Position numbers and translations under genes: made by a program. A stretch of DNA of 51,567 nucleotides. Origin: Candidatus Aenigmatarchaeota archaeon (lineage in GTDB: Archaea > Aenigmatarchaeota > Aenigmatarchaeia > GW2011-AR5 > JACRAC01). Below, piece after piece: positions 1 to 51,567 of this stretch. The DNA lies in contig JAWCMQ010000001.1 of NCBI GenBank assembly GCA_039091255.1, positions 117,976 through 169,542 on the forward strand, given 5' to 3'. Numbering within the stretch: the first letter of the stretch is position 1; every line of letters starts with the position of its first letter. Under the pieces are notes generated by a model. That model made no database searches. It saw only the letters and a list, made by a program, of their open reading frames with translations, and was not told the origin of the DNA.

Positions 1-24
1 GGCGATTCTGGCATGTCGCGCCTC

Positions 25-288
25 TTAATCTTTCGCAGCTTTAGCAAACGCTTTCTTGAGCGCCTCTGCGTCTGCCTGTATCTGCTCTGCGGCCGCAATG
101 AGCGCCTTCTTCGGGTCTTTCGCCTTGACGGCGAGCACAGGCTTTGAAAGATAGGGGTGCTCGCGCGACCACGCCGCCCACTCGATTTTCTGCTTCCAAA
201 GTTCGTTGTTGAGAAGGTTTGCGAGCGTAAGGCTGTCGATTTCAAGCTTGACCTTGTCATCCGTTTGCTCAAGGACCTTTATCTCCAT
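25..288 (-). CDS. rpoL: DNA-directed RNA polymerase subunit L (Rpo11)
   Basis: 87-aa ORF with ATG at 288. The LTLANLLNNEL...REHPYLSKPVL pattern is typical of archaeal RpoL. It is the usual terminal gene of the exosome/proteasome gene string. Confidence 0.7.
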   Translation of the reverse strand: MEIKVLEQTDDKVKLEIDSLTLANLLNNELWKQKIEWAAWSREHPYLSKPVLAVKAKDPKKALIAAAEQIQADAEALKKAFAKAAKD

Positions 289-354
289 GCAAATCCCTTT
301 TTCATCAGGAAAGAAAAGGCCTCTGTATTTCCAAAGAAATACGCGACCTTTCCT

Positions 355-1326
355 TCACGATGCCTGCTCAAGCAGTTTCTCGACGTCCGCCGCATTCACG
401 AACGGCTTGCTCCATCGGTCGTCCATTAGCCTTGGGCATGCCGTGTTTATAAACGCATCGGCAGAGATGCCAGCGAGCGCAGCGTCTGTGATCTTGTCCA
501 TAACTACGATGAAAGCCTTTTTATCTTTGCGCTCGAGCGCCGCTTTAATCTCCAGAGCGCGCGCCATGTTCATCTGGCCAGGCTTCGTCGATACAAGTAT
601 CGCAAACGTTCGTCCGTCCTTTGCGCGAGCGATGCGCGCCCAGCGTATCTTCTCCCACTTCGCTATGTCGCTTCGCACGTCCCGGATCTCGCTACGCTCC
701 ATGTCGAGAAAATAATCGCATCTGAACCCGCGAGGATGGAACATGCCTGAGCCAACAAAGAGTAAAGCATCCACTTTCCCTAACAGCGCTTCTGCGCTTT
801 TCGCCCAGCATCCTAGCACATATCCGCCGATTTCAGTGGATTTTCCAGCAACTCTGAAAATCTCGGCGATTTTCGGCAATGCGTGCAAGTATTGTACAGA
901 AGAAACGATTCCGATGCGCTTTTCTTTTATCTTGCTAATTTCGCCGGTAAGCCTCTTTTCGTCGATGGGACTGTCAACGGGCCATTCGTAATGTACGAGT
1001 GGAATGTCAGTTTTTATAGGCACATAAAAGGGTGCGTGCCCGACATGAAGGATGGCGTCGATTTTTTCGCCGGCGCTTTTTAGTGCAGCAACGGTAGGCA
1101 TAGGCAAATCGCATGCCCCGAAACAGTCGTCTGCCGCAAGAAAAGCCTGAAAGCCATTCGCTTCGAGCGCTTTCACGACCTCAAGCGCACGTGCTTTCAA
1201 GCCGGCAGGCACCTGCACCAGCAGGCGCGAAGGCCGAGGCCGAAGCGCATCGAGCTTCCCTATAATATTGGCTATGTGATTGGGCATGTGATAGAAAGCA
1301 AAGGAAAAGGTTAAAAGCCGACTCAT
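355..1326 (-). CDS. dph2: 2-(3-amino-3-carboxypropyl)histidine synthase (diphthamide synthesis Dph2)
   Basis: 323-aa ORF with ATG at 1326. Contains the LLVQVPAGLK and DDCFGACD motifs. It is the conserved archaeal neighbour of the rpoL and exosome genes. Confidence 0.75.
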   Translation of the reverse strand: MSRLLTFSFAFYHMPNHIANIIGKLDALRPRPSRLLVQVPAGLKARALEVVKALEANGFQAFLAADDCFGACDLPMPTVAALKSAGEKIDAILHVGHAPFYVPIKTDIPLVHYEWPVDSPIDEKRLTGEISKIKEKRIGIVSSVQYLHALPKIAEIFRVAGKSTEIGGYVLGCWAKSAEALLGKVDALLFVGSGMFHPRGFRCDYFLDMERSEIRDVRSDIAKWEKIRWARIARAKDGRTFAILVSTKPGQMNMARALEIKAALERKDKKAFIVVMDKITDAALAGISADAFINTACPRLMDDRWSKPFVNAADVEKLLEQAS

Positions 1327-1355
1327 CGTGCTCTAAGCGCTGAGAATCCAGCGGT

Positions 1356-2168
1356 TCAAGTGCCGACCGCTGCTCGCACCTTTTCTCGGAGCTCTTCGCC
1401 CTTGGCGACTGCCATGTCGATGATTTTGTCGACCTCTTCTAGACGCAAGCCGCACTCGCCGCCCTTCTGCATCGAGCAGAGCTTTATCTCTCGCTCTTTG
1501 TCAATCGTCCCGACGGTCAGGCGCGCAGCCATCGCTTTGATTTCGGCAATGTTGGGATCTGCGGCTATCGCAGGCCCTATCTTAGCGAACGTTGTAGAAA
1601 TTGGTATGCCGCCTAAGGGAAGCCTCTCTTCATGAACGCTGTAGTCGACTTCGTACTTGTCGCCATCCACGACAAGCTTCGGCAATCTTGCGCTCGCCAG
1701 CGCAGCAACAGCTGCTATGCACGCCGCATCAATAAGGTTTCCGTCGTCGTTCAGGACGTCGATGTCGACATAAATCATCCAGACAACCTCGCCAGCCTTG
1801 ATGCAGAGCCTTTTCATATCTATGCATTTCGATTCGCGTATTGCACGGTCTACTACGCGCGCAAGCTCGATGGCTTCCTCACCTGGCGGCCCCGATTCGA
1901 ATTCGGGTGAAGCGAGGGGAACTAGCTCCGCTGAGCATGTCAGCACGCCTTCATCAGGCGAGTCAGGGTAGGGCGTCCCAACCTCCAATTTTACGCCGAC
2001 AATAACTTCGGTCTCGCCGAGCTTAACATGGGCGCTTCCCTCCGCAGACGTAATGATGCCTGTTTCGATTTTAACGTCGCGGTAGGCATCAAAGGGTCGT
2101 CCATCGATGCGCTTGCCCCGCATCGCCATCTCATTGATCAGTACAGGATCCATTTCTATCATCGTCAC
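1356..2168 (-). CDS. rrp42: exosome complex protein Rrp42 (RNase PH-like)
   Basis: RIDGRPFDAYRDVKIETG and an RNase PH fold pattern. It lies 4 nt downstream of rrp41. The start is GTG at 2168 or ATG at 2162. Confidence 0.85.
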   Translation of the reverse strand: MTMIEMDPVLINEMAMRGKRIDGRPFDAYRDVKIETGIITSAEGSAHVKLGETEVIVGVKLEVGTPYPDSPDEGVLTCSAELVPLASPEFESGPPGEEAIELARVVDRAIRESKCIDMKRLCIKAGEVVWMIYVDIDVLNDDGNLIDAACIAAVAALASARLPKLVVDGDKYEVDYSVHEERLPLGGIPISTTFAKIGPAIAADPNIAEIKAMAARLTVGTIDKEREIKLCSMQKGGECGLRLEEVDKIIDMAVAKGEELREKVRAAVGT

Positions 2169-2172
2169 ACCT

Positions 2173-2904
2173 CTATTGGTCTGCCACCTCGATTTCGTAG
2201 CGTGCTCTGAGCGCGCGCTTTTGAACCTCGTATACCTGCTCGCATCCGCGTATTGCAGTTCGTATTATCTGCTTCACCGTTTCTGGGCTTGCAATGCCGT
2301 CCATCTGCAGCAACGTCAGCTCTTTTTTTCGGTGATAATAAGCCACCGGCAAGTCAAGTTCACCGGCGGTGTCCTCCTTGCCTGCTATGTCCAGGACAAT
2401 CTGGCCATTGACGACACCAGCCGAGCATGAACTCACCAGGTCGCGCATCGGAACGCCTGCATCCGCAAGCGCAAGTACAGCTGCGTTTATCGCCGCGCAT
2501 CGCGTTGATGCATCAGCCTCTAGGATCTCGATTACAGCGTCGATCGCTGTTCGCGGAAACTCATCTAAAAAAATCGCAGGCAGTATCGCATTGCGCATGA
2601 CCATGGAAATTTCTTGGCTTCGCCTGCTGGGCCCTGGCCGCGAACGCTCTGCCGTTGAGAACGATGCCATCCTGTACTCGGTTCGGAGTATCGCACGCTC
2701 CGCCTGCTCCTCATGGCGCGGAAGCACTTTGCGCGGCCCGTACACGCCAGCAATTGCCCAGCTTTTTCCAAATTTGAACATAGCTGAACCATCGGCCCGC
2801 TTTAAAACTCCGATCTTCGCTTCGATTGGCCTTAGTTCATCAAGGCTGCGGCCGTCAGGCCGTTTTCCGTTTACAATCAGCTGCTCTTCTGTATGCCCTC
2901 CCAT
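2173..2904 (-). CDS. rrp41: exosome complex exonuclease Rrp41 (RNase PH)
   Basis: KRPDGRSLDELRPI...ADGSAMFKFG, typical of the catalytic RNase PH subunit. ATG at 2904. Confidence 0.9.
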   Translation of the reverse strand: MGGHTEEQLIVNGKRPDGRSLDELRPIEAKIGVLKRADGSAMFKFGKSWAIAGVYGPRKVLPRHEEQAERAILRTEYRMASFSTAERSRPGPSRRSQEISMVMRNAILPAIFLDEFPRTAIDAVIEILEADASTRCAAINAAVLALADAGVPMRDLVSSCSAGVVNGQIVLDIAGKEDTAGELDLPVAYYHRKKELTLLQMDGIASPETVKQIIRTAIRGCEQVYEVQKRALRARYEIEVADQ

Positions 2905-2923
2905 ACAATCACCTGCGGTTGCC

Positions 2924-3769
2924 TTAAACGTCTACCGTATCCACGCCGAGCCCTTCGTGCCGTTCTGGCTGGTTAGATTGCTGCCCAGCGTCGGCGGTGG
3001 CAGGTTCGGCCTTGCGCAAATCACGGAACCCCTCCTCCCGTCCCTCGGATGGCTTCGGAACGTACGCATGGCCAACGCGCTGCTCGAGCATGGATTTTAT
3101 GTAATCGGTCAGGCCGCGCATATGTGCTCGCTCCTCTATCAGTCGCACAGCCTCGGCAGCTAGATCCTCATTGTCCCCCCGGACCCATACCACGCCGTTC
3201 TGCCCGACCACGATTTGCGTGCCGGTCATCTGCTTTATCATCTCGACCATCGAGCCGCCTTTGCCTATGATGCGCGGCACCTTTGCCGGCGTGACGCGAA
3301 TCAGCCGCCCACCCTTGAGCTTTCGGCACTTGCGGCTTCGCATCGTGAGCGTTATGTGCTTCTGCTTTGAAACCGACATTATCTCAGAAAAAATCACGTC
3401 ACCATAGTCAAAGTATTTTGTTAGGTCTGCCTTCGTGAGGTCCACGAACCCCTCCACGCCTTCGCTGAGGGGGAGCGTCGCTTCGTAGGGCGAATTGATG
3501 TCAACTATCCACTTCTGGAAAACTATTTCGGTTATGCGACCGATTACGCCATCGCCTCGCTTCGGATTGTATACGCCGCTGAGCGGTATTACAAAATGCA
3601 GGTCGTCGCGCGACTCTGCGAGCCCGATGAACTTTGAAAAGACGTTCCCATTATCCTCGAATGCTCCGTGGCCCGCGCGGCCCCGACCTAGCAGTTCGCC
3701 TGTTATAACGAGTCGCCGCTCATTGGCAGGTTTCGAATCTTGCATCATACGCATTTCCTCCATCCGCAT
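2924..3769 (-). CDS. rrp4: exosome RNA-binding subunit Rrp4 (S1 + KH)
   Basis: S1-like VIGRITEIVFQKWIVDI and KH motif PRIIGKGGSMV. The track start at 3772 is TTG and the first ATG is at 3769. The C-terminal roughly 60 aa is an unconserved-looking extension. Confidence 0.85.
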   Translation of the reverse strand: MRMEEMRMMQDSKPANERRLVITGELLGRGRAGHGAFEDNGNVFSKFIGLAESRDDLHFVIPLSGVYNPKRGDGVIGRITEIVFQKWIVDINSPYEATLPLSEGVEGFVDLTKADLTKYFDYGDVIFSEIMSVSKQKHITLTMRSRKCRKLKGGRLIRVTPAKVPRIIGKGGSMVEMIKQMTGTQIVVGQNGVVWVRGDNEDLAAEAVRLIEERAHMRGLTDYIKSMLEQRVGHAYVPKPSEGREEGFRDLRKAEPATADAGQQSNQPERHEGLGVDTVDV

Positions 3770-3774
3770 CAAAA

Positions 3775-4464
3775 TTACTTTTTCTCCACTATCTTTGCGT
3801 TTCCCTCCGTTATTCCCGACATATGAGTGAGGAACTTCGCCTTAAGGCCGGCAGGGATTTTTATCTGGAGCACGAAAGTCGCGCCCATCCATTGCTCTTT
3901 TCCCGCGCCATATTCGCGGGCCGCCTTCTGGATAGCGCTGCCGTACTTTGCCGGCGCCTCTACAACAATCTCAACCTCTTCGATGGACATCGGCAGTATC
4001 TGCTTTATGGCCTTGATGACCGCTTCAGTCTGCTGGTCGGCTGCCAAGAAGGGGTCTATGTTCACATGCGCCTGCTCCATCGCGTTCAGCACGCGCTCAG
4101 GAGGATGCGGCAGCTTTGTTCGCGGGTCCACGGCTGCCCTCGAAATCAAGGTTGCAATCTGCTTGCGCTTCTCCTCGATTTTCTTTCGCTTGAATTCTGT
4201 TGTAAGCTGAACATCACCCGTCTTGACGATAAGCTCCGCTATCTTGTTTACATCGGTTGTGCCAAAGGCTTTTTCGATGTCGGTCGTGCTCAGCCTGTCG
4301 CCCTTCTTCGCATCTGAAAAAATCTGGCCCACCGCAAGCATTTTGCTCGCGGAAACCTGCTTGCCGCTGCGAAGGTCATATGCAATGTCAGGGTCTACAA
4401 GAACCTCGAATCGCTTGCCCGATTTTTCAAGCCTTGCAATGATAGCCTTTTCGACCGTAACCAT
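3775..4464 (-). CDS. ribosome maturation protein SBDS/Sdo1
   Basis: N-terminus MVTVEKAIIARLEKSGKRFEVLVDPD matches the SBDS family. ATG at 4464; the track start at 4482 is TTG. Confidence 0.85.
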   Translation of the reverse strand: MVTVEKAIIARLEKSGKRFEVLVDPDIAYDLRSGKQVSASKMLAVGQIFSDAKKGDRLSTTDIEKAFGTTDVNKIAELIVKTGDVQLTTEFKRKKIEEKRKQIATLISRAAVDPRTKLPHPPERVLNAMEQAHVNIDPFLAADQQTEAVIKAIKQILPMSIEEVEIVVEAPAKYGSAIQKAAREYGAGKEQWMGATFVLQIKIPAGLKAKFLTHMSGITEGNAKIVEKK

Positions 4465-4578
4465 GTTGCTCACCGTAAGCAAAGCACCTTGTGCAGTAAT
4501 TGCCTGAAGGCGTAAATCAAGGTGCTGTCAGTTACTGATAGATATTGCGGAAGCAATGCTTAAAAGCCTTCTCGCTGC

Positions 4579-4761
4579 CTATCGCCTCTTGCTTGCAAAA
4601 TACCCAAGAGCGATTCCCATCGCCGCAAAAGCCGCAGCTATCGGTGCCAGAACCCACGCCGATTCACGCGCAAATAGTGTCACGAACAAGACGACTGGCA
4701 CAAATATGCCTGCTAGCGATGCGCCAATGCCGGCAAAATCCGCTTCCTTTCTCTTCGCCAT
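4579..4761 (-). CDS. small two-helix membrane protein, function unknown
   Basis: 60-aa ORF from ATG 4761 with two hydrophobic helices. It is wedged between SBDS and psmA on the same strand. I recognise no homology. Confidence 0.35.
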   Translation of the reverse strand: MAKRKEADFAGIGASLAGIFVPVVLFVTLFARESAWVLAPIAAAFAAMGIALGYFASKRR

Positions 4762-4777
4762 GCCCAAGCCGCCGCCA

Positions 4778-5500
4778 TCACACGTATCTCTTCAGCATCT
4801 CCTTCTTCTCAGCCGCGCTGTAAACCTTGATTTTCTTTTCGATGACCGCAATGTCAACGGAGCGGCTCGACAGCTTCTTCTCGCCAGCTAGCAGCGCGCG
4901 CATCGCAAGGTCTATAGCCTTTTCTTTAGACAAGTTCTCCTTGTATTCTTCCACTAGGAGCTTGCGCGCCTCCTTCGCACCCCTGCCAATCGCATGCGCG
5001 CGCCACTCGCGTATCGTGCCTGAGGGGTCGGTCTCAAAGAGCTGAGGCGTGCCGTTCATGCCTCCGAGCAGAAGGCCAACTCCATAGGGGCGTATGCCGC
5101 CAATTTGAGTGAATTTCTGCACGCGATCTGCAATGTCTTTGACGAGCGAATACGTTTCGATAGGCTCGCCGAATGTGATTTTATTGACTTGAGCTCGGAC
5201 ACGCGCAAAATCGATAAGCGTGCGCGCGTCAGCAAGTATGCCGCAGCTCGCGACGCCGATGTGCTCGTCTATTTTGGCTATTTTTTCGACGCTTTCAGGC
5301 ACGAGCAGCCGCTGAAGCATCTTTGCCGCGACTAGCACTATGCCGCCGGCAAACACTACGCCCAGCGCGGTCGTAGCCTTCTCCACGGCCTTGCGCGCAT
5401 ATTCCACCTGATACATGCGCCCTTCCGGAGAGAATACAGCGATTGCGCGGTCGTATCCCATCTGGCGCATCGGTGGCGGAACTTCAATCGTGTTCGTCAT
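4778..5500 (-). CDS. psmA: proteasome subunit alpha
   Basis: GYDRAIAVFSPEGRMYQVEYA signature. In-frame ATGs occur at 5557, 5500, 5470 and 5461. I chose 5500, the first ATG downstream of a TATA-like box at about 5544-5552. Confidence 0.9.
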   Translation of the reverse strand: MTNTIEVPPPMRQMGYDRAIAVFSPEGRMYQVEYARKAVEKATTALGVVFAGGIVLVAAKMLQRLLVPESVEKIAKIDEHIGVASCGILADARTLIDFARVRAQVNKITFGEPIETYSLVKDIADRVQKFTQIGGIRPYGVGLLLGGMNGTPQLFETDPSGTIREWRAHAIGRGAKEARKLLVEEYKENLSKEKAIDLAMRALLAGEKKLSSRSVDIAVIEKKIKVYSAAEKKEMLKRYV

Positions 5501-5642
5501 GCCAAAATCACTCAGAATCTTGCTACCAGCACTATGCCTACATAAGTTTATAAGCATTTTCAGCCGCGCATGCCATGCCCACGGAAAAACAGTGACGATT
5601 CCTCATTTTTAACATTTAGGCGACCAATATTACACGGATAAA

Positions 5643-6314
5643 ATGAACCCTACGCTCAAGTCGTTTGCAGGTGAGACCGACCAGCGCCCGCAGCCCAAGG
5701 GAAAATTTATCGTCATCGAAGGCATCGATGGCTCGGGCAAAGGCACACAGATGTGCCTGCTCGCCCAATGGCTTTACAGGAAGAACAAGAACTTCCATAT
5801 CCTCATGACGCGCGAGCCGAGCCTCTCCGAGCACGGCGAACTTGTGCGCCGCTTGCTTGCGACATCGCGCGAGATGAGTGCGTACGCCCGCGAGTTTTTG
5901 CGGCTGTTCGTAGCCGACCGCGCCGATCACATTCGCCGCCTGATTCAGCCTGCGCTTCGCTACGGCTGCATCGTGCTCTGTGACCGCTACAAGCACTCGA
6001 CCATTGCCTATCAGCAAGCGCAGGGTGTGCCGTTTGACGAAATCATGCTCGCGCACAAGGATTTCCTTGTGCCAGACCTGACGATAGTCCTCGACGCAGA
6101 TCCCCGCGCTGCGCTGGTGCGCAATCTTGGTGATGCAAGCAGGCAGTACCAGGAGGTCTTCGAGCGCGAAGTTGCGTTTACGGAGAAAATGCGCCAAAAC
6201 TATCTTGCGCTGCCCGAACGCCTCAAAGGTGAGCGCATCGCAATCGTTAACGCCAACAGGCCGGTGGATGAGGTCTTCAAAGCGATCTGCGCGGAAGTTG
6301 CGAAGATTCTGTGA
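5643..6314 (+). CDS. tmk: thymidylate (dTMP) kinase
   Basis: P-loop FIVIEGIDGSGKGTQ and the LCDRYKHST motif. ATG at 5643. Confidence 0.85.
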   Translation: MNPTLKSFAGETDQRPQPKGKFIVIEGIDGSGKGTQMCLLAQWLYRKNKNFHILMTREPSLSEHGELVRRLLATSREMSAYAREFLRLFVADRADHIRRLIQPALRYGCIVLCDRYKHSTIAYQQAQGVPFDEIMLAHKDFLVPDLTIVLDADPRAALVRNLGDASRQYQEVFEREVAFTEKMRQNYLALPERLKGERIAIVNANRPVDEVFKAICAEVAKIL

Positions 6315-6320
6315 GATGTC

Positions 6321-7406
6321 CTATCCGAAATATCCCTTATATTTCAGCAATTCCGCATTAAGTATCCCGCCGCCTGCAGCGCCGCGCACAGTGTTGTGCG
6401 AGAGCCCGGCAAATCTGACATCAAGCACATTGCAAGGGCGCAAGCGCCCAACAGTCACAGCCATTCCTTTATCGCGGTCGGCATCTAGCCTCGGTTGCGG
6501 CCTGTCAGATTCATCGAGATACGCTATCGGCCTTCTCGGAGCGAAAGGCAATCCATACTCCTGCGGAAGCGATGCAAAGTCATCCCATATGCGCCTTATC
6601 TCATCGAGTTTCGGCGCCTTACTCGCGAATTTTAGGCTCACGCATGCCAGATGGCCGTCCAGGACAGGAACTCGATTGCAATGCGCTGATATTTTGATAT
6701 CGCGGTTTGGAACTATAATGCTGCCGTCGACCTTTCCCAATATCTTTTGCGGCTCGCGCTCCGATTTTTCTTCCTCGCCCTTTATGAAGGGTATCACGTT
6801 GCCGATGGCATCATACGATGGCACCCCCGGATAGCCCGCGCCAGAAACGGCCTGCATCGTAGCGATGATTGCGCTTTCGACCGGATAGCCGGCTTGTACG
6901 AGCGCATAAAGAGGTGTCATGTAGCTCTGGAGCGAGCAGTTAGGTTTCACGGCGATGAAGCCTCTTTCGGTCCCTAGCCGCTTTCGCTGAGCGGAAATGA
7001 CATCAAGATGCTCGGCGTTTATTTCCGGTATCAGCATCGGAACATCCGGAGTGTCGCGGTGAGCTGAATTGTTGGACACCACCGGGATTTCGGCTCGTGC
7101 ATACTCCTCTTCCAGTCGCGCGACCTCTTCCTTCGGCATCTCGACGGCGGAAAACACGAACGCGCATCTGCCTCGGGCGCTTTCGACATCATTTGCATCC
7201 TGAACTTTGATGTCTCGCAGCCTGTAAGGGACATCACCACGGCCCTTCCACCGACCGGCGACCGCTTCGCTGTAGCGCTTGCCAACGCTCTGAGGAGAAG
7301 CTGCAAGATAGACGACCTCAAACCACGGATGGCCTTCCAAAAGCTCGACGTACTTCTGCCCAACCATCCCCGTTGCTCCTAGAACTCCGACAGGAATTTT
7401 ATCCAT
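6321..7406 (-). CDS. asd: aspartate-semialdehyde dehydrogenase
   Basis: GATGMVGQ dinucleotide site, active-site NCSLQ and CNRVPVLDGH. A TATA-like GCTATTTAAC lies about 25 nt upstream of ATG 7406, suggesting a leaderless transcript. Confidence 0.85.
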   Translation of the reverse strand: MDKIPVGVLGATGMVGQKYVELLEGHPWFEVVYLAASPQSVGKRYSEAVAGRWKGRGDVPYRLRDIKVQDANDVESARGRCAFVFSAVEMPKEEVARLEEEYARAEIPVVSNNSAHRDTPDVPMLIPEINAEHLDVISAQRKRLGTERGFIAVKPNCSLQSYMTPLYALVQAGYPVESAIIATMQAVSGAGYPGVPSYDAIGNVIPFIKGEEEKSEREPQKILGKVDGSIIVPNRDIKISAHCNRVPVLDGHLACVSLKFASKAPKLDEIRRIWDDFASLPQEYGLPFAPRRPIAYLDESDRPQPRLDADRDKGMAVTVGRLRPCNVLDVRFAGLSHNTVRGAAGGGILNAELLKYKGYFG

Positions 7407-7461
7407 ACGCAGTTATCTGAAAAGAAGCGTTAAATAGCAATGCCAAGGGAGCAGTCAGCCA

Positions 7462-7842
7462 TTACTTCTTTGCTTCGACAAGCACCGCGTCTACCGAGCC
7501 GTTCTGCCCCGGCCTTGACGTTACGCGCGCAAAGCCCTTTTCGGTCTCGATGAGGCATCCTTTCGTCACAATGTTCGAGCGGATGAACTGCGGATTGGCG
7601 TCATTTTTCTTGACCTGTATGATTTTGAGCTTCTCGATTTTCCCGTCAACCACGACGTTGGCTGTCTCGACGCGCACCGCTATCTGTTTCGTATTGCCGC
7701 CGCGCGTTCGCTTCTGTATGATTTTCGTCTTGCCAAGGCTGGCGGGGATGAAGTCGCGCCCGCGCTGCGCGCGGGTCTTTTTGCAGCCCTTATGGTACTT
7801 GCCTCCGCTCGCCTTTCGTCCCGTTCGGAATCGCCACTGCAT
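7462..7842 (-). CDS. rps8e: 30S ribosomal protein S8e
   Basis: 126 aa, basic, with an RTGRKASGGK...KTRAQRGR pattern. It follows rpl37e by 6 nt. Confidence 0.85.
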   Translation of the reverse strand: MQWRFRTGRKASGGKYHKGCKKTRAQRGRDFIPASLGKTKIIQKRTRGGNTKQIAVRVETANVVVDGKIEKLKIIQVKKNDANPQFIRSNIVTKGCLIETEKGFARVTSRPGQNGSVDAVLVEAKK

Positions 7843-7848
7843 GCTCGC

Positions 7849-8094
7849 TCACTTTCCCCATCGCGGCTTCGTGTGTATGCCTGCCGGCTTTTTGTGCTTC
7901 GGCCGGATGAATCGCCGACCAGAGCGGTTTATCGGCTTCCACTTCCAGTTCTGGCTGTACAGCTTCGCCGACTTGCCGAAGCCGCAAGCCGCGCACTTGC
8001 CTTTGTTAATATGATAGCTATGCCTGCCGCAGCGCCTGCAGCGGATGTGCGTTATCCGCTGGTGCTTTCCGAATGCCGGTGTTCCTTTGGACAT
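7849..8094 (-). CDS. rpl37e: 50S ribosomal protein L37e
   Basis: [28 protein letters not shown]...CAACGF zinc ribbon. ATG at 8094; the track ORF extends upstream. It carries a basic C-terminal tail of about 20 aa. Confidence 0.85.
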
Positions 8095-8200
8095 GTTGTG
8101 CACCGCATCCTTCGATGAATCGCGGAAAGCTCTGCTTTTCGCAGATTGCCGCCTACTCAAACTTCGCTTTTGCGAAAAAATTTAAAAGCTTCGGGAAAGC

Positions 8201-8437
8201 CTACTGGCCCTTTTCGGACTTCTCAGGCGAAACGTACAGGATGTTGTCGCCCCGCACAAGCAGCGTGCCGAGCTTGACGGTCGTTCCATCCTCGCCCCGC
8301 TGCTCCGCCTGCTCCAGCCACATGTTGAGGTGGAGGTCCAGCGCCTGCAGAATGCCCGATATCTCAGCTCCGCGCTTCAGGCGGATGAGCACCCGCTTTC
8401 CTTTTGCGTTGTTCAGCACGTCTATTGGTCTTTCCAT
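8201..8437 (-). CDS. Sm-like archaeal protein (LSm/SmAP)
   Basis: Sm1/Sm2 motifs RVLIRLKRGAEISGILQALDLHLNMWL...LLVRGDNILYV. ATG at 8437 is preceded by GAGGAG 5-9 nt upstream. The track start at 8521 is TTG. Confidence 0.85.
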   Translation of the reverse strand: MERPIDVLNNAKGKRVLIRLKRGAEISGILQALDLHLNMWLEQAEQRGEDGTTVKLGTLLVRGDNILYVSPEKSEKGQ

Positions 8438-8546
8438 CTTTTCTCCTCTGGCATCCGCATTTGACAGAATCGGATTTTCCGACAATCTCAAATGTATCAA
8501 ACGCGGATGAAACAAAACCAAATGATTAGCAGAACATGGTTTGCTT

Positions 8547-8557
8547 ATATTTAAATA
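8547..8557 (-). promoter_or_regulatory. TATA-like box upstream of the LSm-L37e-S8e string
   Basis: TATTTAAATATA lies in the 8438-8575 intergenic gap. It is about 110 nt from the LSm ATG, so a 5' UTR of about 80 nt is implied. Confidence 0.3.
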
Positions 8558-8575
8558 GGCGGTGCTGGCTGCCTA

Positions 8576-9052
8576 TCATGGCAGGAGGCCCTTCTTCTCA
8601 GCCGCGCGGGCCATTATCTTGCACACATGCCAGTTTATCCGCGGGAATTCATTGCGGTTGAAGTCTGCTTTCAGATTGTATATGACATCCAGCGCAATCG
8701 CGACAGCAGGGCTGCGGCTCATCCCGGCATAGCAGTGGACGAGCACGTCCTCGAAACTGCCGCGGCATTGCGCAAAGTCGTCCAGGATTTTCGCCGCCAT
8801 GCCTTCGTCGAATGGCACGAGCTTTGTGGGATCGGCACCTGCGCCTTGCGCCCACTCCTCAAGCGTCTGGCCTTCGTGAAGGTCCACATCGTCAAACGCA
8901 TATTCCAGGACGCGCACATATCCGTGCTGCAGCGGCTTGTAGCATCGCTTGCCCATGCCAGACGACTCGCTGCCGAATATGCGTATCGCAAGCGTCGGTG
9001 CGCGCGGCACGTACGCCGCAGCTTCCTCTTTGCCGCAGATGATGAACTTCAT
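8576..9052 (-). CDS. small Cys-based protein phosphatase-like protein (CX5R)
   Basis: 158 aa with the motif VHCYAGMSRS (HCxxGxxRS), characteristic of dual-specificity/PTP-fold phosphatases. ATG at 9052. Confidence 0.55.
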   Translation of the reverse strand: MKFIICGKEEAAAYVPRAPTLAIRIFGSESSGMGKRCYKPLQHGYVRVLEYAFDDVDLHEGQTLEEWAQGAGADPTKLVPFDEGMAAKILDDFAQCRGSFEDVLVHCYAGMSRSPAVAIALDVIYNLKADFNRNEFPRINWHVCKIMARAAEKKGLLP

Positions 9053-9064
9053 GGACTAGACCGT

Positions 9065-12000
9065 CTATCGAAACCACGTGGGCGGAGAAAATAGCTTTGC
9101 GGCGTTTACCGAATTCAGCGCGTCGATGATGCGTTGCAACTCAAGATTTCCGCCAGGCAGATAGGAAGAAACATGGACATCGGTAACCGTGCACGAATTG
9201 CCGTCACCGTCGCCTACAGGCATGCTCCAGTGAGATTCCAGAACGACGCCAAAGTCTTTATCGTCTACAAATATGCTGTTGAAGTTCTGTTCGTAACTTC
9301 CATAAACAGGCAAACTTTTGGTGCCATCAGGAGAAGTAATCAGGATATGGTCAGACCGAACTTGTATCAAGGCACCATTCGAGGCGATCAGGATGCTATT
9401 TGAGTTGAGGGCATATTTGCCGTCCCTCACATAAGTTCGCGGCAGGCACGATAACTCCGAATTTCCTGGGAAATCGGCGACTCTGCATTCCGCGGGGTGA
9501 TGATACGCATAAAATTCCGTATCTATACATGGCGAACCTACCTCCTCAGCCTCGTCCACAAGCATAAGGACTAATGTTCCAGCTTTGCTGAGTAGGAATC
9601 GAAGTGGAAGAAACAATGTCCCGACGAGCGATGCCGCACCGCGCTTACTTGCGAATATTGACAGTCTTGAACCTATGATGCTCAAAAGTTTGACATACGA
9701 GCTCTTTGACAAAATAAGCTCTTCGGGTGTGTAAGCGCTCAGAACCTCAGCGACCGAGGGGGTGAGTTTCGTAGGAATAATTTCCTTGATGACGTTGTCC
9801 GTAACGCTGAAGAAGCGCCCACCGTAATTAAAGACATGAGCGTCGAACGGCTTCCTTCCGGCTACATTTCTGATGATGTTGGCATGAGGGATGACGCGGC
9901 TTCCAGAAGGCACACCGAAAAGATTTTCGGGTATACCTACCTCGCCCATGTGAGTCTGAAGGAATGTAATACCATACTCTTCGAGAACTTTGCGATCGGC
10001 GGAGAGAAGTTTGAAGGTTAGAAATCCTGTGGAGCTCAGGAAGATCGAACCTGGTGGATAATCGGTGCTGACCGCTTCGCCATACTCGCAATCGGTTTCG
10101 CATTCGGGTTCAGATTCAGAAGCTTCAATGCAAGTTATGCTGCAATTGTAATACTCTAAAGATATGGAAGGCGCGGTGTGCTCATAATCGAGAATTCTCC
10201 CGCTAGCTTGATCGTATATGCTAAGCAAGGCGCTATAGCTTCCGCGTGCTACATCATCCGGAATCTTGAATTCTCGCCAATACCACGCCTCTCCTGGTAG
10301 CGCCCAGACTGTGAGCGCATTAGCTGGGTCGCTATAGCGCACTAATCCATCTTCACTTATCAGCTCCCCGTCGAGCACGACCGGGTATAAGTTGTCATGC
10401 GGATTCATGATGCGATAGCGGATGGTAAATGAGTCTCCCGGACCTAATGTTGGGTTTCTGGGATCAAACTCCCACCCGGAGATATCAAGAGATTGGGAAG
10501 GCATGGCAGGAAGCTTCACAAGCAAATTGTTCCCATTCGCATCCTGGATATGGAAGTCGTCGACAAAAACCTTGCCCCATCCGGTAGCTATGCTGTCCAC
10601 CACATAGATGTAAACTGTCTTGCCAACGTATTGAGACAGGCCGGTACAGTACTCTTCAAAGAACACATCAGTGGCGCGGAGGCTGGTCACCGAGCAGATA
10701 GTAGAATCATCGGACGCATCCTTAAGGAAAACACCGCTCCCGCCGCCCCCTCCGCCTGCTCTCAGGTACCTGAGGCGGTATGCGCCTTCCGGCAGTATGA
10801 AATCAGCAGAGCGCATTGCACCCATTCCGTTGTTTCCGCCAAGATATGCATAATTTGCGCCTTGAAAGTTCTCGCCCTTGCAGACGAAATCGACGCCGTC
10901 TATTCCCACGCCGACCGATATGCCGGGCGAATTGCCCGTTCCGCTCAGCACGGTCCAGTTTCTGGGGTCGATCCTTTCGCTGCAGCCGCTTATCACGGAA
11001 TCGGCTTCGAAATCGTGATTTGGAATCTCAACCCCTTCTCCGAGCGACTGCTGAGGAGATGAAACCTGAAACGTTTTTGCGGCGCACGAACCGCCGCTAC
11101 CGCTATCCAGGCATGCTTTTATCGTGTGAGGACCTATAGAAAGGGCGTATAGTAAATTATGGTTGTCGGTGTATGACGCTTTCGGCGCTATCGGGGATGC
11201 TATCAAGACGCTTTTTACATCATAGCCGTCGATAGAAACGGTATACGCTGGAGATATGTCGCTACAGCGATTATTCGTGACGGTAACTGAAAATTTCACG
11301 CCATTAACGTCGCCGTAAATTTTATCGATGCCTATCGCCGGTTCAGACGGAACGCATGACGGAACCGGCATGGCGGTCCAGCTTTTGGCGGCCCATGGTC
11401 CATCCCAATATGTGTAGCTGCTGGATCCGCCTGTGCCGCCATCGCAGTGATAACGCACTCGGAACTCGCCTGCGCGTGACTGCAGAGTGGAATCTCCTAC
11501 TCCCATGAGCATGCTCTGTGTCACCGAAAACGATGCGCCTACCTGCACAGTGCTCCCGCGGGATCGCGACCCTAAAGGTATGCGCTCTGCCGTGTTGCCG
11601 TCGGAATCTAGGGAACCTGCGGCCTCTGCGTGCTTGTAAATCACAGCCTCGCAGCTGGAGTATTGCAGATGAGGACCGCCTATGGAGCCTACTGCCGTGA
11701 ACTGGACGGTTTCGCCTACGGTATACGAGTCTTTGATACCGCTTACAGTCGGCGCTTGGGCATCCGGCTCGCATTTGTTGTTTATGCACACCCAACCGGA
11801 ATCGCAGGGCGGATTGGAGTAATCGCATCCGTCAAGCTTGCTCAAGCTAAACGTTATTGTCTGCTCGGGCGGAACGGTTGCGCTGACAGTCGAAGATTTG
11901 TAGCCCGTTTTGGTAGCCGTAACCGCATAAGTTCCGGCAGGGAGCGATTGGATTGTGCACGCGTACCGCACTCCGTCCCAACCTGTCGTGCAGGATTTCC

Positions 12001-12625
12001 CTGACGTGGATACGAGAACACTGTCTACGTTGGTTATTGCCATTATTGAGTAGGTGGAAGGTCCAAAAACGTTCACCGTCCTCTCCCTTACCGGCCAACC
12101 TTGCTGGTCAGTCGTTCCTGATGATGGATCCCGCTGGCAGGAGCTGAAATCGCTATTGCACAATGCCGCTCGAAAGTATATCGAAAGAGTTCCGCTAGCC
12201 CCGGCTTTGGGGCGGGCCACAACAGACACGGTTTTTCTTGTATTGGACGACCAGCTCCCGGAAAACTCGACTAGCGGGTAACTGGCCTTTATAGCCGCCC
12301 CGTTTTTGTCGTATATCGAATCTCCCGCGCGGTAAAGTTTGCCGGAGCCGAGATCTCCGCTCCAGGAAACGACGTCCCAATTCGGAAATGAAAGCGAGAT
12401 GTAGCCGTTCGGGTAGCTGCTGCCCGTGTTGTCGTAGCTGACTGTTATGTTCGTCGTCTCATCTGCGTTTATTGTGCTTGGTGACGTGCCGCTGCTGACA
12501 TAGATTATGGCACCAAAGGACGGGCATGCCAGAAGCGAAAAAGCCGCGAAGAATAACAGAACTTTTAGAGAATGAGAAGTAGAAAGACGCGAACCGCGCA
12601 CGGAAATGCGATCGCAGTAACCCAT
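9065..12625 (-). CDS. large secreted multidomain cysteine-rich protein, function unknown
   Basis: 1186-aa uninterrupted ORF. It has an N-terminal signal-like LKVLLFFAAFSLLACPSFGA, beta-rich repeats, a TYAVTATKTGYKSSTVSATV carboxypeptidase-regulatory-like segment, many Cys pairs and a Gly6 run. One hydrophobic stretch (GAASLVGTLFLPLRFLL...TLVLMLV) lies about 200 aa from the C-terminus. Confidence 0.7.
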   Translation of the reverse strand: MGYCDRISVRGSRLSTSHSLKVLLFFAAFSLLACPSFGAIIYVSSGTSPSTINADETTNITVSYDNTGSSYPNGYISLSFPNWDVVSWSGDLGSGKLYRAGDSIYDKNGAAIKASYPLVEFSGSWSSNTRKTVSVVARPKAGASGTLSIYFRAALCNSDFSSCQRDPSSGTTDQQGWPVRERTVNVFGPSTYSIMAITNVDSVLVSTSGKSCTTGWDGVRYACTIQSLPAGTYAVTATKTGYKSSTVSATVPPEQTITFSLSKLDGCDYSNPPCDSGWVCINNKCEPDAQAPTVSGIKDSYTVGETVQFTAVGSIGGPHLQYSSCEAVIYKHAEAAGSLDSDGNTAERIPLGSRSRGSTVQVGASFSVTQSMLMGVGDSTLQSRAGEFRVRYHCDGGTGGSSSYTYWDGPWAAKSWTAMPVPSCVPSEPAIGIDKIYGDVNGVKFSVTVTNNRCSDISPAYTVSIDGYDVKSVLIASPIAPKASYTDNHNLLYALSIGPHTIKACLDSGSGGSCAAKTFQVSSPQQSLGEGVEIPNHDFEADSVISGCSERIDPRNWTVLSGTGNSPGISVGVGIDGVDFVCKGENFQGANYAYLGGNNGMGAMRSADFILPEGAYRLRYLRAGGGGGGSGVFLKDASDDSTICSVTSLRATDVFFEEYCTGLSQYVGKTVYIYVVDSIATGWGKVFVDDFHIQDANGNNLLVKLPAMPSQSLDISGWEFDPRNPTLGPGDSFTIRYRIMNPHDNLYPVVLDGELISEDGLVRYSDPANALTVWALPGEAWYWREFKIPDDVARGSYSALLSIYDQASGRILDYEHTAPSISLEYYNCSITCIEASESEPECETDCEYGEAVSTDYPPGSIFLSSTGFLTFKLLSADRKVLEEYGITFLQTHMGEVGIPENLFGVPSGSRVIPHANIIRNVAGRKPFDAHVFNYGGRFFSVTDNVIKEIIPTKLTPSVAEVLSAYTPEELILSKSSYVKLLSIIGSRLSIFASKRGAASLVGTLFLPLRFLLSKAGTLVLMLVDEAEEVGSPCIDTEFYAYHHPAECRVADFPGNSELSCLPRTYVRDGKYALNSNSILIASNGALIQVRSDHILITSPDGTKSLPVYGSYEQNFNSIFVDDKDFGVVLESHWSMPVGDGDGNSCTVTDVHVSSYLPGGNLELQRIIDALNSVNAAKLFSPPTWFR

Positions 12626-12650
12626 GGTAATAAAGCTCTAGGCAAAACCT

Positions 12651-12658
12651 ATTTAAAG
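12651..12658 (-). promoter_or_regulatory. TATA box for the 1186-aa gene (leaderless-type spacing)
   Basis: CTTTAAAT on the minus strand, centred about 29 nt upstream of ATG 12625. Confidence 0.45.
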
Positions 12659-12734
12659 CGAAAAGTTCGCCGCGAAATGCTATCGCGGTTGCTGGATTGC
12701 CGACCTCAGCCTTGCACGGCTTCGCGTACACGGA

Positions 12735-12937
12735 TGGGCCCGACGGGATATTCGGCGCAGCCGAATAGGCCAGCGAAGCTCTGCTTCAGCTGCGCATTCG
12801 AACCCGCAACAGCCTGCTTTCTTCAGCTTTCCATCAGCGTTTTCGTTGGACGCTGACAGCTCCTTTTCCGCCAGCGCTTTTGCGCTAGCAAAAGGGCTGT
12901 AAGAGGCAGGTACTCTACCAGGTTGAGCTACGGGCCC
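12735..12937 (-). tRNA. tRNA-Lys (CUU) with two introns (81 nt at 37/38; 48 nt in the T-loop)
   Basis: Exons are 12937-12900, 12818-12796 and 12747-12735, giving a 74-nt cloverleaf. The acceptor GGGCCCG/CGGGCCC pairs 7 of 7 and the D stem is GCTC/GAGT. The anticodon stem is CCTGC/GCAGG with loop CTCTTAA. The T arm is GCGGG-TTCGAAT-CCCGT and the discriminator is A. Confidence 0.85.
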
Positions 12938-12962
12938 TTGACTTGAATTTGGCAAAAGGAAT

Positions 12963-12970
12963 GTATTAAA
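12963..12970 (-). promoter_or_regulatory. TATA box for tRNA-Lys
   Basis: TTTAATAC on the minus strand, 26 nt upstream of the tRNA 5' end at 12937. Confidence 0.55.
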
Positions 12971-13033
12971 CGTTTGCGCGGCACGCCTCGGGTCTATTTG
13001 CAGCCCCCTTCGCCCCGCATCTTGTTTGACAGC

Positions 13034-13966
13034 TCACTTCTCGCATCGCGCAAGCGTGTAAGAACCGTCTTCTGTCGGGTAAATCCTGACATCCGTAAAG
13101 TGCCTGTTGAGATTTTCTCCGAACTCTTCGATTTTGTAATGGTAGCAGAACGCGACGACAAGTTGGTCGCCCTTTTTGAAATCGATTCGTTTATCGCCGT
13201 GCGAAACGCTCCTGTCGGCATTTATTTTGTAGTAGAAGTCCAACCTCGAATTTCTGAACTTCACGTCATATTCCAAATCGGCCAAATCCAGCCCGAGCTG
13301 CGCAGGCACGTGGCTGAAGAAGCATTCCGACACCTTGCTCCTCTTGAGCTGGCTTATAGCTTCCTCGCCCAGCTTGCCGTTGTCGAGCCCGCTCCCTACG
13401 ATTAAGGCGTCCCTTTCACGCATCCCTTCGGCGATTTCGCCAAGAATCTTATGAGTCTCGAAATTGCCTACCGTGTTGCCCATGAGCATGAACATGCATC
13501 TGTCAAAGCCGCCTGACCGAAGGTGAGGCGACAGCTCCTCCAGGCGCTCGAAATCATGCACGCTCCACGTCTCTTTTACGGCCGCGATGCCCAGCTTTCC
13601 GACCGCTTCGGCTGCGCGATCTACCATAAATCTGCTTATGTCGATTGGGCAATATCTGATTGCGCATTTTCCATAAAGGTGCTCGATAATTGGGACAGCT
13701 TTTCTTCCATCGCCGCATCCGAGGTCGACGATGTTGAGCGGCCCGTCTGCCAGGCCGCTGACAATTTCAGCCGCATGCTTTCTCAAAAGTCCCATCTCTT
13801 TCAGCCCGCCTTTGTACCCCTCCTCGTTCAGGTATTCGAGATAGCCGCGTGCCTGCTCTGGCATCAGGTACCAAAGCTTCGAATCGTCTACGCGCCAAAC
13901 CCTCGCGCCATCTTCGTGCGCGCATCCGTTTTTGATGAGCCTGTCGAAGATAGGATTATCCGCCAT
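13034..13966 (-). CDS. SAM-dependent methyltransferase, EgtD-like (histidine-specific methyltransferase fold)
   Basis: VDLGCGDGRKA SAM motif, then MLMGNTVGNF, LIVGSGLDN and the C-terminal ...FKKGDQLVVAFCYHYKIEEF...YTLARCEK. These are collinear with EgtD/Methyltransf_33 landmarks. ATG at 13966; the track start at 14044 is TTG and would overlap the rhomboid gene. Confidence 0.6.
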   Translation of the reverse strand: MADNPIFDRLIKNGCAHEDGARVWRVDDSKLWYLMPEQARGYLEYLNEEGYKGGLKEMGLLRKHAAEIVSGLADGPLNIVDLGCGDGRKAVPIIEHLYGKCAIRYCPIDISRFMVDRAAEAVGKLGIAAVKETWSVHDFERLEELSPHLRSGGFDRCMFMLMGNTVGNFETHKILGEIAEGMRERDALIVGSGLDNGKLGEEAISQLKRSKVSECFFSHVPAQLGLDLADLEYDVKFRNSRLDFYYKINADRSVSHGDKRIDFKKGDQLVVAFCYHYKIEEFGENLNRHFTDVRIYPTEDGSYTLARCEK

Positions 13967-14016
13967 AAACGAGTCTGACTGGCAAAAACATAAAAGGCAA
14001 TCGGAAAGAATCCGCG

Positions 14017-14631
14017 CTATCTCCGCATCCACCCGTCTTCCCAACGTTCTATGTCGCGCTCGGATAGCACGCGTCGGCTATGGTGCCGCCTGAGCGGTTG
14101 CCCAAATCGCCTTCTCAAAACAAGCCCAGCAGCAGCGCCAAAAGCAAGGCCTGCGATATGCGCCGCGTTTGCAACGCCGCTCGGCGCGATGAAGCCGATA
14201 AGGTCTATCACGACCCAAACGACCGCCGCAAGCGCCATCGGCATCGGAAAGCCGCCGACCCATATCATCATGCGCGGTCGCAGAACAGCCAACGCGCCCA
14301 GGACGGCAAAAATCGCACCGCTTGCGCCCAGCGAGGCCGGATAAAAAAGCGCAGCCACAATCCCTGCCACGATGCCGCCCGAGAAATAGAGCACCCAAAA
14401 CTTCTGCGTGCCGATTATCGATTCGAGCACAAGCCCGAACATCACGAGAGCGAGCATGTTATAGACCAGATGGGCCACATCGCCGTGAAGGAACATCGCA
14501 GTTATGATCGTCCACGGCCGCGCTGCAAGCTTGGCCGAATCGAGCAGGAACGCTTCCGTGAAGCCGTCAATTGACGCCTGCAATGCGAAAAATGCAAGCA
14601 CTACCGCCAGTATGATGAGGTTTGCTCGCAT
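14017..14631 (-). CDS. rhomboid family intramembrane serine protease
   Basis: Six or seven TM helices. Contains the catalytic GASGAIFAVLGA (GxSG) and downstream HIAGLAFGAAAG His motif, plus HGDVAHLVYNM. ATG at 14631. Confidence 0.8.
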   Translation of the reverse strand: MRANLIILAVVLAFFALQASIDGFTEAFLLDSAKLAARPWTIITAMFLHGDVAHLVYNMLALVMFGLVLESIIGTQKFWVLYFSGGIVAGIVAALFYPASLGASGAIFAVLGALAVLRPRMMIWVGGFPMPMALAAVVWVVIDLIGFIAPSGVANAAHIAGLAFGAAAGLVLRRRFGQPLRRHHSRRVLSERDIERWEDGWMRR

Positions 14632-14645
14632 CGCTACCAACAAGA

Positions 14646-15131
14646 TTATCGTATCGTCGAGAACTTATAGCCCGTAAGGTGCATCAGCGGCTTGAACGGC
14701 TTGGCAGGCGCGTGCACCGCCACGACCTCGCCGATTATGAGGCAATGCTTCTTGATGACCTCGCGCACCCTGCATTCGAGTGCCGCGGGGCACTCATTAA
14801 TCAAGGGCGGATTGACCTTCGAAGCCGCTCGCCACGTAAGACCCGCCTTTTCCAGCTCGTTCACGCCGCGCGGAAACGGCTTGGCACATGTCAAAACCTG
14901 CTTCTCGAGCTTCAGCGGAGGGATCCCGATGGTAAACTCGTTGGTTTCCATCACATTCTTCCACGTGTCATGGCTGTCATCGATGACCATCGCCACAAGT
15001 GGCGGGTCGAACTCGATAGGAACAAGCCAGTCTGCAGGCGCAGAATTTATCCTTCCGCGCTTGTCGACGGTCGTTATCATGCAGACGACGCGCGGATAAA
15101 GCAGCTTGTAGGCGTCGGATAGTTTGGCCAT
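14646..15131 (-). CDS. flavin reductase-like (FMN-binding split-barrel) protein
   Basis: LLYPRVVCMITTVDKRGRINSAPADW...PPLVAMVI pattern of the flavoredoxin/flavin reductase family. GGGAGG lies 11 nt upstream of ATG 15131. Confidence 0.7.
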   Translation of the reverse strand: MAKLSDAYKLLYPRVVCMITTVDKRGRINSAPADWLVPIEFDPPLVAMVIDDSHDTWKNVMETNEFTIGIPPLKLEKQVLTCAKPFPRGVNELEKAGLTWRAASKVNPPLINECPAALECRVREVIKKHCLIIGEVVAVHAPAKPFKPLMHLTGYKFSTIR

Positions 15132-15307
15132 GATTACATACGCCTCCCTTCCTTTATCTCCTTTTCGGGGCAGGATTCAGTAACATGGAGCGTGAATTCA
15201 AGTCGAGCCCGGTGCAGCTGTCCGACAAGACAGCTGACCAACGCAATAACCGCTTATCTCGCAAGAGCCTAGAAGAAGGGCAATTGCAGCTGCAGCGCAT
15301 CATCCCT

Positions 15308-16438
15308 TCATATGTTCAAAAACTTGTCCAGCTTGTCCTTCGCTTTCTCCACGCGCTTTCTGTGCGCAGCGAGCCATTCAGACAGCAGCCTGGCGCACTC
15401 TGCCTTGCAGTCGCCGCAGACACGCTTGCCTGAGCGGCATTCTTGCCAGACGCGCTTAGCGTGCGCATCGTCTTTGGCGACATGGAAATTGTAGTATTCG
15501 AATACGTTGCACACGTCTGGATTGCCGCCGTTCTTGCGCTGCTCCTCGACCGTGCCTGCGCCGCCCGTTTTTGCGCGCCCGATTTTCTCGCGCACGGCTT
15601 CCTCATCGTCGTCCATGTAGACGCACGTCTCAGGCCTCGAGCCGCTCATCTTGCCCCCGCGCAAGCCATGCATGAACCGATGGTATGTGGAGCTCGGCTT
15701 CATCATGCCCGCCCTCTCGGCGACGTCCCTTGAAAGCCGCATGTACGGGTCCTGGTCTATGCCTATAGGGACAACGGTCGGCTTAGGCCCGCCGAATTCG
15801 GGCAGCTGCGGAAGCAGGATATGCGCCATCTGCGTGACGGCATAGAACACTTGCCCGGGCGGCGTCGAATTGTCGAACCCGAATATCGCGTTTATAGTAG
15901 AAATCGTGACCTTCGTCGAAAGCGTCATCGCAAGTTCGTATACGCGGGGAATCTTCGTTGAGATGAATATATGCGTCCGCTCCGGGTCGAATCCCATGGC
16001 GATGATGTTAGGTATCACGACGTTCATCGCCGTCTTCGTCGCCTGCTCGATGCTCGGTGCTTTTTTGAAGACGTACGATTCGTCGTTCGAGATGGGTATG
16101 AAAACCTCACCGCCTTGCTGCTGCAGCCACAGCGCCTGGTCTAAAAACAGCTTGTTGCCGAAGTGCAGCCGCCCCGACGGATTTGCGCCTGTGAGCACGG
16201 CGAACGGCTTCCTCTTGTCCATCGCCTCTATGATTGCAGCGAAATCTCGCTGCCCAACAACGATGCCGCGGCTATACAGATAATGCGGCTTTCGTATGCG
16301 CGGCAGCAGTGGCGACATGTCGTCTATGCCGAATTCCCTCAGCAGCGGCTTGTACTCTTCAGCGGAATACGGGACTTCTCCGACTACCTCTGCTACATCG
16401 ATTTTTGTCTTCATGTCTTCTGATTGGCCGACCGGCAT
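15308..16438 (-). CDS. trpS: tryptophan--tRNA ligase (archaeal/eukaryotic type)
   Basis: Class I motifs PSGRLHFGNK (HIGH-like) and KMSGSRP (KMSKS-like). The C-terminal helical domain carries VCGDCKAECA. The Trp-versus-Tyr assignment rests on overall pattern only. Confidence 0.75.
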   Translation of the reverse strand: MPVGQSEDMKTKIDVAEVVGEVPYSAEEYKPLLREFGIDDMSPLLPRIRKPHYLYSRGIVVGQRDFAAIIEAMDKRKPFAVLTGANPSGRLHFGNKLFLDQALWLQQQGGEVFIPISNDESYVFKKAPSIEQATKTAMNVVIPNIIAMGFDPERTHIFISTKIPRVYELAMTLSTKVTISTINAIFGFDNSTPPGQVFYAVTQMAHILLPQLPEFGGPKPTVVPIGIDQDPYMRLSRDVAERAGMMKPSSTYHRFMHGLRGGKMSGSRPETCVYMDDDEEAVREKIGRAKTGGAGTVEEQRKNGGNPDVCNVFEYYNFHVAKDDAHAKRVWQECRSGKRVCGDCKAECARLLSEWLAAHRKRVEKAKDKLDKFLNI

Positions 16439-16466
16439 ATTATCAAGTAATCTTCTTTGCCACGCC

Positions 16467-16476
16467 TTTTTATATA
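16467..16476 (+). promoter_or_regulatory. TATA box upstream of tfs
   Basis: TTTTATATAT lies in the divergent trpS/tfs gap. Confidence 0.4.
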
Positions 16477-16556
16477 TCGAGATTCATCATATCGCCACCG
16501 GGCATGCGGGATGCTGCCATTCGGAATATGCCAATAAAACAGCGGAGTTGTTTTCG

Positions 16557-16862
16557 GTGTTCGGCTTTTGTAGATGTGGCGGTCTGCTCGTTCCAGAAAA
16601 AGGAGGCTTGCGCTGCAGGAAATGCGGGGCACAGCAGCCGCCCAGCGGCGCAGGCGGCATCGTGAAGAGCGTTCACGAAAGCAAAGGCGTTGCTGTCATC
16701 GAAACTGATGAACCGTCACTGCCGACGATGGAAGTCGATTGCCCTAAATGCGGCAACAGCGCATGCTATTTCTGGGTCATTCAAACGCGGGCATCAGACG
16801 AACCGCCCACGCGCTTTTTCCGCTGCACGAAATGCCGGTATACATGGAGAGAATACAGCTAA
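16557..16862 (+). CDS. tfs: transcription factor S (TFS / RpoM-like)
   Basis: N-terminal zinc ribbon FCRCGG...CRKCG. The C-terminal ribbon CPKCGNSACYFWVIQTRASDEPPTRFFRCTKC carries the acidic loop. There is no in-frame ATG, so the start is GTG 16557 (GGAG 8 nt upstream) or TTG 16548. Confidence 0.8.
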   Translation: MFGFCRCGGLLVPEKGGLRCRKCGAQQPPSGAGGIVKSVHESKGVAVIETDEPSLPTMEVDCPKCGNSACYFWVIQTRASDEPPTRFFRCTKCRYTWREYS

Positions 16863-18139
16863 TCCGCTGCATGCTTCAGACTTCCTAAGTTGGTCGCCTC
16901 CGCTAGCGCCTTCTGAGCGGACAGCGCGCGAAACAATCGAGAATTTTCCATCCACACCTTAAGCGGTATCTCCAGCCGCGATTGCACGTGGCGGAGCGCA
17001 CCCGCAAGCGTGTCGAATTTAAGCGGTTCGCTGCGTAGCGCCTGGCGCACATGCTCGCGCACGTTCCAGACGCCGACAGGCATTATGTATCCTGGATGCG
17101 CTTCGCGCAAGATTATGACAGTCGCCTGCCGCTTCAGCCGCACCAGCAGCTCGCACACGGCAAGCCGCGCGGCATAGTAGCATCCGCCTATCTCGGCATA
17201 CCTTTTGCGCGGCAGCCAGCCTTCGGCACTGGAATACATCTCAACGCAGCGACCGGTCGCATTCCACACCGTCCCAGGGTACCACGCCTCCATAAGCTCA
17301 TACGACCAGTGCCGGGGCATCATCAGGACTTCCCAGCGGTTGTCCAGCGCGACCGTCTCATAGACGCGGAACTCGTCTATTGTGGGGAACTCCTTCACCT
17401 GCGCCAGCAGGTGCTTTCCTATCGCATCATCGACTGCGGTGATTGCCCAGCGCGTTGGAACGAACCGCCTCCGATTTTTCAGTCCGAAAAGGCCCGCAGA
17501 AAACGCCTTCTGTATTTTTGAGACCAGCACCCCCTTTTCGTAAAGTTCGATGATAGCATCCGCCGCTTTCAGGTCCGTGTCGGAGTGCGCCTTCTCTATC
17601 TTCGTGTCGGCCCTGGTCCCGGACACCTGCACACTCTTGAGCGGCGCGCTAGGGCCGAATGGCTGCGTATGGTCGTCCCAGCGCACGACATGCCGCGGCT
17701 TCTTCTCAAGCTCGAGGTCGACATACGCGCTGTCCTTCGAAAGAGCAAGCTCCTGCGTGAAATCGACTATTCCTGACCTGTTCACATCCCTTACGTTCAC
17801 GGCGTACATGCCGCGCAGCAGTTGGCTGCGCATCTCAACGATGTCGGCAATCGAGCGCCCCGGCCACATTTCGGGGGTCCCCAGCAGCGATGTATCGCCC
17901 TCAAGCGGCGGCACAAGCGGTCCGATGAAGACTTTAGGGTAGCCTATGCGGCCAACAAAAATGTCCGGAGGCGATGAGCCCGACAACTCCATCGCATCGA
18001 GCATTTTCATCGCCTTGATAGAATAGTAAAATCGCAGCAGGGCGGGATCGCGCATGCGCCTGTAAGCAGCAGGCGTGTGCTCGATGCTGGGACTTGTTTT
18101 GGGCATCGAAGGAACAGGGATGCTGCCTGGTTCAGCCAT
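16859..18139 (-). CDS. Nre-family (DUF650/DUF651) putative DNA repair protein
   Basis: SSPPDIFVGRIGYPKVFIGPLVPP motif, which I associate with the archaeal Nre N-terminal domain. ATG at 18139; the track start is TTG 18172. It overlaps the tfs stop convergently by 4 nt. Confidence 0.55.
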   Translation of the reverse strand: MAEPGSIPVPSMPKTSPSIEHTPAAYRRMRDPALLRFYYSIKAMKMLDAMELSGSSPPDIFVGRIGYPKVFIGPLVPPLEGDTSLLGTPEMWPGRSIADIVEMRSQLLRGMYAVNVRDVNRSGIVDFTQELALSKDSAYVDLELEKKPRHVVRWDDHTQPFGPSAPLKSVQVSGTRADTKIEKAHSDTDLKAADAIIELYEKGVLVSKIQKAFSAGLFGLKNRRRFVPTRWAITAVDDAIGKHLLAQVKEFPTIDEFRVYETVALDNRWEVLMMPRHWSYELMEAWYPGTVWNATGRCVEMYSSAEGWLPRKRYAEIGGCYYAARLAVCELLVRLKRQATVIILREAHPGYIMPVGVWNVREHVRQALRSEPLKFDTLAGALRHVQSRLEIPLKVWMENSRLFRALSAQKALAEATNLGSLKHAAD

Positions 18140-18192
18140 ACAAATAATTATGGCAAGAATAAAATAAATCAATCAAAAAGAAATCGCACGCT

Positions 18193-18345
18193 TTATTTCT
18201 TCATCGCCAACGCGCCGAGAACAACGACGAGAACTCCAAGGATAGATTCAAGATACTGGAGCGTCGTTCCTCCGGTCACCCATGGCGCAATCAGCACCAA
18301 CAGTCCGAAGATGACTGTCAGCAATGCCATCGGGTTCATCGCCAT
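18193..18345 (-). CDS. small two-helix membrane protein
   Basis: 50 aa from ATG 18345 (MAMNPMALLTVIFGLLVLIAPWVTGG...). It lies immediately downstream of the Na+/Ca2+ exchanger gene. Confidence 0.4.
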   Translation of the reverse strand: MAMNPMALLTVIFGLLVLIAPWVTGGTTLQYLESILGVLVVVLGALAMKK

Positions 18346-18431
18346 TTTTACACCTGATTTAATTTGGGTTGCCACATATAAAAATATGACGGATTGGCGC
18401 GCTAGCCGAAGAATCCGGCTGCAAGCGCCCA

Positions 18432-19346
18432 TCACTTGGCCAGCATAAGCACGAAAAACATGATGTAAACGAACAGAAGACCCAAGCTCTCATGCGGATG
18501 AAGGCGCCGCCTGAGCGAAATGGCTGCCGTAAGCAATCCGGCAATTAGGCTCGCGCTGAAGAACATCACATCCTCAGCGGCGAGCGGAAACGATGCCGAA
18601 AGAGACGCAACACCGAGGATGAGTCCGAGGTTTGTTATCAAAGAGCCTGCGACGTTGCCCAGCGCCAGTGAAAAGCGCTTTTCTGCCATCGCGATGGAAG
18701 ATACCGCCATCTCGGGCAAAGTAGTCCCAAATGCTATAACAAGGCCGGCAATTAGAGCCTCCGGAATTCCGAAAAGCCCAGAGATGCCGATAGTCGATGC
18801 TACAACAAAGTGCGACGACAGCAACACACCGCCTATGGACGCAACCACAACGGCAGCGTGGTGCATCACATTTCCGTGTGCTCTCGCCCTTCTGCCATGG
18901 TTCTCTCGTACTAGAAAGTAAGTGCTAGCGGCAAACATCAGGATTGCAAAGACCCCGAAAGCCGCGTCTAATCGGCCGGATATCAGGGCTGCTGCGCTCA
19001 CGGCCGCGCTCATCAGCGAAGCGGCAACAAGCGGCCAGGCGTCTTTTTTTCTGATTGTAATCGCACCGAACAGTCCAGCAACGCCGAGAACGAGCGTGGC
19101 ATCGCTAACGTTCGCACCGGGCAGCATCGCCAAGACTATCTTCGCCTCGCCTTCAAGCGCAGCAAACGCCGTGATGGCAAGCTCTGGAAGCGACGTTCCT
19201 ATCGCCAGAAAAAACATCCCTACAACAACCTGCGGCAGCCTTAGGCGGTGGCTTAAGCTCTCCGCAGACATCACTGTCGCTTCGGATGTCACGACAAGCG
19301 ATGCCATGCTCGCTGCAAAAATAATCAAGCTGTCGAACGGTTCCAT
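18432..19346 (-). CDS. Na+/Ca2+ exchanger family (CaCA, YrbG-like) membrane protein
   Basis: Two alpha-repeat signatures, GTSLPELAITAFAA and GTTLPEMAVSSIA, with about 10 TM helices. ATG at 19346. Confidence 0.8.
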   Translation of the reverse strand: MEPFDSLIIFAASMASLVVTSEATVMSAESLSHRLRLPQVVVGMFFLAIGTSLPELAITAFAALEGEAKIVLAMLPGANVSDATLVLGVAGLFGAITIRKKDAWPLVAASLMSAAVSAAALISGRLDAAFGVFAILMFAASTYFLVRENHGRRARAHGNVMHHAAVVVASIGGVLLSSHFVVASTIGISGLFGIPEALIAGLVIAFGTTLPEMAVSSIAMAEKRFSLALGNVAGSLITNLGLILGVASLSASFPLAAEDVMFFSASLIAGLLTAAISLRRRLHPHESLGLLFVYIMFFVLMLAK

Positions 19347-19378
19347 TCTATTTATATTCGTTGGCTGCAAATTTAACG

Positions 19379-19678
19379 ATGATTGTTATGCCTATAAATC
19401 CAAAAGTTCTGCAGTCGAAGCCGACCGGCCAGCACGCCGGCCACGCCGTGCGCGCAGCCACCGGAAAGTTGGGAGTGCACGGAACGAATGTGGCCGTGGA
19501 CCAAGACCTGTGCAGCGGTTGTGGCTCATGCGCGCAAGTTTGCCCCGCCAAGGTATACGACATCATTAGCGTCAACGGGCAGAAAAAGTCTGACCCAGCT
19601 CGCGAGAAGGATTGCATAGCATGCCGCGCATGCGAAGCTGTGTGCCCGACAAAAGCTATTCTTATCTCCGGAAAGTGA
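19379..19678 (+). CDS. 2x[4Fe-4S] ferredoxin-domain protein
   Basis: CSGCGSCAQVCP and CIACRACEAVCP cluster motifs. ATG at 19379; the track start at 19361 is TTG. Confidence 0.75.
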   Translation: MIVMPINPKVLQSKPTGQHAGHAVRAATGKLGVHGTNVAVDQDLCSGCGSCAQVCPAKVYDIISVNGQKKSDPAREKDCIACRACEAVCPTKAILISGK

Positions 19679-19822
19679 AGCATTCCGAGATCCTGAAAGA
19701 AGGCCGTTTTCTTTCGAGGATTAGGCCGAAGCGATGCTCACGCTATAATCGCAGGCTTTAGACTGCGGCTCTTCTGGCGGACAGCACTCGAGCAGCGCGA
19801 TGGAAGGAAGCGTAACCTCCGA

Positions 19823-20830
19823 CTAAGAACATCTTTCGCTTGTAAGATCGCCCGGCTGCGCACCAGGCAGGCGAGACATTTCCTGATACACCGTCATGTC
19901 TGCCACCGAATAGAGTTCTACCCCACACGCGCCGAGCTTCGCAGCTGCCCCTTCCATCCTATCGAGGAGCACAACGCATGCACGCACATTTCCTTTAGCG
20001 TTCTCGAGCGCCTCTACTAATGCTAGCTTGGTCTCGCCTGTGCCCACAACATCTTCGAGCAGAAGGACATGCGCGCCTCCTAAGTCATGTTCAGCTACAT
20101 AGCCGCTACCCTTCCTAGTGAGTTTTACAGCGCTCAGGCCCAACTTCCGAGCAATTGGCTCAGCCAATTCGTACATGCGAACGTCGTCTTCAGGGGGTCT
20201 TCCAGAAACCTCTCTGCTCGCAAGCACATCGGGATTAAACTTTCGCACTGCAGATGACAACACGCCTTCGAGAATGTCCCTGGTCCGCGGGTAGTTTATA
20301 AGAACCGAGGTCCTAAAATATGGCTTCACGACCCTGCCATCTGGAAATCGGACACCGTCCTCCTCAACGGCATAGTCCATGTTCCGATAGAGACTGACTA
20401 GCATCCGCGATATTGCTGGGTCTATGTCCTGGTCCGAGGGACTTAAAAAGTAATTCGTATAGATGCAATACGCATTGCGAGCGCGACTGTGCTCGCCATC
20501 CGGGTCAACGACCAGGAGTCTGATGTTGTCATTCCGGCTCACCATCGCCCTGAATTGTCCAAAATCACCTTTGAAATTTTTCGTATTTAGATAAAGAATG
20601 GTCGGCCCTGTCGCTTGCACCTCTTGATCGGCGCTCGTGACAGGCTGAATGCTATAATCCGACTGCAGATGCTTTCTTACGCGATAGCCCGCACCTATTG
20701 CCCTCGATCCCCACAATATCACTTCCCGTATGCCTCCGATCTCGCTTTCGGAACTGTCAGGCACTCGGCCTGTTTTGAATACGTAAGAGATGTCCTTCAA
20801 GAGCGACTCGAAGCGTGGCGTGCCCGGCAT
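19823..20830 (-). CDS. orotate-PRT-like phosphoribosyltransferase fused to an unknown N-terminal domain
   Basis: The C-terminal half has an OPRT-like hood (VRFPDGRVVKPYFRTSVLINYP) and a PRPP loop (VLLLEDVVGTGET). The N-terminal roughly 160 aa has no motif I recognise. ATG at 20830. Confidence 0.6.
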   Translation of the reverse strand: MPGTPRFESLLKDISYVFKTGRVPDSSESEIGGIREVILWGSRAIGAGYRVRKHLQSDYSIQPVTSADQEVQATGPTILYLNTKNFKGDFGQFRAMVSRNDNIRLLVVDPDGEHSRARNAYCIYTNYFLSPSDQDIDPAISRMLVSLYRNMDYAVEEDGVRFPDGRVVKPYFRTSVLINYPRTRDILEGVLSSAVRKFNPDVLASREVSGRPPEDDVRMYELAEPIARKLGLSAVKLTRKGSGYVAEHDLGGAHVLLLEDVVGTGETKLALVEALENAKGNVRACVVLLDRMEGAAAKLGACGVELYSVADMTVYQEMSRLPGAQPGDLTSERCS

Positions 20831-20926
20831 AGTTGACACGCGTAAATGATGCAGTCAAAACATAAAAGGTCGTTGCTGCTTTTCCGAGCTCATAAAGTTC
20901 AAGACATTTTATTCCTTATTTTCTAT

Positions 20927-22765
20927 ATGACCGAAAAGCTTGCCATCATCGACTTCGGCAGCCAGTACACGCAGACCATTGCGCGAAGGTTTCGCGAGCT
21001 GGACATATTCGCAGAAATCGTGAAGCCCACAGCACCGATTCACATGTTGCGGGGCTACAAAGCATATGTTCTTTCGGGTGGGCCTGCCAGCGTATACGAC
21101 GCAGGTGCGCCGAAGCTGCCCGATGAAATCTGGGAAAGCGGCGTCCCCATTCTCTGCATATGCTACGGCATGCAGCTTGCAGGTCAGCGCTTCGGATGCA
21201 ATGTCGCGCCAGGCACGAAACGCGAATACGGGAAGGTGGAGGTGAGGTTCACGCGAAGCGATGAAATCGGCATGTTCGCAGGCCTGCCGCCAGAGCAAGT
21301 CGTCTGGATGTCGCATGGCGATTCAGTCCTTGAGCCAGGAACCGGAGGCTTCGAGCCTCTTGCCGTAAGCAAAAACGGCATCGTCGCGGCCATGAAGCAC
21401 AAAAGCAAGCCGATATATTGCGTGCAGTTCCACCCCGAGGTTTCGCACACGCAATACGGCAAGGAGATGCTCAAGAACTTCGCATACGGCGTGTGCGGCT
21501 TCAAGGGCGACTGGAAGATGGAAGATTACATCGACAGGGCGGAGCGGGAGATTGCGGCAGCAGTCGGCAATGGCCATGCATCGATTCTGGTTTCAGGCGG
21601 CGTCGATTCGACGACCCTTGCATGCATCGCGAAGCATGTGCTTGGAGATAGACTGAAGCTCATCTACCTTGACATGGGCCAGGCGCGCAAGGGCGAGACA
21701 GAATGGGTCGTTGGCCAACTGAGGTCGCTCGGCTTTTCGAACATAGAAGTCATCGACATGTCGGATGAGATGCTTGGCCTGCTTACGGGCATAGTGGACG
21801 CGGCGCAGAAACGAAAGGCGATAAGTCGGCGCTATAAGCAGCGCAGCATCGATGAGATCAATGAGGGGCGAAAGTTGCTGCAAGGCACGCTCTACCCGGA
21901 CATCATCGAAAGTGGATGGAGCTTGCAGCATTTCGATGGGAAAGAAACGCTGAACCGGCAGCATGCCGACAAGATAAAGGAGCACCACAACGTCGAGGAG
22001 ATGGGCGCACTCAGGCAGTCGGGAGAGCTCGTCGAGCCCTTCCGCTATCTCTTTAAGGATGAGGTTCGCAAGCTCGCGCGCATCCTCGGACTGCCACCAG
22101 AAATTGCTGAGCGCGAGCCGTTTCCAGGACCAGGGCTGTACGTGCGGCACATCGGGAACGTGAAGAAACCCGATAACTACGGCGACATCGAAGCCTTCGT
22201 CCATGAGCGGGCGAAGCGGCATGGTATGAAAGGTTACCTATTTCCAATCCTCACAGTAGGCGTGCAAGGGGACGGTCGCACATACAAGCCGATGGCGATA
22301 CTTGCCGGAAAGGCAGACTGGCAGACCATGCGCGCAGCCGCCAGCGATATTGTATCGAGCACGCGCGAGGTCAACCGCGTCGCATATTGCCTGACGCACG
22401 ACAGCCTGGATAGGGACGCACTGCGCAACACTGCGCCTATGCCTATAGCAATGAAGAGCATGGCGCTTGTGCGCGAACTCGATGCCATTGGCAGGGAAGT
22501 CGCAACGACCGACCCATCGTACAAGAAAGTCAGCCAGATGCCGTTCAATCTCTTCGCAGGCGGCTGGGCAGGCATCCGCGACTTCTCGACAGAAGACTTT
22601 ATGACAGGCCGCCCGCTCGAGAAGCCCGATGAAATGCCCTGGGAAGTGCCCTACGAAATCGCGAAAAGGATGACAAACAGCCCAGAAGTTAAAGCATTAG
22701 GCGGCATCCGTGGCGTCTTGCTAGACATTACCGACAAACCGCCTGCGACTACGGAAGCGGAATAG
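20927..22765 (+). CDS. guaA: GMP synthase (glutamine-hydrolysing), single-chain long form
   Basis: GATase domain (ICYGMQL, HPE), ATP-PPase P-loop VSGGVDST, and C-terminal ...DITDKPPATTEAE. ATG at 20927 (MTEKLAIIDFGSQYTQ). About 612 aa. Confidence 0.9.
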   Translation: MTEKLAIIDFGSQYTQTIARRFRELDIFAEIVKPTAPIHMLRGYKAYVLSGGPASVYDAGAPKLPDEIWESGVPILCICYGMQLAGQRFGCNVAPGTKREYGKVEVRFTRSDEIGMFAGLPPEQVVWMSHGDSVLEPGTGGFEPLAVSKNGIVAAMKHKSKPIYCVQFHPEVSHTQYGKEMLKNFAYGVCGFKGDWKMEDYIDRAEREIAAAVGNGHASILVSGGVDSTTLACIAKHVLGDRLKLIYLDMGQARKGETEWVVGQLRSLGFSNIEVIDMSDEMLGLLTGIVDAAQKRKAISRRYKQRSIDEINEGRKLLQGTLYPDIIESGWSLQHFDGKETLNRQHADKIKEHHNVEEMGALRQSGELVEPFRYLFKDEVRKLARILGLPPEIAEREPFPGPGLYVRHIGNVKKPDNYGDIEAFVHERAKRHGMKGYLFPILTVGVQGDGRTYKPMAILAGKADWQTMRAAASDIVSSTREVNRVAYCLTHDSLDRDALRNTAPMPIAMKSMALVRELDAIGREVATTDPSYKKVSQMPFNLFAGGWAGIRDFSTEDFMTGRPLEKPDEMPWEVPYEIAKRMTNSPEVKALGGIRGVLLDITDKPPATTEAE

Positions 22766-22768
22766 GCG

Positions 22769-25624
22769 TCACACAGAATCCGCCTTATCTTCCGCTACAG
22801 GCTGCTCTACGACCGTGCCGTTCGGCGCCTCAACAGCCGGCGCAAGCACCGCCTCATCGCCACGCTTAAGCTCTATGTTCACCTCGTCCTCCCAGCCATG
22901 CACAGCTACGCGCATGCGCGTGGCAGTAGCGCGCCTGAACGCAAGCTTGGTGGCCTCGAGCAGGACGAACATAAGGACCGTCAGGCCGATGGCAAGCGCC
23001 CACAGGTCAAGCCCAAGCGGCACAGTCTTGAATATGGCATTAAACGGCGGAAGCATGACTATTGCTGCCTGCATCGCCACCGTGACCGCGATAGCTCCGA
23101 TCATGTAGCGGTTCGTAAGGAAGCCTACCTTGTGTATAAACTGCTCCGACCTCGAGGAGAGCGCTACAGCTTTCTGGAACAGCACGAGCAATGTGAACGC
23201 CAGCGTCTGGGCAACGGCAAGCTCTGCATAGCCGAGCGCCCAGAAGAAGGCCCCGACTGTGCCTATCATCATCAGCGCCCCCACGACTCCCATCCACGCG
23301 AGCGTGTAGCGATTGAGTATCCGTTCCTGCGGGTCGCGCGGCCTGCGGTCCATGACTCCACCCTCAGCCCGCTCGACGCCGAGCGCAAGCGCCGGCAGCG
23401 CGTCCGTGGCTATGTTCATCCAGAGTATCTGCGCCGGCAGGAGGATGAGCAACGCTTCCCTGAACCAGATGAACGCAGCCATCATCGCGATGAAGACCGC
23501 AAACACCTCGCCAAGGTTGCACGAAAGCAGGTAGCGGATGGACTTTCCGATGTTGTCATATATCATGCGGCCCTCCTCGACGGCCCGAACGATCGTGGCG
23601 AAATTGTCATCCATCAGCACCATGTCGGCTGCCTCGCGCGTGACATCTGTCCCAGTCATGCCCATGGCCACGCCTATGTCCGCCCGCTTTAGCGCTGGAG
23701 CATCATTCACGCCGTCGCCCGTCACGGCGACGATCTCGCCCCGCGCCTTCCACGCGTCTGTGATGCGCACCTTGTGCTCAGGCGCAACACGCGCATAGAC
23801 CTTCACGCGCCCGACCCGGCCAGCAAACTCCTCGTCGGTGAGCGCATCGAGCTCAGCGCCTGTCATCACCTCATCTGCCTCGTGGTCGGGCGCTATCAGG
23901 CCAAGCTCCTTGGCGACCGCCAACGCGGTGTCGCGGTGGTCGCCTGTTATCATAACGACGTGTATGCCCGCCCTCTTGCACCGCTCGATTGCATCCTTGA
24001 CCTCAGGCCTAGGCGGATCTATCATGCCCTGCAGCCCTACGAAAACAAGTCCGCTTTCTATATCCCGGCTCCCCTTCCGCATGCTCTTGACGGCAAACCC
24101 GAGCACGCGCAGCGCGTGCTTTGCAAAATATGCATTGACGTTCAGGATGCGCCTTCTGTCCACGTCTGTAAGGCGATGGATTTTCCCATCGCGCAGGATG
24201 TGCGTGCACCGCTCGAGCACAGACTCGACCGCGCCTTTCGTGTAGACCATCCGCTTTCGGCCGACCTGGCATACAACGGACATCATCTTTCGCTGGGAAT
24301 CGAATGGTACCTCATCCACGCGCGGGAACTTCTTGCGCAGGTCTTCGATGCCGGCTTTGCGAGCGGCCACAAGCAGCGCAATTTCGGTAGGGTCGCCCAC
24401 GGGCACCCCATCAGTGACGGCGTCGTTGCACATCATGCCCGCCGCGACAAGCAGCCGCAAATCCTCATTGAGCTTCGGGTCGACAGGCTTCCCATCTTCC
24501 GTGAATTTCCCGTCAAGGCTGTATCCTTCGCCAGAAACATCGATAAGCCGCCCATTCACGTACAGCTTGCGGACAGTCATCTCATTGGCGGTCATCGTGC
24601 CTGTCTTGTCGCTGCAAATGACGGTCGTCGAGCCCAGCGTCTCGACCGAGCCGAGCCGCCGCACGAGCGCATTATGCTTTGCCATCGAAAGCACGCCACC
24701 TGCCAATGTGATGGTAGCGACAGCAGGCAGCGCCTCTGGAACCGCCGCAACCGCAAGGGCGACGGCTGTAAGGAACATCTCAAGCGGCCGCACGCCGACG
24801 CCAAAACCCGCGCCGAATATCAAAAAGGCGGCGACAATCACGAGTGCCCCGAGCTGCTTGCCAAGGGCATCCAGCTTTCGCTGCAGCGGCGTCGGCTCTT
24901 CAGGCGCCTGCAGCGCGCTCGCGATGCGGCCGAATTCCGTCTGCATGCCCGTCGCCGTAACGATAGCGCGACCGTGCCCATAGACGACAGTCGTCCCGGC
25001 GAATGCCATGTTTGAGCGGTCAGCCACGTGCAGCTCGCCCTTCAGCGGGCGTTCCGACTTCGCGACAGGCGTCGATTCTCCCGTCAGGATAGCCTCGTCT
25101 GTCTTAAGGTTGATTTGCCCGATGATGCGGCAATCCGCAGGCACACGGTCGCCGACCTTCAGCAATATCATGTCGCCCGGCACGATTTCGGAGACAGGAA
25201 TTATCTCAGCCCGGCCGTTGCGCACGACTTCGGCTTTGGGCGCAGCCAGCCGCTTCAGCGCAGCCAGCGCCCGCTCCGCCTTCCACTCCTGCCTGAAGCC
25301 AAGCAGAGAATTGAGGACAACAATGGCAAATATGACGACTGCATCAATAAGCTCGCCCAGCAGAGCCGCTACAGCAGTTGCGGCCAGCAGCATGAGGATC
25401 AGCATGCTGCGGAACTGCGCAAGAAGCATGCGCCAGGCAGACCGCCCTTTGCGCTCGATTATTTCGTTGGGCCCGTATCGCTCGAGCCGTGCGGCCGCCT
25501 CCGCATCAGTGAGGCCATCGGCCCGGCTGCCAAGCTCGGCGATGACAGCTTCAGCGCTTTTATTATAAAATTCCTCGCCGAACGAGCGCTCTTCCTCTTT
25601 GGCGCGCTTGGCTTTCCGCGGCAT
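22769..25624 (-). CDS. cation-transporting P-type ATPase (P2-type, Ca2+/Na+-pump-like)
   Basis: CSDKTGTMT phosphorylation site, TGES, MITGDH, GDGVNDAPALK, and the N-terminal Cation_ATPase_N-like segment LTDAEAAARLERYGPNEI. ATG at 25624; the track start at 25678 is TTG. Confidence 0.9.
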   Translation of the reverse strand: MPRKAKRAKEEERSFGEEFYNKSAEAVIAELGSRADGLTDAEAAARLERYGPNEIIERKGRSAWRMLLAQFRSMLILMLLAATAVAALLGELIDAVVIFAIVVLNSLLGFRQEWKAERALAALKRLAAPKAEVVRNGRAEIIPVSEIVPGDMILLKVGDRVPADCRIIGQINLKTDEAILTGESTPVAKSERPLKGELHVADRSNMAFAGTTVVYGHGRAIVTATGMQTEFGRIASALQAPEEPTPLQRKLDALGKQLGALVIVAAFLIFGAGFGVGVRPLEMFLTAVALAVAAVPEALPAVATITLAGGVLSMAKHNALVRRLGSVETLGSTTVICSDKTGTMTANEMTVRKLYVNGRLIDVSGEGYSLDGKFTEDGKPVDPKLNEDLRLLVAAGMMCNDAVTDGVPVGDPTEIALLVAARKAGIEDLRKKFPRVDEVPFDSQRKMMSVVCQVGRKRMVYTKGAVESVLERCTHILRDGKIHRLTDVDRRRILNVNAYFAKHALRVLGFAVKSMRKGSRDIESGLVFVGLQGMIDPPRPEVKDAIERCKRAGIHVVMITGDHRDTALAVAKELGLIAPDHEADEVMTGAELDALTDEEFAGRVGRVKVYARVAPEHKVRITDAWKARGEIVAVTGDGVNDAPALKRADIGVAMGMTGTDVTREAADMVLMDDNFATIVRAVEEGRMIYDNIGKSIRYLLSCNLGEVFAVFIAMMAAFIWFREALLILLPAQILWMNIATDALPALALGVERAEGGVMDRRPRDPQERILNRYTLAWMGVVGALMMIGTVGAFFWALGYAELAVAQTLAFTLLVLFQKAVALSSRSEQFIHKVGFLTNRYMIGAIAVTVAMQAAIVMLPPFNAIFKTVPLGLDLWALAIGLTVLMFVLLEATKLAFRRATATRMRVAVHGWEDEVNIELKRGDEAVLAPAVEAPNGTVVEQPVAEDKADSV

Positions 25625-25799
25625 GCATATCACGAAATCTATGTCAGTAATGGTTTTATTCTCGAAAGAAAGCGGCAAAACGCTAGAGAATATAAAGTTT
25701 TCTTTTAGTGGCGTATCGAATGCGGTTCGTTAGGGCAGCTGTCCATGACAGCTTTATTGCTGCATTTGTGCCCATGCCGCAGAAAAAGCAAAGAAAGGC

Positions 25800-26714
25800 T
25801 TAAATCGTAATCTTCATCAGATCCCGTGCCAGCCGGACATTTGGCAGTCCCGCTATCTTTTTCTCGATTTCCTCGAGGTTCTGGTAACGCCGCGAGATAT
25901 GCGTCAGCACGAGCTGCTTGGCGTTCGCGCGCGTCGCGACCTTGAGCACCTCATCGAACGCTGCATGCTTCCATTCCTTTTCCTTCTCCTCCTCAAAGAA
26001 CGTGCTGTCGTGGATGAGCATGTCCGCATTCTCCGCCAGCTTGACTACGTTCATGCACGGCATCGTATCGCCCGTGTAAACTATCTTCTTCCCCTTCTCG
26101 ACCACAGAAACGTCCTGTAGCAGGATACGCTTGCCTTTCCATGTCGCCGCCCCCTCCTCCTTGAGCTTCTTGAACACCAGACCTTTCTCAGGCAGGCCAA
26201 GCGCTCTCGCCTTTTCTTTGTCTATCTTGATGCGATCTTTTTCGACAAACGCATATGCGACAGCCGGCACGCCATGCTTCACAGGGATGGCCTGCACAAT
26301 TATCTCGTCGCCTTCCATCAGCGTCTCAATCTGGTTGCCTTCGTGCTCGACGTTCCGCACCTTCACAGGAAACCGCAACTTGCCATAGCCTAAGTCTGTT
26401 ATCTGAGGAACCCACTCATCTGCCTCAGGCCCGTATATTTTAAGCGGCCGCTGCCTGTCCTCCATGTTCATCGTAAACAGCAACCCGAGCAGGCCTGCAA
26501 AATGGTCTGCGTGCCAGTGCGTGATGAAAATGTCATCGATGCGCATGAAGTTGAGTCGCGCTGCGAAAATCTGCCTCTGCGTGCCTTCGCCGCAATCGAA
26601 AAGGGCGACCGTTTCTTCGCGTCCCTTATAGTTGACGTAAATCGCGGGGTGGTTGCGATTGTGCGTCGGCACACCGGCTGTAGTGCCCAAAAACGTGACT
26701 TCTATCTGGGTCAT
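25800..26714 (-). CDS. rnz: ribonuclease Z (tRNA 3' endonuclease)
   Basis: Metallo-beta-lactamase motif HWHADH and N-terminus MTQIEVTFLGTTAGVPT. ATG at 26714. Confidence 0.85.
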   Translation of the reverse strand: MTQIEVTFLGTTAGVPTHNRNHPAIYVNYKGREETVALFDCGEGTQRQIFAARLNFMRIDDIFITHWHADHFAGLLGLLFTMNMEDRQRPLKIYGPEADEWVPQITDLGYGKLRFPVKVRNVEHEGNQIETLMEGDEIIVQAIPVKHGVPAVAYAFVEKDRIKIDKEKARALGLPEKGLVFKKLKEEGAATWKGKRILLQDVSVVEKGKKIVYTGDTMPCMNVVKLAENADMLIHDSTFFEEEKEKEWKHAAFDEVLKVATRANAKQLVLTHISRRYQNLEEIEKKIAGLPNVRLARDLMKITI

Positions 26715-26773
26715 GATGAACACTTCTGCTTCGGAAAATAAAAGCTTCCCTTGCGCTTTTCTGCCCGTGCGCG

Positions 26774-27928
<1,155 letters not shown>

Positions 27929-28113
27929 TTCGTTCACCTTTGCTTAGAACAAGAAAGATAAGCATGCTTCGCGGCAAATATCAGATACGATTTTTCAAAT
28001 GTAGCTCCGAATCACCTGTACGACGTGCCGCGTTACCTTTCTTGCGCTTATGCCGTATGCTTGGCATCGGAAGATATATAAGCTTCATAAAGCTTGCGGG
28101 CAAAAGCTTAAGC

Positions 28114-28602
28114 ATGAGCGGCGATGCCAAAAAGCCCGTTGTCGTCGCGGTCTCGGGCTATTTCGACCCGCTGCACGTCGGGCATGTTGAATACTTCGAA
28201 AAAGCCAAGGCGCTCGGCGACCGCTTGGTTGTCATAGTGAACAACGATGCCCAAGCAAAACTCAAGAAAGGCTTTTGCTTCATGCCGCAGGACGAGCGCG
28301 TAAAGATAATAAAGGCTCTGCGTTGCGTTGACGAAGTGTTTCTTTCGATAGACAAGGACAAAAGCGTCTGCAAGTCGCTTGAAGCTGTAAAACCGGACAT
28401 TTTTGCCAAAGGTGGCGACCGCATTGAGGCAAATCTTCCAGAGCCGGAAATAGAGATCTGCAAGAAGATGGGAACGAAAATCGTCTACAACCTCGGCGAA
28501 AAGATACAATCGTCATCCGAACTCATCGCGCGCATCATCATGCTCGCGAAAAAGGAAGAAAAGCTGCAGAAAATCGGAGCATCTTCTCAGAAAGCCGCGT
28601 AA
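28114..28602 (+). CDS. cytidylyl/adenylyltransferase-family nucleotidyltransferase
   Basis: VSGYFDPLHVGHVEYF (HxGH) nucleotidyltransferase motif. ATG at 28114; the long upstream part of the track ORF is unsupported. Confidence 0.7.
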   Translation: MSGDAKKPVVVAVSGYFDPLHVGHVEYFEKAKALGDRLVVIVNNDAQAKLKKGFCFMPQDERVKIIKALRCVDEVFLSIDKDKSVCKSLEAVKPDIFAKGGDRIEANLPEPEIEICKKMGTKIVYNLGEKIQSSSELIARIIMLAKKEEKLQKIGASSQKAA

Positions 28603-28619
28603 AAGCGCACATGCGGGAG

Positions 28620-29909
28620 TTACGGCGTTATTCTCGTTCTGTCCCTTGGCCACATCGCGCACTCGCGGATGTTGGACGCGCCCACAATCTGCATTGTAAG
28701 CCGTTCAAGCCCAAATGACCATCCCGCATGCGGTGGCGCACCATATCGGAAGCAGTCTATGTAGAACTTGAAGTTGTCGGGGTCAAGATCCTTCGCCTTT
28801 AGCTGCTTTATTAGCAGCTCAGGCAGATGTATGCGCTGCGCTCCACTGCTTATCTCCAGGCCGTTGTAGATGAGGTCGTACGCGCGGCACACGGCAGGGT
28901 TGTCCTCATATGGCATAGAGTAAAACGCCCGAACAGCCGTAGGCCAGTCTTTTATGAAAAACGCTGGATCGCCAACCAATTCGACAAGCTTTTTTTCTTG
29001 GCCTTTAGTGAAGTCGTCGCCCCATTGTATTATTTCGCCGGCTTTTTTCAGCATCTCGATTGCTTCCGTGTAGCTGACGCGCCTTAGCGGAAGCTTTGGC
29101 ACTTCGAGCTTGCGGCCTAGCAGCTCCAATTCTGCCGCGCATCTCTCTTTGACGCTCTTCAATATGTGCGCAAGCGCGCGCTCGAGATAGCTCATCGCGC
29201 CTTCGTCGTCAACGAAGGCTATTTCCATATCTAGCTGCCTCACCTCGTTAAGGTGAACGGGCGTGTCATGCGGCTCTGCCCTGAAAACAGGCATTACGGA
29301 AAATACCTTCTCGAGCGAAATCGCACCCATCTGCTTGTACAGCTGCGGCGACTGAGCAAGGAAGGCTTCTTTGTCGAAGTACGGTATTGCGAACAGCGAG
29401 GCCCCGCCCTCGCTCGCGCTGCCTATTATAATAGGCGGCTGCAGCTCGAATGCCCCTACGCTGATGCAAAACTCACGAAACGCTTGAAGGATTGCCGACT
29501 GCACCTTGAATATTGCGCGCGTCCTGGGCATCCGCAAGTCAAGGAAGCGCCAGTTGAGCCGTGTGTCGAGGTTTGCAGGCACGTTCGGGTCCAGCGGCAT
29601 CTGCTGGGGAGCATCGTTCAGGATTTCGATGGCATCGGGAATGATTTCGACGCCGCGCGGCGCTTGCTTGTTCGCCCTGACTTTCCCCTTCACGAGAATG
29701 ACCCATTCGCGCCCCAGCTCGTCTATCGTGCCGAGCACCGTTTCGCTGACGTCGCCCTTTTTGGCCGTCAGCTGAACGGTGCCGCTCGCATCGCGCAATA
29801 CGACGAATTTTAGTCCGCCATGCGCTCGCACAGTCTGCACCCAGCCTCCGACCGTTACGGTGCGCCCATCGAGCGTGGGCGCTATCTCCGATGTAGTATG
29901 TGTCCGCAT
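28620..29909 (-). CDS. aspS: aspartate--tRNA ligase (archaeal type)
   Basis: OB-fold N-terminus (GWVQTVRAHGGLKFVVLRD), class II motifs FRAE and GAPPHAGWSFGLERL, and the C-terminal WPRDRTRITP typical of archaeal AspRS. Confidence 0.8.
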   Translation of the reverse strand: MRTHTTSEIAPTLDGRTVTVGGWVQTVRAHGGLKFVVLRDASGTVQLTAKKGDVSETVLGTIDELGREWVILVKGKVRANKQAPRGVEIIPDAIEILNDAPQQMPLDPNVPANLDTRLNWRFLDLRMPRTRAIFKVQSAILQAFREFCISVGAFELQPPIIIGSASEGGASLFAIPYFDKEAFLAQSPQLYKQMGAISLEKVFSVMPVFRAEPHDTPVHLNEVRQLDMEIAFVDDEGAMSYLERALAHILKSVKERCAAELELLGRKLEVPKLPLRRVSYTEAIEMLKKAGEIIQWGDDFTKGQEKKLVELVGDPAFFIKDWPTAVRAFYSMPYEDNPAVCRAYDLIYNGLEISSGAQRIHLPELLIKQLKAKDLDPDNFKFYIDCFRYGAPPHAGWSFGLERLTMQIVGASNIRECAMWPRDRTRITP

Positions 29910-29935
29910 TTCGATTCCCTACATGATATGCAAGC

Positions 29936-30259
29936 CTACGGCTTCACAATGTACACGTTGAACAGAATCGTCCAAACGACGAACCACGTGAAGACATAAA
30001 CCGTCAAGCCCGATGACCACCAGCGCTTGCCGCCGATGGCCACAGGCTTTAGCAAAGCCTTGACCGCCATCGTAACGACAGCTCCGACAATTATCATTAT
30101 GCCCAAGGCGGCAAGCGGAATGTTAATCAAAAACGATACATAGCCAACGATCAAGCCGACCAGCGAATAAACCGCAACAAGCTTTCTGTGCAGCGATAGC
30201 TTCGTGCGAGAGCTCGGAGAAGGCGTTTGGGAAGATTGAGCAGTTGGCGACTCGGCCAT
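29936..30259 (-). CDS. small membrane protein (3 TM), function unknown
   Basis: 107 aa with ATG at 30259. It has an S/P/T-rich N-terminus followed by three hydrophobic helices. It lies 4 nt downstream of rnhB. Confidence 0.45.
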   Translation of the reverse strand: MAESPTAQSSQTPSPSSRTKLSLHRKLVAVYSLVGLIVGYVSFLINIPLAALGIMIIVGAVVTMAVKALLKPVAIGGKRWWSSGLTVYVFTWFVVWTILFNVYIVKP

Positions 30260-30263
30260 CGTC

Positions 30264-30989
30264 TCACCAGTGCTTTGGTTCTGCGAATTCTTTCAGCTTC
30301 CTTTGCTCATGCGCTGCCCGCGCGGCCTTGGCAAGCTCGCGCGCAGTCACCCATGAGCGCCGCACGAAATACGGCAATTCTTTATTCTTCTTCAACCAAT
30401 CCTTTAAAAAGGCGATTGTCTTTGGGTCGCTGGGATAGCCTGAACCGAAATCACCGTAGCGACGTGCAAGCTTGCGGACCTCCGCGTCGCGGATGACTTT
30501 CGCGATGATGGAAGCTGCTCCAACAATCGGATGACTGGCGTCCGCGTAATTCTCGCACACGAGCTCGAATGTGCCGGCTTTTTCGCGCACTTTTAGCTCA
30601 TCGGAAAGCCCGCGCAAGACCGCGGCGCGGAACTTCTTCGTATCCGCTTCGATGGCATCGATGATGACCTTATCAGGCTTCAGGGTGCTGATGATGTCTT
30701 GCATGTGCTTTATCTCAATCTTGTTCAGGTTTGTCTCGTTTCGCAATCGGTCAATGTCCATCGCTGTCAATTTGACGACCGCATAATCGTCCGCCAGCCT
30801 TTTGAGCTTGTGGTAAAAAAAGCTTCGCTGCCGAGGCGAAAGCTTTTTCGAATCCTTCACGCCCCACTTCTCAAGCACAGGCAGCTTCTCTTCGCTTAAC
30901 AGAAAGCCGCACATGACAAACGGCCCTATGACGGGCCCGCGCCCCGCCTCATCGATGCCCAGCACTTTCTTTGGCATTTGATAACTCAT
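30264..30989 (-). CDS. rnhB: ribonuclease HII
   Basis: LGIDEAGRGPVIGP catalytic motif and the SKKLS and DSK pattern. ATG at 30989. Confidence 0.9.
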   Translation of the reverse strand: MSYQMPKKVLGIDEAGRGPVIGPFVMCGFLLSEEKLPVLEKWGVKDSKKLSPRQRSFFYHKLKRLADDYAVVKLTAMDIDRLRNETNLNKIEIKHMQDIISTLKPDKVIIDAIEADTKKFRAAVLRGLSDELKVREKAGTFELVCENYADASHPIVGAASIIAKVIRDAEVRKLARRYGDFGSGYPSDPKTIAFLKDWLKKNKELPYFVRRSWVTARELAKAARAAHEQRKLKEFAEPKHW

Positions 30990-31008
30990 TTTGCCGTTAT
31001 ATTAAAGG

Positions 31009-31016
31009 TTAAATAC
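31009..31016 (+). promoter_or_regulatory. TATA box for tRNA-Met
   Basis: TTAAATAC is centred about 27 nt upstream of the tRNA 5' end at 31040. A second AT box, TTATATTAAA, lies at 30997-31006. Confidence 0.5.
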
Positions 31017-31039
31017 CCTCTAGCCTAACTCAACAGCAC

Positions 31040-31167
31040 AGCGGAGTAGAGCAGCCTGGAGTGCTCGCGAGGCCCATACAGCCCTTTTGTTCGCTGCGCT
31101 CACGAAAGCGCTGGCGGAAAAGGCTTGTGTTACCTCGAGGTCGCTGGTTCAAATCCAGCCTCCGCTA
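31040..31167 (+). tRNA. tRNA-Met (CAU) with a 53-nt intron at 37/38; A1:U72 is initiator-like
   Basis: Exons are 31040-31078 and 31132-31167. The acceptor AGCGGAG/CTCCGCT pairs 7 of 7 and the D stem is GAGC/GCTC. The anticodon stem is CGAGG/CCTCG with loop CCCATAA (anticodon at 31075-31077). The T arm is GCTGG-TTCAAAT-CCAGC and the discriminator is A. A CAU anticodon could also be Ile2. Confidence 0.8.
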
Positions 31168-31238
31168 TTTGCCTGTTGGCGCGTTCTGTCAAATGCGCTC
31201 CCGAAAGCTCACCTAAAGATATAAACCGATGTTCGCAT

Positions 31239-31958
31239 ATGCATACCATGGACCATCCGTGGAAGCAGAAGCACGCCGAGCTTCACAAAAAAGGCTTCGA
31301 AAGCTGGATAAGTTCGTTCATTCTCGGATGCCAGGATGGGCTCGTGAATGTCCTCGGAATACTGCTTGGCGTCGCCGCGGCAACAGGCGACGTGCGAATC
31401 ATAATAATAGCGGGCCTTGCCGCCACGTTCGCAGAGAGCATCTCCATGGCTGCTGTCGCCTATACATCATCCAAAGCCGAAGCCGCGTACTACCAAAAAG
31501 AGCTCGCCCGGGAGAAGTGGGAAATCAGAAACTGGCCCGACCGCGAAAAGCAAGAGGTGCGCGTAATCTATCGGCGCAAAGGTTTTACCGGACCCCTGCT
31601 CGAGGCCATTGTCCGAAAAATAACCAGCAAAAAGTCGCGCTGGCTGCGCACGATGATGGAGGAAGAGGTCAAACTTTCGCCACCTCGCGCATCGCCGCTC
31701 GCCGAAGGCGCGGTCGTAGGCGCTTCGGCGATTGTTGGCTCACTCGTTCCGCTTGTGCCGTTCTTTTTCCTGCCTGTCGCAGGCGGCATCGAGACTACGC
31801 TTATCATCTCAGCGGCTGCGCTTTTCGCAATCGGTGCGTACAAGGCGAAGATCACCGTCGGCCGATGGTGGTCCAATGGCCTCGAGATGGCAACAATAGG
31901 TATGGCCGCGGCGGTCATCGGATACCTTATAGGAAGCGCGCTCGGAGTGGTGGTATAA
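31239..31958 (+). CDS. VIT1/CCC1-family iron/manganese transporter
   Basis: SFILGCQDGLVNVLGILLGVA, a central cytosolic helical segment and C-terminal TM helices. ATG at 31239. The track ORF start at 31125 (TTG) runs through the tRNA gene. Confidence 0.8.
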   Translation: MHTMDHPWKQKHAELHKKGFESWISSFILGCQDGLVNVLGILLGVAAATGDVRIIIIAGLAATFAESISMAAVAYTSSKAEAAYYQKELAREKWEIRNWPDREKQEVRVIYRRKGFTGPLLEAIVRKITSKKSRWLRTMMEEEVKLSPPRASPLAEGAVVGASAIVGSLVPLVPFFFLPVAGGIETTLIISAAALFAIGAYKAKITVGRWWSNGLEMATIGMAAAVIGYLIGSALGVVV

Positions 31959-32030
31959 AAAATCTTCTTTAGCATTTCGCATCGTGCAGAAACCGCTCCG
32001 CTTTAAATCGCCTGCTAATAAAGCAGTTTC

Positions 32031-33053
32031 ATGGCAACGGATTATATCGCAGCCGTAGACATCGGTGGTACGAAAATAACGGCCACATTGGCGAACAAAG
32101 AAGGAATATTGACTAAAATTTATCAGCCTACAAAAAAGGAAGGCGACAACCTCACAGTCCCGCGCCAGGTCGACTCGATGGTAGAATATTCTTGCGGCAG
32201 AATCGGCGCAGCCAAATCGGACATATGCGCCGTCGGGATATCAACATGCAGTCCCTTCGAGCAGCGCGGCAGCGAACGCGTTGTCGTGACGCCTAACCTG
32301 TGCGGCGGGCTCGCAAAGGAGCGTGGCGTGATACCAAACGATTGGATGGAAATACCGCTGGAACAGCATCTCAGAAACCTCTACAAATCAGTCACAGCGG
32401 AAAACGACTGCGTGTCTGCAGCGGTAGCAGAGCATACGTTCGGAAATCTTCGCGGAGTCGACAATGGCGGTTATGTCACCGTCAGCACCGGCATAGGCAT
32501 GGGATTCTACGTTGATGGAAAAATAATTCGCGGCAAAAACGGAAACGCAGGCCATGGAGGGCATATGTTCATAGTAGAAAAAGGCCGCCAATGTGGTTGC
32601 GGAAACTATGGGGACCTTGAAGCCGTAGCATCCGGCACAGCCATGGCGCTTGATTATGCTGAACTTGCAGAAATCGATCCCGAATCCGTGGACGCCAAGA
32701 AAGTCTTCAGCCGTTATCGCGATGGAGACAAGCATGCAACCAACGTAGTCAAGCGAGCCGCGCGCAATCTTGCGCGGGGCCTTGCATCGGTCGCAGCGCT
32801 GCTCGACACGCATGTTTTCGTGCTAGGCGGCAGCGTGATGAACGATCGCGACATCTTCCTTCCGCTTGTCAAGGAAGAGTTCTACAAGGCATTTCCTGCG
32901 CTTACGCGTGGTGTCGAATTCCGCGAGCCGGGTCTGGGCAAGTACCTTGGCGACATGGCCGCGCTAAGCCTGGTCATGCCCGAAGATTGGGTTACAGAAT
33001 GGCTCGAAAAGCGTCCTTGGGAGCGCGCGCCTGAAGCCGAGGTTCTGGCATAG
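32031..33053 (+). CDS. ROK-family sugar kinase (glucokinase-like)
   Basis: AVDIGGTKITATL ATP site and the ROK zinc motif GHMFIVEKGRQCGCGNYGDLE. A TATA-like CTTTAAATC lies about 25 nt upstream of the ATG. Confidence 0.8.
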   Translation: MATDYIAAVDIGGTKITATLANKEGILTKIYQPTKKEGDNLTVPRQVDSMVEYSCGRIGAAKSDICAVGISTCSPFEQRGSERVVVTPNLCGGLAKERGVIPNDWMEIPLEQHLRNLYKSVTAENDCVSAAVAEHTFGNLRGVDNGGYVTVSTGIGMGFYVDGKIIRGKNGNAGHGGHMFIVEKGRQCGCGNYGDLEAVASGTAMALDYAELAEIDPESVDAKKVFSRYRDGDKHATNVVKRAARNLARGLASVAALLDTHVFVLGGSVMNDRDIFLPLVKEEFYKAFPALTRGVEFREPGLGKYLGDMAALSLVMPEDWVTEWLEKRPWERAPEAEVLA

Positions 33054-33067
33054 CACTGCACGCGTTT

Positions 33068-33253
33068 CTATGCAGCATGCTCTTCAGGCAGCATCATCTC
33101 CGACAGCGGCCTTCCTACTTCGCTCGAGGCGTCATAAGCCGCCAGCGCCTCCCTTAGCCTGCAATCGAGCCCGTAGGAAGCGCCATGCCCTCGCTCGTGC
33201 GCGGATTGCGCGTCCGGCGCTGAAGGCATCGTCTCTTCTTTTTCGTACCTCAT
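33068..33253 (-). CDS. small acidic hypothetical protein (61 aa)
   Basis: ATG at 33253 is preceded by a strong GGAGGG 6 nt upstream. I recognise no homology. Confidence 0.35.
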   Translation of the reverse strand: MRYEKEETMPSAPDAQSAHERGHGASYGLDCRLREALAAYDASSEVGRPLSEMMLPEEHAA

Positions 33254-33309
33254 GCTTTTCCCTCCTTTGTGCGGACCGCAGAAACCCAAGCGCCCTCAAG
33301 CTCGTTTGT

Positions 33310-33367
33310 AAAAAAACGCCGAGAAGCAAACCAAAGGGACGCAAGCGATTTACTGCGAACCCTTTGG
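33310..33367 (-). terminator. hairpin plus T7 tract (terminator-like)
   Basis: 8-bp inverted repeat CCAAAGGG/CCCTTTGG (33367-33360 and 33338-33331), followed on the minus strand by TTTTTTT (33316-33310). Confidence 0.3.
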
Positions 33368-33594
33368 CGCGGCAGCGACAGCTCCGATTGCCTTGTTTCC
33401 GACAGTATTCACGAAACTGTTGCTGCTTTGCATACCTCCATTTATCGCGTTTATTGCATTTAAAGGTTCAGGCCTCTGCGCGAGGCGCCGAACGGCCGCT
33501 GCACTTTGGCATCCGCCTCCCAGTCGCAACCTGTAGCCACCGCTCAAAAGTGACTTTAGTAAAACTTAAGAACATTTCAGCTTCATCTTAGCGC

Positions 33595-34584
33595 ATGGGC
33601 CGAAAGTATGCGAAAATCCGCTTAGCGCTGCCCATCGGCAGCCTGAACCATCCCAAAAGGGGGAACACCTGCGAAATATTCCAGCGCGCCGGTTATGCAA
33701 TTCGTGGCTATGACCCAGGTCTTGAATCCCCAAAACCTGCCATAGCGGACCATCCTGAAATCGAGCTTTCTGTTGGCAGGCCGCAGGACTTCCCGCGCAT
33801 GCTCGCGAAAGGCCAGTATGACATCGCAATCATGGGAGAAGATTGGTTCAGGGAAGTCCAGAATCCCGGCGTAAAGAAAATCGGAGACCTCGGATACGGA
33901 AATGTTACGATTGTTGCCGCTGTAATCACGTCTGCGCCCTACCGCTCGCTTGGCGAATTCTTTTCGAAAAACCAAAAGGGCGTAGAATGTTATACAGAAT
34001 ATCCCAATCTGACAAAGCGATGGTTCATGTCCGAACGCGAATATAAGCGCGCGTTCGGCAGAGCAGCACCTGTTATCGAGATGCACGGCTATGAAACCTC
34101 TGGCAGGAACAAAAAAATCCGCATAATAGAGACAGCAGGCCAAACAGAAGGGTTCGTAAGACGCGCCGACCAGATTATGGTAGACAACATTCAGACAGGC
34201 GAAACGCTAAAAAAGCATAGGCTGAAAGTGCTTGCGACGCTTATGGAATCCCAGGCAGGACTTTACAAAGGTCCGACCTGCACGGACGATAAGGAAAGGA
34301 AGGCAGAGGAGATTTTCAAGATGCTTAGAGGCGCTGCGGTTGCCAAAAGCTACTATGACGTGTGGTTTAATACGCGAAGCGATGCGACTAAGAATATCAT
34401 CGAATATCTCGAAAAAGAAAGGCTATGCATCGCTGAGCCGACTATCATACCGCCTCAGGTTGGTCAGAAGTATGCCTCCGTGCACATCCTGGCACCCAAA
34501 GATAGGTGGGCGAACTGCGCACCTCGCCTGTGGAAGCTTGGCGCAGAAGGGATAGTCGTCACCCAGCCGACACAGGTAATATAG
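33595..34584 (+). CDS. ATP phosphoribosyltransferase-like protein (HisG fold, long form)
   Basis: IRLALPIGSL N-terminus, DIAIMGEDW, ...ADQIMVDNIQTGETLKKHRLKVL (near-match to the HisG TGxTL signature), and a C-terminal regulatory-like domain. No other his genes are in the window. Confidence 0.6.
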   Translation: MGRKYAKIRLALPIGSLNHPKRGNTCEIFQRAGYAIRGYDPGLESPKPAIADHPEIELSVGRPQDFPRMLAKGQYDIAIMGEDWFREVQNPGVKKIGDLGYGNVTIVAAVITSAPYRSLGEFFSKNQKGVECYTEYPNLTKRWFMSEREYKRAFGRAAPVIEMHGYETSGRNKKIRIIETAGQTEGFVRRADQIMVDNIQTGETLKKHRLKVLATLMESQAGLYKGPTCTDDKERKAEEIFKMLRGAAVAKSYYDVWFNTRSDATKNIIEYLEKERLCIAEPTIIPPQVGQKYASVHILAPKDRWANCAPRLWKLGAEGIVVTQPTQVI

Positions 34585-34587
34585 CAG

Positions 34588-35094
34588 ATGCGACACCGGC
34601 TATCCCGAGCTAAAGAGAAGGCTGAGATTATGCCCTTCCCAAAGGCCATCACCGCAAAGATTTTGGAATTGGACGTCTCGCAATGCAACACATACTTCGC
34701 CACTCAGAGGCTGGTGGAGCTGCTTAGGAAAAAGCGCCTGTTTCACCCAATATATCTTTACCGCGGGACAGACGAGCAGGAGATATGGCTCATGGCTGGA
34801 GCCATCAAGAATGCCGCTAGGAACGTCGAAGGCGCAGCCGGCGATTCGATAGAATGCTACACCGCCAAGGACCTCCAGGAAATCGCCAACGACTCGAGCG
34901 ACCGGATAAGCCCCATCACCTACGCAATAGACAACGCCAAGCGCGGCGATTCGCTGTCCGACGACCCTGTCATTGCCGTTCTTAAGGCCAGCGAACTGGA
35001 GTATGCGGGAGAGCGCTCAAATTATGAGTATCGGTTCAAGCGCCCAAACGAGAAGCTGCGGGCGCTTGCGGCGGTGGTGCGCCTGAAATTCTAG
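34588..35094 (+). CDS. hypothetical protein, likely co-transcribed with the HisG-like gene
   Basis: 168-aa ORF whose ATG lies 4 nt after the HisG-like stop. No family recognised. Confidence 0.5.
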   Translation: MRHRLSRAKEKAEIMPFPKAITAKILELDVSQCNTYFATQRLVELLRKKRLFHPIYLYRGTDEQEIWLMAGAIKNAARNVEGAAGDSIECYTAKDLQEIANDSSDRISPITYAIDNAKRGDSLSDDPVIAVLKASELEYAGERSNYEYRFKRPNEKLRALAAVVRLKF

Positions 35095-35117
35095 AAAAGA
35101 ATGCGCAAGCGGCGCCA

Positions 35118-35936
35118 TCACGGCGCAGCGGGCACGTAAGGCAGATACGTCACCCAGTGCCATGCATCGGGCAAGAGGTCGGCATTGCCAGCGGCGTCCA
35201 CCGCGCGGACACGCATGACGTGCGCACCCCATGCTAAGCCCGTGTACGTCTTCGGGCTCGTGCAGACCGAGAAAGCGCCGCCATCCAAGCTGCATTCGAA
35301 ATGGTCTAGATCCTTGTCGTCGCTGCCTACGAATGAAAATGATACGCTGGAAGATGGGGAAATCCCTCCATTCGGAACATAGCGGCCATCTTCATCGACT
35401 GCGAAAGTTGTTTCTGTTTCAGGCGGCACATTGTCCTTGTTAAAGAACGTGCAATTGACATAATCGCCCTCGTCGACGTACACCTCGACAGTCCGCGCGC
35501 TGATGTTTATTAGTTGAGTCGATGGTATGAGTTCTGTGCAGTTTATGTCCACAAGTTCCCAACCCTCCGGAGGCCCCTCCTCCGTGATGTTGTGCAAGCC
35601 TTCAACCACTGTAACCTCAGTGCAATTGCTGTAAGTCGAATCGATTCCGCCGTCGTCATCCAACGTGAAATCTCCAAACGTTGTGTTGAAGTTAAAGTCC
35701 TGCGGATCCTGCGGCGTGCTGTTCTTGCAAACTTTTATAACCGAAACCGCAGGCGTCGGCGTAGGCGTAGGCGTTGGCGTTGGCGTTGGGGTCGGCTCCT
35801 GTGCGGATGCGACATTGTTGCCAGCAACGAAGGCAATAAGCAGCAGTGCCACGACCAGCACAGCGGCGGAGGGTGCCGAAGAACCTGCCTTTCTGATAGA
35901 AGTACAGGCCATTGCCAACACGCACCTTATGTACAT
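35118..35936 (-). CDS. secreted/anchored protein with (Thr-Pro)8 linker and beta-sandwich domains
   Basis: N-terminal hydrophobic signal/anchor (AAVLVVALLLIAFVAG) and linker EPTPTPTPTPTPTPTPTPAV. A prealbumin-like segment (VCKNSTPQDPQDFNFNTTFGDFTLDDDGG) follows. The Ig-like C-terminal domain has FECSLDGGAFSVCTSPKTYTGL...VRAVDAAGNAD. Confidence 0.7.
   Translation of the reverse strand: MYIRCVLAMACTSIRKAGSSAPSAAVLVVALLLIAFVAGNNVASAQEPTPTPTPTPTPTPTPAVSVIKVCKNSTPQDPQDFNFNTTFGDFTLDDDGGIDSTYSNCTEVTVVEGLHNITEEGPPEGWELVDINCTELIPSTQLINISARTVEVYVDEGDYVNCTFFNKDNVPPETETTFAVDEDGRYVPNGGISPSSSVSFSFVGSDDKDLDHFECSLDGGAFSVCTSPKTYTGLAWGAHVMRVRAVDAAGNADLLPDAWHWVTYLPYVPAAP
35752..35796 (-). repeat. hexanucleotide tandem repeat (GGCGTN)n encoding the (PT)8 linker
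   Basis: ggcgtcggcgtaggcgtaggcgttggcgttggcgttggggtcggc on the plus strand. Confidence 0.8.
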
Positions 35937-36059
35937 ATAGTTTCAGCGCATGGCTTAAAGATATCCAAGGCGGCAGAACCGGTTGGGCGGGAGCGCAGGA
36001 GCAGGCTTGAGAAGGCGAGAGCTGGCTCGGCTTTTAAGCGTATTTGCGCATGTAAGTGC

Positions 36060-36734
36060 ATGCTTTCCCTTATTCTTCCCATCTATAACCAGGCATGCGA
36101 GCTGAAGAAAAACTTCACGAGGATTGTCACCGAACTTGAGAAGGCAAAAAAATCCCGGAAGATTCCATACGAAATCCTAATCGTCGAAGAGAGCATAGAT
36201 AGCACACCAGAAATTGCGCAGCAACTCGAAAAGAAATATCCCTTCGTCCGCCACTTTCACTCGGACATCCGTTTGGGAAAAGGCGGCGCGATTATGCTCG
36301 GCATCAGAAAAGCAAAAGGCGAGCTCGTGGCTTTCACGGACATCGACCTTGCTGCGGACATTGCGGAATTGCCGAAATTCATTGATGCTCTCAAGAACAA
36401 CGACATCGCTGTAGGGCTAAGGATTGCTAAGCGAAGCCTACATAGAAAGCTTCTCGGCAGCGCTTATGTCGCGCTGTGCCGCCTGATGTTCGGCATTCCT
36501 GTTCGCGACCTCCAGTGCGGCTTCAAGGTGTTTCGCCGCTCGGCCGTCGTGCCGCTCCTTCCGCGCATCAAAACCGCATCGTTTGTCTGGGATACGGAAT
36601 TTTTGCTGCGAGCGACACAAGCAGGGCTGCGAATCGCCGAGATTCCCGTAGCCTGGCAAGAAACGAGCAAGCTCACAAAAGCGCATATGAGAATGCCGCT
36701 CGAGCTGATATGGCTCTGGTTATCCGATTCATAG
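36060..36734 (+). CDS. GT2 glycosyltransferase, polyprenol/dolichol-phosphate hexose synthase-like
   Basis: MLSLILPIYNQ start, GKGGAIMLG, FTDIDLAAD (DxD-like), DLQCGFKVFRR and WDTEFL, typical of the Dpm1/Alg5/AglD-like GT2 family. ATG at 36060. The upstream part of the track ORF is antisense to the previous gene. Confidence 0.8.
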   Translation: MLSLILPIYNQACELKKNFTRIVTELEKAKKSRKIPYEILIVEESIDSTPEIAQQLEKKYPFVRHFHSDIRLGKGGAIMLGIRKAKGELVAFTDIDLAADIAELPKFIDALKNNDIAVGLRIAKRSLHRKLLGSAYVALCRLMFGIPVRDLQCGFKVFRRSAVVPLLPRIKTASFVWDTEFLLRATQAGLRIAEIPVAWQETSKLTKAHMRMPLELIWLWLSDS

Positions 36735-36737
36735 TCA

Positions 36738-38414
36738 TCATCCGATTCTTCTCAGCACCACAAATTTGTGCTGCTCGCTGATGTGAGACTCATTAATCTC
36801 GCGGAAAAGCCAGAATCTCCAGTTCGCCAGGTTCTCAGCCATCCGTGCCTCGTGAGGATAATAATACCACACACGCCAGTTCTCAGTGCTGTAATTGTTT
36901 GCGATGTCCGCTGTCAAATTTTTTATGGCCTCGGGATCTGCAATGGCAAGCTGCTCATCAGTCAGCAAACTGCTTACGTTCGACTTGTAATGCCTCATAA
37001 AAATGTAGAATGGCTGCGTGCCGTAGTTTATGCTTTTGCCCTCGAGAAAAGCGATGCGTTCGCCCGATTCAAGACGAGAAACAACTTCCTGCATAAGCCC
37101 TCGGACATCCTGCGGTATCTGCACGTATTCCATAGGCTCACGCACGTCGTTAAAGCGCACGTAGTTGAGGCCGAACGTCGTATACAGATAGAACAGCATC
37201 AGCGGAATCAGCGCAACCGCTATGATTTTTCTCCCTGGGAAGTTTTTCTGAGCGAAAACGTCCGAAATGAACAGCGACGCAATAACAAGAAGCGGCAAAA
37301 GCATATGCATCGTGACCTGCGGCTGCTTCTCACCGACAAAAAGCGAGTAGATTGCCAGTGCCGCAGCAAACCAGTATATGAGAAATGCCGTTTCAAATGA
37401 ACGCTTTCGCCTTCTCAGGTAATAAGCGATACCCGCTATGCCGAAAGCGAGGACAGGTAGCTCGTAAAGCGCCATCCGGAAAAGATAGTAATGCGGCGGA
37501 CCTGCTATGCCGCGAGACGTCCACGTTGTAATCGCTTTCACGACCGGCTCGTATATCGGCGTCTGCAGCGCAAAGAACGAAGAAAACAGCGTTGCGTATA
37601 TCCAAATCGCGATGACGCCTGCAGCAAAGAGGCTGGCCACAGGCTTGGAAAAGTGCCTGTACGCCATGCGCGCAGATAGCATGAGCACAATAGAAAAGCA
37701 AAGCAGCTTGGCAGCAGGATGCAAATTCGACATGAGGGCGGCGTGAGAGAAAGTGAGTACAACCGCAAGCAGCATCGCACTCTTCAGCACAATGACTGGT
37801 GCGGAGAGATTGAGTTTTCTCGCTCGGATTTGCGGCAAGAAGTGCCAAATGAGCAGGAATGTCGCAAAGATGAATATCGTTATAAGCGTATTTTCCATGT
37901 CCGCGAACCCGAGAGAAAGTGCCGCAAATGCACCGAACAGCCACCTGTCCCGCTTTGTGCGGAAGTAAAGCATCAGAGATATGAATGCGAACAAGCTGAA
38001 AAAAACCGCATGGATGTCATTGCGATAGAAGCGCGAAAACCAAAGAAAAAAAGGCGACACTGCTAAAAAGAAAGCAGCAACGATGGCTGTGATCTCTCCC
38101 TTGTCGCTCCATATCATTCGGAGATATAGCGCCAACCCCACTAGCGCAATCCCAAAAATAGCCGGAACAAGCCTGAACGTGACTTCCGAAAACCCTCCAA
38201 GCGCGAGAAACGGTGCCGTGAAAAAGACCGGAAAAGGCCCGTGGTAAACTGGATCGTATTTATGCGCGCCTGTCTCGAGAAAACTCTGCACGTACCATAC
38301 GTGCAGCCCCTCATCCCAGTTGTAGAATCGCTCATCGAGGCTGTACAAGCGAAGCCCCGCGGCAAGGATAAGGATGGTAGCAAATGCGATGCAGAATTTG
38401 CTGCCTTTGTCCAT
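36738..38414 (-). CDS. GT-C fold glycosyltransferase, PMT_2/ArnT-like (TIGR03663/Agl23-like)
   Basis: 558 aa and about 12 TM helices. The first-loop acidic motif is YNWDEGLHVWYV...YDPVYHGPF, and there is a soluble C-terminal domain. Confidence 0.65.
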   Translation of the reverse strand: MDKGSKFCIAFATILILAAGLRLYSLDERFYNWDEGLHVWYVQSFLETGAHKYDPVYHGPFPVFFTAPFLALGGFSEVTFRLVPAIFGIALVGLALYLRMIWSDKGEITAIVAAFFLAVSPFFLWFSRFYRNDIHAVFFSLFAFISLMLYFRTKRDRWLFGAFAALSLGFADMENTLITIFIFATFLLIWHFLPQIRARKLNLSAPVIVLKSAMLLAVVLTFSHAALMSNLHPAAKLLCFSIVLMLSARMAYRHFSKPVASLFAAGVIAIWIYATLFSSFFALQTPIYEPVVKAITTWTSRGIAGPPHYYLFRMALYELPVLAFGIAGIAYYLRRRKRSFETAFLIYWFAAALAIYSLFVGEKQPQVTMHMLLPLLVIASLFISDVFAQKNFPGRKIIAVALIPLMLFYLYTTFGLNYVRFNDVREPMEYVQIPQDVRGLMQEVVSRLESGERIAFLEGKSINYGTQPFYIFMRHYKSNVSSLLTDEQLAIADPEAIKNLTADIANNYSTENWRVWYYYPHEARMAENLANWRFWLFREINESHISEQHKFVVLRRIG

Positions 38415-38500
38415 GCAGTAAATTTATATGGCGCCTCTAAATAAAGCCGGCCGCATCGTGGAGTTTTTTAACGCCGAAAACAATTGTTTAGAGATGCAAA

Positions 38501-40381
38501 ATGATAGGCCTGCTGCTAATTCTGCTTGCTTGCTACATCGGCGTGCTCGCTGCGCGTGGTCTGACCTGTCTGACGTTGCTCGAGCGCTCACTGATCGGCA
38601 TCATCGCGGGATTCCTGATTGCCGCATGGTCGCCGTTCCTCATTTACATCGCGGTGTGGGACCTGGGAATCGCTTGCTCGGCGGCGCTCGCCGCTCTTGC
38701 AGTCATCGCCGCCGTCGCGACGAGAAGATTCGGCATAAGGCGGAAAGACTTCGAGCAGGCATTCGGCCTTGTGCGCAAATCGCTGATGCGAAATCGCCTT
38801 CTACTCATGTTTTTTGTCACGCTCGCGATTTTCTTCACGCTGATTTTCTCCTCGCACATGGCTGAGCCGCGCCCGGACGGCATCTATACGGGCGCTAACG
38901 GCGCATATGGGGATATCCCGTTTCATATGACGCTGATAAACCACTTTCAATACGGCTCAGGCACGCTTGAATACCCGATTTATGCCGGCGCCCGCCTGAC
39001 GTATCCATTCATCTTCGATTTCTTCACCGCTGCGCTTTCGGGTCCAGGCATGCTGGGGCTTAGGGGAGCGATGATGGCATCCTCGTTGATGCTCGTGATG
39101 CTGCTTGTGCTATCCATCTACGCGCTGGCGCTCCGGTTCAGCCAAAGCAAGCGCGCAGCCATGCTTGCCGTGGCGCTAGTCCTCATCGGAGGAGGCTTTG
39201 GATTCGTTCACTACATTGGCGATGCGGCTCAAAGCGGCAATCTTGCTGTCACAAAAGATTACGGCCACTATACTGAGGTGGGAATACACTGGTCTAACGT
39301 AATCGTCCAGTATCTTATCCCCCAGCGAACGCTTCTGCTAGGATTTCCAGCAGGCATCGCGATTCTGCTGCTGCTCTTTGCGGGCTTCGACCAGAGGCGC
39401 GCAACGAACGGCGCAAAGCGCCATCTTGCACCTGCCGGATTTATCATGGGCGCTCTTCCGCTGGTTCACACGCACGTGTTCTTTGCAATCGGAATCGTCT
39501 CTGCGATGTGCGCAGCCGCATACGCCTCGCGCGCATGGCTTCGCTTCTTCCTGCCCGCGTTTTTGCTTGCTTTCCCGCAGGTCATGTGGATTCTTCCGCG
39601 CGCAGCTGGAGAGGGCTTTATGCGCATCCAGCTAGGATGGCTAAGCCGCGCTTCTGGCATGGCAGACTTCGCGCATTTCTGGCTCCTTAACGCAGGCATG
39701 CTATTGGTGCTCGGCTTGGCATGGTTTGTGGCAGAGCGTGAAAGCCATAAGCTTCAGAAGGCATTCATGCTTTCGTTCTGGCTTATCTTCATAATGTCCA
39801 ACATAGTCGCTTTCCAGCCGAACGATTATGACAACATGAAAATTATGCTTCTGTGGTGGCTTGGCATCAGCATAGCATCAGCCACGCTCATCGCTCGCAT
39901 GCTCGAAAAGGGGGCGCCATGGAAGATCCTTGCGGCATGCCTCGTCGCTTTCTCGGTGCTCACAGGTGCGCTTAGCGTTTATCACGAGTATTGCCAACAC
40001 CATCGCATCTTTTCCGCTGAAGACATCGAATTCGCGGAATGGCTGAAAGCGAACACGCCGCACGATGCCGTCTTCCTCACGTCTGACATGCACAACCATC
40101 CCGTGCCTGCGCTTGCAGGCCGCACAGTCGTTCTCGGATATGGCGGATGGATATGGAGCCATGGCCTCGCGCTGTCAAATCGGAGCGCGGACGTAAAGGA
40201 GATGCTGGCCGGCGGCGCTAGGGCGATGGAGCTGCTCGAAAACTACGGTGTCGACTATGTTGCAATCGGTTGGCACGAGCGGCGAAAAGGCGCGAACGAA
40301 ACCTACTTCGCGGAGAACTTCAACCTCGTCTACAACACAAGCACTTACATGGTATTCGATGTTTCGGGCGCGCCTAGCTAG
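38501..40381 (+). CDS. polytopic membrane protein, putative GT-C-type glycosyltransferase (family unknown)
   Basis: 626 aa with 13 or more TM helices. It has an early loop YGDIPFHMTLINHF...YPFIFDFF and a C-terminal soluble domain (...VVLGYGGWIWSHG...). The assignment rests on architecture and context only. Confidence 0.45.
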   Translation: MIGLLLILLACYIGVLAARGLTCLTLLERSLIGIIAGFLIAAWSPFLIYIAVWDLGIACSAALAALAVIAAVATRRFGIRRKDFEQAFGLVRKSLMRNRLLLMFFVTLAIFFTLIFSSHMAEPRPDGIYTGANGAYGDIPFHMTLINHFQYGSGTLEYPIYAGARLTYPFIFDFFTAALSGPGMLGLRGAMMASSLMLVMLLVLSIYALALRFSQSKRAAMLAVALVLIGGGFGFVHYIGDAAQSGNLAVTKDYGHYTEVGIHWSNVIVQYLIPQRTLLLGFPAGIAILLLLFAGFDQRRATNGAKRHLAPAGFIMGALPLVHTHVFFAIGIVSAMCAAAYASRAWLRFFLPAFLLAFPQVMWILPRAAGEGFMRIQLGWLSRASGMADFAHFWLLNAGMLLVLGLAWFVAERESHKLQKAFMLSFWLIFIMSNIVAFQPNDYDNMKIMLLWWLGISIASATLIARMLEKGAPWKILAACLVAFSVLTGALSVYHEYCQHHRIFSAEDIEFAEWLKANTPHDAVFLTSDMHNHPVPALAGRTVVLGYGGWIWSHGLALSNRSADVKEMLAGGARAMELLENYGVDYVAIGWHERRKGANETYFAENFNLVYNTSTYMVFDVSGAPS

Positions 40382-41304
40382 GCCTTCTTCGCCATGCAGA
40401 GCATCGCAATCCCGCCAAACACCGTGCCGTACCAGAAAGTCAGCGCTCGCGCAAGAAAAACACCCGAAACCGCAACGGCCGCTGATACGCCCAACTGGAT
40501 TAGCATCAGCGTCAGCACAGCTTCTGTCGAGCCAAGGCCTCCTGGCAGCGTGCTTGCATAGCCGATTATTACAGAAAGCGCGAAGATGGATACTGCGGCA
40601 AGAATCGGCAGCTCCACGCCCAGTGCAGCAAACGTAATCCAGAGAATTGCTCCATCGAGAACCCAGACCGCAAACGTGAAAATGAGCGAAAGCATGATGG
40701 AAACGCTTCGGATTTTGCTCGCATAGAACGTTTGCACAAAATCATCGCCTATTCGGTTTAGGAGCGGCAAGCGCTTCGTCGCCCCCAGGACGGCAAATCC
40801 TGCGCGCTTGCATCGCAGCACTGCCATCGCGATAGCAAGCAGGATGCAAAAAATAGAAACTCCTACGAGCCCGGCTACGCTTCCCACCGTCCCAAGCGAC
40901 ACCGCCCAGAACCCAGCGATCGCTAGAGCGACCATAACGGTGGCATCAAGCATCCGCTCCCAAATTATAGCCGGCAGGCTCGCAGAAGCAGGAATGCCCG
41001 TTCGCTGCTTGAGAAAAAGCGATTTCACGGGTTCGCCCATTTTTCCAGGCGTAAAGTTTCCGACCGTCATGCCAGCAAGCTGCGTCAGCGCGGCATCCGC
41101 AAAGCCGAGCCCTTTTATCAAGACCTTCCACTTCAGGACGCGCAGAAATGTCACAGCGCTCGATAGGCAAAGCGCCGCAGCGAGCAGAGCCGGATTTGAC
41201 TGCGCGACGATCGAAATCAGCAAATCAGGCTTCGCCCACATTGCGACAGCAGCGAGGATTCCCAAGCTCAACGTCAGCATGACGGCCTTGAATAGCCTGC
41301 GCAT
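40378..41304 (-). CDS. flippase-like / lysyl-PG-synthase-TM (UPF0104) family membrane protein
   Basis: About 8 TM helices. The FLRVLKWKVLIKGLG...GNFTPGKMGEPVK pattern resembles TIGR00374-type proteins, which are commonly paired with GT2 enzymes. ATG at 41304. Confidence 0.65.
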   Translation of the reverse strand: MRRLFKAVMLTLSLGILAAVAMWAKPDLLISIVAQSNPALLAAALCLSSAVTFLRVLKWKVLIKGLGFADAALTQLAGMTVGNFTPGKMGEPVKSLFLKQRTGIPASASLPAIIWERMLDATVMVALAIAGFWAVSLGTVGSVAGLVGVSIFCILLAIAMAVLRCKRAGFAVLGATKRLPLLNRIGDDFVQTFYASKIRSVSIMLSLIFTFAVWVLDGAILWITFAALGVELPILAAVSIFALSVIIGYASTLPGGLGSTEAVLTLMLIQLGVSAAVAVSGVFLARALTFWYGTVFGGIAMLCMAKKA

Positions 41305-41366
41305 CGCCAACACTGAGCTTCTCTGCCTTCAAGGGCTTTTAAGCATGCATCGATAGAAAAACTATT

Positions 41367-42623
41367 ATGCCGCTGCTTGCGAAAGCGCGCAAAATCCTTG
41401 AGCAGCCAGTCTGCGACAGTTGCCTGGGCCGCCAATTCGGTCAGCTCTTGTCAGGCTATACGAATACCGAGCGCGGGCAAGCAATTCGCATGATTGCTGC
41501 CATGTCCATAGACAAAGAAAAGCTCGCAAATGAAGACAAAGTTATCGACCTCTCGAATTTCTCGGGGATGAAGTTTCACAACCTCGAATACGAGAAAATA
41601 ATCCCTAAGGAAAGGAAGAAATGCTCGCTTTGTGATGGCATTTTCGATAAGCTGAACAGGCTGGCCCTGCGCGCCGTTGATGCCGTTCGCGGCATTGAGT
41701 TCCGCACATTCGTCGTAGGCACAAGACTTCCCGAGCCGCTTGTTGAAGCCGAAGAGGAGCTATGGGAACGTGTCGGCATCGAGTGGGCAGAGCCCCTTAA
41801 GGCCGAAATAAACCGCGAGCTCGGCAAGCGCATCGAGCGCGAATTCCGTAAGCGAAAAATAGCCCCCAAATTCGATCCCAAAAACCCCGAACTCGTCATG
41901 CTGGCCAACATTGCGACCGGCAAAATTACTGCAACTATAAATCCGCTCTTCATCTACGGAGAGTACCAGAAGCTCGTGCGCGGCATTCCGCAAACAAAAT
42001 GGCCTTCTGGCAAGTACAAAACGAGCGTCGAGCAAATAATCGCAAAGCCGTTCATGCGAGCGACTGGCGGCAGCGCTCATGCGCTTCACGGCGCAGGCCG
42101 CGAAGACATAGACGCCCGCTGCCTGGCATGGCGGCCGTTTATCCTTGAGATAGACAACCCGAAAAAGCGCATATTCGACCGCACGGCACTGGCGAAACTT
42201 GCGAAAAAAATCGGAAAGCAAGTCAAAGTCCGCAGAGTGCGCATATCGAATTCAAAAGAAGTGGAGCAGCTGAAAGCTGCGCGATACGAGAAGACATACC
42301 GTGCGATTGTGGAGTGCAAGCAGTGCATAGGCCGCAACGAGTTGAAAAAGCTTGGCGTGCTGGTAGGCGAAATCCGCCAGCGCACACCTCAGCGCGTGCT
42401 GCATCGACGTCCCGACCTCGTAAGAAAGCGTCGCGTGATATCGCTAAAGGCGAGGTGCATCAATCGGCACACGTTTGAGCTTGTCATCCGAGGCGAAGCG
42501 GGCCTTTACATCAAGGAACTGATAAGCGGAGACGCCGGCAGAACGCAGCCATCGGTTTCCGGCGTTCTGATAAAGGATTGTGTTTGCAAGCAATTAGACG
42601 TGATTGCGATACACAAGAAATAA
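41367..42623 (+). CDS. pus10: tRNA pseudouridine(54/55) synthase Pus10
   Basis: N-terminal zinc motif CDSCLGRQFG...CSLCDG, a THUMP-like middle region and a catalytic C-terminal domain (...LHGAGREDIDARCL...). Confidence 0.85.
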   Translation: MPLLAKARKILEQPVCDSCLGRQFGQLLSGYTNTERGQAIRMIAAMSIDKEKLANEDKVIDLSNFSGMKFHNLEYEKIIPKERKKCSLCDGIFDKLNRLALRAVDAVRGIEFRTFVVGTRLPEPLVEAEEELWERVGIEWAEPLKAEINRELGKRIEREFRKRKIAPKFDPKNPELVMLANIATGKITATINPLFIYGEYQKLVRGIPQTKWPSGKYKTSVEQIIAKPFMRATGGSAHALHGAGREDIDARCLAWRPFILEIDNPKKRIFDRTALAKLAKKIGKQVKVRRVRISNSKEVEQLKAARYEKTYRAIVECKQCIGRNELKKLGVLVGEIRQRTPQRVLHRRPDLVRKRRVISLKARCINRHTFELVIRGEAGLYIKELISGDAGRTQPSVSGVLIKDCVCKQLDVIAIHKK

Positions 42624-42662
42624 GCTTTAAAAAGTAACCGCCACTTTGTTAGGAAAGGATGG

Positions 42663-42719
42663 AAAGAAAGGTCATTTTCTTTGGGATTGATCCAGACCTT
42701 TCTTTTCGCAAAAGAAAGG
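42663..42719 (+). promoter_or_regulatory. rpl21e leader with three-arm alternative hairpins
   Basis: Arm A is AAAGAAAGGTC (42663-42673). Arm B is GACCTTTCTTTT (42695-42706). Arm C is AAAAGAAAGG (42710-42719). B pairs with A (11 bp) or with C (10 bp, loop CGC). Arm C ends 8 nt before the ATG at 42728. Confidence 0.4.
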
Positions 42720-42727
42720 GATGGATA

Positions 42728-43015
42728 ATGGTGCAGAAATCGAGGGGTCAACGCGCCCGCACGCGATATAAAATGCAGGCAAAGCGCCAGCCTGCGCCGA
42801 ACGACTTTCTCAAGCGCTTCGAGCCCGGCCAGGCTGTTCATGTTTGCCTCCAGCCCAACATAAGGGGGCAGGGATATTCATATACACCCTTCCATGGCCT
42901 AACAGGGAAGGTCATAGGAAAGCGCGGCTCAGCGTACGTCGTACAAATCCGAGATGGCCGTGCGCAAAAGAAACTGGTGCTTTCGCCCGTGCATTTGCGA
43001 CTGGCAAAGTCATGA
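42728..43015 (+). CDS. rpl21e: 50S ribosomal protein L21e
   Basis: MVQKSRGQRARTRYKM... and SH3-like GLTGKVIGKRGSAYVVQIRDG. ATG at 42728. An in-frame ATG at 42659 would add 23 non-conserved residues. Confidence 0.85.
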   Translation: MVQKSRGQRARTRYKMQAKRQPAPNDFLKRFEPGQAVHVCLQPNIRGQGYSYTPFHGLTGKVIGKRGSAYVVQIRDGRAQKKLVLSPVHLRLAKS

Positions 43016-43052
43016 GGGGTAAGCAGTTAAATTGCCGAGGGGAAATGAAAAC

Positions 43053-43385
43053 ATGGAAGTCCTAGCAGAAGAAGATGTGTCGGCGCAGGATGCGCGACGC
43101 ATACTTGCGGAGCGCAAGAAGCAGGGCACCGAAATGCTGTACGAGCAAAAAATATGCATCGAATTCTTGGAGAAGCTCCCGAAGCTCACGGACAAGCAGC
43201 TCGAAGACATGAAGGCCGAGCTCTCCAAGATCGCTATCCTGAAGCCTCGCTACATTTCGCTCATCCTTAACATAATGCCCGACACCGAAGATGAGGTCGA
43301 AGCGCTATTCGCAAAGGAGCGCACAAACCTCAAGAAGGAAGAAATCAAGCAAATCGTTGACATCGTCAAGCAGTTCAAGGTATGA
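43053..43385 (+). CDS. rpoF: DNA-directed RNA polymerase subunit F (Rpo4)
   Basis: 110 aa, acidic and helical (EAxxIL...YEQK...FL...LKPRYISLILNIMP pattern). It occupies the canonical position after rpl21e. Confidence 0.7.
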   Translation: MEVLAEEDVSAQDARRILAERKKQGTEMLYEQKICIEFLEKLPKLTDKQLEDMKAELSKIAILKPRYISLILNIMPDTEDEVEALFAKERTNLKKEEIKQIVDIVKQFKV

Positions 43386-43437
43386 AAGAGCCCTTTCGCC
43401 GGCAAAATCTCATCCGTGAAACCCTCGCGCCAGGATG

Positions 43438-43773
43438 CTATGCCTGTGCCACCTTTCGTTCTTCCTGCCTATTTTCATCACACTCACCAGCGCGCTGCAT
43501 AGCCGCTGCGCCGGCCGCCTTAGCGCTGCCTTCGGCAGCCGGAGCACGCCTAACGCAATCGATTTCGCTGTCCATGCGATAAAGCTCAGCGCACTTTGGG
43601 CAGATGAAGACCTTGTCCGCGATGGGTGGAAAGTCGCAGATGAACATATGAGGCTCCGTTCTCGGGAAATGCTTGCCTATGTAGCCTACGCACTCGACTT
43701 CGTAGAGCTTTTCTGCAGCTACATTCCACAGTGCTTCTGCGCTGCGCTGGTCGTCAGTCTGCGAATCAGGCAT
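43438..43773 (-). CDS. hypothetical protein (111 aa)
   Basis: ATG at 43773, 8 nt after the DUF655 stop. Contains FICPKC. No family recognised. Confidence 0.4.
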   Translation of the reverse strand: MPDSQTDDQRSAEALWNVAAEKLYEVECVGYIGKHFPRTEPHMFICDFPPIADKVFICPKCAELYRMDSEIDCVRRAPAAEGSAKAAGAAAMQRAGECDENRQEERKVAQA

Positions 43774-43781
43774 GATGCCAC

Positions 43782-44339
43782 TTAGCTTCCAGACTCGGAT
43801 GGCCTCTTGGGCGGCGTGAAGATATAGTACTTTTCGTTGCCCTCGAGCTCCAGTAGTATGCGCTGAACAACTGCCTTCACCGGATCGGGAAAGAGACGAA
43901 CGCGCTCGCGGATGTCAGCAAAGCTCTCGAACGGCTTTTTCCTGCGCGCATCGAGAAAGTCCTGAACATGCTTCTTTCCGATGCCTGGCAGCAACTCAAG
44001 CTTGTGCATGCGCGGTGTGATGACTCCCGATGTATTGAAAAAGTAAACGAACCGCTTTTCCTCTTCCTTCACGAGCCTCTCGACCACGGCAGGTAGCAGC
44101 GACCGCGAGAAATTTGTCAAGCGGCTGTATGGCATTACGCCCTTGACGGTCTTCACCTTGTCGCGGGGTCCTTCGCCAACGTATACTTCTTCTTCAGGCT
44201 TAAGCGTAACGCCTTCTTTTGGCACAAGCTCCAGAAGCGTGAAATTGCGACCGATAGCTTGGGCTATTGGTTCAGCATGTCGCCTTTCCGGATACCCGGT
44301 CGGCAAGAAATCCAAGATTATGCATTTTTCTTCGCGCAT
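43782..44339 (-). CDS. DUF655-family RNA-binding protein (OB + helix-hairpin-helix)
   Basis: CIILDFLPTGYP..., FTLLELVPK, RFVYFFNTSGVITPRMHKLELLPGIGKKH and DPVKAVVQRILLEL are collinear with DUF655. ATG at 44339. Confidence 0.7.
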   Translation of the reverse strand: MREEKCIILDFLPTGYPERRHAEPIAQAIGRNFTLLELVPKEGVTLKPEEEVYVGEGPRDKVKTVKGVMPYSRLTNFSRSLLPAVVERLVKEEEKRFVYFFNTSGVITPRMHKLELLPGIGKKHVQDFLDARRKKPFESFADIRERVRLFPDPVKAVVQRILLELEGNEKYYIFTPPKRPSESGS

Positions 44340-44416
44340 CGCAACCACGCCCAATAGCCATGAAATTCTTTCCTCTGGAAAGCTTAAAAGCTCGAATCCG
44401 AACGCCTTCTCGTGAG

Positions 44417-45556
44417 CTATCGAGCTATTAGAGCAGGCCCGATGATGTTGAATACTAAGATCGCGGTCATCACAAGAGAAAGCCATGTGGTGACAAGCCG
44501 CGCCCTCCGCTTCCTAAGAAACTTGCTCACCATCTCCTCAAAGATGAGCCCGCCGTCTAGCGGCTTGATGGGCAGCAAGTTGAAAAGTCCGATGCCGAAG
44601 CTTATTGCATACAGCCATCCGAAAAGCTCTTTCATGAAATCGGCGGCCAAGCCGAAGCCGCTCGCCTCAACGCCAGGCTTGAGCGCGTAGCTGGCTACAT
44701 ACGGCCCTTTGACGCCAAGATACGATTGATTGAGTTCAGGGTGCTTCACCGTTGTGACCGTATAATTCCCAGCCGTTGTATGGATTGCTATCGAGCCTCC
44801 AATGGGCGTATCTCGAAGGGCGGCCACAAGGTCTTTCTCCGAGTTTATCGGAATGCCATCTATAGACAAAAGCACGCCTGAGATATTGGCGACATAAGCC
44901 GGGCTTCCAGGAACGACGCTAGCTGGGATTATGCCCCTCTGGTCGTAAAGCCCTTCAAGCAGCGCAATCATGGCCAGCAAGCATAGGGCGGCGACAACAA
45001 AATTGGCGAACGAGCCCGCAGCGTATACGCGCAGCTTGGCTATGCGGCTTGCGCGCTCGAGCTGCCGCTTGTCCGGCTCGACGAATGCTCCTGGCAGGAA
45101 AATCAGCAGCATCCAGCCCAGCGACTTTATTTTGATGCCGGCTACTCGGCATGCGATGCCATGGAAAAGCTCGTGCGGCACTATGACAGCGGCAATGCCG
45201 ATGACCCAGAAATACCACGGCACAAGAAGGACGATGGGGCGGTCCTCAAACTCGCTCCACGGCAGCGCCAGTTTCACTTCGCCTGCAGGCGCGCCTGCAG
45301 CGACCTGCAGCGCGTTGCCAAGCAGGAAATGTGCGATGAGCACCATTGCGGGCACAGCGGTTATGACACCCAGAGTCGCAAGCACGTTCCAGGCGCGCGG
45401 CGCCCGAGCGGCTGTGCGATAAAGCCAACTCTTTCCGCGCTGCGTCCTGCGCATGAGCACGATGCCCGCCACTTTGACGTTCCGGCGGTCGCGCCACACC
45501 AGCGCAGCGATGGCAGCTACGAAAGCAAAGAATGCTATCACATCAATGGTCGGCAT
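44417..45556 (-). CDS. site-2 protease family (M50) zinc metalloprotease with PDZ domain
   Basis: HELFHG zinc motif in a TM helix, a PDZ-like middle region and NLLPIKPLDGG. Confidence 0.8.
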   Translation of the reverse strand: MPTIDVIAFFAFVAAIAALVWRDRRNVKVAGIVLMRRTQRGKSWLYRTAARAPRAWNVLATLGVITAVPAMVLIAHFLLGNALQVAAGAPAGEVKLALPWSEFEDRPIVLLVPWYFWVIGIAAVIVPHELFHGIACRVAGIKIKSLGWMLLIFLPGAFVEPDKRQLERASRIAKLRVYAAGSFANFVVAALCLLAMIALLEGLYDQRGIIPASVVPGSPAYVANISGVLLSIDGIPINSEKDLVAALRDTPIGGSIAIHTTAGNYTVTTVKHPELNQSYLGVKGPYVASYALKPGVEASGFGLAADFMKELFGWLYAISFGIGLFNLLPIKPLDGGLIFEEMVSKFLRKRRARLVTTWLSLVMTAILVFNIIGPALIAR

Positions 45557-45604
45557 AAATTCACTAGCAAACTAATGTCGGAAGCTCCTATTAAAGAAAA
45601 CGTG

Positions 45605-46159
45605 CTATGCTGCGGCTTGCCTCCGGTTTGCGAGTATGCTGGAGAGCCCGATTTTCTGCTTTATGAACTCTAGCTGTCCGCTCATCGGAAGGACGAAGTG
45701 AGGCACGTGGAATTCGCGGAGTACCTTGTCCATCAGCTCATCGATCGCTCGCTGAAAGCCCTCATCTGTGTCGCGGACACCGTCTTTCACCATATAGCCT
45801 GGTATTATTGGCGTCTTGAAAAGAAAGTCGTATGTGGACAGGTGCTCTCTGACGATCGGCCACATCTTTTCCTTGGCATCAGGCAAGACATAGCACGTGT
45901 ATACGAATGGATCGAGCACGCTACGGTCGCAAACCACGAACTCGTAGTCCTTTTCTGCTTCTATCTCCTCCTTTATCTGCGTCGCGAGCATCCACAGCTG
46001 GCTCTTGAATGTGGCGCTTCGGTTTATTGGCAGCGGGCAGCGCCGAGCGGTTTCGGTGCACATCGTAGCGTTCAGACCGTGCTTCTTCAGTTCAGCCGTC
46101 AGCTCGTACACAAGCGTGGTCTTGCCGGTTCCATGCGTGCCTATCAGCGCAATCTTCAT
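45605..46159 (-). CDS. P-loop ATPase (AAA_28/NadR-kinase-like)
   Basis: MKIALIGTHGTGKTTL Walker A and VVCDRS Walker B-like motif. ATG at 46159. Confidence 0.65.
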   Translation of the reverse strand: MKIALIGTHGTGKTTLVYELTAELKKHGLNATMCTETARRCPLPINRSATFKSQLWMLATQIKEEIEAEKDYEFVVCDRSVLDPFVYTCYVLPDAKEKMWPIVREHLSTYDFLFKTPIIPGYMVKDGVRDTDEGFQRAIDELMDKVLREFHVPHFVLPMSGQLEFIKQKIGLSSILANRRQAAA

Positions 46160-46207
46160 GGCACCACCAAATACGATTTTAATATAGGAAATAAAGAATA
46201 ATAGTTT

Positions 46208-48004
46208 ATGCAGCCGAAGCACGACCGAAAAGCACAAAAGTCAGGCAGAAAAGCCGCAATGCCTGCCAAAGTGGCAAAGAAGGCAGACGAAAAGCTTGCC
46301 GCAAAGCAGGTGAAGGCTGCGATGGCGCGAGTGAAGGTTCCGCCTGCTGAAGAAGTTTCAAAGTTCGGATTTTGGGCAGACCAGATAGCTGATGAGATAG
46401 CAGCACGCATTAAAGCAGCGGGCAAGCCCGAGGCAGTCGTCAAGGCAGGCGCAAGCCCGAGCGGCGCCAAGCACATAGGAAATTTGTTTGACGTCATGAA
46501 AGCTTACATTGTCTACAAGGCATTGAAAAAGAAAGGCATTCCAGCAAGGTTTGTGCTCACGCATGACGACCGCGACCCACTGCGCACGATGCCAGCAAAG
46601 CTGCCGACCCTAGAAGGCAAGCTCGTTGATACTGCGCCATTCCGGGAAAATTTTGTGAAGTACGTCGGCCATCCCTACCACACCATCCCCGATCCGTTTG
46701 ATTGCTGCCACAGCTGGGCAGAGCATTTCTCTAAGGTCTGGGAAGATGGCATTATGGGCTGCGGCATAAGCGAAAAAGAGATAGAGTTTGTCTCCAACAA
46801 TTCGCTCTACACGCATGGAAAGTTTGAGCCTTTCGTCGCTACAGTCCTCAAGGATATCAAAAAAGTGCGCCAGGTTTTTGCACCATTTCAGAAGAGCATG
46901 AAGTTGGATTACGTTCCGCTAACCGCTATCTGCCAAAACTGCGGAAAGATAACCGCCCGAGTCGTGGACTGGGACATGCAGAACAAAACGCTGACGTATA
47001 GCTGCGAGGCGAAGCTCATTGCTGCAAAGTATGCAATAACAGGGTGCGGGCATAAAGCCGTAGTGCCCTGGGACAAAGCAAAGCTTGCTTGGCGCTTCGA
47101 ATGGCCTGCGCAGTGGGGCATTTTTGGCGTCGATTTCGAAGCGTTCGGAAAAGACCATGCGGAAGGAAGCTGGCCCAGCGGCCAAGTCGTGGCGCGCGAA
47201 ATATACAAGATAAATCCGCCCATCCCGCACATATACGAGTTTCTGCTCGTCAACGGCGAAAAGATGTCTGCGCGCCGCGGCAACGTATATATCGCCCAGG
47301 ATATGCTGGACATCATCGAGCCTGAAATATTCGTATACTTCTACACCAAGCGCTCCAAGAAGCAGCGCAATCTCGACATCCGCAACATATACCTGCTCGT
47401 CGACGACTTCGAGCGCGTCGAGCGCATCTATTGGGGCGTTGAGAAGGAGCCGAACGAGCATGACCGCCTGAACGCAATCCGCGAGTACGAATCGGCTATG
47501 GCCGTGATGCCGAAGCGCATGCCGCTGCGCATAGAGTACCAGTTCGCTGCGATGGTCAGCCAGCTTGCGCCCGACACCGAGCATGCCATCAAGATGCTAC
47601 GCGCATCGGGCCATATCAAGCCTGACCAGCACCTTACGCCAGACGACATCGCGCAAGTCGCACACCGCCTTACGCTTGCACGAAAATGGGTCCACAAGTA
47701 TGCGCCGGAATTCGCGATAAAAATCAACGACACCGTGCCCAAAGAGATTGTGTCGATGCTGACAGCGAAGCAACGGGCAGCGCTGCGAGACCTTGCTGCT
47801 CTTCTAGAGCAGCGCATCGACCAGCAGTCGCTTTACAACGCCTTTTACGAGATTGCAAAGAAGCACGACCTGCCGCCGAAAGAGTTTTTCAACGCAGCCT
47901 ACAGGGTGCTGATTGGAGCGAATTCTGGTCCGCGGCTTGCGCCGTTCATCATGGCGCTGACGCCAAGCCGGGTTAAAGCAATTCTCGAGCAAATCCCTGC
48001 CTGA
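46208..48004 (+). CDS. lysK: lysine--tRNA ligase, class I, with Lys/Ala-rich N-terminal extension
   Basis: GASPSGAKHIGNLFDV (HIGH-type), zinc-like CQNCGK...C and KMSARRGNV (KMSKS-type). The first roughly 50 aa are K/A-rich. Confidence 0.85.
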   Translation: MQPKHDRKAQKSGRKAAMPAKVAKKADEKLAAKQVKAAMARVKVPPAEEVSKFGFWADQIADEIAARIKAAGKPEAVVKAGASPSGAKHIGNLFDVMKAYIVYKALKKKGIPARFVLTHDDRDPLRTMPAKLPTLEGKLVDTAPFRENFVKYVGHPYHTIPDPFDCCHSWAEHFSKVWEDGIMGCGISEKEIEFVSNNSLYTHGKFEPFVATVLKDIKKVRQVFAPFQKSMKLDYVPLTAICQNCGKITARVVDWDMQNKTLTYSCEAKLIAAKYAITGCGHKAVVPWDKAKLAWRFEWPAQWGIFGVDFEAFGKDHAEGSWPSGQVVAREIYKINPPIPHIYEFLLVNGEKMSARRGNVYIAQDMLDIIEPEIFVYFYTKRSKKQRNLDIRNIYLLVDDFERVERIYWGVEKEPNEHDRLNAIREYESAMAVMPKRMPLRIEYQFAAMVSQLAPDTEHAIKMLRASGHIKPDQHLTPDDIAQVAHRLTLARKWVHKYAPEFAIKINDTVPKEIVSMLTAKQRAALRDLAALLEQRIDQQSLYNAFYEIAKKHDLPPKEFFNAAYRVLIGANSGPRLAPFIMALTPSRVKAILEQIPA

Positions 48005-48041
48005 AGCAAGATTGCTACTTGCGCTTCAAGCGCCCAGTTGC

Positions 48042-50369
48042 TCAACGCTTCCTCTCTGCAGCTGCAATTATAAGCCTCGACTTAATTGCGGCATCTGCTT
48101 CAACAGAAATAGAGTCAATTTTTTGGCGCACAAGCCAGCGGGCAAATTCAGGGTAATTCGATGGCGCTTCTCCGCAAATTCCAACCTTGCGGCCGCATGC
48201 ATGCGCCTGCTCGATAAGGTGATGGATGAGATGCTTCACGGCTTTATTTCGCTCATCGAAAACATGCGCAACTATTTCGCTGTTTCTGTCTACGCCAAGC
48301 GTCAACTGCGTCAAATCGTTGGAGCCGATTGAAAAGCCGTCAAACAATCGTGAAAACTCGGCTGCAAGCAGGCAATTGCTTGGGATTTCTGCCATAGCAT
48401 AAATTTTCAGTCCGTTTTTTCCTCTCCTAAGCCCCTCGCTAGCCATCACTTTCAGGACTGCTCTACCTTCCTCGACCGTGCGGCAGAACGGCACCATTAT
48501 TGTCACATTCCGCAGCCCCATCTCGTCGCGCACCTTCTTCAGGGCCTTGCACTCGAGCCGGAATGCAGGCTCGAATTTCGGATGCACGTAGCGAGAAGCG
48601 CCACGCCAACCGAGCATCGGATTCTCCTCTTTCGGCTCGTACCATTCACCACCCTTTAAGCCGCGGTATTCGCTTGTCTTGAAGTCGCTCAAGCGGACGA
48701 TGACAGGCCGCGGCCAGAATGCAGCTGCGATTTTTGCAATGCCCTCCGCAAGCTTATCGACATACTTGCCTCCGCGCCCATCCTCGAGCATCGCAAGGGG
48801 GTGTTCTCCGATGTACGAATTTATAATGAACTCTTGTCGCGCCAGGCCAACACCGTCTACGGGAAGCTGAGCGACATCAAGCGCAATCTCCGGCGTTCCG
48901 ATGTTCACGTAAAGCTTAGTCTTAGTTTTAGGAATCCGTGACACGGCATGCTCCTCCACCTTATATTTCAGCACCCCTTGCCAGACTTTGCCTGTCTCCT
49001 CCGAGCAATCCAGCGTAACGGTCATGCCGCTCTTCAGAATCTTCGTTGCATTCGCAAGTCCAACAACTGCAGGCACCTTCATCTCGCGCGAAACTATGGC
49101 GGCGTGCGACGTCTTTCCACCGACTTCGGTGATTATGCCTGAAGCAACTTTCATTACGGGTTCCCAGTCGGGGTCCGTCATCCTTGTAACGAGAATTTGC
49201 CCTGGCTTGAATCTGCGCATTTCGGCCGGGCTGCGGATGACATTTGCGACCCCTGTCGCGATTGCCCTGCCGATGGCAAGGCCCGTCCCGAGCAGTTTCC
49301 CTTTTTCGGCAAGCCTGTACTCCTTGTACACGGCTTTTGCGCGTGGCGCATGCACAGTTTCAGGCCTAGACTGCAGGATGTATAGCGAGCCATCGATGTC
49401 CTTTGCCCACTCTATGTCCTGTGGCACGCCATACATCTTTTCGATTGCCAGTGACCACGAAACGAGCTTTTGTATCTCTGCATCGCTCAAGACAGCCTTT
49501 GCCTGAAGGCTCCTAGGAACGGCCGCGCGTGCCACGCCGCGTGGTGACCTTACCTCCATTATTTTTTTCGTCGCTATGCGCCGCGAAACGATGGCGCGAG
49601 TTGGCTTATGGACAAGCCACTGGTCGGGATCCACTCGGCCTTGGACGATAAAGTCGCCGAGTCCCCATGCGCCGTTTATGAAAACGAAGTCACGGTGCCC
49701 CGTATCAGGGTCGAGTGTGAACATCACGCCGCTCACAGCTGAGCGCACCATCTTCTGCACGCCAACGGCAAGCCATACCTTGAAGTGGTCAAAGTGATGG
49801 TCCTCTCGGTAAGAAATCGCCCTATCAGTGAAGAGCGAAGCGAAGCAGTCTTTTACGCGCTGTATCAGCGAGCGCTCGTCTACATTCAGAAAGCTCTCCT
49901 GCTGACCCGCAAAGCTTGCGCGCGGCAGGTCCTCAGCCGTCGCGCTCGACCGCACGGCAACACGCTTCGCGCCAAGCCGCTTGAACGCTTTCGATATCGC
50001 CTGCTCCAAGTCAGCTGGCATCGGCGCTGCCCTTATGGCGCTGCGTATTTTTGCGCCAGCCCTCTTCAGCTCATCTACGTCCTTCACGTTCGTCTTGCGC
50101 AGAGTTTCTCTTATCAGCTTCTCGAGGCCGGCGTTGCATATGAAATATTTGTATGCCTCAGCTGTTATGGCAAAGCCATCCGGTATCGGCACGCGCGTGC
50201 GCGCAATCATCTCGCCAAGGCTGGCGTTCTTGCCTCCTACAAGCACAAGATCTTTGTGCCTTATCTTTCTGAAAGGCAGAATAAGCGGCTTTTTAAGGTG
50301 CCCGAGGTATCGGGTATGCCTGTGCTCGCGGACATGGCGCGGTGCATGCGGAGCGCGAGGGAGACGCAT
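48042..50369 (-). CDS. ppsA: phosphoenolpyruvate synthase (pyruvate, water dikinase)
   Basis: VGGKNASLGEM N-terminus, swivel-domain phospho-His motif GGKTSHAAIVSRE, and the C-terminal PEP-utilising TIM barrel with GSNDLTQ. Confidence 0.9.
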   Translation of the reverse strand: MRLPRAPHAPRHVREHRHTRYLGHLKKPLILPFRKIRHKDLVLVGGKNASLGEMIARTRVPIPDGFAITAEAYKYFICNAGLEKLIRETLRKTNVKDVDELKRAGAKIRSAIRAAPMPADLEQAISKAFKRLGAKRVAVRSSATAEDLPRASFAGQQESFLNVDERSLIQRVKDCFASLFTDRAISYREDHHFDHFKVWLAVGVQKMVRSAVSGVMFTLDPDTGHRDFVFINGAWGLGDFIVQGRVDPDQWLVHKPTRAIVSRRIATKKIMEVRSPRGVARAAVPRSLQAKAVLSDAEIQKLVSWSLAIEKMYGVPQDIEWAKDIDGSLYILQSRPETVHAPRAKAVYKEYRLAEKGKLLGTGLAIGRAIATGVANVIRSPAEMRRFKPGQILVTRMTDPDWEPVMKVASGIITEVGGKTSHAAIVSREMKVPAVVGLANATKILKSGMTVTLDCSEETGKVWQGVLKYKVEEHAVSRIPKTKTKLYVNIGTPEIALDVAQLPVDGVGLARQEFIINSYIGEHPLAMLEDGRGGKYVDKLAEGIAKIAAAFWPRPVIVRLSDFKTSEYRGLKGGEWYEPKEENPMLGWRGASRYVHPKFEPAFRLECKALKKVRDEMGLRNVTIMVPFCRTVEEGRAVLKVMASEGLRRGKNGLKIYAMAEIPSNCLLAAEFSRLFDGFSIGSNDLTQLTLGVDRNSEIVAHVFDERNKAVKHLIHHLIEQAHACGRKVGICGEAPSNYPEFARWLVRQKIDSISVEADAAIKSRLIIAAAERKR

Positions 50370-50436
50370 AAATAAGCTTCGAAAAGCCGCAATATATAGC
50401 TTATTCTAAGCAAGAAACATGCCAATAGCATGCTGC

Positions 50437-50691
50437 TTACGCGAGCTTGAAAACGCTAGCGCCGGGACGAACTTTGCCTGAAACTTTCAAGCCGACGGAC
50501 TGGCCTTTATTCGCTTCGCTAATTGGCTTATGCTCTACTTGCATCGAGTCCACAACCTGCTCTATGCTGCCATCACCGCTCTCTATCAAAATCCTGTCTC
50601 CAGTTCGCAGCGCATCGCTGAGCTCGACGACTGCCACGCCTATCTTGCCGTAAAAGTGCGTGACTTTCCCCACAAGATGCTTTTCAGCCAT
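50437..50691 (-). CDS. translation elongation factor-like small protein (EF-Tu domain 2-like barrel)
   Basis: 84 aa: GKVTHFYGKIGVAVVEL...GDRILIE...QVVDSMQVEHKPISEANKGQSVGLKV. ATG at 50691. Confidence 0.55.
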   Translation of the reverse strand: MAEKHLVGKVTHFYGKIGVAVVELSDALRTGDRILIESGDGSIEQVVDSMQVEHKPISEANKGQSVGLKVSGKVRPGASVFKLA

Positions 50692-50848
50692 GTTCTCTTC
50701 CACATTAACTTATCGCCAGAGCTTTAAATCGTTGTCCGAAGCCCCGCTTGAGAAGGCAAGCTCCATCCGACAAAAGAACCGTATGCTGGGGGCGGATTAA
50801 GTAGCATAGCTTCGAACCACAGACTGCAGTGAACCCTGTGGATTTGGG

Positions 50849-51100
50849 CTAGTAAAGTATTCCTATGGCAATTCCGACAATCCCGATGACTATTGAAAAT
50901 GCACCGACCAATCGCTTATTGCCCTTGCAACCGAGACAGCTTCCCAATCCGAGAGCTATTCCAAGTAGGAATGGCCAATCTCCAAAGAATGCCGTGATAA
51001 AACCCAGAATAGACACGACTATTCCAAGAACCCCGACATACATATATTGGTTCTCGTAATCCTGACTTTGCATGCGGAACACTTTTAGTTGCGCTTCCAT
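50849..51100 (-). CDS. small membrane protein (2 TM)
   Basis: 83 aa with ATG at 51100 and two Gly-rich hydrophobic helices. No family recognised. Confidence 0.4.
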   Translation of the reverse strand: MEAQLKVFRMQSQDYENQYMYVGVLGIVVSILGFITAFFGDWPFLLGIALGLGSCLGCKGNKRLVGAFSIVIGIVGIAIGILY

Positions 51101-51164
51101 CGCATTAGCGGATTAGTCATCGGGCTTCTCCGAGGATGAACCGAGGTTCAAATCCTTTCAGATA

Positions 51165-51521
51165 TGCCGGGGGTCGGATTTGAACCGACGAACCCAATCC
51201 TCACCCTTTGCTTTTCCGTGAACGCTTTTGCGAGCGGAGCGAGCAAACGGGTTCTAAGGGACAAGGTCCCTTAATCGCAATGCGACTTCTGAGCTTCGCA
51301 TTTTCCTAAGCATCGCATGCTTGGCATCTTGCGCCTTTTTCTGTAAGCCCTTTTCCGATTTCATCGGAAAAGCGCTTGCGAAAACGGAAGCATGTTCGCT
51401 GCTTTCCTTTCCGCTAACGCTTGTCCGGAAGAGGTTGCGGAAAACGGAAGCAGACATGCTCCCTTCCTTTCCGTTAACGCTTTCCCCCGGAAAGGGTTAG
51501 ACCAGACTTGGCTACCCCGGC
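51165..51521 (-). tRNA. tRNA-Leu (UAG), 357-nt gene with multiple introns (hand model: four)
   Basis: The 5' end is GCCGGGG-TA-GCC-AAGTCTGG... (51521 downward). The 3' end is GTCGG-TTCAAAT-CCGAC-CCCCGGC-A (51189-51165). The anticodon loop CTTAGGA has its first six residues (C32-G37) at 51310-51305, and in the model A38 is supplied by 51267. Proposed exons are about 51521-51499, 51337-51328, 51311-51305, 51267-51253 and 51197-51165. Gene presence has high confidence and the exon map moderate. Confidence 0.7.
51361..51480 (-). repeat. tandem approximately 60-nt duplication inside tRNA-Leu intron 1
   Basis: Unit 1 (51480-51421) is GCGTTAACGGAAAGGAAGGGAGCATGTCTGCTTCCGTTTTCCGCAA.... Unit 2 (51420-51361) is GCGTTAGCGGAAAGGAAAGCAGCGAACATGCTTCCGTTTTCGCAA.... 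Each can fold as a long imperfect hairpin (CGGAAAGGAAG/CTTCCGTTTTCCG). Confidence 0.75.
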
Positions 51522-51545
51522 TTAAGTGAACTTTCTTCAGCAGCA

Positions 51546-51554
51546 TATTTAAAA
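51546..51554 (-). promoter_or_regulatory. TATA box for tRNA-Leu
   Basis: TTTTAAATA on the minus strand, centred about 29 nt upstream of the tRNA 5' end at 51521. Confidence 0.55.
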
Positions 51555-51567
51555 GGTGCGCAATCGG

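Follow-up and report, generated by a model that had tools for sequence, protein, structure and literature searches.

A tRNA-Lys(CUU) gene interrupted by two predicted introns in a Candidatus Aenigmatarchaeota genome

A 203-nt segment in the genome of a Candidatus Aenigmatarchaeota archaeon is very probably a functional chromosomal tRNA-Lys(CUU) gene, whose precursor of ~203 nt would carry two protein-spliced archaeal introns, one in the anticodon loop and the other in the T-loop. This reading is based on the sequence, the fold of the unspliced RNA, the exact reconstitution of a canonical tRNA and exon boundaries that are fixed by orthologues. The DNA was taken from assembly GCA_039091255.1 (contig JAWCMQ010000001.1, positions 117,976-169,542 of the forward strand), and the whole stretch of 51,567 nt is referred to as the window, in whose numbering all features are listed (Table 1).

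The proteins flanking the gene matched, at 100% identity, NCBI entries from a 251-kb contig that bear the name 'MAG: ... [Candidatus Aenigmatarchaeota archaeon]'. Pfam assigned window genes to archaeal exosome subunits, SBDS, proteasome alpha, Nre, TFS, Pus10, class I LysRS and a tRNase Z-like protein. Both the protein names and the archaeal marker genes indicate the archaeal host that bulge-helix-bulge (BHB) introns call for. Pfam scans of 40 ORFs revealed no EndA or RtcB gene in the 51.6-kb window.

Table 1. Window coordinates of the predicted features of the tRNA-Lys(CUU) locus and of two companion tRNA genes
Feature	Coordinates	Strand	Description
Pre-tRNA-Lys(CUU) gene	12937..12735	-	203 nt, three exons and two introns, CCA not encoded
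Exon 1	12900..12937	-	38 nt; tRNA positions 1-37: acceptor 5' strand, D arm, anticodon stem 5' strand, loop CUCUUA
Intron 1	12819..12899	-	81 nt at 37/38, relaxed BHB
Exon 2	12797..12818	-	22 nt; tRNA positions 38-59: A38, anticodon stem 3' strand, variable loop CUGUU, T stem 5' strand, UUCGAA
Intron 2	12749..12796	-	48 nt at 59/60, strict hBHBh'
Exon 3	12735..12748	-	14 nt; tRNA positions 60-73: U60, T stem 3' strand, acceptor 3' strand, discriminator A
Extra hairpin TCAGCGT-CCAACGAAA-ACGCTGA	12834..12856	-	within intron 1; missing from homologous introns
Conserved intron core AAGCGCTGGCGGAAAAG	12863..12879	-	inside intron 1, 17 nt
TATA-box-like TTTAATAC	12963..12970	-	26-33 nt upstream of tRNA position 1, followed by leader AAATTCAAGTCAA
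tRNA-iMet(CAT)	31040..31167	+	53-nt 37/38 intron (31079-31131), same intron family as Lys
Third tRNA-like gene	51165..51521	-	357 nt, three copies of the intron core

Gene structure and predicted spliced product

Read on the minus strand, the gene runs GGGCCCG-TA-GCTC-AACCTGGTA-GAGT-A-CCTGC-CTCTTA, 81 nt, A-GCAGG-CTGTT-GCGGG-TTCGAA(T), 48 nt, (T)CCCGT-CGGGCCC-A. The acceptor (GGGCCCG/CGGGCCC), D (GCTC/GAGT), anticodon (CCTGC/GCAGG) and T (GCGGG/CCCGT) stems are all present, and the anticodon loop (CTCTTA and A) and the T-loop (TTCGAAT) are each split by an insert. When pre-tRNA positions 39-119 (81 nt) and 142-189 or 143-190 (48 nt) were excised in silico, the 74-nt product was recognized by ARAGORN as a full-length tRNA-Lys(ctt) with a regular cloverleaf. 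U8, G18G19, U33, G53-C61, U54U55C56 and A58, as read from the ARAGORN model, were all kept. All single and double excisions that BHB motifs allow in the 203 nt were enumerated; one scheme alone generated a full-length tRNA, and it used the two motifs described below.

The unspliced 203 nt folded at -100.3 kcal/mol in RNAfold (z = -5.9), and none of 200 shuffles was equally stable. The acceptor, D and anticodon stems and both splice motifs coexisted in the MFE and centroid folds. An earlier note on this DNA had proposed a tRNA-Lys(CUU) with two introns at 12735-12937 and suggested RNAfold as a check; every sequence element that it listed was located at its coordinates, and the fold showed the cloverleaf stems together with the T-arm hBHBh'. 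The identical 203 nt were found in the independent Logan assembly L002. Logan contigs L001 and L003 both end at pre-tRNA position 97, within the TCAGCGT/ACGCTGA hairpin of intron 1, and this shared end is probably an assembly break at the inverted repeat. The TATA-box-like sequence upstream of the gene is a putative archaeal promoter element.

Standard searches overlooked the gene, as the earlier note had warned they might. ARAGORN in default mode found no tRNA in the window, and its anticodon-intron mode returned nothing for the 203-nt precursor. When long anticodon introns were allowed, ARAGORN reported the iMet gene and a mis-parsed third gene in the window, not the Lys gene. Rfam gave no match on the whole window, either at the gathering threshold or at E<=10; on the isolated Lys region it gave a mis-paired tRNA match of 16.5 bits, against a gathering score of 29. 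Altogether, the three tRNA genes of the window are all interrupted and were all missed by default ARAGORN and Rfam. The archaeal mode of tRNAscan-SE 2.0 has an iterative BHB routine (PMC8450103).

Splice motifs of the two introns

According to the BHB rule, a 4-bp helix lies between two 3-nt bulges; in canonical introns this central helix occupies positions 32-35, the first two anticodon bases among them, and position 37, behind which the cut is made, is the second nucleotide of its bulge (PMC4090602). Intron 2 has the strict form of this motif, with a 5-bp outer helix (GCGGG:CCCGU), a central helix UUCG:CGAA paired at 4/4 positions, the bulges AAU and UAU, and an inner helix of 11 bp, GCGCAGCUGAA/UUCGGCUGCGC in the RNAfold structure. 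The earlier note had placed an hBHBh' motif in the T-loop at about 59/60, and the motif was indeed seen in both the MFE and the centroid folds. Its 7-bp intron helix GCGCAGC:GCTGCGC is present, but forms only the outer part of the 11-bp helix. Of the two registers that it gave as equivalent, we chose 12796-12749 over 12795-12748, because, under the BHB rule, each 3-nt bulge is cut behind its second nucleotide. Cuts at these points restore the 7-nt T-loop UUCGAAU and the T stem. Intron 2 thus shows what is expected of an archaeal BHB intron: 3-nt bulges on opposite strands, a 4-bp helix, flanking helices and a canonical tRNA after removal.

BHB-shaped motifs with flanking helices of >=3 bp numbered 740 in the window and 765 in shuffles; strict motifs with an outer helix of >=5 bp and an inner helix of >=7 bp numbered 5 in the window and 1.9 +/- 1.4 in dinucleotide shuffles. 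The motif count was rejected as a significance test, the motif being without enrichment over shuffles. The significance of the T-loop BHB rests on placement and not on shape: its cut sites are exactly the two phosphodiesters whose cleavage restores the T-loop.

Intron 1, described in the earlier note as an 81-nt intron at 37/38 with a relaxed BHB, was found to have three of the four central pairs. In the central helix, CUCU:GAAG, C34 faces A as a mismatch and U35 pairs with G; the bulges are UAC and AAA, the inner helix has 3 bp, and the 5-bp anticodon stem serves as the outer helix. The C34·A mismatch is also kept in the orthologue at locus L023, as read from its sequence. Such a relaxed motif in the anticodon loop may require a broad-specificity EndA. 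The extra hairpin TCAGCGT/ACGCTGA, which the earlier note had also remarked on, was located within intron 1 (12856-12834), and a five-sequence alignment that included the iMet and L023 introns revealed that, of these introns, only the window's Lys intron has it, as an insertion. The possibility that intron 1 holds a box C/D guide RNA was considered and rejected: UGAUGG and CUGA lie just 4 nt apart near its 3' end, and no snoRNA or sRNA family was found by Rfam at threshold. Group I introns were rejected on size, the two inserts having 48 and 81 nt.

On this basis, transcription of the gene would be followed by EndA cleavage and ligation in the following order. Both splice motifs would form at once in the precursor, namely the relaxed bulge-helix-bulge in the anticodon arm, which holds the 81-nt intron at 37/38, and the strict hBHBh' in the T arm. 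In the latter, U54-G57 would pair with the CGAA at the 3' end of intron 2, and the bulges would consist of A58-A59 with the first intron base and of the last two intron bases with U60. EndA would cut after the second bulge nucleotide, that is, between 12900 and 12899, 12819 and 12818, 12797 and 12796, and 12749 and 12748, and an RtcB-type ligase would join the three exons of 38, 22 and 14 nt. RNase P and tRNase Z would trim the ends, and CCA, which the gene does not encode, would be added. Only after the removal of intron 2 would the tertiary core of T-loop and D-loop be able to form, and the same holds for T-loop modifications, for example the pseudouridines 54/55 of Pus10, an enzyme encoded in the window.

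Orthologous loci and the intron family

To find relatives, metagenome contigs were scanned with the 22-nt exon 2, and 14 matches were obtained, six at archaeal loci and eight bacterial. The bacterial matches were rejected as tRNA-Gly genes that contain the 22-mer by chance. The 22 nt of exon 2 were 100% identical in the six archaeal metagenome loci, and exon 3 (CCCGTCGGGCCCA) was identical in the orthologues. A degenerate pattern of the 5' exon, searched in genome contigs, matched only an AT-rich, intron-less Woesearchaeota tRNA-Lys, which is unrelated and was set aside.

The most informative locus is L019, for which synteny with the window was seen (in tblastx, amino-acid identity of 77% for TrpRS and 83% for the proteasome gene). 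Its tRNA-Lys is one continuous sequence of 74 nt, of which 73 are identical to the predicted spliced product; the sole difference is C6 to U, with the pairing to G67 kept. The BLAST HSPs between L019 and the window end at the predicted exon boundaries, one at 12900 and another spanning 12819-12796. In L019 and L011, a TATA-like TTTAATAA occurs at matching spacing and the leader AAATTCAAGTCAA is unchanged. At locus L023, whose rhomboid protein is 69% identical to that of the window, the tRNA-Lys(CUU) gene has 138 nt, with a 14-nt insert at 26/27 and a 50-nt intron at 37/38 that is homologous to intron 1. Its spliced tRNA-Lys is identical to that of the window at 67 of 74 positions and shows a compensatory change from C27:G43 to U27:A43.

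The T-loop intron was absent from all the orthologues found (L011, L019, L007, L012, L015, L020 and L023). Since it was found in no relative, its helices have no covariation support, and most simply it would represent a gain in the window's lineage. A 5-nt direct repeat, CGAAT...CGAAT, flanks the insert. The 59/60 intron may have arisen de novo and recently, by insertion of a hairpin into the T-loop UUCGAA with duplication of CGAAU; because UUCGAA is self-complementary, this duplication would automatically create the 4-bp helix and both 3-nt bulges. The pairing constraint by itself, though, would account for the repeat just as well. If true, such a hairpin insertion would illustrate the birth of a non-canonical intron and account for the recurrence of introns at 59/60. 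A search of viral contigs with the T-loop-intron pattern matched one phage tRNA, behind which CGAATATCCC occurs by chance.

Several other features of the orthologous loci were observed. In L019 (5813-5953, plus strand) and L011 (95-235, plus strand), the first 10 nt of the uninterrupted tRNA-Lys (GGGCCTGTAG) are found a second time in front of the gene, together with a hairpin-rich segment of 53 nt, and the TATA-like box and leader lie upstream of the first GGGCCTGTAG copy. This extra 5' segment can be read as a 5' intron, as a long leader or as the scar of an insertion that duplicated 10 nt of its target. Among the tRNA-Lys genes of L012, L007, L015, L020 and L023, an insert of 14-16 nt containing GCGCCA, placed between the D and anticodon stems (~26/27), occurs in four of the lineage variants. 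The anticodon-loop insert of the L012 type seems to lie at 35/36, and a strict BHB model failed to yield tRNA-Lys from this type of orthologue.

After the tRNA-Lys of L015 (minus strand), and in L025 and L026 (minus strand; at ~5431 of the L025 reverse strand), there is a conserved structured element of ~100 nt. It holds GATTCGAACCCTCGGGTTCGTGCTCAGAGA and two hairpins, whose stems vary between loci by compensatory changes, and at its end part of the tRNA 3' end is repeated (AATCCCGTCGG). L025 has a 3' fragment of the tRNA only, beside many small hypothetical genes. The element looks like the attachment site of an integrated element.

Compared with L019, L012 and L011, the window has lineage-specific genes on both flanks of tRNA-Lys (8576-12625 and 13034-13966). 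A DSPc-like phosphatase and a 1186-aa surface-type protein lie downstream of the tRNA gene, and an EgtD-like methyltransferase lies upstream. These lineage-specific genes fit a role of the tRNA-Lys locus as an insertion hot spot. No tRNA was found beside the nearest homologue of the adjacent methyltransferase (L005, 61% identity) or on the short contigs with the closest rhomboid homologues (L021 and L022, 83% and 80%), and L027-L030 were without synteny to the window.

The core of intron 1 recurs elsewhere in the window. The pattern AAGCGYTNNCGGAAARG had five matches (0.06 expected), at 12863-12879 (minus), 31106-31122 (plus), 51211-51227 (minus), 51406-51422 (minus) and 51466-51482 (minus), all on the sense strand and only inside the inserts of the three interrupted tRNA genes; this count is descriptive and not an independent test, because the motif was derived from the same sequences. 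The block TGGCGGAAA was invariant in five aligned introns. The iMet intron and the L023 Lys intron share CAGCCCTTTT...AAGCGCTGGCGGAAAAG with intron 1, which bears out the 'shared family core' of the earlier note, and CAGCCCTTTTG and AAAGCGCTGGCGGAAAAGG are common to the iMet intron and intron 1, which have identical blocks of 13 and 19 nt. The AAGCGYTNNCGGAAARG motif may be the mark of a mobile intron family or a protein-binding element. In viral contigs, the intron-core pattern had 112 matches, which is chance level.

The tRNA-iMet(CAT) gene has A1:U72 and the loop CCCAUA with C33, and in the BHB of its intron three of four central pairs form, with 4 bp in the inner helix and 5 bp in the outer one. 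The third tRNA-like gene has the acceptor GCCGGGG/CCCCGGC, an intact T arm (GTCGG-TTCAAAT-CCGAC) and a class-II-like D-loop start, and its RNA folds with z = -5.9. Its inserts amount to ~270 nt and include two tandem units of ~60 nt. A 57-nt insert at ~51197-51253 aligns by eye with the iMet intron along its length and is flanked by a 4/4 BHB in an apparent variable-arm loop. A hand-built tRNA-Leu(CAG) model for this gene was not accepted by ARAGORN, and BHB-constrained enumeration on 51165-51521 gave many weak, mutually inconsistent solutions. The gene possibly holds more than three introns.

Introns of the core family occur in the anticodon loops of tRNA-Lys and tRNA-iMet and at at least two places of the third, class-II-like tRNA. 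Near-alike introns in tRNAs of different identity and/or at different positions are the hallmark of a transposing intron family of the Thermoproteales type, and the window shows them. In addition, the set of inserts in the orthologous tRNA-Lys differs from one sister lineage to the next. The repeats of the core and the intron sets differing between orthologues suggest, from sequence comparison, an active intron turnover. It is conceivable, and we put it forward only tentatively, that this Aenigmatarchaeota lineage is undergoing a Thermoproteales-style tRNA-intron proliferation by a mobile intron family with the core AAGCGYUNNCGGAAARG.

Alternative readings and known systems

Whether the locus could be a decaying pseudogene was considered, in which two insertions would remain unspliced in a former tRNA-Lys and a functional copy would lie elsewhere in the genome. 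We regard this as unlikely. The exons are without decay, matching L019 at 73/74 and L023 at 67/74 with a compensatory pair, and both inserts sit in splice motifs whose cuts restore the tRNA exactly. The T-loop insert is unique to the window's lineage, as the pseudogene reading would have it, and the locus looks insertion-prone, given the partial tRNA-end duplications in L019, L015 and L025 and the lineage-specific flanking genes; however, it is a syntenic orthologue in which the promoter-like box and the leader are conserved. The window covers 51.6 kb of a 251-kb contig, so that a second, intron-less tRNA-Lys(CUU) could lie elsewhere. Small archaeal genomes usually have one gene per isoacceptor, which counts against such a copy.

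More improbable still is that the T-loop insert is the scar of a mobile element or hairpin with target duplication that only mimics a BHB and is removed inefficiently or never, leaving an aberrant T arm. The CGAAT direct repeat would suit such a scar, since duplication within the self-complementary UUCGAA would by itself give the UUCG:CGAA helix, and so would the 53-nt insert of L019 with its 10-nt flanking duplication at the 5' end of the same gene. An insertion origin is compatible with present-day splicing, and the two ideas differ only on removal. BHB-like shapes of comparable strength occur by chance about twice per window; nevertheless, the geometry here is exactly canonical, with 3-nt bulges, a 4-bp helix and flanks of 5 and 11 bp, and such geometry is the minimal EndA substrate irrespective of position (PMC5829648). 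An unspliced T arm, moreover, would be unable to form the universally required T-loop.

The reading as a 91-aa protein-coding gene (12680-12955, minus strand) with an incidental resemblance to tRNA is hardly credible, as its uninterrupted, TTG-started ORF crosses all three tRNA exons on their own strand and the 48-81-nt indels of relatives here would destroy any reading frame. The earlier note had stated that standard ORF calling reports this protein, which it called spurious; the ORF exists mechanically, but the 'call' is unsupported, because the ORF has no Pfam match and its exact sequence, like those of two overlapping ORFs, is missing from a collection of 15 billion proteins that includes NCBI proteins of the same MAG.

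The two-intron tRNA-Lys belongs to an already described archaeal gene structure, and it leaves the understanding of how such introns work unchanged. Archaeal tRNA introns at 59/60, several introns per gene and BHB-dependent splicing by EndA are established (PMC4090602, PMC5829648). According to PMC4090602 and PMC8450103, up to three introns per tRNA are known, and in Thermoproteales near-identical introns are found in different tRNAs ('intron transposition'), with sets that differ between close relatives. The multi-intron tRNAs of Pyrobaculum, Thermofilum and Caldivirga (Sugahara et al. 2008; Fujishima et al. 2010; both summarised in PMC4090602 and PMC8450103) resemble the present case in the 59/60 position and in shared introns. 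In contrast to these, the host here is a DPANN Aenigmatarchaeota MAG and not a crenarchaeon, the introns are long (81 and 48 nt, compared with typical medians of 12-25 nt), and the strict motif is at the non-canonical site while the relaxed one is at the canonical site.

Closer in phylogeny are the disrupted tRNAs of DPANN archaea with broad-specificity EndA (ARMAN-2 epsilon2, L3-loop alpha4; PMC3239211, PMC5829648), which belong to the same superphylum and show non-canonical and multiple introns. The literature searched contained no treatment of Aenigmatarchaeota tRNA genes, introns or EndA. The intron of Haloferax tRNA-Trp, which encodes a box C/D guide RNA (cited in PMC4090602), is like intron 1 a long anticodon-loop intron with conserved internal sequence, but the C/D architecture is missing from intron 1. 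A eukaryotic nuclear case also has T-arm and anticodon introns in one pre-tRNA and splicing by BHB-like motifs, with T-arm pseudouridylation linked to intron removal; it differs in its eukaryotic endonuclease and has no sequence relationship to the Aenigmatarchaeota gene.

The finding adds a DPANN phylum to the lineages with multi-intron tRNAs. DPANN lineages with an insert-bearing EndA have more disrupted tRNAs, incomplete tRNA sets have been attributed to undetected disrupted genes, and manual curation of DPANN tRNA sets has been called for (PMC5829648). Considering that all three tRNA genes of the window were missed, the tRNA complements of Aenigmatarchaeota and other DPANN MAGs will be under-counted, and 'missing tRNAs' in DPANN MAGs should not be taken as host dependence. 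L019, L023, L012 and the window share the exons and differ in their intron sets, and thus form a series of orthologues in which intron gain and loss can be studied. It is predicted that the EndA of this lineage would accept both a strict BHB that lies outside the anticodon arm and, within that arm, one with a mismatch.

What the first reader, a model, noticed from the sequence alone, without database searches (positions are those of the whole stretch)
31079..31131. One conserved intron sequence family is shared by three different tRNA genes
**Met and Lys introns.** The Met intron (31079-31131) and Lys intron 1 (12899-12819, minus strand) begin with the identical 11-mer CAGCCCTTTTG (31079-31089; 12899-12889). 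They also share an identical 19-mer, AAAGCGCTGGCGGAAAAGG (31105-31123; 12880-12862). Both are inserted at 37/38 and both fold as GCC(C)TTTT...AAAAGGC hairpins.

**Leu introns.** The Leu gene carries the related core GCGYTNNCGGAAARG three times, at 51480-51466, 51420-51406 and 51225-51211. It also has CCCTTT...AAAAGGG closing helices in I1 and I4, which lie at non-anticodon positions.

**Interpretation.** Near-identical intron cores in non-homologous tRNAs and at different tRNA positions suggest intron spread by a transposition- or duplication-like process. This kind of process has been proposed for Thermoproteales tRNA introns. Alternatively, the conserved core could be a protein- or RNA-binding module.
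Basis: seen in the sequence. Interest (0 to 1): 0.8.

Follow-up and report, generated by a model that had tools for sequence, protein, structure and literature searches.

The report
Pan-archaeal folded element fills tRNA introns
The sequence shared by introns of three tRNA genes in this DPANN archaeon is a copy of a short folded repeat (a hairpin followed by a mirror-image purine tail) that occurs in tRNA introns, tRNA trailers and intergenic DNA across many archaeal phyla and matches no catalogued RNA family.

Summary
The 11-mer and the 19-mer are exact at both sites, and the core GCGYTNNCGGAAARG occurs 5 times in the window against 0.6 expected. Every copy lies in an intron of tRNA-Met, tRNA-Lys or a four-intron tRNA-Leu. 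A fourth gene, tRNA-Glu, just past the window end carries more copies.

The shared core is not specific to this lineage.

In those copies, positions the search did not fix are also conserved or covary:
- A 4-bp helix joins the 5' flank N-A-R-C to G-Y-U-N' in the core, with all four Watson-Crick pair types represented.
- This helix extends a CUUUU/AAAAG hairpin.
- The 3' purine tail is the in-register mirror image of the hairpin's purine strand, which suggests a three-stranded fold.

Rfam 15 has no match, and a literature search for the core strings found nothing.

Best reading: a proliferating, self-folding element forms the body of these bulge-helix-bulge introns. Its function and its means of spreading are unresolved.

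The parts
31040..31167 (+). tRNA-Met(CAT) gene. It has A1:U72 (initiator-like) and C33. Its single intron is at 37/38.
   Evidence: ARAGORN with introns allowed. The spliced 75-nt product is recognised. The gene is identical in Logan SRR27730042.
31079..31131 (+). Met intron (53 nt), made of one element copy plus a 9-nt 3' adaptor (GCU-UGUG-UU). The splice motif reads: h CGAGG/CCUCG, H CCCA/UGUG (one mismatch), bulges UA|C and UU|A, h' AGCC(C)UUUU/AAAAGGCU.
   Evidence: Covariance-model (CM) hit at 31078-31134, 43.4 bits, E=5e-12. BHB scoring. Fold.
31105..31123 (+). It corresponds to R1 (A-rich strand), the linker C-GCUG-G-CG and R2 (GAAAAG) of the element.
12735..12937 (-). tRNA-Lys(CTT) gene with two introns.
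   Evidence: The spliced 74-nt product is recognised by ARAGORN.
12819..12899 (-). Lys intron 1 (81 nt, position 37/38). Unit a is a full element copy at about 12899-12856. Unit b is a degenerate copy with core ACGCUGAUGGAAAGC.
   Evidence: CM hit at 12851-12900, 46.2 bits. Sequence. Paralogue of tRNA-Glu I2.
12749..12796 (-). Lys intron 2 (48 nt, position 59/60 in the T-loop). It has a perfect hBHBh' motif (H UUCG/CGAA) and is not a member of the element family.
   Evidence: BHB score 14 of 14. No CM hit.
51165..51521 (-). tRNA-Leu(CAG) gene with four introns.
   Evidence: The 84-nt spliced product is recognised by ARAGORN. Exon and intron sequences. The gene is identical in L001 and L002.
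51338..51500 (-). Leu intron 1 (163 nt, D-loop). It contains sense copy 1a (51500-51454), weak sense copy 1b (51438-51394) and a tail-to-tail antisense copy. The junction motif has H UCUG/CAGA and h' UAA(C)CC/GG(C)UUA.
   Evidence: CM hits of 42.4 and 15.9 bits. BHB scoring.
51344..51398 (+). Element copy on the strand opposite to the tRNA-Leu gene, inside intron 1. It reads AAGC-CCUUUUCC...GGAAAAG-C-GCUU-G-CG....
   Evidence: CM hit of 41 bits, E=3e-11. The same tail-to-tail arrangement occurs in L199.
51295..51327 (-). Leu intron 2 (33 nt, anticodon stem, about 30/31). H is a perfect CGCA/UGCG. It is not an element copy.
   Evidence: Manual BHB analysis; required to obtain the anticodon stem CAAGG/CCUUG.
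51268..51287 (-). Leu intron 3 (20 nt, position 37/38), with a good hBHBh' motif. It is not an element copy.
   Evidence: BHB score 14 of 16.
51197..51253 (-). Leu intron 4 (57 nt, variable loop), made of one element copy (GAAC-CCGUUUG...AAAAG-C-GUUC-A-CG-GAAAAG) plus an adaptor.
   Evidence: CM hit at 51199-51255, 48 bits, E=1.5e-13. It matches the Met intron at 34 of 43 positions. BHB scoring.

Best explanation
**What it is.** The shared intron sequence is a copy of a short (about 30-60 nt), self-folding, multi-copy element that is widespread in Archaea. This window comes from a Candidatus Aenigmatarchaeota MAG.

**Consensus.** 5'-N-A-R-C | C | CUUUU(pyrimidine run) - loop or small GC hairpin - (purine run)AAAAG | C | G-Y-U-N' | R'-C-G | GAAAAG(purine run)-3'.

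**What is shown by covariation.**
- N-A-R-C pairs with G-Y-U-N' (helix P0).
- After a C.C mismatch, P0 stacks on the CUUUU/AAAAG hairpin (helix P1).
- The 3' purine tail (R2) repeats the purine strand of P1 (R1) in mirror order and in register, and it tracks the hairpin's length and its irregular G positions.

**What is inferred.**
- The tail folds back onto the hairpin as a third strand. This could be a triple helix or the A-rich groove-crossing loop of an H-type pseudoknot.
- In the tRNA genes of this window the element forms the intron body. Its pyrimidine strand pairs with R2 and a short 3' adaptor, giving the h' helix next to the splice-site bulges. A broad-specificity splicing endonuclease can then excise it.
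- The same core appears in Met, Lys, Leu (and Glu) because the element has multiplied into them by duplication or insertion. Nested, tandem and inverted copies point to a process at the DNA level.
- The core stays constant because it is the three-stranded core of the fold plus its turn.
- It is not known whether the element is purely selfish or also serves the host.
For: **Distribution.**
- Of these, 98 are archaeal from many phyla and 20 are bacterial, against about 29 expected by chance over the whole collection (my calculation).
- The same pattern gave only 2 hits in 2.9 million viral contigs.

**Conservation at positions the search did not fix (103 copies).**
- Flank A is present in 96, R in 101 and C in 96.

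**Covariation of the hairpin.**
- The N(-4):N' pair is AU 40, CG 27, UA 18 and GC 15, and 102 of 104 are paired.
- The R(-2):Y pair is AU 76 and GC 24.
- The whole hairpin is 92.7% paired. Its covariation score is 0.275 against 0.102 for shuffles (0 of 500 reach it) and at most 0.124 when the partners are slid.

**Mirror tail.**
- R2 is identical to R1 read in reverse at 182 of 212 free positions. The permutation null is 107 +/- 8, with a maximum of 131 in 2000 permutations.
- Where R1 has G, R2 has G in 13 of 21 cases. Where R1 has A, R2 has G in 8 of 179.
- The mirror runs for 14 of 14 positions in L148, L199, L149 and L212.

**Search with the model built from these copies.**
- In the window it finds 5 copies at 41-48 bits and one weak copy at 15.9 bits, all inside the three tRNA genes. 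It finds one more in tRNA-Glu just beyond the window.
- In 665 kb of archaeal loci it gives 132 hits, including about 28 copies the exact pattern had missed.

**Evidence within this genome.**
- Lys I1 unit a and Glu I2 unit a differ at only 5 positions.
- All five are the compensatory set CAGC/GCUG+G to UAAC/GUUA+A.

**Folding.** The predicted minimum-energy fold of typical copies is exactly P0 + mismatch + P1 with a free A-rich tail (z = -2.9 to -4.1).

**Contexts.**
- 31 pattern hits have a sense T-arm downstream.
- 26 yield an ARAGORN tRNA once the element is cut out.
- Four trailer copies start exactly at discriminator base N73.

**Not catalogued.** No Rfam 15 family matches. No paper contains the core strings.
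Against: - No direct sign of mobility was found: no target-site duplications, no empty sites, and no associated transposase or reverse transcriptase.
- The third-strand contact is inferred from sequence symmetry alone.
- To my knowledge, purine.purine-pyrimidine triple helices are well established for DNA but not for natural RNA.
- The window's own intron copies do not adopt the family's consensus hairpin in their predicted minimum-energy fold. They use an outer Y:R2 helix and an inner GC hairpin instead.
Copy numbers and taxonomic spread are therefore lower bounds, biased towards this subtype.
- Orientation relative to protein-coding genes is not clearly biased: 10 sense against 5 antisense just after long ORFs.
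- The counts of G.U against A.C mismatches do not single out one strand (26 against 19).
- Covariation in inverted repeats can also arise from template-switch mutation in DNA without selection on an RNA. This caveat does not apply to the mirror repeat.
Confidence: 0.6

Rival explanations
1. The element is a host-functional cis-acting RNA module. Candidate roles are a nuclease-resistant 3'-end or processing module, a protein-binding platform, or a two-state switch. Its conserved core is kept by selection for that function, and its presence in introns is incidental or regulatory. The two states would be the P0+P1 hairpin against the Y:R2 helix that forms the splice motif.
For: - Copies are retained at orthologous sites with more conservation than the neighbouring coding sequence. 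One example is four ANME-1 loci, 5 nt from the start of the same ORF. Another is the initiator-tRNA trailers of two Altiarchaeia genomes, where hairpin length and tail change together.
- Y pairs with two mutually exclusive partners: R(-2) in 99 of 103 copies and R' in 95 of 103.
- Trailer copies begin exactly at N73, and several copies overlap a stop codon.
- In L203, L155, L227 and L157 the tail continues as the complement of the hairpin loop, a preQ1-I-like pseudoknot topology.
Against: - No partner protein or ligand is known.
- The contexts are heterogeneous (introns at any position, trailers, both sides of genes, inside sRNAs), and antisense and tandem copies exist.
- These features are typical of selfish repeats.
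- Orientation relative to ORFs is not significantly biased.
Confidence: 0.3
2. The element is a REP- or MITE-like DNA element moved as single-stranded DNA by a host or insertion-sequence enzyme, for example an HUH/Y1 transposase. The hairpin, the flank-to-internal tetranucleotide pairing and the purine triplex would form in ssDNA and serve transposition. The RNA would be a by-product that must be spliced out.
For: - Copies are multi-copy, nested, tandem (four copies at a 50-nt period in L178) and in tail-to-tail inverted pairs (Leu I1, L199).
- An antisense copy inside an intron cannot arise by reverse splicing.
- The third-strand base rules seen (G on G:C, A on A:T, some T on A:T) are those of the antiparallel purine motif of DNA triplexes (my knowledge).
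- Pairing between a flanking tetranucleotide and an internal tetranucleotide recalls guide-to-cleavage-site pairing in IS200/IS605 (my knowledge).
- Nearly identical copies occur in distant phyla: the Met intron here and the L191 copy in Altiarchaeota.
Against: - In introns the N-A-R-C strand is not derived from the target. It is absent from the exon sequence of tRNA-Glu and tRNA-Lys.
- No terminal inverted repeats, target duplications or linked transposase were seen.
- Copies in tRNA genes are overwhelmingly in the sense orientation: 31 against 6 at most.
- The element is essentially absent from viral contigs.
Confidence: 0.25
3. This is ordinary, lineage-restricted intron transposition or gene conversion among the tRNA genes of one genome, as described for Thermoproteales, with no wider element involved.
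For: Whole-intron similarity exists between different tRNAs and positions: Met against Leu I4 at 79%, and Lys I1 against Glu I2 at about 85%.
Against: The same core, flank and fold are found in 98 archaeal loci from many phyla, and also outside tRNA genes.
Confidence: 0.08
4. The conserved core is a box C/D guide RNA housed in the intron, as in archaeal tRNA-Trp, or it is an assembly artefact from collapsed repeats.
For: Lys unit b contains UGAUGG and CUGA close together.
Against: - The Met, Leu and consensus copies have no C box (RUGAUGA) or D box (CUGA).
- In Lys unit b the two box-like motifs lie too close together to leave room for a guide.
- The genes are identical in independent assemblies.
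Confidence: 0.02

Closest known systems
Transposed bulge-helix-bulge tRNA introns of Thermoproteales (Fujishima et al. 2010; reviewed in PMC4033280 and PMC4090602)
   Same: Similar intron sequences occur in different tRNA species at canonical and non-canonical positions. Single tRNAs carry multiple introns. The host lineage has a splicing endonuclease of broad specificity.
   Different: - The host here is a DPANN archaeon (Aenigmatarchaeota).
- The shared sequence is conserved across phyla.
- The shared sequence has a covariation-supported fold with a mirror-repeat tail.
- The shared sequence also occurs outside introns.
- One gene has four introns, whereas the reviewed maximum is three.
Bacterial REP/BIME elements and other MITE-like extragenic palindromes
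   Same: Both are short, multi-copy hairpin elements with a conserved tetranucleotide at the foot. Both lie next to gene ends and occur as tandem and inverted pairs.
   Different: - This element is archaeal.
- About a third or more of the sampled copies lie inside tRNA genes as introns.
- It carries a third, mirror-repeat strand.
- No RAYT-like transposase is known for it.
Triple-helix and pseudoknot RNA elements (PAN/MALAT1 ENE with an A-rich tract; preQ1-I and SAM-II riboswitch pseudoknots; telomerase RNA)
   Same: A hairpin is combined with an A-rich 3' strand that folds back along the stem. In four copies the tail ends by pairing with the hairpin loop, as in preQ1-I.
   Different: - Known natural major-groove RNA triplexes use two pyrimidine strands and one purine strand (U.A-U).
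- This element has one pyrimidine strand and two purine strands, with identity rules (A on A:U, G on G:C).
- No ligand or 3'-end role has been shown.
IS200/IS605 ends (guide tetranucleotide pairing with the cleavage-site tetranucleotide beside a subterminal hairpin)
   Same: A 4-nt segment beside the hairpin foot covaries with a 4-nt segment on the other side.
   Different: Here the two segments form a plain Watson-Crick extension of the hairpin. Both lie inside the intron. There are no separate left and right ends and no linked tnpA or tnpB.
Box C/D sRNA inside the archaeal tRNA-Trp intron
   Same: Both are conserved functional RNA modules housed in a tRNA intron.
   Different: The element has no C or D boxes and no guide region.

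Membership tests
Archaeal BHB (bulge-helix-bulge) tRNA introns | Removing the insert restores a canonical tRNA cloverleaf. | tested here: met
   ARAGORN recognises the spliced Met (75 nt), Lys (74 nt), Leu (84 nt) and Glu (75 nt) products.
Archaeal BHB (bulge-helix-bulge) tRNA introns | Two 3-nt bulges separated by a 4-bp helix at the exon-intron junctions, in strict or relaxed form. | tested here: met
   - Met: h 5/5, H 3/4, h' 4/5.
- Lys I2: perfect.
- Leu I3: 14/16.
- Leu I1 and I4: H 4/4 with a good h' but a weak h (relaxed HBh').
- Lys I1 and Leu I2: relaxed.

Archaeal BHB (bulge-helix-bulge) tRNA introns | Excision by the splicing endonuclease EndA and ligation by RtcB. | not testable with these tools
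   This needs an in vitro cleavage assay or RNA-seq. The literature links DPANN EndA variants carrying the L3 loop with disrupted tRNA genes (PMC5829648).
Transposed tRNA introns (Thermoproteales type) | High sequence similarity between introns of different tRNA species at different positions. | tested here: met
   Met against Leu I4: 34 of 43 positions. Met against Lys I1: two exact blocks of 11 and 19 nt. Lys I1 against Glu I2: about 85%.
Transposed tRNA introns (Thermoproteales type) | The family is confined to introns of one lineage. | tested here: not met
   98 archaeal loci from many phyla carry it, and many copies lie outside tRNA genes.
Any Rfam 15 family | A match at the gathering score, or a meaningful sub-threshold match. 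| tested here: not met
   - Gathering threshold: no match in the window; only tRNA on L120, L149, L178 and L203; nothing on L118, L191, L199 and L128.
- E-value mode: window 51100-51567 and L149 1380-1700 gave only chance-level hits apart from tRNA.
Box C/D sRNA-bearing introns | C (RUGAUGA) and D (CUGA) boxes with guide spacing of 10-12 nt. | tested here: not met
   These are absent from the Met, Leu and consensus copies. Lys unit b has UGAUGG and CUGA only 5 nt apart.
REP/MITE-like repeats | A multi-copy hairpin element near gene ends. | tested here: met
   132 covariance-model hits in 665 kb of archaeal loci, with tandem and inverted pairs.
REP/MITE-like repeats | A cognate transposase, terminal inverted repeats or target-site duplications. 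| tested here: inconclusive
   Inspection of the flanks showed no duplications or terminal repeats. Co-occurrence with an enzyme was not tested.
ENE-type RNA triple helix | Two U-rich strands clamp one A-rich strand (U.A-U). | tested here: not met
   The strand make-up is one pyrimidine and two purine strands in the tRNA-sense orientation. The complementary strand would have the U.A-U make-up.
H-type pseudoknot with an A-rich loop 3 (preQ1-I-like topology) | The 3' tail pairs with the hairpin loop. | tested here: inconclusive
   This is seen in L203, L155, L227 and L157 (GUUACAC against GUGUAA) but not in most copies.

The most novel reading that the evidence does not exclude
This is an undescribed pan-archaeal class of three-stranded nucleic-acid element: a hairpin whose purine strand is repeated in mirror order as a fold-back tail. 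It would act as a mobile 'intron-former'. By inserting into tRNA and other non-coding genes and supplying a ready-made helix for the splicing endonuclease, it would explain how non-canonical and multiple tRNA introns arise and spread in DPANN and other archaea. It would also be the first natural purine-motif triple helix under selection, whether formed in RNA or in ssDNA.
Probability: 0.35. Interest if true: 0.9.

Novelty: new variant of a known kind. Interest (0 to 1): 0.8.

Why it matters
The origin of non-canonical and multiple tRNA introns in Archaea is an open question. The only proposed mechanism, intron transposition, rests on sequence similarity within one order.

This work identifies a defined, searchable element shared across phyla. 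It fills introns at many tRNA positions and also occurs outside introns, in tRNA trailers and intergenic DNA. That makes intron gain directly testable through census, insertion polymorphism and in vitro splicing.

The mirror-repeat covariation predicts an unusual three-stranded fold. A few oligonucleotide experiments could confirm or refute it.

A covariance model of the element would also help to find the tRNA genes that standard tools miss in DPANN genomes.

Tried and rejected
- **Standard tRNA detection.** ARAGORN without introns and Rfam at the gathering threshold found no tRNA in the window. The genes had to be rebuilt by hand.
- **First Leu model.** My first model used anticodon UAG in the loop CUUAGGA. 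I dropped it because its flanking 16-nt 'introns' have no BHB motif.
- **Core-only pattern.** In viral contigs it returned only single hits with no clustering, which I read as chance matches (112 stretches).
- **K-turn / L7Ae site.** Rejected. The 5' strand lacks the required GA after a 3-nt bulge in most copies.
- **Hammerhead or other small ribozyme.** Rejected. The order and spacing of the GAAA and CUGAUG-like motifs do not fit.
- **CRISPR repeat, integron attC, origin-recognition box or dif site.** Rejected on sequence and architecture.
- **Intrinsic terminator (U-tract).** Weakened by T7 runs inside tRNA-Ser introns in L178.
- **N-A-R-C as target-derived sequence.** Rejected for intron copies. 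It is absent from the exons.
- **Strand assignment from mismatch types.** Counts of G.U against A.C mismatches were inconclusive.
- **Orientation relative to ORFs.** Inconclusive.
- **Literature searches.** Searches for triple helix, DPANN repeats and ANME-1 motifs found nothing relevant.

Full report
**1.
- The 11-mer CAGCCCTTTTG and the 19-mer AAAGCGCTGGCGGAAAAGG are exact at the stated coordinates on the stated strands.
- The degenerate core GCGYTNNCGGAAARG occurs five times in 51.6 kb against 0.63 expected. None of 100 shuffles reached five.
- With introns allowed, ARAGORN finds tRNA-Met(CAT) at 31040-31167 with a 53-nt intron, plus the acceptor and T arms of a third gene.

**2. Gene models.** I rebuilt the genes using the geometry of the bulge-helix-bulge (BHB) splice motif. 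The geometry comes from established knowledge: two 3-nt bulges separated by a 4-bp helix, with cuts after the second bulge nucleotide.
- *tRNA-Met:* the intron is 31079-31131 at position 37/38. The motif is h CGAGG/CCUCG, H CCCA/UGUG (one mismatch), bulges UA|C and UU|A, and h' AGCC(C)UUUU/AAAAGGCU.
- *tRNA-Lys(CTT), 12937-12735, minus strand:* intron 1 is 12899-12819 at 37/38. Intron 2 is 12796-12749 at 59/60 and has a perfect motif.
- *tRNA-Leu(CAG), 51521-51165, minus strand:* four introns must be removed. I1 is 163 nt (D-loop), I2 is 33 nt (anticodon stem), I3 is 20 nt (37/38) and I4 is 57 nt (variable loop).
- All three spliced products are recognised by ARAGORN.
- A review gives three introns as the known maximum for one tRNA gene (PMC4033280).

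**3. The introns are homologous beyond the core.**
- The Met intron and Leu I4 match at 34 of 43 positions without gaps.
- The Met intron and Lys I1 differ only by indels in the middle.
- L001 is another assembly of the same genome and extends past the window end. It carries a tRNA-Glu(CTC) gene with two more introns.
- The 37/38 intron of that gene is a two-unit paralogue of Lys I1.
- The first units of the two introns differ at five positions only: CAGC...GCUGG against UAAC...GUUAA.
- The genes are identical in independent assemblies, so collapsed repeats are excluded.
- NCBI names the window's proteins as coming from a Candidatus Aenigmatarchaeota MAG.

**4. The core is not lineage-specific.**
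- I scanned one genome per GTDB species for CCKTTT, then a 4-30 nt gap, then AAGCGYTNNCGGAAAAG, written as its reverse complement.
- Twenty are bacterial, single and inside ORFs. This fits the roughly 29 chance hits I calculate for 596 Gb.
- Ninety-eight are archaeal: Aenigmat-, Woese-, Pace-, Nano-, Micr-, Iain-, Parv-, Undin- and Altiarchaeota, ANME-1/Methanophagales, Syntrophoarchaeum, Methanosarcinales, Thermoplasmata, Hydrothermarchaeaceae and Nitrosotalea.
- The same pattern found 2 hits in 2.9 million viral contigs.

**5. Where the copies lie**.
- Many are in tRNA introns, in the D-loop, at 37/38, in the variable loop and in the T-loop. These are almost always in the tRNA-sense orientation.
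- Four are in tRNA trailers and start exactly at discriminator base N73.
- Some lie right after stop codons or just upstream of genes.
- Two lie inside what looks like a box C/D sRNA.
- One set forms a four-copy tandem array inside a tRNA-Ser intron.

**6. Anatomy of the element.**
- *Flank.* Positions the search did not fix are conserved. The three bases before CCUUUU read A-R-C in 96-101 of 103 copies.
- *Helix P0.*
  - The outermost pair is AU 40, CG 27, UA 18 and GC 15.
  - The third pair is AU 76 and GC 24.
- *Whole hairpin.*
  - P0, a C.C mismatch and the CUUUU.../...AAAAG helix (P1) form one hairpin that is 92.7% paired.
  - Its covariation score is 0.275 against 0.102 for shuffles (0 of 500) and at most 0.124 for slid partners.
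  - This is also the predicted minimum-energy fold of typical copies.
- *Alternative fold.* The fold that pairs the pyrimidine strand with the last GAAAAG and extends outward is supported in only about 20% of copies, which are the tRNA-intron ones.

**7. The mirror tail.**
- After a 3-nt connector (R'-C-G), the sequence GAAAAG... repeats the purine strand of P1 in reverse order, not as a complement. It is in register from the connector.
- It continues for as long as the hairpin does and reproduces irregular G positions. Examples are L148, L199, L177, L149/L212 and L203.
- At free positions 182 of 212 are identical. The permutation null is 107 +/- 8 with a maximum of 131 in 2000 permutations.
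- G in R1 predicts G in R2 in 13 of 21 cases, against 8 of 179 when R1 has A.
- No copying mechanism produces mirror repeats, so this points to selection for a third strand lying antiparallel to the purine strand.
- That strand could form a triple helix or be the groove-crossing strand of an H-type pseudoknot. In four copies the tail goes on to pair with the hairpin loop.
- This three-stranded fold is an inference. It has not been shown.

**8. How the window's copies fit.**
- A covariance model built from 106 copies finds five copies in the window at 41-48 bits and one weak copy at 15.9 bits. All lie inside the three tRNA genes.
- One of them lies on the strand opposite to tRNA-Leu, tail-to-tail with a sense copy. 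The same inverted pair occurs in L199.
- Leu copy 1a shows a three-way change relative to the consensus: CUUUCC / GGAAAG / GAAAGG.
- The Lys-to-Glu change keeps P0 paired even though it costs a mismatch in the alternative fold.
- In these introns the predicted minimum-energy fold uses the Y:R2 helix plus a short adaptor. That helix is exactly the h' helix of the splice motif.
- In 37/38 introns of other genomes, cutting out the element often leaves only 11-14 nt of intron.

**9. Interpretation.**
- The best-supported reading is a proliferating, self-folding element that forms the body of BHB introns. It has spread among tRNA genes here, and among non-coding sites across Archaea.
- It is unresolved whether it moves as DNA or is a host-useful RNA module.
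  - Nested, tandem and antisense copies, together with base rules like those of DNA triplexes, favour movement as DNA.
  - Retention at orthologous sites in ANME-1 and Altiarchaeia, and two alternative pairing partners for Y, favour a host-useful RNA module.
- Orientation relative to ORFs (10 against 5) and mismatch types do not decide between the two readings.
- No Rfam family matches.
- No paper in the searchable library contains the core strings or describes such an element.
- DPANN splicing endonucleases with an extra loop have been linked to disrupted tRNA genes (PMC5829648). This fits excision of these relaxed motifs.

**10. Verdict.**
- The conserved core is the structural heart of a widespread and apparently undescribed archaeal element.

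Noticed in passing
window 51165-51521 (minus strand): tRNA-Leu(CAG) needs four introns removed (163, 33, 20 and 57 nt) and has a 7-nt exon. The reviewed maximum for one tRNA gene is three (PMC4033280).
   Followed up: partly
window 51268-51327 (minus strand): Leu I2, exon 3 and I3 contain a nested second anticodon arm (CGAUG-CUUAGGA...CAUUG). Alternative removal would give a tRNA-Leu(UAG) that ARAGORN also accepts, but the flanking 16-nt segments have no BHB motif. I2 and I3 also resemble each other (GCAUGCGAU against GCAUUGCGAU).
   Followed up: partly
L001 8076-8285 (just beyond the window's right end): This is a tRNA-Glu(CTC) gene with a 51-nt D-loop intron (degenerate element copy) and an 83-nt intron at 37/38 that is a two-unit paralogue of Lys intron 1. 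All four tRNA genes in about 60 kb therefore carry the element.
   Followed up: yes
L236 about 900-960 (GCA_039090635.1, contig JAWCPN010000019.1) against window 12690-12760: Another assembly has the same sequence downstream of tRNA-Lys. Upstream it holds only an intron-less T-arm and 3'-end fragment (TTGCGGGTTCGAATCCCGTCGGGCCCA), preceded by unrelated coding sequence. This looks like the att-type remnant of an integrated element, or a split gene.
   Followed up: no
window 31040-31167: tRNA-Met has the initiator-like A1:U72 pair but C at position 33 (anticodon loop CCCAUAA) and only two G:C pairs at the bottom of the anticodon stem.
   Followed up: no
L118 about 6060-6200 and L191 about 480-620: Element copies sit between CUGA and UGAUGA motifs within conserved flanks (GACGAAGCGAACAACC.CUGAC ... 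GAUGACUAAUAGGCGAAC.GAGGGGC) in two unrelated archaea. This is possibly the internal loop of a box C/D sRNA. Rfam gives no match.
   Followed up: partly
L120, L146, L182 and L193 (ANME-1); L212 and L229 (Altiarchaeia): The element is retained at orthologous sites. In ANME-1 it lies 5 nt from the start codon of a nucleotidyltransferase-like ORF on the opposite strand. In Altiarchaeia it lies directly after the initiator tRNA. The element is better conserved than the adjacent coding sequence.
   Followed up: partly
L178 7646-7851: Four tandem copies at a 50-nt period form an intron of about 200 nt at 37/38 in a tRNA-Ser. Each copy carries a T7 run, which argues against the U-tract acting as an efficient terminator.
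   Followed up: no
L149 1458-1666: One Altiarchaeota tRNA carries the element twice: once in an intron and once starting at its discriminator base in the trailer.
   Followed up: no
window 9065-12625 (minus strand) and 38501-40381 (plus strand): These are large ORFs of 1186 aa and 626 aa. The first has only a weak partial NCBIfam match (LIC13341 family surface-exposed protein, 40 bits against a 550-bit cutoff) and the second has none.
   Followed up: no

Follow-up and report, generated by a model that had tools for sequence, protein, structure and literature searches.

A candidate dolichyl-phosphate-hexose glycosylation module beside a Thr-Pro-linker protein in an Aenigmatarchaeota archaeon

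Organization of the locus

Five adjacent genes were examined within a 51.6-kb stretch of DNA (the window). The ORF calls place all five where an earlier note had put them, and the same ORFs were called independently on four further contigs from this uncultured archaeon. The features of the locus are as follows.

35118..35936, minus strand: secreted or anchored protein with a Thr-Pro (TP) linker (ORF call, domain search)
35751..35795, minus strand: P(TP)7 linker, PTPTPTPTPTPTPTP, residues 48-62 of that protein (translation verified)
35937..36059, no strand: intergenic region separating the divergent TP and GT2 genes (sequence inspection)
36060..36734, plus strand: GT2 of the Agl22/Dpm1/ArnC class, polyprenyl/dolichyl-phosphate hexose synthase (PF00535, PDB matches)
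36738..38414, minus strand: Agl23-family (TIGR03663) membrane protein with a GT-C fold (TIGR03663, AF2, Foldseek)
38310..38315, minus strand: DE dipeptide, D34/E35, of the Agl23-family protein, located in its first extracytoplasmic loop (coordinates verified)
38415..38500, no strand: intergenic region separating the divergent Agl23-family and second GT-C genes (sequence inspection)
38501..40381, plus strand: second GT-C-fold membrane protein (AF2, Foldseek, hhalign)
40378..41304, minus strand: UPF0104 / LPG_synthase_TM / TIGR00374 flippase-like protein (PF03706, TIGR00374)
35735..40890, no strand: segment absent from the collinear relative L092 (blastn)

From the TP gene through the GT2, the Agl23-family gene and the second GT-C gene to the UPF0104 gene, the strand order is -,+,-,+,-. 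Because the strands alternate, the five genes do not form an operon and are separate transcription units, with the four enzyme genes packed into 5.2 kb. In the region between the TP and GT2 genes, a putative TATA-like A/T-rich element (CTTTAAG / CTTTTAAG) lies ~25 nt before each start codon, and A/T-rich elements that may likewise be TATA-like flank both sides of the region between the two GT-C genes.

In L092, the flanks of the locus are collinear with the window at 73–81% identity on both sides (blastn). The missing segment comprises the 5′ end and linker of the TP gene, the GT2, Agl23-family and second GT-C genes, and most of the UPF0104 gene; at the junction, UPF0104 codon ~131 is joined to TP-gene codon ~68 via a 12-nt filler. 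The 5.2-kb segment, read as a single deletion, is missing from a close relative, which suggests that the module was gained or lost as a block.

The TP protein is 272 aa long. It has a single hydrophobic segment at the N terminus, a SpaA_4 prealbumin-like domain (PF24514, 30.3 bits) and, C-terminally, an Ig-like region. A (TP)8 stalk had been reported for it; the secreted or anchored protein and its TP linker are present, but the linker reads P(TP)7 (7 Thr and 8 Pro). It is the only run of its type in the window, a feature that, like the strand alternation, the earlier note did not describe. The prealbumin-like domain also carries 7 NxS/T sequons, spread over 90 residues. No other window ORF of 150 aa or more has so high a density, and the protein is at least as good a candidate for an N-glycoprotein.

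The four enzyme candidates

The GT2 (224 aa; PF00535, E=9.5e-20) has the Pyrococcus furiosus Dol-P-Man synthase (DPMS) as its best PDB match (5mlz, 2.6e-13), with ArnC next, in agreement with its prior description as Dpm1/Alg5-like. It consists of the catalytic domain alone, with a DID (DxD-type) motif at residues 94–96 and no transmembrane segment (maximum KD19 hydropathy 1.37). The haloarchaeal dolichyl-phosphate hexose transferase model NF041391 aligns over nearly its full length with 39 bits; because this score is far under the cutoff of 375, the protein is assigned by class and not as an Agl22 orthologue.

The Agl23-family protein (558 aa) scores 259.8 bits against TIGR03663, a search that the earlier note had suggested, with a cutoff of 126.25. 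The AF2 model (pLDDT 89, pTM 0.91) shows a complete GT-C fold, with Foldseek matches to AglB (1e-8), Pmt4 (1.6e-7) and ArnT (5e-7) as well as STT3 and ALG12/ALG9; the C-terminal domain (residues ~420–558) is presumably extracytoplasmic. Within the first loop on that side, D34/E35 is invariant in 28 family members, as are R22, H58-G59-P60, R81, R128 and K363, and aligns with the 'PDEGRY' of the ArnT catalytic loop (5ezm). This dipeptide is presumed to be the catalytic acid pair of a GT-C transferase. Relative to a Halogeometricum protein annotated by NCBI as Agl23, 30% identity is observed over the N-terminal 205 residues (hhalign probability 99.5%). Its earlier description as a PMT_2/ArnT-like GT-C enzyme with a DE motif holds (PMT_2, 32.8 bits). 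A PMT/GT39 identity was considered and rejected: the PF02366 match is partial (29.2 bits), no PMT_4TMC or MIR domain is found, and the protein O-mannosyltransferase model NF058602 gives no match.

The second GT-C protein is polytopic and 626 aa long. It had been described as being of unknown family, and indeed no Pfam or NCBIfam family was matched in profile searches; it nevertheless has a GT-C fold and a detectable relationship. Its AF2 model (pLDDT 87, pTM 0.91) matches DPY19 (5e-9) and AglB (6e-8), and also STT3, PglB, AftA and ArnT. Based on hhalign comparison with DUF2298 ORFs (probability 99.4%, E=1.3e-21, 466 columns), it is a remote homologue of DUF2298/TIGR03662 (Chlor_Arch_YYY), although it has no YYY motif and scores below the thresholds of both TIGR03662 and PF10060. 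Its own family comprises 2702 clusters (50% identity, E<=1e-30) that no Pfam or NCBIfam model covers, and D138 and H142, in the loop after the fifth helix (38912–38926), are invariant. The GT-C fold and a conserved acidic loop are thereby demonstrated for the module. The structural comparison with PMT, ArnT and AglB that had been proposed thus returned GT-C folds for both models, with AglB and ArnT matched by each and Pmt4 by the Agl23-family protein. A six-frame search of the window turned up no WWDYG-like motif, in line with the earlier note.

The flippase-like assignment of the UPF0104 protein is borne out by PF03706 (E=1.1e-42) and TIGR00374 (E=5e-36; 124.7 bits, cutoff 43.2), with weaker matches to MprF and GlcN-PG flippase models. 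It has 8 hydrophobic segments and is proposed to be the translocator of dolichyl-phosphate-hexose.

Recurrence of the gene set and its proposed function

Related gene sets recur in other genomes. In Methanomicrobiales, 20 of the 39 loci with enough flank have GT2, UPF0104 and DUF2298 genes no more than 10 kb from the Agl23 gene, and about half of the loci have no partner genes inside that distance. One such operon (L020) runs GT2 - LPG_synthase_TM - TIGR03662, placing the UPF0104 homologue between GT2 and DUF2298, and its first gene encodes an HpnE-like FAD oxidoreductase of the phytoene-desaturase family. A Chloroflexota operon (L063) has the order TIGR03662 - TIGR03662 - TIGR03663 - TIGR00374, three of the four families without a GT2. 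The closest relatives of both GT-C genes adjoin GT2 and PMT/PMT_2 GT-C genes. In Halogeometricum, a GtrA-family gene directly follows the NCBI-annotated Agl23 gene, which is the classical flippase + GT-C arrangement.

The gene set is thus a recurring one, and it has been partly studied. Haloarcula hispanica Agl23 belongs to TIGR03663, and two papers state that Agl22 and Agl23 handle the hexose-P-dolichol used for both kinds of glycan, N- and O-linked, on the S-layer glycoprotein (PMC11182771; PMC9943897), the former (Chen et al. 2024) citing Lu et al. 2020 (Mol Microbiol 114:762). The sole activity reported for the Agl23 family is the flipping of lipid-linked sugar or oligosaccharide, not transfer to protein (PMC11182771).

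Taken together, 36060–41304 probably encodes a four-protein dolichyl-phosphate-hexose glycosylation module that acts at the outer membrane face, a divergent copy of the recurring GT2 + TIGR00374 + TIGR03663 (Agl23) + TIGR03662/DUF2298 set. By homology, the GT2 would charge dolichyl phosphate with hexose from a nucleotide sugar on the cytoplasmic side. From its family and gene linkage, the MprF-flippase-type UPF0104 protein would carry Dol-P-hexose to the outer leaflet, and the Agl23-family protein may share in this step, since flipping is its reported activity. Both GT-C-fold proteins would then add hexose from Dol-P-hexose to extracellular acceptors. By analogy with the Haloarcula pathway, these acceptors are most likely glycans or Ser/Thr on secreted or surface glycoproteins; our assignments of sugar, lipid carrier and acceptor are all inferences. 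The observations of the earlier note are confirmed. Its interpretation is partly supported: the four enzyme genes (a GT2, a flippase-like protein and two GT-C folds, from families that recur together) look like one lipid-phosphate-sugar module, but a GT39-type transferase and a conserved neighboring substrate are not supported.

One alternative, which we regard as unlikely, restricts the GT-Cs to adding terminal or branching hexose to an N-glycan transferred by AglB. Such a step would have counterparts in that of Haloferax volcanii AglD/AglR/AglS and in the Glc branch of the N-glycan of H. hispanica. With a GT2, a flippase candidate and GT-Cs, the layout fits the AglD/R/S logic, and the neighboring secreted protein is sequon-rich; Agl22/Agl23 are also described as required for the synthesis of N-glycans and not of O-glycans alone (PMC11182771). 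Against it, neither AglB nor other agl genes are found in the window. A weak further argument comes from the cluster-bearing Methanoculleus marisnigri, whose N-glycan parts, as far as one review describes them, are uronic-acid derivatives, with hexose unmentioned there (PMC11407970).

It is similarly doubtful that the Agl23-family protein acts purely in flipping or scrambling, with no transferase activity, which would leave the DUF2298-like protein as the sole glycosyltransferase and the UPF0104 protein with another or a redundant role. In proteoliposomes, purified HhAgl23 did move M5GN2-PP-lipid, and in yeast it suppressed rft1-delta (PMC11182771); the NCBI family name is 'flippase activity-associated protein'. 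A pure scramblase is, however, hard to reconcile with the invariant DE, HGP and Arg/Lys residues at GT-C catalytic and phosphate-binding positions; the complete fold with its C-terminal extracytoplasmic domain and the dedicated flippase-type genes alongside (UPF0104 here, GtrA in Halogeometricum) also argue against it.

A non-protein acceptor (membrane lipid, lipoglycan or cell-envelope polysaccharide, as for ArnT, Aft/Emb and GtrC) seems rather improbable. Structural matches to ArnT, AftA, AftD and Emb are significant, the relatives of UPF0104 (MprF and GlcN-PG flippase models) act as flippases of modified lipids, and the HpnE-like gene opens the Methanomicrobiales operon. Relatives of the second GT-C protein adjoin O-antigen-type ABC transporter, GT1 and methyltransferase genes in one locus (L088) and a GT87 mannosyltransferase in another (L090); some lie in polysaccharide clusters or stand alone. 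In contrast, experiments on the family have dealt only with protein glycans (PMC11182771), both GT-Cs have closest relatives that pair with PMT-type genes, and no polysaccharide export or polymerase genes are found in the window.

O-glycosylation as such is plausible by analogy, because the Haloarcula proteins are reported to serve O- as well as N-glycans. The case for a dedicated protein O-glycosylation system includes the DE loop motif and PMT/PMT_2 similarity, the protein-modifying GT-Cs Pmt4 and DPY19 among the top structural matches, the reported influence of Agl22/Agl23 on H. hispanica O-glycans (PMC11182771; PMC9943897), and the still unidentified archaeal O-glycan assembly genes (PMC10384203). 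In addition, the closest relative of the second GT-C gene directly follows a true PMT + PMT_4TMC gene (L086; NF058602 match). The TP gene and GT2 have a common divergent promoter region, and the 5′ part of the TP gene is missing together with the module in L092, although a contiguous deletion takes neighbors regardless of function.

That such a system has the P(TP)7 protein as its cognate target, with one or both GT-Cs transferring hexose from Dol-P-hexose directly to Thr of TP linkers, is quite unlikely: the Agl23-family protein lies outside GT39, the TP protein is rich in N-sequons, and lipid- and polysaccharide-modifying GT-Cs (ArnT, AftA, ALG12) match equally well in structure. The expectation of a conserved TP substrate next door fails, as only 7 of 86 related loci have a TP/SP-rich run within 10 kb, some of these being spurious frames, and none lies beside the closest Agl23-family relative; TP linkers also occur in generic archaeal surface proteins, such as a PKD/Big_2 protein (L007). 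The link between the module and the TP protein is therefore weak: it is a possible client and not an established part of the module, at most one among several clients and no dedicated partner.

Comparison with known systems

In Foldseek, both GT-C proteins match AglB, STT3 and PglB best, but TM-scores are 0.37–0.52 at 10–15% sequence identity, WWDYG is lacking, and the window proteins are much smaller than AglB. PMT (GT39) with Dpm1/Ppm1, in eukaryotes and actinobacteria, shares the proposed lipid-phosphate-hexose donor, the GT-C fold and the first-loop DE, and Pmt4 is a top structural match; the window protein differs in its partial PF02366 match (29 bits) and in lacking PMT_4TMC, MIR and NF058602.

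GtrA/GtrB/GtrC, ArnC/ArnE-F/ArnT and Haloferax AglD/AglR/AglS each combine a GT2 polyprenyl-phosphate sugar synthase, a flippase and an outer-face GT-C. The window follows the same logic, with ArnC and ArnT directly matched by sequence or structure. In contrast to these systems, its flippase candidate is of the MprF-type LPG_synthase_TM family and not GtrA, EmrE-like or Wzx-type, and it has two GT-C proteins.

Like Agl22/Agl23, the window pairs a candidate hexose-P-dolichol GT2 with a TIGR03663-family polytopic protein, and the DE and HGP motifs are common to the latter and the haloarchaeal protein annotated as Agl23. The identity of ~30% is confined to the N-terminal third and refers to the Halogeometricum protein, not to HhAgl23 itself; the GT2 is far under the haloarchaeal equivalog cutoff, and the window additionally has a UPF0104 flippase-like gene and a second GT-C. 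Finally, compared with the uncharacterised Methanomicrobiales/Chloroflexota cluster, the window has alternating strands instead of a co-directional operon, no HpnE-like FAD oxidoreductase, and a remote relative in place of the DUF2298 partner, whereas the same four families (TIGR03662 + TIGR03663 + TIGR00374 + GT2) are linked in both.

Layout of the locus and assignment of the enzyme genes

All five open reading frames (ORFs) described in the earlier note are present in the window. The same genes are called on four other contigs of the organism, which belong to two MAG assemblies at NCBI and to two sequencing runs (GCA_039090995.1, GCA_039090635.1, SRR27730040/42), where the protein with the Thr-Pro linker (TP protein) has a slightly different start (274 aa). 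The alternating strand order (-,+,-,+,-) gives five transcription units, separated as follows:

35118-35936, minus strand, TP protein
35937-36059, divergent intergenic region
36060-36734, plus strand, GT2-family glycosyltransferase
36734-36738, convergent junction of the GT2 and Agl23-family genes, 3-bp gap
36738-38414, minus strand, Agl23-family GT-C protein
38415-38500, divergent intergenic region
38501-40381, plus strand, second GT-C protein
40378-40381, convergent junction of the second GT-C and UPF0104 genes, 4-bp overlap
40378-41304, minus strand, UPF0104 flippase-like protein

Because there is no space for terminators at either convergent junction, the convergent transcripts must overlap. 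Archaeal housekeeping genes surround the locus (class I LysRS, AspRS, Nre, Pus10, L21e, Rpo4, RNase HII, HisG, a ROK kinase, and DUF655). No AglB is encoded within the window, and a WWD[YWFN]G-type motif is absent from all of its frames, which bears out the earlier statement that no WWDYG motif is found here.

The GT2 protein (224 aa) matches PF00535, and its closest solved relatives are the dolichyl-phosphate mannose synthase (DPMS) of Pyrococcus furiosus (5mlz, 2.6e-13) and ArnC (3e-7). It consists of a GT-A catalytic domain with no transmembrane segment, and its DxD motif (DID, residues 94-96) aligns with the DAD of DPMS. The PF00535 match, the likeness to DPMS and ArnC, and the DID motif together place this protein in the polyprenyl-phosphate sugar synthase class (DPMS/ArnC/GtrB), and the initial description of a Dpm1/Alg5-like polyprenol-phosphate hexose synthase thus stands at the level of class. 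Residues 22-205 also align with positions 13-189 of 213, nearly the full length, of NF041391 (haloarchaeal dolichyl-phosphate hexose transferase), which we take to be the model for Agl22. This alignment scores 39 bits against an equivalog cutoff of 375, and the GT2 protein is thus, as judged from sequence, a homologue of the same class that does not reach the equivalog level. A longer ORF (35514-36734, TTG start) was considered and rejected, as the DPMS alignment begins at residue 2 of the product started at 36060 and the gene callers agree on this start.

The UPF0104 protein (308 aa, eight hydrophobic segments) clearly passes the thresholds for LPG_synthase_TM (146.9 bits versus 33.4) and TIGR00374 (124.7 versus 43.2), as expected from its first description as flippase-like. 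Weaker similarity is observed to MprF and GlcN-PG flippase models.

The 558-aa product of 36738-38414 had been described as a PMT_2/ArnT-like GT-C enzyme with a DE motif in loop 1, and a TIGR03663 search had been proposed as a check. This search is positive: the protein scores 259.8 bits against a curated cutoff of 126.25, with residues 10-477 covering positions 3-431 of 435 in the model, which is named "flippase activity-associated protein Agl23" at NCBI at present. Across 28 sequences, R22, D34, E35, H58-G59-P60, R81, and R128 are invariant, K363 is likewise family-invariant, and the DE pair falls on the "PDEGRY" loop when the protein is aligned with ArnT. The significant PDB matches to the AlphaFold model (pLDDT 89, pTM 0.91) are all GT-C glycosyltransferases (AglB, Pmt4, ArnT, STT3, PglB, ALG12, and ALG9). 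The GT-C fold and the loop-1 DE pair are therefore retained from the first description, but the protein does not belong to the PMT/GT39 protein O-mannosyltransferases. The PF02366 (PMT) match reaches 29.2 bits and spans profile positions 74-212 only, the PMT_2 match is similarly weak and partial, and neither the PMT_4TMC domain nor NF058602 (protein O-mannosyltransferase) is matched, whereas the PMT encoded at a compared locus (L086) matches both. The absence of WWDYG also sets the protein apart from the AglB/STT3 oligosaccharyltransferases. Based on these models, the Agl23 family, although annotated as "flippase-associated", has a complete predicted GT-C glycosyltransferase fold and an invariant DE loop of catalytic type.

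Similarity to haloarchaeal Agl23 is distant. The profile search returned no haloarchaeal members, and a plasmid-borne Halogeometricum protein, annotated by NCBI as Agl23, was found through PLSDB only; it is 30% identical to the window protein over the first 205 residues, and the profile-level alignment spans 469 columns. No Agl23 homologue above ~30-40% identity was found among the reference genomes scanned. An insertion of ~48 residues (residues ~205-255), predicted to form two extra helices, is common to the window protein and its closest relative, P0002, and is absent from the other aligned members.

The second GT-C protein (626 aa) had been called a polytopic protein of unknown family. Indeed, no Pfam or NCBIfam model, PF10060 and TIGR03662 included, matches it at E<=0.1, and a sequence search gave no PDB and no plasmid match. 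Its relatives are detectable solely by fold and profile-profile comparison, and these comparisons do assign it. The predicted structure (pLDDT 87, pTM 0.91) matches GT-C enzymes only: the DPY19 C-mannosyltransferase, AglB, STT3, PglB, AftA, and ArnT. With hhalign, it aligns over 466 columns with Methanomicrobiales DUF2298/TIGR03662 proteins (probability 99.4%, E=1.3e-21), with "YPF" in place of "YYY", so that the YYYxG motif is not conserved. D138 and H142, both invariant in its family, are in a loop equivalent to the conserved acidic loop of DUF2298. Despite falling below both model thresholds, the protein is, from these alignments, clearly a remote DUF2298/TIGR03662 homologue. Both large proteins are thus predicted to adopt the GT-C architecture: a polytopic fold whose first extracytoplasmic loop carries an acidic residue, together with a C-terminal domain on the outside. 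The family of the second protein comprises 2702 clusters at 50% identity with E<=1e-30 (4747 at <=1e-10) from archaea and bacteria, and its many bacterial members are annotated as hypothetical throughout. Given this size and the lack of a Pfam or NCBIfam model, definition of a DUF2298-related GT-C clade may be merited.

Recurrence of the enzyme families in other genomes

To compare gene neighborhoods, Agl23-family genes were located by scanning one genome per species with an alignment of the eight closest sequences, and 10-kb flanks were retrieved, which gave 80 loci. In Methanomicrobiales, a GT2, a UPF0104, and a DUF2298 gene lie within 10 kb of the Agl23 gene in 20 of the 39 loci with enough downstream sequence. 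At the Methanoculleus sediminis locus (L020, 14955-19853), for example, an operon of FAD oxidoreductase, GT2, LPG_synthase_TM, and TIGR03662 (511 bits) genes is positioned 4 kb from the Agl23 gene. Bacterial loci, mostly from Chloroflexota, contain tandem Agl23 gene pairs in 10 of 11 cases, and in one of them (L063) a double-length TIGR03662 gene is followed on the same strand by consecutive TIGR03662, TIGR03663, and TIGR00374 genes. On plasmid pHBOR02 of Halogeometricum borinquense (L091, 8980-11351), the annotated Agl23 gene overlaps a downstream GtrA-family gene; pairing of Agl23 with GtrA follows the classical layout of a GT-C enzyme and a small flippase.

Relatives of the two window GT-C proteins are found in similar company. 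The closest Agl23 relative (48% identity) adjoins another GT-C of PMT_2/GT22 type and a GT2. The closest relatives of the second GT-C protein directly follow a true PMT + PMT_4TMC gene (L086) or end an operon of PMT_2, GT2, and PMT_2 genes (L087), and more distant relatives occur in an O-antigen-type cluster, beside GT87, or alone. The linkage of synthase, flippase, and GT-C genes that characterizes three-component systems is therefore conserved in other genomes. The Agl23 family is usually accompanied by a separate flippase-like gene, and by a second GT-C of a very large family that curated models do not cover. This repeated linkage of four enzyme families across two domains of life argues for treating 36060-41304 as one functional module, its alternating strands notwithstanding, as the earlier note had proposed for these glycosylation genes.

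Several additional features were observed at these loci. The L020 operon and similar Methanomicrobiales operons open with an overlapping FAD-dependent, HpnE/phytoene-desaturase-like oxidoreductase gene (PRK07233, 461 bits) that has no counterpart in the window and is suggestive of a lipid-modifying step. A gene for the tubulin CetZ separates the operon from the Agl23 gene. Chloroflexota (L063, 2995-12655; L002, 11873-14653) encode tandem Agl23 paralogues and a 1537-aa protein in which an N-terminal region resembling Agl23 is fused to TIGR03662 domains. Of the Chloroflexota Agl23 paralogues, one of 927 aa ends in an extracellular NHL/ScyF-like domain, a possible acceptor-binding module. At L091, genes for two GH18 chitinases and two proteins with PKD domains lie next to the Agl23 gene.

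The TP protein and its possible tie to the module

The TP protein is composed of one N-terminal hydrophobic segment, a linker, a SpaA_4 prealbumin-like domain, and a C-terminal region with a weak Ig-like match, and it contains eight cysteines. In place of the (TP)8 stalk first reported, the linker has seven Thr residues, as P(TP)7, and is the sole TP-type run in the 51.6-kb window. Residues 72-161 (35454-35723) contain seven NxS/T sequons, three of which are N-C-T. This sequon density is the highest among window ORFs of at least 150 aa and suggests, at the sequence level, that the prealbumin-like domain is heavily N-glycosylated. A type IV pilin-like signal was considered and, on inspection, rejected, since the sequence around "RKAG" departs from the class III pattern for such signals. 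A further ORF of 1186 aa (9065-12625, minus strand), for which a weak CarboxypepD_reg match is the only one, may encode a large surface protein and be another candidate glycoprotein client.

The earlier note proposed the TP protein as a substrate of the neighboring enzymes. This adjacency is not conserved. A TP/SP-rich run is located within 10 kb at 7 of 86 related loci, some in unlikely frames, and in the clearest case (L007) the neighbor is a generic surface protein of PKD/Big_2 type. The closest relatives of both GT-C proteins lack such a run next to them, and none was found within 10 kb at L001, L086, or L087. The locus thus lacks the conserved TP-rich secreted neighbor of a dedicated enzyme-substrate system, and the case for the TP protein as part of the module is weak.

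L092, a metagenomic contig of a close relative, bears on the same question. It shares 73-81% nucleotide identity with the window and is collinear with it in both flanks, one with Rpo4, L21e, and Pus10 and the other with HisG and ROK (compared: window 34503-40890, L092 2835-3181). It lacks window positions ~35735-40890, a 5.2-kb deletion that removes the whole module and the linker part of the TP gene. At the junction, 12 nt of filler connect codon ~131 of the UPF0104 gene with codon ~68 of the TP gene, just past the linker. These gene remnants show that the deletion occurred in the L092 lineage, and the module is therefore dispensable or variable, with a presence/absence polymorphism between related archaea. 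In a second gap, the remaining TP gene and a 168-aa ORF are gone. This ORF (34588-35094, plus strand; 154 aa per gene finders) lies between HisG and the TP gene in the window and has no Pfam match. Decay of the TP gene together with the module is compatible with a functional tie, but a contiguous deletion would give the same outcome whatever the gene functions. A mobile element was rejected as the cause of the indel: the window contains no tRNA gene, the flanking direct and inverted repeats are short matches at chance level, and no integrase is present among the window ORFs scanned.

Proposed mechanism and relation to known systems

In the mechanism proposed here, the GT2 protein would place a hexose on dolichyl phosphate at the inner face of the membrane, as its sequence class suggests. 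The UPF0104 protein would translocate the Dol-P-hexose, by analogy with the MprF flippase domain and given the conserved place of its gene between those for GT2 and GT-C. Purified HhAgl23 flips a lipid-linked oligosaccharide in liposomes (PMC11182771), and the Agl23-family protein may, by analogy, add to translocation. Both GT-C proteins would then transfer the sugar to extracellular acceptors; models and alignments show the fold and conserved acidic loops, and the activity and acceptor are what the proposal adds. [quoted passage not shown]

As for the acceptor, the sequence does not separate O-glycosylation from N-glycan decoration or a non-protein acceptor. The reading of the earlier note is partly supported: its observation and the lipid-sugar module stand, but the PMT/GT39 identity and the conserved TP substrate do not. 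A broader version can be stated, in which the TIGR03663 and DUF2298-like GT-Cs would be the missing Dol-P-hexose:protein O-hexosyltransferases of archaea, and also of Chloroflexota, acting on Thr of Thr/Pro-rich linkers such as that of the P(TP)7 protein. UPF0104 would then be the real Dol-P-hexose flippase, and the "flippase" activity of Agl23 a side property of its lipid-binding groove. We consider this proposal unlikely as a whole, and the specific version with the TP protein as substrate slightly less likely still. Which enzymes link O-glycans to proteins in archaea has yet to be established (PMC10384203). In the search for the missing hexosyltransferases of the outer face, D34/E35 and D138 are concrete candidate residues for mutation, and tractable hosts such as haloarchaea and Methanoculleus carry a homologous cluster. 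The window itself is a single divergent uncultured example that adds no direct evidence on the acceptor, and its yield is a sharper testable hypothesis on the Agl23 and DUF2298-like families rather than a window-specific discovery.

The logic of the module is that of the three-component systems GtrABC, ArnC/ArnT, and Haloferax AglD/R/S, and Agl22/Agl23 share it. The module is neither a PMT/GT39 nor an AglB system. In contrast to the characterized systems (GtrABC, ArnC/ArnT, AglD/R/S, and Agl22/Agl23), it has an MprF-type flippase candidate and two GT-C enzymes, the second of which comes from a large family without a curated model.

Follow-up and report, generated by a model that had tools for sequence, protein, structure and literature searches.

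A tRNA-Leu(UAG) gene in a Candidatus Aenigmatarchaeota archaeon that probably carries four introns

The window (the whole 51,567-nt stretch of DNA that was analysed) holds a 357-nt tRNA-Leu(UAG) gene on its minus strand (51521-51165), and we consider it probable, at roughly 0.8, that its precursor of about 357 nt contains four introns removed by the splicing endonuclease EndA to leave an 84-86-nt class II tRNA. Four introns is one above the published archaeal maximum of three per tRNA gene (PMC4033280, PMC8450103), a figure with which the initial annotation of this DNA agrees, and full-text literature searches did not find an archaeal four-intron tRNA gene. That annotation had read the locus as tRNA-Leu(UAG) interrupted in the D-loop, at position 30/31, at position 37/38 and in the variable-arm loop, and alignment with orthologues supports this placement. 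Feature coordinates are collected in Table 1, where ^ marks a proposed cut.

Table 1. Features of the tRNA-Leu(UAG) gene, its flanks and neighbouring tRNA genes (h, outer helix; H, central helix; h', intron-side helix).
Feature	Position	Strand	Description	Basis
TATA-box-like TTTAAATA	51546..51553	(-)	25-32 nt upstream of tRNA position 1	
Acceptor halves	GCCGGGG 51521-51515; CCCCGGC 51172-51166	(-)		read from sequence
Exon 1	51501..51521	(-)	acceptor 5' strand, U8 A9, D stem GCC, D-loop to G18 G19 U20	
Intron 1	51338..51500	(-)	D-loop, 163 nt in strict register; alternative 51499-51339, 161 nt; 1-2 nt uncertain	
60-nt tandem duplication in intron 1	51380..51482	(-)	43-nt copies 51380-51422 and 51440-51482, 81% identical	repeat search
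Family core AAGCGTTANCGGAAA in each duplicate copy	51422-51408 and 51482-51468	(-)		motif search
Exon 2 AAGGCGCAAG	51328..51337	(-)	A21 A22, D stem GGC, G26, C27-G30 of anticodon stem	
Intron 2 AUGCCAAGCAUGCGAU	51312..51327	(-)	position 30/31, 16 nt	full hBHBh' motif
Exon 3 GCUUAGG	51305..51311	(-)	7-nt micro-exon: G31, C32 U33, anticodon U34 A35 G36, G37	
Intron 3	51268..51304	(-)	canonical 37/38, 37 nt; H CUUA/UAAG, bulges GG^A and GG^A, hairpin AAUGCGA/UCGCAUU	
Conserved 13-mer GCGAAGCUCAGAA	51287..51299	(-)	inside intron 3	window, L083, L085, pattern-independent
Exon 4	51254..51267	(-)	A38, anticodon stem CCUUG, U44, variable stem CCC, loop UUAG	
Intron 4	51197..51253	(-)	variable-arm loop, 57 nt	full hBHBh' motif
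Family core AAGCGTTCACGGAAA in intron 4	51227-51213	(-)		sequence
Exon 5	51165..51196	(-)	variable-loop U, GGG, UUC, T arm, acceptor CCCCGGC, A73	
Discriminator A73	51165	(-)	CCA not encoded	read from sequence
Trailer hairpin AAGGAUUUGAACCUCGGUUCAUCCUCGGAG	51128..51157	(-)	starts 8 nt past gene end	read from sequence
iMet tRNA gene	window		one intron	
Lys(CUU) tRNA gene	window		two introns	
Glu(CUC) tRNA gene	just beyond window end		two introns	

The gene comprises five exons of 21-22, 10-11, 7, 14 and 32 nt. When we joined them and submitted the product to ARAGORN, it was called tRNA-Leu(tag) under all three boundary models, namely the 88-nt product of the initial annotation, an 86-nt product in a register like that of the orthologues and an 84-nt product in the strict motif register. 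The earlier claim that four excisions restore an 86-88-nt type II cloverleaf therefore stands as to the excisions and the class, with the size coming to 84-86 nt after the boundary shifts given below. Class II tRNA-Leu has a long variable arm with its own stem, A73, a leucine anticodon, a 3-bp D stem and a long D-loop; the spliced product shows a variable stem CCC/GGG with loop UUAGU, A73, anticodon UAG and D stem GCC/GGC, and all of its restored stems are Watson-Crick, as had been proposed. Minimum-energy folding of the 86-nt form gives -38.6 kcal/mol (z -3.0), and the resulting structure contains the acceptor and T arms. Recomputed indices also placed the acceptor halves, the T arm and the four 4-bp helices just where they had first been reported. 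A split or permuted tRNA gene is ruled out, the five exons being colinear within 357 nt.

We recovered 25 distinct tRNA-Leu(UAG) orthologues, which share the same exons while carrying one to four introns; the spliced forms tested were all called Leu(tag) by ARAGORN. Loci L087-L122 were found with a search pattern containing exon 3 and the 13-mer of intron 3, and L083 and L085 independently of it. The PEP synthase encoded beside the gene is 100% identical to an NCBI protein assigned to 'Candidatus Aenigmatarchaeota archaeon'. A genome-collection scan with this PEP synthase as query gave best matches only 56% identical, close relatives being absent; in relatives with PEP synthase homologues the tRNA upstream of that gene is not conserved, and the L083 and L085 orthologues were found elsewhere in the flanks of these homologue loci. 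Scans of viral collections for pattern-independent orthologues returned chance matches inside coding sequence only. A single intron, at 37/38, is present in L083, L091, L094, L101 and L116; two (37/38 and 30/31) are present in, for example, L085, L096 and L093; three are found in L121, in L111 and L120, which have an extra intron after position 8, and in the closest relative, L092 (D-loop, 30/31 and 37/38); and L110 has four, in a combination other than that of the window gene. L112, whose 5' end is cut by the contig, lacks the 30/31 intron and has an extra variable-loop insertion. An intron of L121 contains a 232-aa ORF with no Pfam match, and a LAGLIDADG reading of this ORF would rest only on two motifs seen by eye.

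Compared with the intron-poor orthologues, the window gene has four insertions where theirs run uninterrupted: the D-loop and variable loop are continuous in L083, L085, L091 and L116, and the 30/31 site is continuous in six distinct genes without a 30/31 intron. Around these insertions the exons match closely. The opening 22 nt of exon 1 and the whole of exon 2 are the same as in L083, L091 and L092; exon 3 is invariant across the orthologues, having belonged to the search pattern but being pattern-independent in L083 and L085; exon 4 (ACCTTGTCCCTTAG) aligns gap-free; and the T arm, GUCGG UUCAAAU CCGAC, is that of L092.

The archaeal bulge-helix-bulge (BHB) motif has two 3-nt bulges with a 4-bp helix between them, and its relaxed form keeps at least one bulge, the helix and h'. 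Because an unconstrained scan of 441 nt returned 1934 4-bp helix pairs, such helices alone carry no weight; the departure from chance lies in motifs that fall exactly in the cleavage register, at junctions which the alignment with orthologues had fixed on separate grounds. A BHB-type 4-bp helix had been proposed at every junction, and we observed a motif in register at all four, with H of intron 4 shifted to CCUU/GAGG and with intron 1 relaxed. The full hBHBh' motif is present in introns 2 and 4, and intron 3 has h, both bulges and H. Each observed combination of H and h' was compared with 20000 shuffles of the intron.

Introns 2 and 3 lie exactly at the coordinates first assigned to them. The motif of intron 2 combines h AGG/CUU, H CGCA/UGCG (51333-30/51317-14), bulges AG^A and AU^G and h' UGC/GCA, and its H and h' were reached by 0/20000 shuffles. 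Introns at 30/31 occur in 17/25 distinct orthologues; the intronic strand of H pairs 4/4 with tRNA positions 25-28 in 14 of these 17, and the remaining three show an A-G mismatch. L085 has a compensating change, CGCU/GGCG against CGCA/UGCG in most orthologues, and this covariation supports the predicted 30/31 helix. In intron 3, H joins CTTA (51310-07) to TAAG (51273-70) with 4/4 pairs, h (6 bp) is the anticodon stem once intron 2 is removed, and the intron hairpin is separated from H by unpaired nucleotides. Its H and h' were reached by 189/20000 shuffles, a count that omits the 6-bp exon helix, which shuffling leaves unaltered. The local minimum-energy fold of the sequence spliced at intron 2 reproduces the stem, H, the 3-nt 3' bulge and the intron hairpin, and a 37/38 intron, with 4/4 pairing to CUUA, is present in 25/25 orthologues.

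Intron 4 appears as a single clean 57-column gap in a MAFFT alignment with all five aligned orthologues, and its excision leaves TCCCTTAGTGGGTTC, the same as in L085, L094 and L116. Its motif consists of h UC/GG, H CCUU/GAGG, bulges AG^A and AU^U and h' ACCC(G)UUUGC/GCAAAGGGU; with H at 4/4, h at 2 and h' at 4, it was matched by 6/20000 shuffles (11/20000 in the register of the initial annotation). The variable-loop site of that annotation, at about 51252-51198, was right, and the register in Table 1 is the better one, since the variable arm then equals that of the orthologues. The intron 2 motif and the outer part of the intron 4 motif are absent from local minimum-energy folds.

Closer inspection of intron 1 revealed H UCUG/CAGA (51506-03/51343-40), a 5' bulge GU^C and h' UAA-CCC/GGG(C)UUA, a motif that is relaxed because the 3' site AA^A lies within a 3x4 internal loop beside the D stem and not in a 3-nt bulge. 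With H at 4/4 and h' at 3 it was matched by 33/20000 shuffles, and the minimum-energy fold (-77.8 kcal/mol, z -5.4) keeps both the D stem and the UCUG/CAGA helix. The exact cuts may fall in either of two registers: the strict one leaves a D-loop 2 nt shorter than that of the orthologues, and the orthologue-like one, in which exon 1 could reach 51500 (C20a), pairs only 3/4 of H. An earlier placement at about 51498-51338 had the correct D-loop site, but its 5' boundary lies 2 nt off the helix register cited for it, where H pairs 1/4. Intron-free orthologues read straight through this site as GGTCAAAGGC or GGTCTAAGGC. L092 has a 58-60-nt intron there with the same ends, to which intron 1 adds about 100 nt mid-intron.

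The D-loop and variable-loop introns belong to one family with the core AAGCGYTNNCGGAAA, which is also found in the iMet and Lys tRNA genes of the window. Five exact copies of the core are present in the window, and allowing at most one mismatch gives six matches where chance predicts 0.32. A single consensus, with the conserved ends nA[A/G]CCCUUU ... AAGCGYUNNCGGAAA, covers ten introns drawn from six tRNA genes, four genomes and four positions (D-loop, 37/38, variable loop and T-loop), so that similar introns occupy different positions of different tRNA genes, as in a transposed tRNA intron family. Further copies lie outside tRNA genes, in L083 (1196-1386 and about 1818-1900) and in L092 upstream of the PEP synthase gene. 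Given this distribution over differing positions of differing tRNA genes, the most likely origin of the D-loop and variable-loop introns is a mobile or copied intron that spread. Together with the Glu gene just beyond the window end, the sampled density is 9 introns in 4 tRNA genes. A box C/D or k-turn reading of the core was set aside, with no C box (RUGAUGA) or D box (CUGA) seen by eye.

We propose that the precursor of about 357 nt is transcribed with its five colinear exons, that archaeal EndA would excise the four introns by cutting two 3-nt bulges set 4 bp apart, and that an RtcB-type ligase would join the exons into the 84-86-nt class II tRNA with its long variable arm and A73. Splicing would be stepwise. 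The 30/31 motif uses tRNA positions 25-28 and 32-34, which are needed by the D stem and the 37/38 motif, so the 30/31 intron would have to leave before the 37/38 intron, and the anticodon stem, the outer helix of the 37/38 motif, would form only after its removal. Historically, the 37/38 intron (25/25 orthologues) and the 30/31 intron (17/25) are the widespread ones; the D-loop intron, shared with L092 only, probably grew here from about 58 to about 162 nt, partly via the 60-nt tandem duplication, and the variable-loop intron is particular to the lineage of the window gene.

Standard detectors miss the unspliced locus. ARAGORN run without introns reports nothing there, and its one-intron call, a tRNA-Glu with a 264-nt intron, was rejected as a miscall; it miscalls many orthologues too. 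Rfam covariance models gave no match at the gathering score across the whole window and only E >= 0.16 in 50370-51567; no self-splicing group I/II intron or other curated RNA family was recognised. These misses are expected from the structure of the gene, and the product call rests on the spliced sequence. Endonucleases able to cut non-canonical or relaxed motifs are of the (alpha-beta)2, epsilon2 or L3-loop alpha4 types; Pfam annotation found no splicing endonuclease or ligase gene within the window, its flanks or the related loci analysed.

Three other accounts of the locus deserve consideration. It is rather unlikely that intron 1 is composite, an earlier D-loop intron, about 58 nt long, with family elements inserted or duplicated inside it, which would make an intron within an intron with at least five cleavage pairs and the same tRNA. 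Its ends match the L092 intron with the additional 100 nt or so in the middle, it contains the 60-nt tandem duplication, the family core occurs in it twice, and the unconstrained scan offers an internal BHB-like site (intron 51447-51397, H CUGC/GCAG, 8-bp outer helix). However, this internal site has no adjoining inner helix (h' = 0) and comes from a scan rich in chance motifs (1934 candidates), the minimum-energy fold of intron 1 uses other pairings, and tRNA maturation does not need an inner excision. Much less probable still is a decaying pseudogene hit by small repeated elements, with another gene supplying Leu(UAG). A length of 357 nt and a D-loop insertion of 163 nt are extreme values, the standard detectors pass over the unspliced gene, and family copies outside tRNA genes in relatives indicate that the family can act like a generic repeat. 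Yet all five exons are intact and identical to or compatible with the orthologue consensus, their stems are Watson-Crick, every insertion has a splice motif in the correct register, and the same exons are kept in orthologues with 1-4 introns. Moreover, three nearby tRNA genes are also interrupted, two of them by the same family, so insertion is no mark of a dead gene. Repeated motifs in the locus and the nearby window end might suggest an assembly chimera or misassembled repeat, for which we see next to no chance, as the identical 357 nt are present with continuous flanks on both sides in two other assemblies (L001, an NCBI MAG, and L002, a Logan assembly of SRR27730040), and L092, which comes from another sample, differs in architecture only by lacking one intron.

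An alternative splicing choice at the 13-mer of intron 3 is conceivable but doubtful; it adds to the four-intron reading and replaces nothing in it. Read as UGCG AA^G CUCAGA^A, GCGAAGCUCAGAA would provide another 3' splice signal of the 30/31 type, with a cassette resembling an anticodon loop (C U CAG A) behind it, and the 30/31 5' site would have two alternative partners, the end of intron 2 and the identical signal UGCGAA^G in intron 3. One precursor might then, on this speculative view, yield two mutually exclusive 7-nt cassettes across the clade, GCUUAGG (UAG) or GCUCAGA (CAG), in a layout that we write tentatively as ...CAAG ^ (spacer)UGCGAx ^ GCUUAGG ^ A(AAA)UGCGAA ^ GCUCAGA ^ ... ^ ACCUUG. 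The base preceding GCG pairs with tRNA position 28 in 25/25 orthologues and changes with it (U with A28; G or A with U28), and GCGAAGCUCAGAA occurs in three orthologues found without using it, although its conservation in L087-L122 was imposed by the search pattern. In the six genes without a 30/31 intron, a 2-5-bp inner helix beside the cassette H completes a motif that would excise the UAG cassette, and CUG is the commonest leucine codon in the window genes sampled (32%; CUA 6%). On the other hand, the cassette would place A at position 37, where m1G37 is expected in tRNAs that read CUN codons; in 11/25 genes, that of the window among them, a C-A mismatch with CUCA occurs in the distal helix; and forcing the cassette helix gives a minimum energy 3-7 kcal/mol weaker than the unconstrained fold. 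About 0.3 Mb of related loci, too little sequence to be informative, yielded no stand-alone tRNA-Leu(CAG). For the cassette only, the relevant precedents are the split and tri-split tRNAs of Nanoarchaeum equitans and Caldivirga maquilingensis, in which a half is shared between isoacceptors and BHB joining attaches differing anticodon-bearing pieces to a common body; their pieces come from separate loci and are joined in trans, whereas the window gene has one transcript with a candidate choice of cassette. If true, alternative cis-splicing would yield two isoacceptors, a new form of tRNA-repertoire diversification in a small genome.

Multiple-intron tRNA genes are known from the Thermoproteales Pyrobaculum, Thermofilum and Caldivirga (Sugahara et al. 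2007-2008, as summarised in PMC4033280 and PMC8450103). The four-intron gene resembles them in having adjacent introns so close that one must leave before the next motif forms, and differs in having four introns where they have at most three, in its DPANN rather than crenarchaeal host and in its single D-loop intron of about 162 nt. The published high density of 71 introns in 46 tRNA genes of P. calidifontis (PMC8450103) compares with 9 in 4 in the window sample. Near-alike introns at differing positions of differing tRNA genes, a pattern that indicates spread of introns within a lineage, also recall the transposed families of Thermoproteales that PMC4033280 and PMC4090602 describe (Fujishima et al. 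2010); the family in the window is a different one, distinguished by its conserved ends and its 15-nt core AAGCGYTNNCGGAAA, and in relatives it has copies outside tRNA genes. Algae have three-intron genes, the tRNA-Ile(UAU) gene of Cyanidioschyzon merolae (PMC9602550) and the tRNA-eMet and tRNA-Cys genes of another alga (PMC4090602), but none with a variable-arm intron in a class II tRNA as in the window gene.

The limit of tRNA gene fragmentation in archaea would thus move from three to four introns, and extreme intron load would occur in DPANN as well as in Thermoproteales. DPANN genomes are often reported to have incomplete tRNA sets, and in DPANN lineages with an L3-loop EndA disruption of tRNA genes is increased and the predicted sets are incomplete (PMC5829648); because genes of this kind escape ARAGORN and the Rfam tRNA model, 'missing' tRNAs in DPANN MAGs may be detection failures. 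One gene with 1, 2, 3 or 4 introns, together with a family with conserved ends, offers a natural series for intron gain, growth and spread, and the gene itself could serve as a test substrate for the range of DPANN endonucleases, with its 7-nt micro-exon, overlapping exclusive motifs and relaxed D-loop site.

At the 5' flank, the TATA box reported earlier about 29 nt upstream is matched by TTTAAATA, a putative promoter that in L001 directly follows the stop codon of the upstream TspO gene. Beyond the 3' end, the first arm of the trailer hairpin is a perfect 11-nt antisense of the T arm (GGUUCAAAUCC), and a near-identical copy of this hairpin lies behind a different tRNA gene in L083.

Judged from its sequence, the tRNA-Leu(UAG) gene of the window is predicted to be a new extreme of the known multi-intron tRNA genes, in a new lineage. 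Genes with several introns flanked by bulge-helix-bulge (BHB) motifs are well known, and reviews together with the tRNAscan-SE 2.0 paper give three introns as the maximum (PMC4033280, PMC8450103), as the initial annotation had held; our full-text literature searches returned no archaeal tRNA gene with four introns, nor any account of tRNA introns from Aenigmatarchaeota. The gene occupies 51521-51165 on the minus strand. Its first 25 nt (GCCGGGG UA GCC AAGUCUGGUC...) are typical for the start of a class II archaeal tRNA, its last 31 nt contain the T arm, the 3' strand of the acceptor and A73, and ~300 nt separate the two; at the sequence level the gene belongs with the BHB tRNA intron family. 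Recomputed indices agreed with every coordinate first proposed for the acceptor halves, the TATA-like box and four 4-bp helices, and ARAGORN recognized the 88-nt product of the hand-made splicing model as tRNA-Leu(tag). No tRNA was seen in the unspliced locus by plain ARAGORN or Rfam, and with one intron allowed ARAGORN mistook it for a tRNA-Glu gene holding an intron of 264 nt. Because the identical 357 nt are present in both an NCBI MAG contig (L001, part of GCA_039090995.1) and an independent Logan assembly (L002), the locus is not an assembly accident. An NCBI protein of 'Candidatus Aenigmatarchaeota archaeon' matches the adjoining PEP synthase at 100% identity, and the rest of the window holds ordinary housekeeping genes of archaea (class I LysRS, AspRS, Pus10, exosome and proteasome subunits, L21e and Rpb4).

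Two relatives with an orthologous Leu gene were reached through PEP synthase homologues: L083 (79% identical), with the 37/38 intron only, and L085 (67% identical), with introns at 30/31 and 37/38. The 37/38 intron of all three genes contains GCGAAGCTCAGAA, and a metagenome scan using this sequence plus the anticodon loop as its pattern brought the orthologue set, window gene included, to 25 distinct genes. One intron is present in L083, L091, L094, L101 and L116, two in eleven distinct sequences, and three in L092 (D-loop, 30/31, 37/38), L111 and L120 (both with a further intron of ~14 nt after position 8) and L121, while L112 has a variable-loop insertion and lost its 5' end at a contig end. 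The closest relative is L092, whose T arm is identical to that of the window gene and whose D-loop intron has the site and ends of the window's D-loop intron I1 (..GGUC^AGGCCCUUUCCGGAGGAAAGC ... GGGCGUCCAGAA^AAAGGC) at a length of only 58-60 nt. Aligned with five orthologues by MAFFT, the variable-loop insertion of the window gene is one clean 57-column gap. The orthologue comparison therefore defines the four interruptions independently of the hand model that had first proposed them, and each has a splice motif, relaxed in I1. Nor is the four-intron gene a one-off, given that a second, independent four-intron orthologue exists: L110 (Ga0209541_10037827), 240 nt long, has introns in the D-loop (52 nt), at 30/31 (13 nt), at 37/38 (~42 nt) and in the T-loop (47 nt). 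The motifs of the D-loop and T-loop introns in L110 are of the relaxed kind, with three of four central pairs, yet their inner helices are long, 8 and 12 bp. Once spliced, L092, L110 and L121 were each called Leu(tag) by ARAGORN.

To place the boundaries, we took the standard geometry, which consists of an exon helix (h), a central 4-bp helix (H), a 3-nt bulge whose second base precedes the cut, and an intron helix (h'). Every junction was scored with its position held fixed, and we counted how many of 20000 intron shuffles reached the observed H and h'. With I2 removed, the exon helix of I3 becomes the anticodon stem (5 bp) extended by a single pair, and a local MFE fold reproduced the I3 arrangement. 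The placement of I4 in the table restores UCCCUUAGUGGGUUC, a variable arm identical to those of L085, L094 and L116; the boundaries initially suggested (51252-51198) also give four H pairs but leave no exon helix and a loop 2 nt longer than any orthologue's. For I1, the 5' boundary first placed at 51498 matches neither of two registers. The strict register sets the 3' cut inside a 3x4 internal loop that adjoins the D stem and leaves a D-loop 2 nt shorter than in the orthologues, and the orthologue-like register (51499-51339) forms three of four H pairs in the window and all four in L092. Folding of the I1 region gave a strong structure (-77.8 kcal/mol, z -5.4), and in the MFE fold the D stem persists together with the UCUG/CAGA helix. 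Our conclusion is that the boundaries of I2, I3 and I4 are well supported and that those of I1, the weak point of the four-intron model, are uncertain by 1-2 nt.

Features of the tRNA-Leu(UAG) gene and of neighbouring split tRNA genes (a caret marks the cut; shuffle counts are out of 20000)
Feature	Position	Strand	Details
TATA-like box	51553-51546	minus	TTTAAATA, by sequence reading
I1, strict register	51500-51338, 163 nt	minus	H UCUG/CAGA; bulge GU^C; h' 3; shuffles 33
I2	51327-51312, 16 nt	minus	h AGG/CUU; H CGCA/UGCG; bulges AG^A, AU^G; h' UGC/GCA; shuffles 0
I3	51304-51268, 37 nt	minus	H CUUA/UAAG; bulges GG^A, GG^A; shuffles 189 (h excluded from count)
I4	51253-51197, 57 nt	minus	h 2; H CCUU/GAGG; h' 4, then more past a 1-nt bulge; shuffles 6
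tRNA-Lys(CUU)	12937-12735, 203 nt	minus	two introns; spliced 74-mer called Lys(ctt) by ARAGORN
Lys intron at 37/38	12899-12819, 81 nt	minus	family member; helix CUCU/GAAG with C34-A mismatch
Lys intron in T-loop, 59/60	12796-12749, 48 nt	minus	H UUCG/CGAA
tRNA-iMet	31040-31167	plus	A1:U72, anticodon CAT, C33; 53-nt intron of the same family
tRNA-Glu(CUC)	L001 8076-8284, 209 nt, 0.5-0.7 kb past window end	same as Leu gene	

We infer cleavage, ligation and their order for a precursor that would be spliced stepwise. Such a route is required because the I2 motif occupies positions 25-28 and 32-34, also needed by the D stem and the I3 motif, and because the exon helix of I3 is the anticodon stem, which I2 interrupts; the same situation has been described for two- and three-intron tRNA genes (PMC8450103). 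To cut the relaxed I1 site, an endonuclease would need broad specificity. Variants of the splicing endonuclease EndA with an L3 insert have been reported from DPANN lineages, linked to more tRNA gene disruption and incomplete predicted tRNA sets (PMC5829648); within the window there is no splicing endonuclease or RtcB gene.

I3 also holds GCGAAGCUCAGAA (51287-51299, minus), present in all orthologues L083-L121. Here the segment UGCGAA^GCUCAGA^A has a 3' splice signal as in I2 followed by a loop-like CU-CAG-A, and several orthologues show the stretch AUGCGAAGCUUAGG AUGCGAAGCUCAGA as a tandem repeat of 14 nt. Alternative splicing could in principle pick either the UAG cassette or this second, CAG-bearing one, a use that we consider unlikely from the sequences compared. 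The base preceding GCG pairs with tRNA position 28 and changes along with it in 25/25 orthologues, all six genes without I2 have an adjoining 2-5-bp helix completing a BHB motif that would excise the UAG cassette, and CUG is the commonest Leu codon among the window genes sampled. However, the second cassette would carry A37, the conservation of the 13-mer was fixed by our own search pattern, and the distal helix has a C-A mismatch in 11 of the 25 genes, the window gene included. The same kind of C34-A mismatch lies in the only 37/38 motif of the window's tRNA-Lys(CUU), and would thus be tolerated if that gene is functional.

Two introns of the four-intron Leu gene, I1 and I4, share a family with introns of its neighbours. 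The family core AAGCGYTNNCGGAAA has five exact copies in the window, and six at <=1 mismatch versus 0.32 expected by chance; two of the exact copies lie in I1, one in I4, one in the tRNA-iMet intron and one at 12865-12879, which led to the previously undetected tRNA-Lys(CUU) gene. Ten introns from six genes, four genomes and four tRNA positions align to nA(A/G)CCCTTTTG - variable hairpin - CAAAAGCGTTnnCGGAAAAGG, the same pattern as intron transposition in Thermoproteales (PMC4033280, PMC4090602), although the family itself is different. A 60-nt tandem duplication inside I1 accounts for part of its growth from ~58 to ~162 nt. Four neighbouring tRNA genes (iMet, Lys, Leu and Glu) together contain nine introns, those of tRNA-Glu(CUC), in the D-loop (50 nt) and at 37/38 (~80 nt), both being family members. 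The strict-register motif of tRNA-iMet gives a 9-nt anticodon loop, and H CAUA/UGUG forms in a register shifted by 2 nt, leaving its cut sites uncertain.

Elements of ~190 nt with family ends (CAGCCCTTTT ... AAAGCGCTGGCGGAAAA) also occur outside tRNA genes, in L083 (1094-1900) and L092 (~1050-1250, minus). Repeats of a tRNA 3' end (CCCTGGGAGCATT at ~1184, 1386 and 1806) flank those of L083 and resemble remnants of integration sites or 3' exons that had been duplicated. The tRNA-Leu(UAG) gene of a more distantly related archaeon (L003, ~1140-1400; PEP synthase 56% identical) lacks the 37/38 intron but carries insertions in the D-loop, the variable region and the T-loop, and next to it the T-loop of tRNA-Glu(UUC) is interrupted by an intron of the window's family. 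Two LAGLIDADG-like motifs (IIGHLTFDG and YLQALLDDEG) can be seen by eye in a 232-aa ORF (360-1058) within the ~850-nt intron of L121 (~240-1090, near position 26/27); the ORF has no Pfam match at E <= 0.01. Directly 3' of the window Leu gene lies a trailer hairpin, AAGGAUUUGAACC(2-3 nt)GGUUCAUCCUC (51128-51157, minus), whose first arm is antisense to the T arm GGUUCAAAUCC over 11 nt without a mismatch; the hairpin is conserved at L083 1097-1121, there after a different tRNA gene, and the T-loop intron of L110 contains a similar GAACC...GGUUCAUC hairpin.
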